DNA from: a virus | Taxonomy: Duplodnaviria > Heunggongvirae > Uroviricota > Caudoviricetes | DNA: 11,444 nucleotides | IMG/VR virus record: IMGVR_UViG_2693429635_000028 | Strand: one strand, 5' to 3' | In this document: piece by piece, positions 1 through 11,444 of the stretch | Position numbering within the stretch: the first letter of the stretch is position 1 | Layout: every line of letters starts with the position of its first letter | Notes under the pieces: generated by a model | Databases searched by the model: none | Told to the model about the DNA's origin: nothing | The model's input: only the letters and a program-made list of their open reading frames with translations | Position numbers and translations under genes: made by a program

Positions 1-141
1 GAGCACGGGGGCTGGAAAGCCTTTCTGTGGACGCCGCCTTATGAGTGGCGGCAGATAAAGGTGACCTGCGCAAAATGGTCGTCGCGGGTCAGTATGCTGC
101 GTGTTGAGTTCAGCGCAGAGTTTGAACAGGTGGTGAACTGA
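1..141 (+). CDS. M: Minor tail protein M, 3' end only (5'-truncated by the window edge)
   Basis: Frame 1 is open from position 1 to the TGA at 139-141 (...RQIKVTCAKWSSRVSMLRVEFSAEFEQVVN*). The stop overlaps the ATG of L at 141 (ATGA-type coupling), as in the lambda M-L junction. Position directly upstream of L fits lambda gene order. Confidence 0.75.
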   Translation, partial: EHGGWKAFLWTPPYEWRQIKVTCAKWSSRVSMLRVEFSAEFEQVVN

Positions 142-839
142 TGCAGGATATCCGGCAGGAAACACTGAATGAATGCACCCGTGCGGAGCAGTCGGCCAGC
201 GTGGTGCTCTGGGAAATCGACCTGACAGAGGTCGGTGGAGAACGTTATTTTTTCTGTAATGAGCAGAACGAAAAAGGTGAGCCGGTCACCTGGCAGGGGC
301 GACAGTATCAGCCGTATCCCATTCAGGGGAGTGGTTTTGAACTGAATGGCAAAGGCACCAGTACGCGCCCCACACTGACGGTTTCTAACCTGTACGGTAT
401 GGTCACCGGGATGGCGGAAGATCTGCAGAGTCTGGTCGGTGGAACGGTGGTCCGGCGTAAGGTTTACGCCCGTTTTCTGGATGCGGTGAACTTCGTCAAC
501 GGAAACAGTGGCGCCGATCCGGAGCAGGAGGTGATCAGCCGCTGGCGCATTGAGCAGTGCAGCGAACTGAGCGCGGTGAGTGCCTCTTTTGTACTGTCCA
601 CGCCGACGGAAACGGATGGCGCTGTTTTTCCGGGACGTATCATGCTGGCCAACACCTGCACCTGGACCTATCGCGGTGACGAGTGCGGTTATAGCGGTCC
701 GGCTGTCGCGGATGAATATGACCAGCCAACGTCCGATATCACGAAGGATAAATGCAGCAAATGCCTGAGCGGTTGTAAGTTCCGCAATAACGTCGGCAAC
801 TTTGGCGGCTTCCTTTCCATTAACAAACTTTCGCAGTAA
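141..839 (+). CDS. L: Tail tip assembly protein L (minor tail protein L)
   Basis: 232-aa ORF, the same length as lambda gpL. Cys-rich C-terminus (CTWTYRGDECGYSG...CSKCLSGC) typical of gpL. Sits between M and K as in lambda. Confidence 0.93.
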   Translation: MQDIRQETLNECTRAEQSASVVLWEIDLTEVGGERYFFCNEQNEKGEPVTWQGRQYQPYPIQGSGFELNGKGTSTRPTLTVSNLYGMVTGMAEDLQSLVGGTVVRRKVYARFLDAVNFVNGNSGADPEQEVISRWRIEQCSELSAVSASFVLSTPTETDGAVFPGRIMLANTCTWTYRGDECGYSGPAVADEYDQPTSDITKDKCSKCLSGCKFRNNVGNFGGFLSINKLSQ

Positions 840-844
840 ATCCC

Positions 845-1003
845 ATGACACAGACAGAATCAGCGATTCTGGCGCACGCCCGGCGATGTGCGCCAGCGGA
901 GTCGTGCGGCTTCGTGGTAAGCACGCCGGAGGGGGAAAGATATTTCCCCTGCGTGAATATCTCCGGTGAGCCGGAGGCGTATTTCCGAGTCTGCCCTGGC
1001 TGA
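845..1003 (+). pseudogene. K: N-terminal fragment of tail tip assembly protein K (start of the JAB/MPN domain); frame ends prematurely at TGA 1001-1003
   Basis: ATG at 845, 5 nt after the L stop. Translation MTQTESAILAHARRCAPAESCGFVVSTPEGERYFPCVNISGEPEAYFRVCPG* contains the JAB/MPN N-terminal signature (AxxHAxxxxPxExCG). It stops after 52 codons and is out of frame (frame 2) with the downstream K-like ORF (frame 1). Confidence 0.5.
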
Positions 1004-1026
1004 GTGAGGCCGACCGGCGGCTGCAG

Positions 1027-1515
1027 GTGCAGAGTGATTTGCCGTGGTGGCTGGTCTGCCGGGGGACGATTCATAAGTTCCGCTGTGTGCCGCATCTCAC
1101 CGGGCGGCGCTTTGAGCACGGTGTGACGGACTGTTACACACTGTTCCGGGATGCTTATCATCTGGCGGGGATTGAGATGCCGGACTTTCATCGTGAGGAT
1201 GACTGGTGGCGTAACGGCCAGAATCTCTATCTGGATAATCTGGAGGCGACGGGGCTGTATCAGGTGCCGTTGTCAGCGGCACAGCCGGGCGATGTGCTGC
1301 TGTGCTGTTTTGGTTCATCGGTGCCGAATCACGCCGCAATTTACTGCGGCGACGGCGAGCTGCTGCACCATATTCCTGAACAACTGAGCAAACGAGAGAG
1401 GTACACCGACAAATGGCAGCGACGCACACACTCCCTCTGGCGTCACCGGGCATGGCGCGCATCTGCCTTTACGGGGATTTACAACGATTTGGCCGCCGCA
1501 TCGACCTTCGTGTGA
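1027..1515 (+). CDS. K: Tail tip assembly protein K, C-terminal NlpC/P60 (C40 peptidase-like) portion; no ATG start, the first conventional start is GTG at 1027
   Basis: 162-aa ORF (frame 1, open from 970 after TGA 967-969). Contains the SEAD remnant of the JAB motif just upstream (1003-1014) and an NlpC/P60-like Cys/His pair (DCYTLFRDAYHLAG ... HHIPEQ). Overlaps the start of I by 103 nt, as K does in lambda. Confidence 0.75.
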   Translation: MQSDLPWWLVCRGTIHKFRCVPHLTGRRFEHGVTDCYTLFRDAYHLAGIEMPDFHREDDWWRNGQNLYLDNLEATGLYQVPLSAAQPGDVLLCCFGSSVPNHAAIYCGDGELLHHIPEQLSKRERYTDKWQRRTHSLWRHRAWRASAFTGIYNDLAAASTFV

Positions 1516-2084
1516 AAACGGGGGCTGAAGCCATCCGGGCACTGGCCACACAGCTCCCGGCGTTTCGTCAGAAACTGAGCGACGGCTGGTATCAGGTACG
1601 GATTGCCGGGCGGGACGTCAGCACGTCCGGATTGACGGCGCAGTTACATGAGGTTCTGCCTGACGGCGCTGTGATTCATATTGTTCCCAGAGTCGCCGGG
1701 GCCAAGTCAGGTGGCGTATTCCAGATTGTCCTGGGGGCTGCCGCCATTGCCGGATCATTCTTTACCGCCGGAGCCACCCTTGCAGCATGGGGGGCAGCCA
1801 TTGGGGCCGGTGGTATGACCGGCATCCTGTTTTCTCTCGGTGCCAGTATGGTGCTCGGTGGTGTGGCGCAGATGCTGGCACCGAAAGCCAGAACTCCCCG
1901 TACACAGACAACGGATAACGGTAAGCAGAACACCTATTTCTCCTCACTGGATAACATGGTTGCCCAGGGCAATGTTCTGCCTGTTCTGTACGGGGAAATG
2001 CGCGTGGGGTCACGCGTGGTTTCTCAGGAGATCAGCACGGCAGACGAAGGGGACGGTGGTCAGGTTGTGGTGATTGGTCGCTGA
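1413..2084 (+). CDS. I: Tail tip assembly protein I (ubiquitin-like beta-grasp N-terminus, Gly/Ala-rich hydrophobic C-terminus)
   Basis: 223-aa ORF, the same length as lambda gpI. Characteristic Gly/Ala-rich hydrophobic stretch (GAAAIAGSFFTAGATLAAWGAAIGAGGMTGILFSLGASMVLGG). Start lies inside the 3' end of K as in lambda. Confidence 0.93.
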   Translation: MAATHTLPLASPGMARICLYGDLQRFGRRIDLRVKTGAEAIRALATQLPAFRQKLSDGWYQVRIAGRDVSTSGLTAQLHEVLPDGAVIHIVPRVAGAKSGGVFQIVLGAAAIAGSFFTAGATLAAWGAAIGAGGMTGILFSLGASMVLGGVAQMLAPKARTPRTQTTDNGKQNTYFSSLDNMVAQGNVLPVLYGEMRVGSRVVSQEISTADEGDGGQVVVIGR

Positions 2085-2102
2085 TGCAAAATGTTTTATG
2101 TG

Positions 2103-2122
2103 AAACCGCCTGCGGGCGGTTT
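2103..2122 (+). promoter_or_regulatory. Stem-loop in the I-J intergenic region (8-bp stem AAACCGCC/GGCGGTTT, loop TGCG) followed by a T-rich tract; possible attenuator or mRNA-stability element
   Basis: Perfect inverted repeat read directly: aaaccgcc-tgcg-ggcggttt, then tgtcgtttat. An SD-like GAGGA follows at 2138-2142, ahead of the J start at 2145. Confidence 0.4.
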
Positions 2123-2144
2123 TGTCGTTTATGGAGCGTGAGGA

Positions 2145-5100
2145 ATGGGTAAAGGAAGCAGTAAGGGGCATACCCCGCGCGAAGCGAAGGACAACCTGAA
2201 GTCCACGCAGTTGCTGAGTGTGATTGATGCCATCAGTGAAGGGCCGATTGAAGGTCCGGTGGATGGATTAAAAAGCGTGCTGCTGAACAGTACGCCGGTG
2301 CTGGACAGTGATGGGAATACCAACATCGCCGGTGTCACGGTGGTGTTCCGGGCTGGTGAGCAGGAGCAGACTCCGCCGGAGGGATTTGAATCCTCCGGCT
2401 CCGAGACGGTGTTGGGTACGGAAGTGAAATACGACACGCCGATCACCCGCGCCATCACGTCGGCAAACATCGACCGACTGCGCTTTACCTTCGGTGTGCA
2501 GGCACTGGTGGAAACCACCTCAAAGGGGGACCGGAATCCGTCGGAAGTTCGCCTGCTGGTTCAGATACAGCGTAATGGTGGCTGGGTGACGGAAAAAGAC
2601 ATCACCATTAAGGGCAAAACCACCTCGCAGTATCTGGCCTCGGTGGTGGTGGATAACCTGCCGCCGCGCCCGTTTAATATCCGGATGCGCAGAATGACGC
2701 CGGACAGCACCACAGACCAGCTGCAGAACAAAACGCTCTGGTCGTCATACACCGAAATCATCGATGTGAAACAGTGCTACCCGAACACGGCACTGGTCGG
2801 CGTGCAGGTGGACTCGGAACAGTTCGGCAGCCAGCAGGTGAGCCGTAATTATCATCTTCGCGGGCGCATTCTGCAGGTGCCGTCGAACTATAACCCGCAG
2901 ACGCGGCAATACAGCGGTATCTGGGACGGAACGTTTAAGCCAGCATACAGCAACAACATGGCCTGGTGTCTGTGGGATATGCTGACCCATCCGCGCTACG
3001 GCATGGGGAAGCGTCTCGGTGCGGCGGATGTGGACAAATGGGCGCTGTATGTCATCGGCCAGCATTGCGACCAGTCGGTGCCGGATGGCTTTGGTGGCAC
3101 GGAGCCGCGCATCACCTGTAATGCCTACCTGACCACACAGCGCAAGGCGTGGGATGTTCTCAGTGATTTCTGCTCGGCGATGCGCTGTATGCCGGTATGG
3201 AACGGGCAGACGCTGACGTTCGTGCAGGACCGACCGTCGGATAAGGTGTGGACCTATAACCGCAGTAATGTGGTGATGCCGGATGATGGTGCGCCGTTCC
3301 GCTACAGCTTCAGCGCCCTGAAGGACCGCCATAATGCCGTTGAGGTGAACTGGATTGACCCGAATAACGGCTGGGAGACGGCGACAGAGCTTGTGGAGGA
3401 CACGCAGGCCATTGCCCGTTACGGTCGTAACGTCACGAAGATGGATGCTTTTGGCTGTACCAGCCGGGGGCAGGCACACCGCGCCGGGCTGTGGCTGATT
3501 AAAACGGAGCTGCTGGAGACGCAGACCGTGGACTTCAGCGTGGGTGCCGAAGGGCTTCGCCATGTACCGGGCGATGTCATTGAAATCTGCGATGATGACT
3601 ATGCCGGTATCAGCACCGGCGGGCGCGTGCTGGCGGTGAACAGCCAGACCCGGACGCTGACGCTCGACCGTGAAATCACGCTGCCATCTTCCGGTACCAC
3701 GCTGATAAGCCTGGTTGACGGGCAGGGGAGTCCGGTCAGCGTGGAGGTCCAGTCCGTCACCGACGGCGTGAAGGTGAAAGTGAGCCGTGTTCCTGACGGC
3801 GTTGCCGGATACAGCGTATGGGGGCTGAAGTTGCCGACGCTGCGCCAGCGCCTGTTCCGCTGCGTGAGTATCCGTGAGAACGATGACGGCACGTATGCCA
3901 TCACCGCCGTGCAGCATGTACCGGAAAAAGAGGCCATCGTGGATAACGGGGCGCACTTTGACGGCGACCAGAGCGGCACGGTGAATGGTGTCACGCCGCC
4001 AGCGGTGCAGCACCTGACTGCCGAAGTCACCGCAGACAGCGGGGAATATCAGGTGCTGGCGCGCTGGGACACGCCGAAGGTGGTGAAGGGGGTGAGCTTC
4101 CTGCTCCGTCTGACCGTAACAGCGGACGACGGCAGTGAGCGGCTGGTCAGCACGGCCCGGACGACGGAAACCACATACCGCTTCAGGCAACTGGCGCCGG
4201 GGAACTACAGGCTGACAGTCCGGGCGGTAAATGCGTGGGGGCAGCAGGGCGATCCGGCGTCGGTATCGTTCCGGATTGCCGCACCGGCAGCACCGTCGAG
4301 GATTGAGCTGACGCCGGGCTATTTTCAGATAACCGCCACGCCGCATCTTGCCGTTTATGACCCGACGGTACAGTTTGAGTTCTGGTTCTCGGAAAAGCGG
4401 ATTACCGATATCAGGAAGGTTGAAACCACAGCGCGCTATCTTGGTACGGCGCTGTACTGGATAGCCGCCAGTATCAATATCAAACCGGGCCATGATTATT
4501 ATTTTTACGTTCGCAGTGTGAACACCGTTGGCAAATCGGCATTCGTGGAGGCTGTCGGTCAGCCGAGTGATGATGCATCAGGCTATCTGGATTTTTTCAA
4601 AGGCAAGATAGGGAAAACCCATCTGGCTCAGGAGCTGTGGACGCAGATTGATAACGGTCAGCTTGCGCCTGACCTGACTGAAATCAGGACGTCCATAACG
4701 GATGTCAGCAATGAAATAACACAGACCGTCAATAAGAAACTGGAAGACCAGAGTGCAGCGATCCAGCAGATACAGAAGGTTCAGGTTGATACAAATAATA
4801 ACCTGAACAGCATGTGGGCAGTGAAGCTGCAGCAGATGCAGGACGGACGCCTTTATATTGCGGGTATCGGTGCCGGTATTGAGAACACCCCTGACGGCAT
4901 GCAGAGTCAGGTGCTGCTGGCAGCAGACAGGATTGCGATGATTAATCCTGCGAATGGCAACACAAAGCCGATGTTTGTTGGTCAGGGCGATCAGATATTC
5001 ATGAATGAAGTGTTCCTGAAACGCCTGACGGCCCCCACCATTACCAGCGGCGGTAATCCTCCGGCATTTTCCCTGACATCAGACGGGAGACTGACGGCGA

Positions 5101-5642
5101 AAAATGCGGATATCAGTGGCAGTGTGAATGCGAACTCAGGAACGCTCAACAATGTCACGATTAACCAGAACTGTACGATTAAGGGCATGCTGGAGGCGAC
5201 CCAGGTCAGAGGAGATTTCGTTAAAGCTGTATCAAAAGCCTTCCCGAAAAAAGTCGGTACGTGGGGTAACACGGAAACACCAAACGGTACGGTTACAGTC
5301 ACCATCAGCGATGATCATAACTTTGACCGCCAGATTATTATTCCGCCCATTATTTTTAACGGTATAGCGTATGACGATCCGGGGAGCGGAAATAACCCAG
5401 GAGGCACGCGATACACGGGTTATGGTTTTGAAGTTCGCAAAAACGGCGTATTAATCGCATCCAGAGAAACTAAAGGGGCCATTCCCGGTAGTTACAGTGC
5501 AGTTATTGATATGCCGAGTGGCAGGGGAAGCGTCACTCTGGAGTTTAAGATTTTCCAGAAAGGCAATCAGGGGGCAGGCAATATCACCGACTGTACGGTG
5601 ATTGTGACCAAAAAAGCCGCTTCCGGCATCAGTATTCGTTGA
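2145..5642 (+). CDS. J: Host specificity protein J (tail tip central fibre), 1165 aa; N-terminal ~800 aa lambda-like with fibronectin type III repeats, C-terminal receptor-binding region divergent
   Basis: ORF begins [38 protein letters not shown], as lambda gpJ does. FN3-like segment ([26 protein letters not shown]). Good SD (GAGGA) 3 nt upstream. Length is 1165 aa versus 1132 aa for lambda J. Confidence 0.95.
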
Positions 5643-5663
5643 AATATTTATAACCCCAATAAA

Positions 5664-5688
5664 GGGCGTCAGGAATGACGCCTTTTTT
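5664..5688 (+). terminator. Rho-independent terminator between J and lom
   Basis: GC-rich hairpin GGCGTCA-GGAA-TGACGCC (7-bp stem, 4-nt loop, extendable by a G-U pair) immediately followed by TTTTTT (5683-5688). Confidence 0.75.
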
Positions 5689-5712
5689 ATTGCAGAAAAG
5701 CGAGAGGTAATT

Positions 5713-6312
5713 ATGCGTAAAGTTTGTGCAGCCATTTTGTCCGCAGCCATTTGTCTGGCCGTATCCGGTGCGCCTGCATGGGCGTCTGAACATCAGTCCA
5801 CGCTGAGCGCGGGGTATCTTCATGCCTCGACGAACGTCCCCGGCAGTGATGATCTGAACGGGATTAACGTGAAATACCGTTATGAGTTTACGGACACACT
5901 GGGGCTGGTGACGTCATTCAGCTATGCAGGAGACAAGAATCGCCAGCTGACCCGTTACAGCGATACCCGCTGGCATGAAGATTCCGTTCGTAACCGCTGG
6001 TTCAGCGTAATGGCGGGGCCGTCTGTGCGCGTGAATGAATGGTTCAGCGCGTATGCGATGGCGGGTGTAGCTTACAGCCGTGTGTCGACTTTCTCCGGGG
6101 ATTATCTTCGCGTAACTGACAACAAGGGGAAAAAGCACGATGTGCTGACCGGAAGTGATGACGGTCGCCACAGCAACACGTCTCTGGCGTGGGGGGCTGG
6201 CGTGCAGTTTAACCCGACCGAATCCGTGGCCATTGATATTGCTTATGAAGGCTCCGGCAGTGGTGACTGGCGCACTGACGGTTTCATCGTGGGTGTCGGT
6301 TATAAATTCTGA
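5713..6312 (+). CDS. lom: Lom/Ail/PagC/OmpX-family outer-membrane beta-barrel protein (lysogenic-conversion-type moron)
   Basis: 199-aa ORF with an N-terminal signal peptide (MRKVCAAILSAAICLAVSGAPAWA|SE) and a C-terminal ...DIAYEGSGSGDWRTDGFIVGVGYKF ending in an aromatic residue, as in lambda Lom. SD GAGAGG 6 nt upstream. Same position as lambda lom, downstream of J. Confidence 0.9.
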   Translation: MRKVCAAILSAAICLAVSGAPAWASEHQSTLSAGYLHASTNVPGSDDLNGINVKYRYEFTDTLGLVTSFSYAGDKNRQLTRYSDTRWHEDSVRNRWFSVMAGPSVRVNEWFSAYAMAGVAYSRVSTFSGDYLRVTDNKGKKHDVLTGSDDGRHSNTSLAWGAGVQFNPTESVAIDIAYEGSGSGDWRTDGFIVGVGYKF

Positions 6313-6338
6313 TTAGCCAGGTAACACAGTGTTATGAC

Positions 6339-6365
6339 AGCCCGCCGGTTCAGGCGGGCTTTTTT
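6339..6365 (+). terminator. Rho-independent terminator between lom and stf
   Basis: Hairpin AGCCCGCC-GGTTCA-GGCGGGCT (8-bp stem, 6-nt loop) followed by TTTTT (6361-6365). Confidence 0.8.
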
Positions 6366-6376
6366 GTGGGGTGAAT

Positions 6377-9300
6377 ATGGCAGTAAAGATTTCAGGTGTA
6401 CTGAAAGACGGCACAGGAAAACCGGTACAGAACTGCACAATCCAGCTGAAAGCAAAACGTAACAGCACCACGGTGGTGGTGAACACGCTGGCCTCAGAAA
6501 ATCCGGATGAAGCCGGGCGTTACAGCATGGACGTTGAGTACGGGCAGTACAGCGTTATTCTGTTGGTGGAGGGATTCCCGCCGTCACATGCCGGGACCAT
6601 CACCGTGTATGAAGATTCCCGACCCGGTACGCTGAATGATTTTCTCGGTGCCATGACGGAGGATGATGCCCGTCCTGAGGCACTGCGCCGTTTTGAACTG
6701 ATGGTGGAAGAGGTGGCGCGTAACGCGTCCGCGGTGGCACAGAACACGGCAGCCGTGAAGAAGTCAGCCAGCGATGCCAGCACATCAGCCCGTGAGGCGG
6801 CAACCCATGCGACTGATGCTGCAGGCTCAGCACGCGCAGCCAGCACGTCAGCCGGACAGGCCGCGTCGTCGGCTCAGTCAGCATCTTCCAGCGCAGGAAC
6901 GGCATCAACAAAGGCCAGTGAAGCATCGAAAAGTGCTGCTGCTGCAGAGTCCTCAAAAAGCGCGGCAGCTACCAGTGCCGCTGCGGCGAAAACGTCAGAA
7001 ACGAATGCGGCAGCGTCACAACAATCAGCAGCCACTTCTGCATCCGCCGCGACCACGAAGGCGTCAGAAGCAGCCACCTCAGCCCGGGATGCGGCGGCCT
7101 CAAAAGAGGCAGCGAAATCATCAGAAACGAACGCATCATCAAGCGCCAGTAGTGCCGCTTCCTCGGCAACGGCGGCAGCAAATTCTGCGAAGGCGGCCAA
7201 AACGTCTGAGACAAACGCCAGGTCTTCTGAAACGGCAGCGGGACAGAGCGCCTCGGCTGCGGCAGGCTCAAAAACAGCGGCTGCGTCGTCTGCCAGTGCC
7301 GCGTCAACAAGTGCCGGGCAGGCCTCAGCCAGTGCCACCGCCGCCGGAAAATCGGCAGAAAGTGCCGCATCGTCTGCTTCAACAGCCACAACGAAGGCTG
7401 GCGAAGCCACTGAACAGGCCAGCGCAGCAGCGAGGTCTGCTTCCGCAGCGAAGACATCCGAGACGAACGCGAAAGCGTCGGAAACCAGCGCAGAATCCTC
7501 AAAAACGGCTGCCGCATCGTCCGCCAGTTCGGCGGCGTCATCGGCATCATCGGCGTCTGCTTCAAAAGATGAGGCGACCAGACAAGCGTCCGCAGCGAAG
7601 GGCAGCGCCACGACAGCATCCACGAAGGCGACAGAGGCAGCTGGCAGTGCGACGGCGGCAGCACAGAGCAAAAGTACGGCGGAATCCGCGGTAACGCGCG
7701 CCGAGACAGCGGCAAAACGGGCAGAGGATATTGCATCCGCCGTGGCGCTTGAGGATGCAAGTACGACGAAAAAGGGGATAGTACAGCTCAGCAGTGCGAC
7801 CAACAGTACGTCTGAAACGCTGGCGGCAACGCCAAAGGCAGTAAAATCAGCCTATGACAATGCAGAGAAACGTCTGCAGAAAGACCAGAACGGCGCTGAT
7901 ATACCCGATAAGGGACGCTTCCTGAACAACATTAACGCGGTCAGTAAAACAGACTTTGCTGATAAGCGTGGTATGCGTTATGTGCGGGTTAACGCTCCTG
8001 CAGGTGCAATATCTGGAAAATATTACCCTGTTGTTGTTATGCGTTCTGCTGGCTCAGTAAGCGAACTGGCATCAAGGGTCATTATCACCACGGCAACGCG
8101 AACCGCAGGCGATCCGATGAATAACTGCGAGTTTAACGGATTTGTTATGCCTGGTGGCTGGACTGACAGGGGGCGTTATGCTTATGGAATGTTCTGGCAA
8201 TATCAAAACAATGAACGAGCCATCCACTCAATAATGATGAGTAATAAGGGCGATGATTTGCGCTCTGTGTTCTATGTTGATGGCGCTGCTTTCCCTGTTT
8301 TTGCGTTTATCGAAGATGGCCTGTCAATATCCGCACCTGGTGCTGATCTCGTTGTTAATGATACGACCTATAAGTTTGGGGCAACAAATCCGGCGACTGA
8401 ATGTATCGCGGCGGACGTTATCCTTGATTTTAAGAGTGGGCGTGGTTTTTATGAGTCTCATTCGTTAATCGTTAACGATAACTTGTCGTGCAAAAAACTT
8501 TTTGCCACAGACGAAATTGTAGCGCGTGGTGGTAATCAGATTCGAATGATAGGTGGGGAGTATGGGGCATTATGGCGTAATGATGGCGCTAAAACTTACC
8601 TGCTGCTTACCAATCAAGGTGATGTTTATGGTGGCTGGAATACATTAAGACCGTTTGCTATTGATAACGCAACCGGCGAACTGGTTATTGGAACCAAACT
8701 GTCCGCAAGTCTGAACGGTAATGCATTAACAGCAACAAAGCTGCAAACGCCAAGACGGGTTTCTGGTGTTGAGTTTGATGGTTCCAAAGATATTACTTTA
8801 ACCGCCGCGCATGTGGCTGCTTTTGCCAGAAGGGCAACGGATACATATGCCGATGCGGATGGTGGCGTTCCCTGGAATGCCGAATCAGGCGCTTACAATG
8901 TCACCCGCTCTGGCGACAGCTATATTCTGGTTAACTTCTATACCGGAGTCGGAAGTTGCCGGACCCTGCAGATGAAGGCGCATTACAGAAATGGTGGTCT
9001 GTTCTACCGTTCTTCAAGAGATGGCTATGGTTTTGAGGAAGACTGGGCAGAAGTTTATACCTCGAAAAATCTTCCACCAGAAAGCTACCCAGTCGGCGCA
9101 CCAATCCCGTGGCCATCAGATACCGTTCCGTCTGGTTATGCCCTGATGCAGGGGCAGACTTTTGACAAATCTGCCTACCCGAAACTTGCTGCCGCTTATC
9201 CGTCAGGCGTGATCCCTGATTTGCGTGGCTGGACGATTAAGGGCAAGCCCGCCAGTGGTCGTGCCGTATTGTCTCAGGAACAGGATGGCATTAAATCGCA

Positions 9301-9775
9301 TACCCACAGCGCCAGCGCATCCAGTACGGATTTGGGGACGAAAACCACATCGTCGTTTGATTACGGCACTAAATCCACGAATAACACTGGTGCGCATACC
9401 CATAGTTTAAGTGGCAGCACGAATGCAGCTGGTAATCACAGCCATAGAGATGGCCGTCGATTTAACCCCAGTGTTTTTAAAGATACTTATCAATATGGTT
9501 ATACAAGCTCAGGTCAAAATACCTGGGGTGTACAAGGCTCAGTAGGTATGTCTACGGGGTGGTTAGCGAATACCAGTACAGATGGTAATCATAGCCATTC
9601 ACTGTCCGGCACAGCAGCATCTGCAGGTGCACACGCGCATACTGTCGGTATTGGTGCTCATACGCACTCCGTTGCGATTGGTTCACATGGACACACCATC
9701 ACCGTTAACGCTGCTGGTAACGCGGAAAACACCGTCAAAAACATCGCATTTAACTATATTGTGAGGCTTGCATAA
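6377..9775 (+). CDS. stf: Side tail fibre protein Stf, long intact form (~1132 aa from the ATG at 6377; the ORF track extends to the GTG at 6371)
   Basis: N-terminus [26 protein letters not shown]... matches lambda Stf (orf-401) as I recall it. Long Ala/Ser-rich repeat region. C-terminus with repeated HxH motifs and ...[26 protein letters not shown], as at the lambda Stf / T4 gp37-type fibre tip. Stop TAA overlaps the tfa ATG (ATAATG). Confidence 0.9.
6730..7730 (+). repeat. Low-complexity Ala/Ser/Thr-rich coding repeat inside stf, with a recurring A-A-K-T/S-S-E-T-N-A motif (4 copies)
   Basis: Motif copies at about 6988-7014, 7116-7139, 7200-7223 and 7452-7475 (AAKTSETNA / AAKSSETNA). The composition generates long spurious ORFs in other frames and on the opposite strand. 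Confidence 0.8.
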
Positions 9776-10359
9776 TGGCATTCAGAATGAGTGAACAAGC
9801 ACGGACCATAAAAATTTATAATCTGCTGGCCGGAACTAATGAATTTATTGGTGAAGGTGATGCATATATTCCGCCTCATACAGGTCTGCCAGCAAACAGT
9901 ACCGATATTGCACCACCAGATATTCCTGCTGGCTTTGTGGCTGTTTTCAACAGTGATGAGGCATCGTGGCATCTCGTTGAAGACCATCGGGGTAAAACGG
10001 TTTATGACGTAGCGTCAGGGGACGAGTTATTTATTTCTGAACTCGGTCCGTTACCGGAAAATGTTACCTGGTTATCGCCGGAAGGGGAGTTTCAGAAGTG
10101 GAACGGCACAGCCTGGGTGAAAGATGCAGAAGCAGAAAAACTGTTCCGGATCCGAGAGGCGGAAGAAATAAAAAACAGCCTGATGCAGGTAGCCAGTGAG
10201 CATATTGCGCCACTTCAGGATGCTGTAGATCTGGAAATCGCAACGGAGGAAGAAACCTCATTGCTGGAAGCCTGGAAAAAGTATCGGGTGTTGCTGAACC
10301 GTGTTGATACATCAACTGCACCTGATATTGAGTGGCCTACGAACCCTGTCAGGGAGTAA
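9775..10359 (+). CDS. tfa: Tail fibre assembly protein Tfa (chaperone for Stf)
   Basis: 194-aa ORF, the same length as lambda Tfa and closely matching it as recalled ([78 protein letters not shown]...). Start is translationally coupled to the stf stop. Confidence 0.95.
10195..10314 (+). repeat. Direct repeat copy 1 (tfa 3' coding segment), about 89% identical to 11244-11363
   Basis: Manual alignment: 13 mismatches over 120 nt between 10195-10314 and 11244-11363, same orientation. Confidence 0.85.
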
Positions 10360-10373
10360 TCATTGGGATTATG

Positions 10374-10406
10374 CCGCAGCACGTCTTAAGCAAGAACGTG
10401 CTGCGG
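10374..10406. promoter_or_regulatory. Perfect 11-bp inverted repeat (CCGCAGCACGT ... ACGTGCTGCGG, 11-nt loop) between the convergent tfa and methyltransferase genes; possible bidirectional terminator or RNA-processing hairpin
   Basis: Read directly: ccgcagcacgt-cttaagcaaga-acgtgctgcgg. There is no adjacent U-tract on either strand (the T6 run at 10417-10422 is 10 nt away), so it is not a canonical intrinsic terminator. Confidence 0.4.
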
Positions 10407-10413
10407 TTGGATG

Positions 10414-11082
10414 CTATTTTTTCCCTGAAGCGGAAAACATTACTACAGTACCTTGAACCTTGGTTTTAACATTCTCGAAATGCTCTGAGAGTATATGTGT
10501 TAAGCCTTCTTCGGAATCTTTTGTGTTTGAAAAGATGCCTTTCTGATTGTAAATGCGCATCAGTTTTTGACCGAAGCTATTGTGCACAACTCCATCGCCA
10601 AGAATTGTGGCTCCGTATAGAGTTCCATCGTCAGTTAAGGCCTGCGCCGCATTGCGTATTACACAGCTTTTTGTAGATATATTTCCAGGCAGGCAGTGAA
10701 GAAGGTAAAACATGGAAATGGAATCAAATTGACCATGTAACGCCGCGGGATAAGGTTCAAAAACATCATGGCTAATTTTATGTTTAATTTTTGATTCCCC
10801 AGCCCTTGTAGATGCCGCGTTCAGGCTAGCTTCGTTCAAATCCATTAAAGATATCAGACTACTCTCAGGTACGTGAGTAAGGTAAAACCCAGTTCCAACA
10901 CCAATATCCAGATGGTTGTTACCTAAATGTTCCAGAAAGTGTGGAAGAAGGTGTTCCTTTGTAGGACATCCCCATGCAAGCCGATTTGATACTCCCAAAA
11001 CCCACCAGTCATAAAGCTTTAGGGTAAGTGGTGTGTAAATTTTAGCCCCATCATCTGTGTTTTTTTTCATTAATTTCACCAT
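10414..11082 (-). CDS. Putative class I SAM-dependent methyltransferase encoded by a low-GC moron (222 aa; the true start may be the internal ATG at 11070, which has a GGTGA SD)
   Basis: Motif I-like HLDIGVGTGFY followed about 20 aa later by an acidic residue (LISLMDLNEAS), consistent with a Rossmann-fold SAM-binding site. Markedly more AT-rich than the flanking tail genes. Opposite strand to the tail operon. By recollection only (unverified), similar cassettes such as ybcY in E. coli DLP12 sit between tfa copies. Confidence 0.6.
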   Translation of the reverse strand: MVKLMKKNTDDGAKIYTPLTLKLYDWWVLGVSNRLAWGCPTKEHLLPHFLEHLGNNHLDIGVGTGFYLTHVPESSLISLMDLNEASLNAASTRAGESKIKHKISHDVFEPYPAALHGQFDSISMFYLLHCLPGNISTKSCVIRNAAQALTDDGTLYGATILGDGVVHNSFGQKLMRIYNQKGIFSNTKDSEEGLTHILSEHFENVKTKVQGTVVMFSASGKK

Positions 11083-11138
11083 GTTATAGTTTTATTTGTG
11101 AATTAAATCAATTATGGCGATGAATTACAAGGGGTTAA

Positions 11139-11444
11139 ATGCTGCCGCAGCATAGCGATATTGAAATAGCCTGGTATGCTTCGATACAACAGGAGCCGAA
11201 TGGCTGGAAGACCGTCACCACACAGTTCTACATCCAGGAATTCAGTGAGTATATTGCGCCACTGCAGGATGCTGTAGATCTGGAAATCGCAACGGAGGAA
11301 GAAAGATCGTTGCTGGAGGCATGGAATAAATATCGGGTATTGTTGAATCGAGTTGATACATCAGTAGCTCTGGGTATGAAGCTGTTTGTAACTCATGTTA
11401 CAGTAACAGTCATTACTATCTCGAAGGTGCAAAATGTATATTGA
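11139..11444 (+). CDS. Truncated/remnant tail fibre assembly (Tfa-like) protein, 101 aa, probably a relic of a second tfa copy
   Basis: The internal segment [39 protein letters not shown] is near-identical to Tfa residues encoded at 10195-10314. N- and C-terminal flanks are unrelated to Tfa. SD-like AAGGGG upstream of the ATG at 11139. The stop coincides with the window end. Confidence 0.55.
11244..11363 (+). repeat. Direct repeat copy 2 (inside the tfa-like remnant), about 89% identical to 10195-10314
   Basis: Same alignment as copy 1. Similarity ends abruptly after ...GTTGATACATCA in both copies. Confidence 0.85.

Follow-up and report, generated by a model that had tools for sequence, protein, structure and literature searches.

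A recent, private deletion as the probable cause of a split tail assembly gene K in a lambda-like Escherichia coli prophage

The split K gene and its surroundings

In the stretch of prophage DNA analyzed here (11,444 nt, hereafter the window), the gene for the tail assembly protein K lies in two pieces in different reading frames, which raises the question of whether a working K can still be made and of what broke the gene. The ORF list shows that the window carries the distal genes of the tail module of a lambda-type prophage, and the order of its ORFs (L, K remnants, I, J, lom, stf, and tfa) is that of annotated relatives (Table 1). Its source is a lambda-like E. coli prophage of the type that adjoins ompT in related genomes. 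The K remnants occupy the position between L and I-J that is expected for lambda gpK/TAPK (RefSeq 'C40 family peptidase'), with a gap of 5 nt between the stop of L and the K start codon and an overlap of 103 nt between the K 3' end and gene I. All genes of the window other than K are intact; L is 100% identical to its counterpart in a prophage of E. coli SW071618, and the intact J shows that the remainder of the tail-tip module is undamaged. The gpK protein is needed for tail assembly and is not present in the virion (PMC12617516; PMC10721106), and it is predicted to process the ubiquitin-like N-terminal domain of gpI, its predicted substrate or partner (Iyer, Burroughs and Aravind, 2006, PMC1779556). 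Published tail structures show gpI from residue 101 onward only (PMC11101478), which is compatible with the predicted processing by K and is no proof of it.

Table 1. Positions of genes, gene remnants, and the deletion junction in the window.
Feature	Position	Strand	Description
L (minor tail/tail tip protein, 232 aa)	141..839	+	Intact; ORF list; annotated in relatives as phage minor tail protein L
K, two fragments	845-1515	+	ORF list
K 5' remnant	845..1003	+	48 native codons, 4 out-of-frame codons (VCPG), TGA
Deletion junction	987..989	+	G987 last and G989 first retained base; A988 in place of 74 nt (TTTCCG-A-GTCTGCC)
K 3' remnant	989..1515	+	Other frame; residues 74-247 of intact K
GTG, first codon at which the NlpC/P60 remnant (162 aa) could start	1027..1029	+	24 nt past the stop of the 52-aa ORF
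I (tail tip protein, N-terminal ubiquitin-like domain, 223 aa)	1413..2084	+	Intact; Lambda_tail_I 96.8 bits; strong SD
J (central tail fibre/host specificity, 1165 aa)	2145..5642	+	Intact; three substitutions and no indel vs SW071618
lom	5713-6312		ORF list
stf (long)	6371-9775		ORF list
tfa	9775-10359		ORF list
Methyltransferase, then tfa fragment		methyltransferase on −	ORF list

The initial annotation had described K as split over two frames, with a JAB start at 845, a TGA at 1001-1003, and an NlpC/P60 part in 970-1515, and both the ORF list and the Pfam searches agree with this description. Translation from the ATG at 845 reaches the TGA at 1001-1003 after 52 codons (MTQTES...EAYFRVCPG*), and the product is the N-terminal part of the JAB domain, including the conserved Glu19 in PAESCG. 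This 52-aa piece matches positions 3-57 of the Pfam Prok-JAB profile with 24.2 bits, slightly below the profile cut-off of 25 bits, against 52.3 bits for intact K. The open stretch of the second frame (970-1515) encodes the end of the JAB domain (LPWLSEAD with Asp81) followed by the entire NlpC/P60 domain with Cys121 and His187 (PF00877, 50 bits, full profile covered); this domain is thus still encoded with its Cys and His but is unlinked from the K start. The claim that the second frame contains no ATG applies upstream of the catalytic Cys, while an in-frame ATG does occur downstream of it, at 1177 (IEMPDF). No one ORF of about 225-250 aa in the window covers both domains, and the JAMM motif (E...HxH...S-x-x-D) is incomplete, with Glu19 kept, His68-Ser69-His70 deleted, and Asp81 present only in the shifted frame. 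An Rfam scan of the K region gave no match.

Several observations concern the neighboring genes. In relatives, RefSeq/PGAP annotates gene I as 190 aa from a GTG start that overlaps the K stop (window 1512) and has no SD, while no other SD in the window is as strong as that of ATG 1413 (GAGAGAGG, -9.3 kcal/mol), and within the 223-aa form the match to Pfam Lambda_tail_I starts at residue 14; the true gene I looks like this 223-aa form, overlapping K by 103 nt. The Rfam family IS009 (a candidate sRNA family, 228 bits) matches within the 3' half of tfa, and this stretch of tfa is repeated with 89% identity in the truncated tfa fragment past the minus-strand methyltransferase (window 10118-10316, 11243-11363, and 11139-11444). 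The Ala/Ser/Thr-rich repeats of stf (6770-7800, both strands) give long off-frame or opposite-strand ORFs of 306, 309, and 263 aa, which are composition artefacts and not genes. In addition, the closest whole-window matches (e.g., E. coli F437) contain a 1.76-kb insert between tfa and the methyltransferase (window 10338-10373) with a Pin-like recombinase, ydfK, and ynaM, and this insert is absent from both the window and SW071618.

The deletion and the intact K gene model

HK630, PhiR30_1, and reference lambda, compared by DNA alignment, and two E. coli prophages, compared by blastn, served to place the lesion exactly. Between the bases that correspond to window 987 and 989, intact K genes contain 74 nt (TATGTCG...CCCCGGTG), and in the window the single base A988 replaces TATGTCGCCGGAAGACTGGCTGCAGGCAGAAATGCAGGGTGAGATTGTGGCGCTGGTCCACAGCCACCCCGGTG of the intact gene, so that 74 nt went out and 1 nt came in, for a net loss of 73 nt. 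K residues 49-73 (MSPEDWLQAEMQGEIVALVHSHPGG) are gone, including HSHPGG with His68-Ser69-His70, the Zn-binding part of the JAB/JAMM domain in a protein composed of JAB and NlpC/P60 domains (PMC1779556). An 801-nt query from the window spans 874 nt in intact records and 873 nt in J02459/NC_001416 and two other records, and the identity of the region to lambda, HK630, HK629, DE3, and PhiR30_1 is 99.5-99.9%. The frame of K changes because the net loss is 73 nt, as a loss of 72 nt could not shift it. Alignment with lambda K and its homologues in lambdoid prophages confirmed that HSHPGG is missing; an earlier proposal of a 72-bp deletion was therefore right about the loss of this motif by deletion and wrong about the size, and the accompanying idea that the K start codon had been deleted fails against intact K, since ATG 845 is retained and it is the frame that is lost. 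Neither a direct repeat nor microhomology was found at the deletion endpoints when the intact gene was examined, and slippage between direct repeats was rejected as the mechanism here for this reason. The K remnants show no second defect.

The size discrepancy has its origin in the lambda reference sequence. The 1982 reference (J02459/NC_001416) lacks one G in GGC(G)TATTTCCG, at the equivalent of window 979, and this G is present in the window, in resequenced lambdas, in HK630 and PhiR30_1, and in the E. coli prophages F437 and SW071618. With the G, K is one ORF of 744 nt that begins at the counterpart of ATG 845, and its 247-aa product matches Prok-JAB over residues 3-104 (52.3 bits) and NlpC/P60 over residues 111-224. 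In the reference, where the G is missing, K falls into two frames and its annotation begins at the internal Met49 (MSPEDW...), which makes the 199-aa model a consequence of the one missing base; the figure of 72 nt came from counting against this G-less reference. The earlier model of K as a 199-aa protein starting with MSPEDW was mistaken accordingly, as intact genes give a 247-aa single ORF. The reference lambda K is like that of the window in being divided between two frames, the second of which holds the NlpC/P60 part. It differs in that its split comes from the absence of a single G shortly before the internal ATG and in that it has kept HSHPGG. The claim of a missing G rests on sequence comparison; suppliers' notes list it as +G at about 14266 relative to J02459, and a literature search for an explicit mention of the G missing from J02459 found none.

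The closest intact counterpart is the prophage of E. coli SW071618, a wastewater isolate from Galapagos, in which the L-K-I segment is 100% identical to the window across both flanks of the lesion and K is a normal 744-nt CDS. The structural genes of this prophage, which adjoins ompT, form a full lambda-like module that extends from terminase to the tail fibres. It differs from window 1-987 by 0 mismatches and from window 989-11444 by 7 substitutions and no indel, so that the identity between the window and this full-module prophage is 99.9% and the K lesion is the sole structural difference between the two. Against lambda, HK630, and PhiR30_1, the identity of the DNA retained in the window is 99.6-99.9%, and this DNA shares with lambda gpK/TAPK the L-K-I-J locus, the start codon, Glu19, Asp81, and the NlpC/P60 domain; unlike lambda gpK, the K of the window is without codons 49-73 and its frame is broken, so that the normal start yields no K-like protein. 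As to the substitutions relative to SW071618, none of the 7 falls in L, the K remnants, or I, and five alter amino acids, all of them in the host-recognition proteins J (H307N, P685L, and K821E at window 3063, 4198, and 4605) and Stf (V441A and A763S at window 7692 and 8657), which are numbers too small for a test of selection.

Distribution of the junction and constraint on the lost segment

The deletion junction of the window did not turn up in any of the collections searched. K-like sequence occurs in 4,254 of 5,426 complete E. coli genomes, and megablast with a junction-spanning 48-mer matched none of the 5,426, nor any of 50,697 phage records or the PLSDB plasmids. Similarly, a 60-mer blastn search of the complete E. 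coli genomes did not recover the window junction, and exact junction patterns were absent from the GTDB species representatives, IMG/VR, and the JGI metagenomes. A relaxed 19-mer search of the GTDB representatives gave 18 matches of 19-25 nt, mostly in Clostridia MAGs, which are chance matches. The gene-position index has no entry for the 52-aa or the 162-aa K product, and an exact search for the stf product also returned no record. A natural K variant was rejected as a description of this allele, the junction being absent from every collection searched. The K of the window is disrupted relative to near-identical intact orthologues and is private, which is the pattern of a recently inactivated pseudogene.

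A permissive junction search identified one other E. coli, OkiPb01679, with an independent deletion in K. This K (WP_464350544.1, 223 aa, NZ_AP042500.1 2678795-2679466) has lost 66 nt in-frame between two CTGGCTG direct repeats, which joins MSPEDW to LSEAD and likewise removes HSHPGG, and RefSeq annotates it as an intact C40 peptidase CDS. It is a natural loss of the same JAB segment as in the window, arisen independently, and the two events differ in kind: the OkiPb01679 deletion looks like slippage between the repeats and keeps the frame, whereas the window deletion has no end repeats and shifts the frame, the CTGGCTG pair in the segment accounting for the former and not for the latter. The OkiPb01679 prophage is an effector-carrying lambdoid prophage (nleA, nleG, and espV) whose tape-measure and portal genes are annotated as frameshifted, and its K is for this reason an example of decay and not of a K that works without JAB. 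The same prophage contains an arc/arc/ant insert between L and K.

Among phages, K is nearly always a two-domain protein. Queried by tblastn with the intact K, the full set of phage records gave 1,760 with a homologue, and in 1,720 of these (98%) K is in one piece with both domains (one place covering at least 80% of the 247 aa). An alignment was also made of nine K proteins from cultured phages, down to 28% identity, drawn from lambda-like, HK97-like, Mannheimia, Burkholderia, and Pseudomonas phages and from the Drexlerviridae. The JAMM residues E19, H68, S69, H70, and D81 are invariant in all nine, as are C121 and H187 of NlpC/P60. The invariance of H68, S69, and H70 places the deleted motif under strong constraint, and JAB activity is predicted from this conservation to be essential for K function. 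K genes with an NlpC/P60 domain alone have been described in some phages and prophages, where the gene at the K position next to the TAPI gene encodes no JAB domain; these forms were considered probably degenerate and typical of integrated prophages (PMC1779556). They are recurrent forms, in contrast to the window, where the N-terminal part of JAB is kept upstream as a truncated ORF and the allele is unique.

Taken with the intact counterparts, these results point most probably to a K pseudogene produced by a recent, private inactivating deletion in a lambda-like E. coli prophage. A lineage-private event removed 74 nt of K and put in one A; ribosomes that begin at ATG 845, which is coupled to the end of L, reach a stop after 52 codons, the NlpC/P60 domain is left without a proper start, and the prophage would be unable to build tails alone unless a co-resident lambdoid prophage supplied K. 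The lesion looks recent because nothing else is damaged in the remnant and only 7 substitutions in 11.4 kb of flanking DNA separate it from a prophage with intact K. Because lambda does not assemble tails without gpK, a tail defect is expected in this prophage when no K is supplied in trans. The initial annotation had gone further in suggesting a dead K in a tail-defective cryptic prophage; a dead K is the best reading, and 'cryptic' is over-stated because the other genes of the window are intact, the window is 99.9% identical to a full-module prophage, and K acts in trans. The K of the window is best taken as an ordinary, strain-private pseudogene and not as a new type of gene.

Alternative readings and significance

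An assembly or sequencing artefact, in which K of the strain is intact and the 74-to-1 swap arose in assembly or polishing (e.g., from mis-joined reads of K paralogues), is unlikely. Such an origin would fit a junction that occurs in no other sequence, and the K-like copies in E. coli genomes (median 2, maximum 8 per genome) complicate assembly. However, typical errors are homopolymer indels or contig breaks and not the clean loss of 74 nt with a 1-nt filler in unique, otherwise perfect sequence, both flanks match an actual prophage at 100% identity, and the same segment has been deleted independently in nature, in OkiPb01679.

It is improbable that the window encodes a functional JAB-less K, in which the NlpC/P60 remnant would be translated from GTG 1027 by reinitiation and would be enough for tail assembly. 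The GTG lies 24 nt past the stop of the 52-aa ORF behind a weak SD-like match of -5.0 kcal/mol, the domain that follows is complete with its Cys and His, NlpC/P60-only K proteins are found in some phages and prophages (PMC1779556), and the OkiPb01679 prophage shows an in-frame loss of the same HxH segment. Against this reading, a match of -5.0 kcal/mol is reached by about a fifth of window positions (the values for genes I and L being -9.3 and -7.2), the JAMM residues are invariant in cultured phages and 98% of phage K homologues have two domains, the NlpC-only forms were deemed probably degenerate by Iyer et al. (PMC1779556), and the OkiPb01679 prophage is decaying, with its tape-measure and portal genes frameshifted. 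In addition, the allele is private and gives no sign of maintenance by selection. The earlier suggestion of an NlpC/P60-only K expressed from GTG 1027 is disfavored by the weakness of the SD-like match, and low-level reinitiation at this codon, giving an NlpC/P60-only protein, is possible but unsupported. It is highly doubtful that the remnant, made at a low level, supports tails or that the prophage routinely uses the K of a co-resident prophage; if either were true, then together with OkiPb01679 it would mean that the JAB activity of gpK is dispensable and that the segment is a recurrent deletion target in prophage domestication.

An engineered or laboratory-selected deletion is very improbable. 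Such a construct might leave an internal deletion as clean as this one, with its 1-nt filler, its lack of microhomology, and its absence from every natural collection searched, but the junction has no restriction-site or scar sequences, the SNPs relative to an environmental isolate (SW071618) are scattered and natural-looking, and a frameshifting deletion of 73 nt would be an odd design. The initial annotation had also allowed for recoding, which as a -1 or +2 frameshift in 970-1003 would fuse the two frames into a shortened K. The frames overlap by 34 nt, and programmed frameshifting is used elsewhere in lambda tail genes (G/GT); the chance of recoding here is negligible, as GCCGGAGGCGTATTTCCGAGTCTGCCCTGGCTGA (970-1003) contains no X_XXY_YYZ heptamer, the two-frame layout is conserved in no relative, the overlap is no evolved signal because it was created solely by a deletion junction found nowhere else, and the fused product would still be without HxH.

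A recent inactivating deletion therefore remains the preferred reading of the K lesion, and its immediate significance is that one prophage is marked as probably tail-defective and that one more example of prophage decay is available. The comparison also affects the K gene model in general: the widely used lambda reference K of 199 aa is a truncated model that is misleading, as it was for the initial annotation, and the biologically relevant K is the 247-aa protein with a complete JAB domain. Finally, the natural alleles without HxH, in the window and in OkiPb01679, could serve as cheap reagents for the 2006 prediction that the JAB domain of K processes the ubiquitin-like domain of gpI.

Follow-up and report, generated by a model that had tools for sequence, protein, structure and literature searches.

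The 11,444 nucleotides of the window analysed here come from a lambdoid E. coli prophage and make up its distal tail module. Its genes follow the order L-K-I-J-lom-stf-tfa, which is the same as in the lambda annotation, and Pfam matches were obtained for L, I, Lom, the N-terminus of Stf, and Tfa. The list of open reading frames (ORFs) places L at 141-839, K between L and I, and I at 1413-2084, followed beyond J by lom (5713-6312), stf (6371-9775, plus strand, 1134 aa) and tfa (9775-10359). A class I SAM-dependent methyltransferase is encoded on the minus strand (10414-11082), and a second, partial tfa (Caudo_TAP; 11139-11444, plus strand) runs off the window.

Gene J itself occupies positions 2145-5642 of the plus strand and encodes the tail tip attachment or host specificity protein, which forms the central tail fibre. 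According to the ORF list and the translation, its reading frame is intact and consists of 1165 codons plus a stop. The domain architecture was read directly from a Pfam profile search, in which six domains scored above the gathering threshold in the order FNIII-A_GpJ, Phage-tail_3, Ig_J, Ig_J_second, Phage_Tail_Tip (aa 872-1000) and Ig_GpJ_C (aa 1029-1164, nt 5229-5636). Both this domain series and the gene neighbourhood place J among the lambda-type tip attachment proteins.

A terminator-like hairpin, GGCGTCAGGAATGACGCC, followed by T6, was read from the sequence at 5665-5690 on the plus strand, 23 nt past the J stop codon. The terminator scan also flagged its stem on the minus strand, and the element is terminator-like on both strands; phage 434 carries an annotated terminator at the equivalent place. 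Within J, the Rfam scan found no family, and the promoter and terminator scans returned matches at chance level. No tandem repeats were found in the 11.4-kb window. Small ORFs on either strand overlap 4991-5750, within a strongly conserved coding frame.

We also observed several features downstream. Stf is composed of phage_tail_N, a low-complexity shaft of ~380 aa rich in Ala, Ser and Thr, Gp34_trimer, Collar, and C-terminal GxHxH His-box repeats, and the low-complexity shaft accounts for a GC content of ~0.61 and an AT skew of +0.34 to +0.44 at 6800-7800. A full-length match to the Rfam family IS009 (RF02111; 227.8 bits) lies at 10118-10316 on the plus strand, within the tfa coding sequence. 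The methyltransferase, placed between the duplicated pieces of tfa, looks like a moron-like insertion.

Segments of J compared with lambda and phage 434

With 1165 aa, J exceeds its lambda counterpart (1132 aa) by 33 residues, as the initial annotation of this DNA had stated, and the overall identity of the two proteins is 82% by BLASTP. To map the mosaic, we aligned the DNA of the window with that of both lambda and phage 434 in a three-way comparison. The body of J (aa 1-804; 2145-4556, plus strand), comprising the hub domains and two FNIII/Ig domains, is lambda-like, with 782 of 804 residues identical to lambda J (97.3%); the annotation had been right to describe the first ~800 residues as close to lambda gpJ. 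Up to ~4556 the window, lambda and 434 are alike at the DNA level. This body is followed by a variant stalk module (aa 805-948; 4557-4988, plus strand), which includes the alpha-helical shaft and the upper beta-prism fibre and is divergent from both phages. Over the stalk, 62 of 116 aligned residues are identical to lambda (62-63 of 116 across the comparisons with lambda and 434), with a 28-aa insertion, whereas lambda and 434 are identical to each other at 115 of 116 positions (805-920). The nucleotide identity of the window to lambda and 434 ranges from 46 to 63% in 60-nt windows across 4605-4964.

Beyond the stalk lies a conserved joint (aa 949-985; 4989-5099, plus strand) that is shared by the window, lambda and 434, with 33 of 37 residues identical to lambda and 32 of 37 to 434. 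In this joint, codon positions 1 and 2 are 0.95-0.96 identical, while position 3 is only 0.70-0.73 identical, and the last mismatch between the window and 434 falls at nt 5099. The joint is probably a recombination linker, judging from the sequence comparison. The remainder of J (aa 986-1165; 5100-5642, plus strand) comprises the distal fibre and the receptor-binding domain (RBD) and is of the 434 type. Relative to phage 434, 175 of 180 residues (97.2%) and 531 of 543 nucleotides are identical with no gaps, whereas against lambda J only 81 of 186 alignment columns are identical (44%) and several indels are required.

Divergence from lambda starts near nt 4557-4561, a few codons before the DFFKGKI motif from about which the annotation had dated it; its coordinate of 4590 corresponds to codon 816, which encodes the D of that motif. 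The three conserved blocks that it had picked out, including MWAVK, are present in the alignment, the last two with one substitution each relative to lambda. Pairwise alignment with lambda J, which had been proposed as a check, likewise confirmed that the C-terminal part is not essentially identical to that of lambda. The proposal that 4590-5642 forms one receptor-binding module was upheld for the tip, which has been swapped, but not for the remainder, since the stalk variant, the joint and the RBD are separate parts. The additional length had similarly been assigned to the receptor-binding module; of the 33 extra residues, 28 belong to the stalk and five to the tip.

The borders near 4557 and 5100 are sharp in comparisons with both phages. 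Third-codon-position identity to lambda was 0.91 in 3645-4556, 0.49 in 4557-4988, 0.70 in 4989-5099 and 0.42 in 5100-5642, and the corresponding values against 434 were 0.90, 0.49, 0.73 and 0.96. Such step changes at the module borders indicate the exchange of long-diverged alleles rather than fast local evolution, and the sequence thus points to recombination behind the divergence of J. The mosaic structure and the identity to 434 are observed directly in these alignments.

The initial annotation had also noted that the 3' part of J is AT-richer. The difference is real, with a GC content of 0.593 in 2145-4589 versus 0.493 in 4590-5642 (two-proportion z = 5.5), but the fall starts upstream of the divergence and is partly shared by lambda and 434. 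It begins near 4365, ~200 nt ahead of the divergence, where the window is still 92-100% identical to lambda. In 4365-4560, where the second Ig/FNIII domain ends, GC is 0.45-0.52 in the window, lambda and 434 alike, and because this low-GC tract is common to all three it characterises the 3' region of J rather than marking a swap. The GC content of lambda J also falls, from 0.584 to 0.538, although less deeply than in the window, and GC3 of the 3' part is 0.55 in the window versus 0.64 in lambda. The window-specific part of the fall is its extra depth only.

The stalk variant, shaft length and structural model

Past its two FNIII domains, lambda gpJ consists of an alpha-helical shaft, a beta-sheet prism and an Ig-like RBD whose four bottom loops enter the porin (PMC11101478). 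The shaft covers residues 809-861, of which the upper helix spans 809-840 and the lower part (841-861) refolds to beta-strands on LamB binding (PMC11101478). The window J has the same domain order as lambda gpJ (NP_040600; PDB 8iyk, 8xck, 8xcj), namely hub, two FNIII domains, helical shaft, beta-prism and Ig-like RBD. Its helical shaft is, however, lengthened to about aa 809-889 (nt 4569-4811) and is 28 aa longer than that of lambda. Relative to lambda and 434, the stalk carries one insertion of 63 nt (4649-4711) and another of 21 nt (4747-4767), together 84 nt or 28 aa. In lambda numbering, both map between residues ~835 and ~845, where the upper helix meets the lower part of the shaft. Across the insert, hydrophobic residues are spaced 4-3-4-3-4-4-4, which fits an amphipathic helix, although the shuffle test was marginal, with 101 of 2000 shuffles reaching the observed score.

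An AF2 monomer model of J, used for secondary structure and the RBD fold only, had a mean pLDDT of 56, a low confidence that is expected for a single chain of a trimeric fibre. Helices were predicted at 811-822, 826-836 and 841-887 (pLDDT 50-71), the tip was modelled as a beta-sandwich (pLDDT 64-88), and the beta-prism was of low confidence. The best structural matches of the model were the gpJ fibres 9wca (A8 gpJ, closed), 8xcj (lambda gpJ with LamB), 8xck (lambda gpJ without LamB) and 9wcb (A8 gpJ with OmpC), and the sequence search of solved structures agreed. The structure prediction that had been suggested for the C-terminal part is thus in keeping with a gpJ-type tip. The same sequence search found no phage 434 J structure among the solved structures.

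By analogy with the lambda and A8 gpJ structures, the window J would be a homotrimer composed of hub, helical shaft, beta-prism and RBD. Residues 1-804, the lambda-type hub and FNIII domains, would build the tail tip. Within residues 805-948, the 28 extra, predicted helical residues would sit at the junction of the shaft helices that unlatch on receptor binding in lambda. The trimeric tip would then insert its bottom loops into a trimeric porin, predicted to be OmpC, and spreading of the RBD would twist the beta-prism and flip the shaft, with opening of the tail tip and DNA ejection to follow.

Shaft length falls into classes of 54 aa (lambda and 434), 82 aa (the window and phi330) and 132-155 aa (some prophages). 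As phi330 is both long-shafted and OmpC-dependent, long shafts do function in infectious phages. Among prophage J proteins, one (P0060) has ~73 extra shaft residues arranged as repeated helical units, seen in comparison with window aa 836-870, and another (P0062) has its shaft plus upper-prism segment duplicated internally. Any effect of the longer shaft in the window J is inferred. It is possible, though doubtful, that the polymorphism in shaft length is not neutral but adaptive, acting as a setting that can be exchanged separately. If so, the length of the shaft could adjust the distance that the tip bridges across O-antigen or capsule towards the porin, or alternatively the ease with which the tail unlatches on receptor binding. 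We found no discussion of discrete shaft length variation and its re-assortment with tips in the literature searched.

The tip, its predicted receptor and its relatives

Near-identity and equal length (5 aa longer than the lambda tip) assign the tip of the window J to the 434 type (h434), and the window and 434 tips are equally distant from the lambda tip. The tip does not belong with the LamB-binding RBD of lambda, from which it differs at most alignment columns and at third codon positions (identity 0.42). It also falls outside the A8/phi330 type (9wcb), which has ~40% identity in the RBD and 47% in the Foldseek alignment and has only the fold family in common.

Phage 434 uses OmpC, and lambda carrying the J of 434 switches from LamB to OmpC (PMC11101478, PMC3509688, both citing the original genetics). 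In addition, the record of a sequenced lambda h434 hybrid has the same tip as the window (PMC9119081). Since the window tip is 97% identical to that of a phage that uses OmpC, OmpC is the predicted receptor, and the window J is predicted to be an OmpC user rather than a LamB user like lambda. The suggestion in the initial annotation of a swapped host-range cassette with a receptor other than LamB is therefore well matched by a tip that is 97.2% identical to 434 and ~44% identical to lambda, although the receptor itself is a prediction from sequence. No receptor data for the window J allele were found in the literature searched, including for mEp332, the PhiR phages and phiSTEC1575.

Based on these comparisons, phage 434 J (OL657226, 1137 aa; the h434 host-range allele) is the closest known relative of the distal part, with five substitutions in 180 aa and the same predicted receptor, but it carries the short lambda-type shaft and upper fibre, from which the window allele is divergent and 28 aa longer. 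Lambda gpJ shares the body, domain order, gene neighbourhood and joint, and differs in its RBD, its receptor LamB, its shorter shaft and its higher GC3. The A8 gpJ chimera and the phi330 tip (9wca, 9wcb) gave the top sequence and structure matches and share the fold family of the window tip. Their receptor is OmpC by experiment (PMC11338833, PMC12502783), but with an RBD about 40-47% identical to that of the window they represent a different tip type. Phi330 has an 82-aa shaft like the window, but this is a second long-stalk allele, ~60% identical, joined to an A8-type tip. Phi330 depends on OmpC and is closest to WGPS6; we considered it as a carrier of the window tip and rejected it, as direct comparison showed only the long shaft to be in common. 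Phage 21 was likewise considered as a native OmpC user and dropped, as its native receptor is LamB according to the published account.

The same combination of stalk and tip as in the window was found in mEp332, PhiR42_1, PhiR34_1, Kati, ev243 and phiSTEC1575-Stx2k, which show 99.2-99.3% nucleotide identity over 4300-5642, while the adjoining stf/tfa cargo varies between the records. The module of the window is present in plaque-forming phages, and the records of mEp332 and PhiR34_1 give K-12 MG1655 as host. In a set of representative homologues, four different stalks are found with the 434-type tip (the lambda-like short stalk of 54 aa, the 82-aa stalk of the window, a second 82-aa stalk that is ~60% identical, and a 155-aa stalk). 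The window-type stalk, in turn, is combined with four kinds of tip, whose mutual identity is 35-56%. For example, mEp460 and 434 combine the short stalk with the 434-type tip, and PhiR47_2 and several 'Lambda_ev' phages combine the long stalk with another tip. The stalk, joint and RBD parts assort independently among these relatives.

The wide distribution of this J was observed directly in public genomes. Of 5426 complete E. coli genomes, 1164 contain the 3' kilobase of J at a query coverage of at least 80%, and 516 records reach an identity of at least 99%. One protein cluster formed at 98% identity comprises 2965 members. Matches of ~98% to the whole 11.4-kb window occur in more than 1000 genomes. 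In the best of the genome matches, the 11.4 kb of the window correspond to ~13.2 kb, which indicates an indel of ~1.8 kb somewhere.

Alternative readings and significance

Receptor-binding proteins are under strong diversifying selection, and small nonsynonymous clusters do occur in J: nine of the 12 nucleotide differences from the 434 tip cluster at 5516-5579. It might therefore be argued that lambda J has evolved rapidly in place, with no exchange of modules. This reading is hardly credible, as third-position identity to lambda drops to 0.42-0.49 precisely in the segments that diverge, and the value against 434 climbs back to 0.96 in the tip. Such identities, which are not uniform along J, effectively refute it, and the segments of J are in addition found near-unchanged in other genetic backgrounds. 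A further reading would make J part of a decayed prophage, its odd C-terminus being a non-functional remnant, and many E. coli prophage J entries in databases are indeed fragments or partial proteins. We consider this very unlikely, given that the 1165-codon frame is intact with every J domain present, the flanking L, K, I, lom, stf and tfa are intact, and the 3' part of J is almost identical in isolated phages.

Another reading concerns the five differences within the tip (window to 434: N1047D, R1127G, I1136V, Q1138H and G1143R), which might redirect a 434-like tip to another porin such as OmpF, LamB or other, or limit it to certain OmpC alleles. All five coincide with variable sites among 21 434-type tips, which lie around 1031-1037, 1047, 1077-1078, 1125-1129 and 1135-1143, in loops or at strand ends predicted by the AF2 model. 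Natural gpJ tips, those of A8 and 1A2, discriminate between OmpC variants (PMC11338833), and because of this the five differences could tune the recognition of OmpC alleles. One to four substitutions can alter porin use in lambda and phi21, and a single J mutation lets phi21 use OmpC (PMC11336670). Nevertheless, the tip as a whole is nearly identical to that of 434, and mEp332, which matches the window J over the final 150 aa without a difference, has K-12 MG1655 as its recorded host. Furthermore, the cluster representatives P0069 and P0095 share the residue of the window at all five sites, and other 434-type tips mix window and 434 states, which suggests allelic variation inside one specificity class. 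A redirected or restricted porin use thus appears unlikely. We consider it very likely that J is a three-part recombinant, made up of a lambda-type body, a divergent allele of the shaft and upper prism and a 434-type tip, and that it is a predicted user of OmpC.

In conclusion, this J is an ordinary, widespread lambdoid mosaic of a kind already known, with a lambda-type body, a long-shaft stalk allele and an h434 (OmpC-type) tip, probably put together by recombination within conserved joints. Such structure is textbook lambdoid mosaicism, and public data contain many examples of it. The host-range allele h434 is a classical marker, roughly one in five complete E. coli genomes carries the module of the window, and no new biology is involved; the modular length variation of the helical shaft is one point of some remaining value. 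The analysis enables a confident annotation, namely that the prophage is predicted to adsorb via OmpC and not LamB. This assignment would be useful when choosing J tips for engineered lambda particles, and it bears on the host range, the superinfection patterns and the spread of lambdoid prophages, including those of the Stx type.

Follow-up and report, generated by a model that had tools for sequence, protein, structure and literature searches.

The gene lom is a textbook moron, and in the stretch of viral DNA analysed here (11,444 nucleotides, called the window throughout) it lies between two hairpins with the appearance of transcription terminators. The question considered is whether lom is an independent transcription unit or one more late gene of its phage. 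An initial annotation had described it as an insulated cassette between strong intrinsic terminators, encoding a mosaic protein with a possible role in virulence. We consider it very probable that the locus is a standard lambda-like J-lom-stf segment, in which lom occupies a variable cargo slot, is flanked by terminators and would be expressed late according to the lambda model. The cassette has the look of a late-operon gene through which antiterminated polymerase reads, and not of an autonomous unit.

Gene content of the window

The window covers the L-K-I-J-lom-stf-tfa portion of a lambda-like late operon, with Pfam assignments for L, I, Tfa and both halves of K. Over positions 1-4641, identity to lambda is 96-99%, from which we infer that the window belongs to a Q-antiterminated late operon. 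The features discussed below are the following.

2145-5642, plus strand: J, tail-tip or host-specificity protein of 1165 aa (stop codon 5640-5642)
5664-5688, plus strand: T1, predicted intrinsic-terminator hairpin followed by T6, starting 22 nt past the J stop
5702-5707, plus strand: Shine-Dalgarno sequence GAGAGG of lom, 5 nt ahead of the ATG
5713-6312, plus strand: lom, 199-aa precursor of a predicted outer-membrane beta-barrel protein of the Ail/Lom family
6232/6233, no strand: mosaic junction relative to lambda, in lom codon 174, from change-point analysis
6339-6365, plus strand: T2, predicted terminator hairpin with T-run, 26 nt past the lom stop and 11 nt ahead of the stf ATG
6377-9775, plus strand: stf, side tail fibre of 1132 aa
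9775-10359, plus strand: tfa, tail fibre assembly protein of 194 aa (Pfam Caudo_TAP, 151.6 bits)

Up to nt 4641, J shares 96% identity with lambda; it diverges over its C-terminal ~330 aa, where the two proteins share 51% of their residues. The GAGAGG ahead of lom stands at the place where a ribosome-binding site is annotated in the record of phage 434. As in lambda orf-401, we take the ATG at 6377 as the true start of stf; the GTG at 6371 given in the list of open reading frames is in frame with it. Stf is unbroken in the window (1132 aa), whereas it is frameshifted and split in lambda PaPa, and its residues 902-1132 (9080-9772) match the receptor-binding tip of T4 gp37 (PDB 2xgf, 288.5 bits).

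Several further observations concern the remainder of the window. K is broken relative to lambda by a 1-nt insertion at ~979 and by the absence of ~73 nt, lambda 14275-14348, between 987 and 988. The K region (845-1515, breakpoint 979-988) is read as two open reading frames, 845-1003 with the N-terminal part of Prok-JAB and 1027-1515 with NlpC/P60, and the missing 73 nt encode the annotated lambda K start and the JAMM motif (..GEIVALVHSHPG). Because K is disrupted while all top phage matches listed keep the 73-nt stretch, the window may derive from a defective prophage. Rfam IS009 (RF02111) is matched over its full length at 10118-10316 on the plus strand, wholly within the tfa coding sequence, with 227.8 bits where the gathering score is 117. 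On the 3' side of tfa, the minus strand carries a 221-aa open reading frame resembling SAM-methyltransferases (10414-11082), and a second, partial Caudo_TAP frame follows on the plus strand (11139-11444), its DNA being 85% identical to part of lambda tfa. An open reading frame of 582 aa runs antisense to J (2745-4493, minus strand).

Structure and conservation of the two predicted terminators

T1 forms the stem-loop GGCGTCA-GGAA-TGACGCC at 5665-5682, extendable via G5664/T5683; its 7-8 bp include 5-6 GC pairs, the loop has 4 nt, and U6 follows (T6 at 5683-5688). T2 reads AGCCCGCC-GGTTCA-GGCGGGCT (6339-6360), with 8 bp, of which 7 are GC pairs, a loop of 6 nt and U5-6 encoded by the T-run at 6360-6365. 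Stem, loop and U-tract of both agree with an intrinsic terminator. Hairpin-only free energies amount to -13.0 kcal/mol for T1 and -17.6 kcal/mol for T2. Folded in context and compared with shuffled sequences, T1 reaches -17.6 kcal/mol (z = -4.4) and T2 a z of -2.75.

A strict scan of both strands of the window accepted only stems of 7 perfectly paired bp, 5 or more of them GC, that enclosed a loop of 3-8 nt and were followed by 8 bases with no fewer than 6 T. T1 and T2 were the only sites found in the 11.4 kb. Both lie on the plus strand, co-oriented with the genes, and they occupy the two intergenic gaps around lom, which are the only ones in this part of the window. Across 500 dinucleotide shuffles the same scan gave a mean of 0.014 sites per window, and two sites occurred in none of them. 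A looser scan gave 14 sites with 11.4 expected, hence no overall enrichment, and ranked T1 and T2 first. The placement of the two elements is non-random and both are predicted canonical intrinsic terminators; the coordinates at which the initial annotation had placed them, 5664-5688 and 6339-6365, are correct on the sequence.

Searching Rfam at lom and its flanks returned no family but only chance matches below threshold, namely STnc40 (23 bits, gathering score 45) and Trp_leader (21.7 bits, gathering score 41). The lambda sRNAs PreS, LPR2 and 6S were discarded as candidates, being encoded elsewhere, as was the 20-nt 24B_1 RNA, which the lambda-type region lacks and which lies 3' of lom only in phages of the phi24B/933W type. 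A literature search for Term-seq or 3'-end data on lom and for lambda terminators named 'tJ' yielded nothing relevant.

To follow both elements across phages, 80 viral contigs whose Lom is at least 96% identical to that of the window were compared together with lambda, 434 and mEp460; the upstream sequence came in 16 variants and the downstream sequence in 17. T1 occurs in 10 distinct variants, and each keeps 7 of 7 pairs (100% of 70 cells), whereas register-shifted controls pair in 24-59% of cells. Two of the pairs have changed on both sides (GC to or from AU, CG to or from UA), with G-U intermediates. To judge from these substitutions, the pairing of T1 is kept by selection. T2 is almost invariant and displays one-sided G-U changes only (in lambda, contig L083 and Gifsy-1); because double compensatory changes are absent, it is its stability and position that point to T2 as a terminator. 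The segment 5683-5718, from T6 through the lom ATG, is invariant in all type-A loci (the common lom class described below) despite their differing J 3' ends. Between the J stop and T1, the sequence TTATAACCC (5646-5657) is likewise conserved in all type-A loci, though their J C-termini differ.

The terminator-lom-terminator architecture is also present in lambda, 434, mEp460 and 2G7b, and the GenBank records of 434 (OL657226) and mEp460 (JQ182728) annotate both hairpins as (rho-independent) terminators. Even where the cargo is not lom, as in Gifsy-1 and 1720a-02, a strong hairpin with U-tract stands 11-16 nt before the stf ATG; in 1720a-02, the position of T2 is held by an unrelated hairpin with T7. 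Because it recurs in these two phages, a terminator abutting the stf start is a conserved architecture, and the dependence of stf-tfa on read-through would be conserved likewise across these phages.

Two other roles for the hairpins have to be weighed here. They might mainly serve as 3'-end stabilisers or processing boundaries of the late transcript, giving J, lom and stf-tfa different half-lives. Stable GC-rich hairpins do mark both gene boundaries, late polymerase is expected to pass them anyway, and translation of Lom is strong at late times, while few copies of Stf are presumably needed. A block to exonucleases needs no U-tract, however, and the 6-U tract abutting each stem is conserved; the annotators of the phage records also called both sites rho-independent terminators. 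A stabilising role is compatible with termination; as the main function of the hairpins we regard it as very improbable. Alternatively, T1 could be a bidirectional terminator that mainly stops leftward antisense transcription from the b-region side into J. To the left of its stem stands AATAAA and to the right TTTTTTATT, and the minus strand of T1 is scored by the scan and folds at -16.1 kcal/mol (z -4.25). The left A-tract, however, is replaced by CCATATACGGGCGCC or CCCAGAACGGGCG in other variants while the right T6 is invariant, the tail on the minus strand is merely CUUUAUUGGG, and a leftward transcript must first cross ~4.7 kb of tfa, stf and lom. A mainly leftward-acting T1 is therefore exceedingly improbable, and we retain the reading of T1 and T2 as terminators of rightward transcription.

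The Lom protein, its mosaic structure and its possible function

The membership of the lom product in the Ail/Lom family, as initially proposed, is borne out by Pfam PF06316, which scores 407.7 bits (cut-off 23) with residues 1-199 aligned to a profile of 199 positions. As lambda Lom scores 182.4 bits against the same profile, we class the window allele as the common type ('type-A') and lambda Lom as an outlier. By megablast, the lom region matches 212 phage records, the best at 99.8%. Of 5426 complete E. coli genomes, 4086, about three quarters, carry the 741-bp cassette at a coverage of 80% or more, with a median of two copies and a maximum of 14. Lom also aligns over its full length to lambda Lom in PDB 9wso (7e-51), OmpX and Ail.

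Several features point to an eight-stranded outer-membrane barrel of the Ail/Lom/OmpX type. Read from the translation, the N-terminus carries an AxA-type signal peptide, MRKVCAAILSAAICLAVSGAPAWA before SE, which likely comprises residues 1-24 (..APAWA before SE), and the C-terminus ends in the aromatic beta-signal ..FIVGVGYKF. Mature Lom aligns end-to-end with the Ail/OmpX/PagC barrels (PDB 3QRA, 1QJ8), with which it has the strand motifs NVKYRYE, AGP, GAGVQFNP and GVGYKF in common. By alignment, its loops 2 and 3 have 24 and 37 residues, compared with 16 and 20 in OmpX, and lom differs in being phage-borne. An AlphaFold2 model computed from a 22-sequence alignment was unusable (pLDDT 31.8).

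Compared with lambda, lom has a sharp change point at 6232/6233, in codon 174 (log-likelihood ratio 87). Nucleotide identity to lambda lom is 53.6% to the left of this junction and ~90% to the right, where only 5 mismatches occur up to the lom stop and near-identity continues via the 3' UTR and T2 into the first part of stf. Leftward, the divergent block runs unbroken from lom codon 173 across T1 and through the last ~330 codons of J. At the protein level, identity to lambda Lom is 45% overall and ~40% over residues 1-173, and the last 26 residues are identical. The lambda-like C-terminal strands of the initial annotation are thus confirmed, the peptide quoted there being identical in lambda Lom. 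Its assignment of the divergence to the N-terminal half has to be corrected: as the junction lies at codon 174, the divergent part makes up 87% of Lom, residues 1-173, and is continuous with that of the J C-terminus.

The initial annotation had further suggested that the variation reflects surface-exposed loops. Strand and loop limits were set by HMMER alignment to OmpX, whose strand limits and topology we take to apply to Lom. Within residues 29-171, identity to lambda Lom is 36/60 in strands (60%), 18/72 in loops (25%) and 4/11 in turns, and loop 1 is longer by 8 residues in lambda. Loop variation accordingly holds as a tendency, as the loops are 25% and the strands 60% identical, but the strands have diverged as well. 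The pattern relative to lambda is primarily that of one recombination junction. Ordinary homologous recombination would have produced the mosaic Lom, joining one divergent block, from the J C-terminus to lom codon 173, to a near-identical block of codons 174-199, the 3' UTR, T2 and the 5' end of stf.

Variability within the common allele class was mapped on 32 full-length cluster representatives. It clusters in three places: the signal peptide, loop 1 at residues 39-49, and residues 73-81, where loop 2 begins. Discrete loop-2 alleles, e.g., GDKNRQLTR and NAEDEQKTH, reassort freely with the various alleles of the signal peptide and of loop 1, and some proteins of the class join a lambda-like N-terminus to a type-A remainder. 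The variation of Lom is most readily described as the ordinary intragenic mosaicism of a surface protein.

While the family assignment of Lom stands, the virulence association that came with it is one reading only. The classical view of Lom centres on adhesion and virulence, in a literature that concerns lambda Lom only. In a study from 2025, overexpressed Lom protected specifically against lambda-vir, and homotypic phage exclusion was proposed. PDB entry 9wso holds lambda Lom (206 aa) together with maltoporin (LamB), the maltoporin sequence being the same as in the J-LamB complex 8xcj, which suggests, for lambda Lom and not for the window allele, a Lom-LamB complex and thereby direct masking of the receptor.

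Extended to type-A, Lom could be a strictly Q-dependent late protein that masks a phage receptor on the infected cell and not a virulence factor of lysogenic conversion; we hold this to be unlikely. If it were true, the promoter-less, terminator-bracketed layout would enforce late-only expression, and the reassorting alleles of loops 1 and 2 would tune which outer-membrane protein is masked. A coupling of the Lom type to the J receptor-binding type was rejected for the sample examined: the same Lom allele occurs with four or more J C-terminal types, 100, 77, 68 and 54% identical to that of the window. This mixture of J types is one point against a simple coupling under receptor masking.

Transcription of lom and comparison with known systems

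There is no room for a promoter directly ahead of either lom or stf. The 24 nt between the T-tract of T1 and the lom ATG are filled by the ribosome-binding site, and exactly 11 nt separate the T-run of T2 from the stf ATG at 6377. Since no promoter can fit into 11 nt, stf-tfa must rely on read-through, as the initial annotation had concluded, with tfa being the last gene to depend on passage of both T1 and T2. A consensus scan, which is weak evidence, found no sigma-70-like promoter on the plus strand from 1161 to 8898, and reading 5620-5712 by eye revealed TATAAC only, without a -35 element. The term 'insulated cassette' implies an independent unit and in this has to be corrected, the scan having found no promoter and the 24-nt gap being filled by the ribosome-binding site.

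During lytic growth, according to the lambda model, Q-modified late polymerase would ignore T1 and T2, so that lom, stf and tfa would be transcribed from pR' as late genes in one long RNA. In a repressed prophage, unmodified polymerase that started upstream would halt at T1, and lom transcripts would end at T2; such stops would keep the tail-fibre genes silent. The literature describes Lom as made strongly late in infection and a promoter of lom as little known. One microarray study did not detect lom in a lambda lysogen, whereas other papers list lambda lom among the genes expressed in lysogens. Expression of lambda lom in a lysogen requires some promoter, and none was found here.

These reports bear on the possibility that lom is a true autonomous moron, with a non-consensus or activator-dependent promoter driving expression in the lysogen and T1, as a leaky attenuator, holding it at a low level. 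Candidate sites for such a promoter include the conserved TTATAAC just 5' of T1 or the 3' end of J itself. Apart from the reported lysogen expression of lambda lom, this explanation could draw on the conserved TTATAACCC, which matches a -10 box in 5 of 6 positions and is kept next to divergent J ends, and on Fels-1, whose lom-like gene, with 126 nt of AT-rich upstream sequence and its own terminator, has a classical moron layout. The -10 match, however, has at 17-nt spacing only GCATCA, which is not acceptable as a -35 element, the promoter scan came out empty on the plus strand from 1161 to 8898, and a start ~7 nt past TATAAC would put the whole of T1 at the RNA 5' end, such that the RNA ends after ~28 nt. 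Any lysogenic promoter upstream of T1 would demand that T1 leak. A conserved promoter inside J is unlikely because the upstream J C-termini are 50-100% identical among phages with the same lom, and lom was undetectable by microarray in the lambda lysogen. We therefore judge autonomous expression of lom to be quite unlikely and keep to the late-operon reading.

The closest comparison is lambda itself, where J, lom and stf (orf-401) follow in the same order (NC_001416, 18904-19650). Its hairpin past J reads CGTCCG-GGAA-CGGGCG followed by TTTTATT, and is weaker than T1 of the window (-9.0 compared with -13.0 kcal/mol; 4 U, A, 2 U). The lambda hairpin past lom, AGCCCGCC..GGTGGGCT followed by T6, stands 11 nt before the stf ATG, as T2 does in the window. 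In 434 and mEp460, Lom is 96-97% identical to that of the window, and hairpins and ribosome-binding sites are at the same positions; the T1 stem of 434 differs by two compensatory pair changes (GGCACCA..TGGTGCC), and its J C-terminus is 77% identical to that of the window.

The literature treats lom as a moron. Lambdoid morons are described as non-essential genes of the lysogen-benefit type, lying between conserved late genes and followed by their own terminator (Juhala et al. 2000; Cumby, Davidson and Maxwell 2012, PMC3594210). The J-stf slot is polymorphic. In Gifsy-1 (L089, 1705-1947), it holds a gene for an 80-aa protein with signal peptide, followed by a terminator abutting stf, and in 1720a-02 two tiny open reading frames are followed by such a terminator. 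One of the two, of 46 aa (L090, 1718-1858), looks Hok/Gef-like (..SLCEFRFRIAGAEIAAFLQ..). In Fels-1, the lom-like gene sits between M and L; a small hairpin before it was dismissed as an analogue of T1 (z -1.1, not significant). The window lom agrees with the moron description in having its own terminator, T2. It departs from it in three ways: no promoter of its own is detectable (by consensus scan, which is weak evidence), a terminator also precedes it, and its composition is not distinct, with ~54% GC next to 47-62% in its neighbours (by window, 0.50-0.58 in lom, 0.46-0.55 at the J 3' end and 0.52-0.63 at the stf 5' end).

The window matters mainly for its correct annotation, and it offers a good worked example of the J-stf cargo slot. 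It adds nothing new: lom is a textbook moron, its two terminators have been annotated in 434 and mEp460, and the cassette is widespread among E. coli genomes. The terminator-lom-terminator layout is a conserved trait of lambda-like phages that public phage records already annotate, and the gene is the ordinary lom of such a phage.

Follow-up and report, generated by a model that had tools for sequence, protein, structure and literature searches.

A direct repeat of the tfa 3′ end around a ybcY-type methyltransferase gene in DLP12-type prophages of Escherichia coli: a probable scar of exchange between lambda-like genomes

Phage morons, in the concept of Hendrix and colleagues, are cargo genes which carry their own promoter and terminator and lie between phage genes. 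The gene order tfaD-ybcY-tfaX is already known from the DLP12 prophage of Escherichia coli K-12, and with it the repeat described here is known in kind. A literature search on ybcY and tfaX gave promoter-mapping papers only, with no mention of the repeats; at the ybcY<>tfaX spacer of K-12, RpoD holoenzyme is bound in both directions, as is H-NS (PMC3946193). De Paepe et al. 2014 found that Red-beta and RecA allow lambda to recombine with the 88–96% identical stf/tfa regions of the prophages Rac and Qin, giving phage–prophage hybrids (PMC3945230). As for the Tfa proteins, the C-terminal helical region is said to mediate trimerisation and the variable N-terminal domain to bind the fibre, in the part of PMC9608196 which summarises North et al. 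2019.

We analysed a stretch of 11,444 nucleotides (IMG/VR record IMGVR_UViG_2693429635_000028; "the window"). The sequence belongs to the DLP12 locus of E. coli, where it forms the last part of a lambda-like prophage, and O145 prophages of this locus, like phage PhiR26_1, match it at 100% identity. The gene order is J, lom, stf, tfa, a ybcY-type methyltransferase gene on the minus strand and a tfaX-type ORF, and this whole layout was found in approximately 1,500 of 5,426 complete E. coli genomes, including K-12. Genes, order, orientation and chromosomal locus are the same as in the K-12 DLP12 region tfaD-ybcY'-tfaX-appY-ompT, and the right-hand neighbours ompT-envY-ybcH-nfrA are shared, as in a DLP12-type arrangement. 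The two sequences are colinear from 10000 to 11368 (97.8% identity) and have in common a junction between a gp27-like gene fragment and tfa sequence.

The side tail fibre gene stf (6371–9775, plus strand; Pfam phage_tail_N, Gp34_trimer and Collar; side tail fiber protein in PhiR26_1) is the partner of tfa (9775–10359, plus strand), which overlaps the stf stop at 9775 and so lies directly downstream of a fibre gene, the position expected of a Caudo_TAP gene. The 194-aa Tfa protein matches Caudo_TAP (PF02413) over profile positions 1–130 of 131 (E = 1.6e−44; 151.6 bits against a cut-off of 22.1) and is thus a full-length tail fibre assembly protein. Lambda tfa is 93% identical to it at the DNA level and the lambda match continues to 10408, just past a strong hairpin with a 15-bp stem (10373–10406) in the space where tfa and the methyltransferase gene converge. 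This hairpin marks a conserved boundary between modules, and lambda homology goes no further. It was found by folding only (10360–10425: −28.5 kcal/mol on the plus strand, −25.6 on the minus strand), and a consensus scan of 10200–11444 gave no canonical terminator.

The methyltransferase gene (10414–11082, minus strand) encodes a 222-aa class I SAM-dependent enzyme of the ybcY type (Pfam Methyltransf_12, 23, 25 and 11) which is annotated YbcY in PhiR26_1 and matches phrog_2132, a PHROG annotated "unknown function". No NCBIfam family was assigned to any of the three proteins searched, this one included. Its GC content is approximately 41–43%, compared with 48–49% for tfa. Homologues at 61–64% identity are present in Enterobacter chromosomes, away from tfa; we considered these as a donor context and rejected them, as their neighbours include neither tfa nor a gp27-like gene and are silent on the junction. 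A divergent spacer (11083–11138) separates the gene from the tfaX-type ORF and contains a promoter-like site on the minus strand (11138–11111, 9/12), although the number of such sites is not above that in shuffled sequence. The sequence-only reading of this DNA had called the segment between the repeats a moron with a methyltransferase, and a moron-like cargo methyltransferase is indeed what it contains.

Realignment of the repeats gave the colinear, same-orientation pair of about 120 bp and about 89% identity which that reading had described. Copy 1 (10195–10314, plus strand; tfa codons 141–180) and copy 2 (11244–11363, plus strand; the same codons of a second tfa, of which it is a relic) are ungapped direct repeats identical at 107 of 120 positions (89.2%), both in the tfa reading frame, with copy 2 also in frame with the fragment upstream of it. 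A repeat search found this to be the single long direct repeat of the window, 10183–10314 against 11232–11363 at a spacing of 1049 (87% over 132 nt); the 12-nt patchy extension at the 5′ end, from 10183 in copy 1, brings the ungapped count to 115/132. The longest perfect match between the copies is 40 nt (10216–10255), and other direct repeats in the window reach 20–37 nt at longest. After correction for all position pairs in the window, the chance of an identity of at least 107/120 is approximately 1e−34 to 1e−42. In both copies, similarity ends abruptly past ...GTTGATACATCA. The repeat is real, and as a recombination scar it is unremarkable, in a prophage which is very common in E. coli; that it covers the conserved C-terminal helical block of Tfa, as had been proposed, is borne out by the Caudo_TAP positions. 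Two chaperone genes are typical of invertible tail-fibre segments (the Mu G, P1 C and e14 P type), and in the related phage Turner a DNA invertase gene directly follows tfa, but there is next to no chance that the locus is a relic of such a segment with two tfa/U genes: the repeats are direct rather than inverted, no invertase is annotated in the window or in the 6 kb downstream, and the cix/gix-like core sites number 2 against 2.3 expected, neither inside the repeats.

The second ORF (11139–11444, 101 aa) appears, from profile and translated searches, to be a fusion. Its N-terminus (11139–11243, plus strand) corresponds to 35 5′ codons of a small accessory gene of the phrog_3893 family (HK140 gp27-like). 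The similarity is short: the phrog_3893 profile is matched at positions 2–36 of 79 with E = 4e−7 for the whole ORF and 1.6e−7 for the 35-aa piece (approximately 1e−7 by profile, 2e−5 for the best full-length relative). By tblastn the N-terminus matches Ayreon (75%), Klebsiella phage Kp4882-3 (54%, E = 2e−5) and HK140, HK225 and mEp390 (34–38%). Full-length 79-aa relatives are present in Kp4882-3 and HK140; HK140 gp27 and the Kp4882-3 ORF match phrog_3893 over profile positions 1–78 at 1e−39 and 1e−37, respectively, whereas the match of the window ORF stops at position 36, so that only a 5′ fragment is present there. In the profile search, ORF residues 3–37 were assigned to phrog_3893 and residues 29–77 to tail-fibre-assembly families. 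Within Caudo_TAP, residues 31–77 align to profile positions 75–121 of 131, a partial match compared with positions 1–130 in tfa. The ORF does therefore retain only the conserved Tfa C-terminal region, as had been claimed; the context, which had been called unrelated, is unrelated to Tfa, but its left part can be identified as the phrog_3893 N-terminus. As the fibre-binding domain is absent, the second ORF cannot be a Tfa chaperone, and copy 2 has no fibre gene immediately upstream. The K-12 form of the ORF (61 aa) is UniProt TFAX_ECOLI, and the junction ...IQ(E/G)F|SE(Y/H)IAPLQ was found in all 15 carriers compared.

It could be proposed that TfaX, which has its own PHROG family (phrog_2341), is a selected and functional small protein on whose account the repeat is maintained. 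The fusion is in frame, with a Shine-Dalgarno sequence rated good (AAGGGG, 6 nt 5′ of the ATG), intact forms of 101 aa and 89 aa each occur on at least 1,000 contigs, and RpoD binds at the K-12 spacer (PMC3946193). However, the C-termini of 16 copies have met at least four different kinds of fate (the K-12 nonsense codon, a frameshift in 2G7b and L013, the replaced tail of the window type and the 32-aa form of Ayreon), PGAP labels the ORF "incomplete; missing N-terminus" and a pseudogene, and the region is bound by H-NS (PMC3946193). We regard a functional TfaX as very unlikely and take the relic ORF to be, in all likelihood, without function. A more specific version, that the gp27-like/Tfa fusion is expressed and co-regulated with the methyltransferase from an H-NS-silenced divergent promoter and modulates tail-fibre assembly via mixed Tfa oligomers, is equally a long shot; if it were true, the fusion would hamper or modulate fibre assembly, whether in the resident phage or in a superinfecting one, and selection on the fusion protein would keep the direct repeat.

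We then turn to the right edge of copy 2. In the window, the remainder of the tfa relic is replaced by the start of a hydrolase-type cargo flank, which supplies an out-of-context ORF tail (11364–11444, plus strand); colinearity with K-12 ends at 11368, and genes for an alpha/beta hydrolase and ompT follow further downstream. Copy 2 continues to its own tfa stop codon in K-12 and is also longer in ECMA0423/Shigella. In E. albertii, which has the same copy-2 allele as the window and a different continuation beyond the edge, it matches copy 1 over 227 nt, past the stop and terminator hairpin to the equivalent of 10408, the point to which lambda similarity also extends. The sharp edge at 11363 is thus, on comparison of relatives, specific to the window lineage. 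The similarity had been described as stopping sharply at the same point in both copies, and the drop is indeed abrupt, but since copy 2 of the relatives extends to the stop or the terminator, it reflects a lineage-specific truncation or an exchange of cargo between appY-type and hydrolase-type flanks, which was probably later, and not the founding event. The window copy 2 is itself mosaic, because it has 0/70 mismatches to K-12 copy 2 at 11232–11301 and 15/62 at 11302–11363.

Copy 1 and copy 2 differ by 9 synonymous and 3 non-synonymous codon changes. Together with the 227-nt E. albertii match and the K-12 stop codon, this points to copy 2 being derived from a once-functional tfa. If the tfa 3′ end had been tandemly duplicated in situ and the unused copy had then diverged, the repeats would be direct and closely spaced, as these are. 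Against this, the copies are 11–13% apart while strains are 98–100% identical across the region, the mostly synonymous 9:3 differences suit a selected gene rather than a decaying copy, and the copy-2 alleles of other lineages encode distinct complete Tfa C-termini (...PANPVRE, ...LIQP and ...PEEPDTM). Matches of copy 2 to independent functional tfa genes have in part been seen already, and a duplication which included ybcY predicts two methyltransferase copies, which are not seen. We therefore consider this explanation highly improbable.

The suggestion had been that homologous recombination in the conserved tfa C-terminal block captured the cassette along with a 3′ segment of a foreign tfa. 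In its favour, no part of tfa is more conserved than that in which the repeats fall, and this block is a site of homologous crossovers. In ev243 and 2G7b, which have no tfa gene, only the block from 10240 onwards is kept, and it accompanies the cassette behind tail-fibre genes that are unrelated (in Ayreon, it is kept from 10214 onwards); such tfa 3′ relics are recurrent scars. However, a reciprocal homologous exchange replaces sequence and cannot on its own duplicate a segment, and the inner edge of copy 2 at approximately 11243/11244 joins phrog_3893 codon 35 to tfa codon 141, which is non-homologous and contradicts the proposal for the founding junction. Integration of a circle by one Campbell-type crossover also fails to fit, since it is copy 1 and not copy 2 which has the intact 3′ end, stop and hairpin. 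Homologous capture is in our view unlikely.

We think with good confidence that the repeat was left behind when two lambda-like genomes underwent an unequal, non-homologous exchange, and that secondary recombination followed. The exchange would have taken place in the cargo region just 3′ of the tail-fibre genes. The left parent would have contributed stf, tfa, the hairpin, ybcY on the minus strand and the start of a gp27-like gene (phrog_3893), and the right parent the last approximately 55 tfa codons, its own hairpin and downstream cargo. An in-frame joint between codon 35 of the gp27-like gene and codon 141 of tfa would have created the TfaX-type chimeric ORF, and with it a doubled Tfa C-terminal block in direct orientation around the methyltransferase. 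As the junction at approximately 11243/11244 is non-homologous, the founding event would have been unequal and illegitimate, and because all carriers examined have this junction in common, we infer that it occurred once. Among the genomes recovered, none had ybcY beside a full-length phrog_3893 gene or a full-length tfa of pure copy-2 type, as the parents would have had. Later, the duplicated block would have acted like any homology of 120–230 bp and 85–95% identity in a Red/RecA-proficient setting. Crossovers between copy 1 and copy 2 would remove the 1,049-bp cassette and leave a chimeric full-length tfa, products which are seen in the appY-flanked type; copy 2 would also have swapped segments with other tfa alleles, as its mosaic composition in the window shows. 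The cargo to the right of copy 2 has by comparison been replaced, with the window lineage truncated at 11363–11368, and this would have been among the later events.

A search for prophages without the cassette recovered nine complete E. coli genomes which match, in one piece, an artificial query of tfa, copy 2 and the appY flank. The layout J-lom-stf-tfa-appY-ompT lies at the same chromosomal locus in 4/4 genomes examined. A breakpoint scan of these four placed the crossovers at 10216–10256, 10282–10291, 10297–10305 and 10309–10311, inside the repeat, and to the right of each breakpoint there were 0 mismatches to K-12 copy 2; the locus is the recombination footprint it had been taken for. Strains with chimeric tfa alleles include CFIAFB20190172 and O169:H41. 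One of the four chimeric alleles, that of EM18-18-42, contains the K-12 tfaX nonsense codon and is annotated "internal stop". An exact 1,049-bp deletion simulated in XH988, the best cassette-bearing twin found for EM18-18-42 and only 99.0% identical to it, reproduces the EM18-18-42 sequence at 99.0% with no indels. The left allele of SFE8 also adjoins ybcY in other strains (99.3%). Judging from the chimeric SNP patterns and the one shared nonsense codon, the cassette-less genomes appear to be derived and not ancestral, and exchange with a cassette-less phage would yield the same products as an intramolecular deletion. As a substrate for RecA- or Red-mediated deletion, the repeat has a 40-nt perfect core, where uninterrupted identity of at least about 25–40 bp is expected, as well as recombinant products, which are of the appY type only (nine genomes, four with breakpoints examined). 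The expectation that excision and chimeric tfa alleles would occur thus holds for the K-12 (appY-flanked) type, to which 580 strains belong; for the window type, neither an empty site with tfa joined to the hydrolase flank nor a deletion variant was found in 5,426 genomes, 900 of which are window-type. It should be noted that ev099 and PhiR42_1 were rejected as cassette-less variants, as their tfa merely diverges after 10337 into unrelated DNA.

These results explain the K-12 "TfaX" ORF as the product of a fusion in which part of a phrog_3893 gene precedes the end of a tfa gene, and the second ORF should not be named a tail fibre assembly protein in annotation. They also provide a clean natural case of repeated cargo-gene loss via short direct repeats of approximately 88% identity left by an earlier illegitimate exchange. 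Users of such prophages and of phages of the PhiR26_1 type should expect occasional tfa chimeras and ybcY loss in appY-type relatives. The identity of TfaX and the cargo loss are both consistent with accepted lambdoid mosaicism, and their importance beyond bookkeeping is small.

Compared with K-12 DLP12, in which ybcY is a pseudogene, tfaD is 5′-truncated and tfaX has a nonsense codon, the window prophage has a complete tail region (J, lom, stf and full tfa) and an intact methyltransferase gene; K-12 copy 2 keeps its tfa stop and is followed by appY, whereas that of the window is cut at 11363–11368 and followed by the alpha/beta hydrolase gene. The methyltransferase is moron-like in opposing the late operon, with a strong hairpin on one side and a spacer with a putative divergent promoter on the other, in its lower GC content and in its Enterobacter chromosomal homologues. 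Unlike a moron, it has its place in a general cargo region (hydrolase or appY, ompT) where the tail operon ends, without essential genes on both sides and without a canonical U-tract terminator by scan. Relative to the Tfa/Caudo_TAP chaperones (lambda Tfa, Mu U/TfaMu), copy 1 is part of a full Caudo_TAP protein, whereas copy 2 covers profile positions 75–121 only, on an unrelated N-terminus. The chimeric tfa alleles, with their scattered crossovers, resemble the hybrids of De Paepe et al. 2014 (PMC3945230), which were inter-molecular, between lambda and Rac or Qin, over approximately 700 bp of homology. Here a single prophage supplies both partners, as direct repeats separated by 1 kb and with 120–230 bp of homology, and the cargo gene is therefore lost.

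The window covers the distal tail region of a lambda-like prophage, with J at 2145-5642, lom at 5713-6312, stf (side tail fibre) at 6371-9775 and tfa at 9775-10359, then a minus-strand gene for a class I SAM-dependent methyltransferase of 222 aa (10414-11082) and an ORF of 101 aa (11139-11444). A 582-aa ORF antisense within J (2745-4493, minus strand) is probably a shadow ORF of this GC-rich gene. A repeat search found several degenerate repeat families with 21-63-nt spacing and Ala/Ser/Thr-rich units in the N-terminal third of stf (6952-7563), which look like a repetitive shaft region, and repeated His-x-His motifs (GNHSH, AHAHT, GAHTHS and GSHGHT) at the Stf C-terminus (9377-9700), which resemble metal-binding His boxes at the tips of other fibres. 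The 45-aa hypothetical protein WP_001309429.1 in RefSeq (10332-10469), which spans the tfa stop, a hairpin and the convergent methyltransferase end, is probably a spurious call.

The tfa-methyltransferase-ORF layout is very common: 1,494 of 5,426 complete E. coli genomes cover at least 80% of 9700-11444, and tfa adjoins the methyltransferase gene in 2,365. Prophages of E. coli strains including O145, and the temperate phage isolate PhiR26_1, match the final 1,745 bases of the window at 100% identity. Downstream of this stretch the O145 chromosome has an alpha/beta hydrolase gene, ompT, envY, ybcH and nfrA, and the locus is the site of the K-12 cryptic prophage DLP12; K-12 is colinear with the window over 10000-11368 at 97.8% identity. 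The ompT and hydrolase region downstream of the window also lies in record L002 (7929-10553). In the plaque-forming lambda-like isolates PhiR26_1 (L001, 5929-8553), ev243, 2G7b and Turner (L004-L006), the right arm contains ompT and the gene for an alpha/beta hydrolase of 494 aa, and the OmpT outer-membrane protease is therefore mobile phage cargo and not solely a DLP12 relic. Three contigs 97-100% identical to the region (L013, L019 and L025) lie in metagenome-assembled genomes labelled Bacillus sp., Planococcaceae and Segatella copri, labels which almost certainly reflect binning contamination.

A direct-repeat search aligned 10183-10314 with 11232-11363 at 87% identity over 132 nt. Realignment of 10195-10314 in tfa (copy 1) with 11244-11363 in the 101-aa ORF (copy 2) was ungapped, colinear and in direct orientation, with 107/120 positions identical (89.2%) and a perfect core of 40 nt (10216-10255), in agreement with the sequence-only reading of direct repeats of about 120 bp and 89% identity. 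A chance origin is ruled out by more than 25 orders of magnitude. Twelve codons differ between the copies, 9 of them synonymously, and copy 2 was formerly part of a working tfa.

We found that tfa matched the whole Caudo_TAP profile (Pfam) and the 101-aa ORF positions 75-121 only, so that this ORF does, as had been proposed, keep just the conserved Tfa C-terminal block. Among PHROGs, residues 29-77 matched tail-fibre-assembly families and residues 3-37 matched positions 2-36 of phrog_3893 (E 4e-7), a family of small accessory genes to which HK140 gp27 and an ORF of Klebsiella phage Kp4882-3 matched end to end (E 1e-39 and 1e-37). By tblastn against phage genomes, the first 35 residues matched the start of this 79-aa Kp4882-3 ORF (54% identity, E 2e-5) and, more weakly, HK140 gp27, HK225 and mEp390; these weaker matches sit in the accessory region between tail fibre genes and integrase. 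These N- and C-terminal matches indicate that the ORF is an in-frame chimera of 35 gp27-like codons and tfa from codon 141. The junction falls near 11243/11244, where 11232-11243 offers no more than patchy microhomology, and is common to 15/15 carriers read (E. coli, Shigella, E. albertii and several phages). The entire ORF has its own family (phrog_2341), and its exact sequences are present in databases, the K-12 form being UniProt TFAX_ECOLI.

The similarity was said to stop sharply at one point, and in the window both copies do diverge past GTTGATACATCA. However, the right end of copy 2 varies by lineage, and this shared stop is therefore secondary. In E. albertii the window's copy-2 allele runs on through a further 15 residues, a stop codon and the hairpin, and matches copy 1 for 227 nt, as far as the position equivalent to 10408, exactly where prophage-lambda homology ends. 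Copy 2 of E. coli ECMA0423 and Shigella shares 94.8% identity with copy 1 and terminates in PEEPDTM and a stop codon; the K-12 copy reaches APDIEWLIQP and two stop codons but has a TGG-to-TGA nonsense codon. The window's copy ends at 11363-11368, the start of the hydrolase-type flank, and the sharp edge is a truncation or exchange of cargo that arose later in this lineage; the founding event did not produce it. Against K-12 copy 2 its first 70 nt are identical and its last 62 nt contain 15 differences, and it is therefore itself mosaic. An in-situ duplication of the tfa 3' end is contradicted by these different, complete C-termini of copy-2 alleles and by the 11-13% divergence, biased to synonymous changes. 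ECMA0423 carries two methyltransferase and chimeric-ORF blocks at different chromosomal positions (L012 and L015; 1.93 and 2.10 Mb), neither having a copy 1 in the 3 kb that follow the methyltransferase gene downstream; the window match begins at 10374.

The repeats had been read as a recombination footprint, which is borne out, and as homologous capture of the methyltransferase cassette with a foreign tfa 3' segment at the conserved tfa block, which fails at the founding junction. Homologous exchange cannot produce a duplication, and copy 2 has a non-homologous inner edge. Most simply, two lambdoid genomes would have undergone an unequal illegitimate exchange that joined gp27-like codon 35 to tfa codon 141, with tfa, hairpin, ybcY (minus strand) and the gp27-like gene from one and tfa, hairpin and cargo from the other. 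A relic of an invertible segment is contradicted by the direct orientation of the repeats, by the lack of any invertase and by cix-like sites that are no more frequent than chance predicts. Phage Turner (L005, 1244-3000) has about 1.75 kb with a DNA invertase and several tiny ORFs in the tfa-to-hairpin interval, and this module boundary (about 10337-10374) has therefore accepted an inversion-system insertion. In ev243 and 2G7b, unrelated fibre genes are followed by a tfa relic starting at 10240. Ayreon (L026, 2239-2587) has a tfa relic from 10214, the hairpin and the last 12 methyltransferase codons; 10450-11108 is deleted, joining 10449 to 11109, where the spacer upstream of the methyltransferase and a gp27-like fragment of 32 aa follow. 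Here the cargo gene was lost independently, via a different, non-repeat deletion.

We searched two artificial deletion products, kept short so that the normal arrangement could not merge into a single match, against the 5,426 genomes. The window-type product, in which tfa runs directly into the hydrolase flank, was found in 0 of the 5,426, although 900 of them hold that flank. The K-12-type product, made of the 5' portion of tfa, copy 2 and the appY flank, gave one uninterrupted match in 9 of the 580 genomes with its flank. Thus the suggestion that the repeats could excise the cassette or make chimeric tfa alleles holds for the appY type, with no example seen in the hydrolase type. The four cassette-less genomes examined all have the product at one locus (J-lom-stf-tfa-appY-ompT-envY-ybcH-nfrA), with a tfa of 191 codons. 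Diagnostic SNPs, with K-12 copy 2 as reference, showed that in 4/4 the left side is copy-1-like and the right side has 0 mismatches to K-12 copy 2, the switch falling in four different intervals (window equivalents): 10216-10256 in EM18-18-42, 10282-10291 in O169:H41, 10297-10305 in CFIAFB20190172 and 10309-10311 in the SFE8 group. The divergent left allele of SFE8 adjoins ybcY in other strains (99.3%), and a simulated deletion of exactly 1,049 bp from XH988 gives EM18-18-42 at 99.0%, indel-free. The EM18-18-42 tfa contains the K-12 tfaX nonsense codon (flagged as an internal stop in RefSeq), as expected of a decayed relic recombined into a working gene. From these sequences we conclude that deletion, or an equivalent exchange, inside the repeat has probably occurred several times; exchange with a phage that lacks the cassette would yield identical products. 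Red-beta/RecA-type recombination between the repeats is plausible: lambda uses Red-beta and RecA to recombine with the Rac and Qin stf/tfa segments, which are 88-96% identical (PMC3945230). Encoded by the repeated block is the conserved Tfa C-terminal helical part, which PMC9608196, citing North et al. 2019, describes as thought to trimerise, the variable N-terminal domain binding the fibre, and crossovers within it alter few residues. In a window-type deletion the last 14 Tfa residues would become an unrelated 27-residue tail; this replacement, or shorter homology, may lie behind the lack of such deletions.

The methyltransferase looks like acquired cargo. Its Enterobacter chromosomal homologues (61-64% identity) have no phage genes nearby, it has a lower GC content than tfa, and folding predicts a strong hairpin on its 3' side (stem about 15 bp, -28.5 kcal/mol). 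The K-12 spacer upstream of ybcY is bound by RpoD in both directions and also by H-NS (PMC3946193). The relic ORF is probably not functional: despite a good predicted ribosome-binding site and an intact reading frame in many genomes, it is called a pseudogene by PGAP and ends in five ways among the copies read (101, 89, 66 by frameshift, 61 by nonsense, and 32 aa), and a functional small protein seems very improbable.

The sequence-only reading was correct in observation and half right in interpretation. This analysis makes two small additions: it identifies the TfaX N-terminus and catalogues natural deletion recombinants. The structure itself is already known as the tfaD-ybcY-tfaX arrangement, long annotated in DLP12-type prophages and an ordinary case of lambdoid mosaicism; in K-12 DLP12, tfaD, ybcY (a pseudogene), tfaX, appY and ompT stand in the same order and orientation.

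What the first reader, a model, noticed from the sequence alone, without database searches (positions are those of the whole stretch)
10414..11138. Orphan low-GC methyltransferase-like moron on the opposite strand, directly downstream of the tail fibre genes
A 222-aa ORF with a glycine-rich SAM-binding motif I (LDIGVGTGFY) and a downstream acidic residue (DLNEAS) is encoded antisense to the tail operon, in a stretch much more AT-rich than its surroundings. That combination is the hallmark of a horizontally acquired accessory gene. No partner gene (restriction endonuclease, specificity subunit, toxin) is present in the window, so it is not an obvious restriction-modification or known defence module. 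Its substrate is unknown; it could act on DNA, RNA, protein or a small molecule. Genes parked at this prophage position are frequently host-interaction, superinfection-exclusion or anti-defence functions, which makes this the best candidate in the window for an uncharacterised activity. The upstream (minus-strand) region 11083-11138 is AT-rich with a possible sigma70-like promoter (TTGTAA about 11125-11130, 17-nt spacer, TTTAAT about 11102-11107 in + coordinates, read on the minus strand), suggesting independent expression in the lysogen.
Basis: partly seen in the sequence, partly recalled or inferred. Interest (0 to 1): 0.65.

Follow-up and report, generated by a model that had tools for sequence, protein, structure and literature searches.

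The report
Prophage cargo methyltransferase gene ybcY
This is an intact copy of ybcY, a methyltransferase gene of unknown substrate that lambda-like E. coli prophages carry as self-expressed cargo beside their tail-fibre genes; about 70% of E. coli genomes have it and it is already catalogued, so it is a known gene of unknown function, not a new system.

Summary
A 222-aa ORF lies at 10414-11082 (-), is AT-rich (GC 0.41 against 0.54 for the window), converges on the tail-fibre operon and has class I SAM-methyltransferase motifs. It is ybcY (b0562) of DLP12-type lambdoid prophages, identical to WP_000239881.1 and a full-length match to phrog_2132 (unknown function). It is present in 3,832 of 5,426 complete E. 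coli genomes and in 14 deposited Escherichia phage records. K-12 carries a 2-bp frameshifted pseudogene.

The true start is Met5 (ATG 11070-11068, 218 aa). A 64-nt promoter/5'UTR block is conserved in alleles whose synonymous sites are saturated.

Fold searches hit mainly small-molecule and lipid methyltransferases. There are no DNA-methyltransferase motifs, no defence-system match and no conserved partner gene. dN/dS is 0.11-0.20.

The cassette sits where lambda has ea47. It is flanked by two copies of a conserved tfa 3' segment, which probably lets it move between tail modules.

The substrate remains unknown. An invariant His/Cys/Asp set partly overlays the BelI/CysG metal site. This is an ordinary moron and already known.

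The parts
10414..11070 (-). ybcY coding sequence from the conserved start codon (218 aa plus a TAG stop at 10416-10414). It encodes a class I SAM-dependent methyltransferase.
   Evidence: phrog_2132 aligns to residues 5-222 over all 218 profile positions. The K-12 annotation also starts at this position.
11071..11082 (-). A non-conserved in-frame extension (Met1-Leu4 of the mechanical ORF). It is probably 5'UTR and contains a Shine-Dalgarno-like GGTGA at 11080-11076, 5 nt before the ATG.
   Evidence: The upstream ATG is absent from other alleles, the Salmonella allele has an in-frame TAG there, and GGTGA is kept in 3 of 5 alleles (4 of 5 keep a GxTGA form).
11083..11131 (-). Conserved promoter block. 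The -35 is TTGTAA (11130-11125), followed by a 17-nt spacer, an extended -10 'TG' (11110-11109) and the -10 TTTAAT (11107-11102). An overlapping alternative pair proposed by Shimada et al. is TTGATT (11111-11106), 17 nt, then TATAAC (11088-11083).
   Evidence: Phylogenetic footprint: the block from 11131 to 11068 is 73-91% identical in alleles with dS of 1.0-1.5, while the sequence upstream of it falls to 31-56%. Published genomic SELEX finds an RpoD-holoenzyme site and an H-NS site in the K-12 ybcY/tfaX spacer (PMC3946193). That spacer differs from the window at one base.
10374..10406 (.). Perfect 11-bp stem with an 11-nt loop between the convergent tfa and ybcY genes. It is shared with phage lambda and marks the end of the tail module and the left edge of the cassette.
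   Evidence: -38.5 kcal/mol with flanks, z = -6.7. Homology to lambda runs to window position 10408.
9775..10359 (+). tfa, the tail-fibre assembly gene (context). Its 3' segment 10183-10314 is the left copy of the flanking direct repeat.
   Evidence: Pfam Caudo_TAP, E = 1.6e-44. Repeat D1.
11139..11444 (+). tfaX-like stub, divergent from ybcY. It has a unique N-terminus of about 30 aa fused to a duplicated tfa C-terminal segment. The repeat copy at 11232-11363 is 87% identical to 10183-10314.
   Evidence: (phrog_2341). The 5' part of the stub travels with the gene in Citrobacter freundii.

Best explanation
The ORF is an intact ybcY. It is a cytoplasmic class I SAM-dependent methyltransferase of the small-molecule/lipid type, about 24 kDa, carried as lysogenic-conversion cargo (a 'moron') by DLP12/lambda-like prophages.

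Position. It occupies the slot that ea47 holds in lambda: the first gene of the variable region between the tail-fibre module and attP. It is on the same strand as int, ompT and an alpha/beta hydrolase (or appY in K-12). After integration this block is cut off from the early phage promoters.

Expression. The gene is transcribed from its own conserved sigma70 promoter (extended -10), in AT-rich DNA that also binds H-NS. Transcription runs towards the lambda-type hairpin that closes the tail operon.

Activity. The enzyme binds SAM through the canonical motifs (D59-x-G-x-G-T-G, D81, D106). It most probably methylates a low-molecular-weight metabolite or a lipid-like compound. The substrate would sit in a pocket built from the invariant N-terminal lid (Y24, D25, W27, N33, W37, C39) and the invariant H57, H129, C130, H167, Y178, N179, N186 and D189, possibly with a bound metal. 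This would benefit the lysogen, not modify DNA.

Mobility. Two direct copies of a conserved tfa 3' segment flank the cassette. They plausibly let it be gained, lost or swapped between different tail-fibre modules by homologous recombination.

Shown here: the gene's identity, fold class, intactness, purifying selection, promoter conservation, position in the phage genome and lack of a partner gene.

Inferred: expression in lysogens, the substrate class, metal dependence, benefit to the host and the recombination route.
For: Identity:
- 100% DNA identity to loci annotated as a class I SAM-dependent methyltransferase.
- K-12 gene order is tfaD-ybcY-tfaX-appY-ompT.
- Full-length match to phrog_2132.

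Fold and class:
- Pfam Methyltransf_12/23/25/11 score above their cut-offs.
- The AlphaFold model has pLDDT 88.
- There is no DPPY, PCQ or TCS motif and no transmembrane segment; pI is 6.9.

Selection:
- dN/dS is 0.20, 0.11 and 0.16 against the alleles with 90%, 79% and 68% protein identity.
- The alignment is gapless in 35 of 39 sampled E. coli genomes.

Promoter:
- The 64-nt block is conserved.
- RpoD-holoenzyme and H-NS SELEX sites lie in this spacer.

Cargo context:
- In ev243 and PhiR26_1 the order is tail genes | ybcY | tfa stub | hydrolase | ompT | int.
- Close alleles in Citrobacter, Salmonella and Shigella lie beside dinI, sodC, NleG/SopA, PerC, ipaH and tail-gene fragments.
- Lambda and other phages share the tfa gene (92-96% identity) but lack the cassette, and lambda homology stops at 10408.

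Mobility:
- 132-nt direct repeats flank the cassette.
- In ev243-type phages, homology to the window starts inside that repeat, and a different tail module lies upstream.
- There are up to four copies per genome.

Active site:
- The His/Cys/Asp set is invariant in 73 sequences.
- H129 and C130 align with the BelI/CysG metal ligands H122 and H123.
Against: - I found no direct evidence of transcription or protein in a lysogen. H-NS binding suggests the promoter is often silenced.
- K-12 carries a pseudogene, and a ybcY deletion made no difference in the one assay reported.
- Within E. coli the gene is at least 95% identical, so selection can only be read from other genera.
- tRNA-modifying enzymes (CmoA, METTL6) are also on that list.
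- The 'LHH' position after beta4 is common in methyltransferases that bind no metal. The third BelI ligand (D191) could not be aligned.
- The hairpin has no U-run on the ybcY strand, so how the transcript terminates is unclear.
Confidence: 0.6

Rival explanations
1. Non-functional passenger. ybcY no longer does anything useful and persists only because it is linked to the tail-fibre module and to ompT, and because this prophage lineage spread recently.
For: K-12 carries a frameshifted pseudogene. The K-12-type 2-bp deletion is in 4 of 39 sampled genomes. The knockout had no effect in the Hha toxicity assay. E. coli copies are at least 95% identical, mostly at least 99%, so there has been little time for decay. 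The spacer binds H-NS.
Against: dN/dS is 0.11-0.20 across cargo-clade alleles at 68-90% protein identity, with no internal stops. The promoter/5'UTR is conserved although synonymous sites are saturated. The gene stays intact in this window although tail gene K has a 73-bp frameshifting deletion. The family is conserved in at least 513 species-representative genomes with an invariant residue set.
Confidence: 0.15
2. A function that benefits the phage. The enzyme would methylate an envelope or receptor precursor (for example a sugar or lipid intermediate) to block superinfection, or it would act in tail-fibre biology, which would explain its fixed position beside stf/tfa.
For: The position next to attP is where temperate phages often keep O-antigen-modifying and exclusion genes (general knowledge, not tested here). 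The gene is tightly linked to tfa sequences on both sides. A sugar O-methyltransferase (RebM) and a phospholipid N-methyltransferase (PmtA) are among the structural neighbours.
Against: No lambdoid tail gene, ompT, hydrolase or integrase was detected within about 6-8 kb in 80 of the 94 relatives' loci searched, and the loci inspected gene by gene lie among chromosomal genes. No conserved glycosyltransferase, flippase or other envelope partner was found. The protein has no membrane segment. Phages with different tail-fibre modules carry the identical allele, so it is not matched to a fibre type.
Confidence: 0.12
3. Orphan nucleic-acid methyltransferase. It would modify DNA (anti-restriction or epigenetic) or rRNA/tRNA.
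Confidence: 0.05

Closest known systems
YbcY (b0562) of E. coli cryptic prophage DLP12 / WP_000239881.1 / phrog_2132
   Same: It is the same gene. The flanks are identical (tfaD-ybcY-tfaX), the DNA is over 99% identical, and the match to the PHROG profile is full length.
   Different: The K-12 reference copy is a pseudogene: a 2-bp deletion in the A-run removes the start codon. The window copy is intact. No function has been assigned to the family.
STM1638 of Salmonella Typhimurium and other chromosomal homologues in Enterobacter, Yersinia, Erwinia, Proteus, Pseudomonas and Xanthomonadales
   Same: Same family: 49-65% identity, the same length (216-229 aa) and the same invariant residues. All are single genes without a conserved partner.
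   Different: They are not phage-borne, and their GC content matches their genomes (for example Erwinia 0.56 against 0.41 here). They are also uncharacterised. The equation of P0098 with STM1638 rests on synteny only (methyltransferase | rydC | cybB).
BelI/CysG, Ca2+-dependent carboxyl O-methyltransferases of belactosin and cystargolide biosynthesis (PDB 9FCE, 9FCD; PMC11408123)
   Different: Sequence identity is only 15-18% in the fold searches (28% over the 97 columns aligned by hhalign). The second ligand is Cys, not His. The alignment stops before D191, R22 and R187, the residues that bind the substrate carboxylates. There is no biosynthetic gene cluster around ybcY.
Juvenile-hormone acid O-methyltransferase (7EBS, 7EC0) and UbiG (4KDR)
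   Same: They are the best sequence-level matches among solved structures (profile E = 2e-5 and 4.5e-4), over the Rossmann core.
   Different: The matches cover only the SAM-binding core (about residues 41-163). The family-specific N-terminal lid and C-terminal insert have no counterpart.
Lambdoid morons and b-region cargo (lom, bor, and ea47 of lambda; ompT of DLP12)
   Same: The layout is the same: an AT-rich, independently promoted gene that is not needed for lytic growth, lying between the late/tail genes and attP. Some phages with near-identical tfa genes have it and others do not.
   Different: It is not a simple insertion between two genes that are adjacent elsewhere. It sits at the junction with the variable region and is bracketed by duplicated tfa 3' segments. 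The terminator-like hairpin belongs to the lambda-type tail module, not to the cassette.

Membership tests
Class I (Rossmann-fold) SAM-dependent methyltransferases | Motif I (D/E-x-G-x-G-x-G) after beta1. | tested here: met
   D59-I-G61-V-G63-T64-G65 is invariant in 73 sequences.
Class I (Rossmann-fold) SAM-dependent methyltransferases | An acidic residue at the end of beta2 (binds the ribose) and an acidic residue after beta3 (binds the adenine). | tested here: met
   D81 is invariant and D106 is conserved in 97% of sequences. They align with BelI D77 and D102, which the BelI/CysG paper shows binding the ribose and adenine.
Class I (Rossmann-fold) SAM-dependent methyltransferases | A seven-stranded alpha/beta fold. 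| tested here: met
Pfam Methyltransf_12 / _23 / _25 / _11 | Score at or above the curated gathering cut-off. | tested here: met
   Scores against cut-offs: 37.6 vs 30, 28.8 vs 27, 27.7 vs 27, and 24.6 vs 21.2 bits.
YbcY family (phrog_2132) | Full-length, high-scoring match to the family profile. | tested here: met
   E = 7.9e-157, with residues 5-222 aligned to profile positions 1-218 of 218.
DNA methyltransferases (N6A/N4C and C5) | Catalytic motif IV, either (D/N/S)PP(Y/F/W) or the PCQ/ENV pair, together with a target-recognition domain. | tested here: not met
   No DPPY-type or PCQ motif is present. The single 'ENV' at residue 199 lies in the C-terminal strand region. The 218 aa leave no room for a target-recognition domain. 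No DNA-methylase Pfam family matches.
Known anti-phage defence systems (PADLOC) | A significant match to a system component, together with partner genes. | tested here: not met
   The only hit is mad2 at E = 0.0033 (14.3 bits), over the generic methyltransferase core. There are no partner genes in the window or in related loci.
Phospholipid N-methyltransferase PmtA (NF045882) | NCBIfam equivalog score at or above the cut-off. | tested here: not met
   15.6 bits against a cut-off of 390. The structural similarity is only TM about 0.6.
UbiE/COQ5 C-methyltransferases (the name IMG gives some relatives) | A match to the UbiE/COQ5 family models. | tested here: not met
BelI/CysG-type metal-dependent O-methyltransferases | A His-His-Asp metal-binding motif (H122, H123, D191), with R22 and R187 binding the substrate carboxylates. 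| tested here: inconclusive
   H129 aligns with H122, and C130 aligns with H123 (Cys in place of His). The alignment ends at residue 157, so D191, R187 and R22 cannot be placed. D189 and H167 are invariant, but whether they are equivalent is unproven.
Phage moron (sense of Hendrix and colleagues; general knowledge) | Its own promoter. | tested here: met
   The -35/17/-10 pair with an extended -10 is conserved. RpoD-holoenzyme SELEX finds a site in the K-12 spacer.
Phage moron (sense of Hendrix and colleagues; general knowledge) | Its own terminator. | tested here: inconclusive
   A strong hairpin lies 7 nt past the stop codon, but there is no U-run on the ybcY strand and the hairpin is shared with lambda's tail module.
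Phage moron (sense of Hendrix and colleagues; general knowledge) | Base composition unlike the neighbouring genes, and presence or absence among otherwise similar phages. | tested here: met
   GC is 0.41 against 0.47-0.58 for the tail genes. Lambda, HK629/630, ev099, 2H10 and mEp332 have a tfa gene 92-96% identical but no ybcY.

The most novel reading that the evidence does not exclude
YbcY would define a widespread, uncharacterised clade of metal-assisted small-molecule methyltransferases. Its site would be a His-Cys-(His)-Asp variant of the BelI/CysG His-His-Asp site, perhaps binding a transition metal. Lambdoid prophages would have captured it as a lysogenic-conversion enzyme. In that reading it methylates, and so neutralises or alters, a specific host- or competitor-derived metabolite or an envelope lipid, alongside the protease OmpT. 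The cassette would spread between tail-fibre modules by recombination at its flanking tfa 3' repeats.
Probability: 0.2. Interest if true: 0.5.

Novelty: already known. Interest (0 to 1): 0.25.

Why it matters
ybcY is one of the most widespread prophage cargo genes in E. coli. About 70% of complete genomes carry it, with up to four copies, and it also occurs in inducible phages. Nothing is known about what it methylates, partly because the K-12 reference copy is dead.

If it proves to be a lysogenic-conversion enzyme acting on a metabolite or lipid, that would add a chemical-modification function to a block that already holds the virulence-associated protease OmpT.

This analysis contributes a corrected start codon, a defined promoter, a list of candidate active-site residues and a closest characterised structural analogue. 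Together these make the question experimentally tractable. The finding itself is not surprising to a specialist.

Tried and rejected
1. A conserved methyltransferase-hydrolase gene pair. The alpha/beta hydrolase beside ybcY in the phages (Abhydrolase_1 plus a TAP-like domain) is unrelated to the COesterase beside the Erwinia homologue (BLASTP E = 0.84).

2. A conserved neighbour anywhere in the family. I clustered ORFs within 3.5 kb in 73 genome loci. Only short-chain dehydrogenases (13 loci) and LysR regulators (7 loci) recurred, at inconsistent positions.

3. Domain fusions among longer family members. The extensions carry no informative domain. The one RCC1 fusion looks eukaryotic or artefactual.

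4. Source names for distant relatives. They are only 'class I SAM-dependent methyltransferase' or the generic IMG label 'UbiE'.

5. Literature. ybcY, b0562 and STM1638 appear only in gene lists, a promoter table, a deletion and descriptions of flanking genes. There is no functional study.

6. The 10-nt direct repeat TGCCGCAGCA (10372 and 11143) as a target-site duplication. Repeats of this length occur by chance in the region (other 10-11-mers were found), and the left copy lies inside the lambda-derived hairpin.

7. The generic promoter/terminator scan. It found no more than chance and missed the conserved pair because of its rule for the -10 hexamer.

8. The afdb50 fold library was unavailable.

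9. The Rfam scan found nothing in the cassette itself.

Full report
OBSERVATION.

It converges on the tail-fibre assembly gene tfa (9775-10359). It diverges from a 101-aa tfa-like stub (11139-11444).

GC content is 0.408 for the ORF and 0.268 for the 56-nt upstream spacer. For comparison it is 0.474 for tfa, 0.532 for stf, 0.563 for J and 0.536 for the whole window.

Pfam Methyltransf_12, _23, _25 and _11 all pass their gathering thresholds. NCBIfam offers nothing specific; its best hit scores 17 bits against a cut-off of 180. The rest of the window is a lambda-like tail region: L, K, I, J, lom, stf and tfa.

WHAT IT IS.

The 901-bp segment around the ORF is 100% identical to loci in many E. 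coli chromosomes, where the gene is annotated 'class I SAM-dependent methyltransferase' (WP_000239881.1). In K-12 MG1655 the same locus reads tfaD - ybcY (b0562, pseudogene) - tfaX - appY - ompT, at the right end of cryptic prophage DLP12.

The K-12 pseudogene results from a 2-bp deletion in the run ATG-AAA-AAA-AAC. The deletion destroys the conserved start codon and shifts the frame. The window copy is intact.

The ORF occurs in 3,832 of 5,426 complete E. coli genomes, always at 95% identity or more, with up to four copies per genome. In an evenly spaced sample, 4 of 39 full-length hits carry the K-12-type deletion and the rest align without gaps.

Fourteen deposited Escherichia phage records carry it at 99% identity or more, among them ev243 (genus Nesevirus), 2G7b, PhiR26_1, PhiR29, Kati and Turner. 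No other phage in that collection has a relative. PHROGs holds it as phrog_2132, 'unknown function'.

START CODON AND PROMOTER.

All homologues and the PHROG profile begin at Met5 of the mechanical ORF. Alignment of the upstream DNA of five alleles (68-100% protein identity) shows three things:
- The window's first ATG is not conserved.
- A Salmonella allele has an in-frame TAG at that point.
- The conserved ATG (11070-11068) follows a GGTGA Shine-Dalgarno-like element, which three of the five alleles keep exactly and a fourth keeps as GATGA.

A 64-nt block from 11131 to 11068 is 73-91% identical between these alleles, although their synonymous divergence is 1.0-1.5. The 70 columns further upstream fall to 31-56% in the 68-79% alleles.

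Shimada et al. (PMC3946193) found an RpoD-holoenzyme binding site and an H-NS site in the K-12 ybcY/tfaX spacer by genomic SELEX. They proposed an overlapping pair, TTGATT-17-TATAAC. The K-12 spacer differs from the window at one base.

The generic scan alone would not have been evidence, since it found 2 sites against 2.7 expected. I therefore regard an independent sigma70 promoter, subject to H-NS, as well supported. Which hexamer pair is used is still open.

POSITION IN THE PHAGE AND MOBILITY.

In ev243 and PhiR26_1 the order is: tail genes | ybcY (opposite strand) | tfa stub | alpha/beta hydrolase | ompT | attP region | int. The genes ybcY, hydrolase, ompT and int all lie on one strand.

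Phage lambda and several relatives share the tfa gene at 92-96% identity but lack the cassette. Lambda homology runs through the hairpin (10374-10406; -38.5 kcal/mol, z = -6.7) and stops at 10408, six bases before the ybcY stop codon. So ybcY occupies the slot of lambda's ea47, and the hairpin belongs to the tail module.

The cassette is bracketed by a 132-nt direct repeat, 10183-10314 and 11232-11363 (87% identical). This is the conserved tfa 3' end and its copy inside tfaX. In ev243-type phages, homology to the window starts inside this repeat, while the tail-fibre genes upstream are different.

From this I infer that recombination at these tfa 3' segments moves, or deletes, the cassette between tail modules. 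That would explain the multiple copies per genome. This step is inferred, not shown.

THE FAMILY.

Relatives number 2,296 in the word-indexed search. In the exhaustive search they number 1,750 cluster representatives, 425 of them at E <= 1e-30. At least 513 species-representative genomes encode one. They span Enterobacterales, Pasteurellaceae, Pseudomonas, Xanthomonadales and Oxalobacteraceae.

Members are almost all 215-230 aa. They stand alone in unrelated chromosomal settings. No neighbour is conserved.

The Salmonella copy upstream of cybB matches the published description of STM1638, which is itself uncharacterised.

Only the closest alleles (68-90% identity) sit in prophage-derived cargo regions:
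- beside dinI and a tfaX stub in C. freundii;
- beside sodC, a gpL fragment and NleG/SopA in C. braakii;
- beside PerC in Salmonella;
- beside an IS-disrupted ipaH in Shigella.

These cargo-clade alleles are all AT-rich (GC 0.40-0.44). The Erwinia and Enterobacter copies match their genomes.

dN/dS against the 90%, 79% and 68% alleles is 0.20, 0.11 and 0.16.

WHAT KIND OF METHYLTRANSFERASE.

The AlphaFold model is confident (pLDDT 88, pTM 0.86). It has an N-terminal helical lid, a seven-stranded core and an insert between beta5 and beta6.

Sequence-level PDB matches are weak and cover the core only: JHAMT at E = 2e-5 and UbiG at E = 4.5e-4.

The protein has no DPPY, PCQ or TCS motif and no membrane segment, and its pI is 6.9. 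PADLOC gives only a noise-level hit.

Across 73 sequences down to 49% identity, the invariant residues include the SAM motifs. They also include a family-specific set: Y24, D25, W27, N33, W37, C39, T41, H57, H129, C130, K138, H167, Y178, N179, N186 and D189.

BelI and CysG are carboxyl O-methyltransferases that use a His122-His123-Asp191 Ca2+ site (PMC11408123). I translated their genes from the paper's supplement and ran a profile-profile comparison. The result was 94% probability, with these correspondences:
- D59, D81 and D106 align with D52, D77 and D102.
- H129 and C130 align with H122 and H123.

The alignment ends at residue 157, so the third ligand cannot be placed. A metal-assisted mechanism is therefore a lead, not a finding.

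MECHANISM AND RIVALS.

The best reading (confidence about 0.6) is a cytoplasmic small-molecule or lipid methyltransferase. It would be expressed from its own H-NS-modulated promoter in the lysogen, as part of the cargo block that also holds OmpT.

The rivals are:
- a decaying passenger (0.15), contradicted by purifying selection, the promoter footprint and the gene's persistence in a prophage whose K gene is broken;
- a phage-benefit role in receptor modification or fibre biology (0.12), contradicted by the non-phage homologues and by identical alleles sitting next to different fibre modules;
- a nucleic-acid methyltransferase (0.05), contradicted by the motifs, the size and the fold neighbours.

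NOVELTY AND VERDICT.

The gene, its family and its annotation as a putative SAM-dependent methyltransferase of DLP12 are already in the public databases. The literature I could search contains no functional study.

What this analysis adds is a corrected start codon, a conserved promoter, the cassette boundaries and flanking repeats, a candidate active-site residue set and the nearest characterised analogue. Interest: 0.25.

Noticed in passing
window 845-1515 (+): Tail gene K (C40/JAMM peptidase) carries a 73-bp deletion relative to strain E2865. The deletion removes the segment encoding '...VALVHSHPG...' and shifts the frame, splitting the gene into ORFs 845-1003 and 1027-1515. The E2865 copy is itself annotated as a pseudogene with an internal stop. 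The prophage in this window is therefore probably tail-defective, while ybcY is intact.
   Followed up: yes
window 10118-10316 (+): The Rfam family IS009 (RF02111, a predicted E. coli intergenic sRNA) matches at 227.8 bits, entirely inside the tfa coding region. It overlaps the conserved tfa 3' repeat. The Rfam family may simply model tfa coding sequence.
   Followed up: partly
window 10183-10314 and 11232-11363: A 132-nt direct repeat (87% identical) consists of the tfa 3' end and its copy inside the tfaX stub. It brackets the ybcY cassette and is a plausible substrate for gain, loss or exchange of the cassette by recombination.
   Followed up: partly
window 10374-10406: A perfect 11-bp inverted repeat with an 11-nt loop lies between the convergent tfa and ybcY genes (-38.5 kcal/mol with flanks, z = -6.7). 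It is conserved in phage lambda downstream of tfa. The terminator scan missed it because the loop is longer than 8 nt.
   Followed up: partly
window 10301-10456 (+); L001 12033-12170: RefSeq annotates a 45-aa 'hypothetical protein' (WP_001309429.1) that spans the tfa stop codon, the hairpin and the 3' end of ybcY on the opposite strand. It is probably a spurious gene call.
   Followed up: no
L019 and L021 (E. coli ECMA0423, Shigella flexneri), 6985-9966: In these genomes ybcY is followed by an ipaH-type type III effector gene (LRR_TTSS plus NEL E3-ligase domains) interrupted by an IS transposase. This is another example of ybcY sitting in a prophage cargo region alongside virulence effectors.
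   Followed up: partly
L020 and L029 (contigs binned as Bacillus sp. and Planococcaceae MAGs): 100%-identical ybcY-hydrolase-ompT or ybcY-ompT segments appear on short contigs assigned to Firmicutes metagenome bins. This is almost certainly mis-binned E. coli DNA, not real transfer.
   Followed up: no
window 6371-9775 (+): The side tail fibre protein has a long, low-complexity Ala/Ser/Thr-rich central region (about residues 130-470). This produces long spurious ORFs in several other frames and on the opposite strand, for example 6774-7694 (+) and 6874-7803 (-).
   Followed up: no
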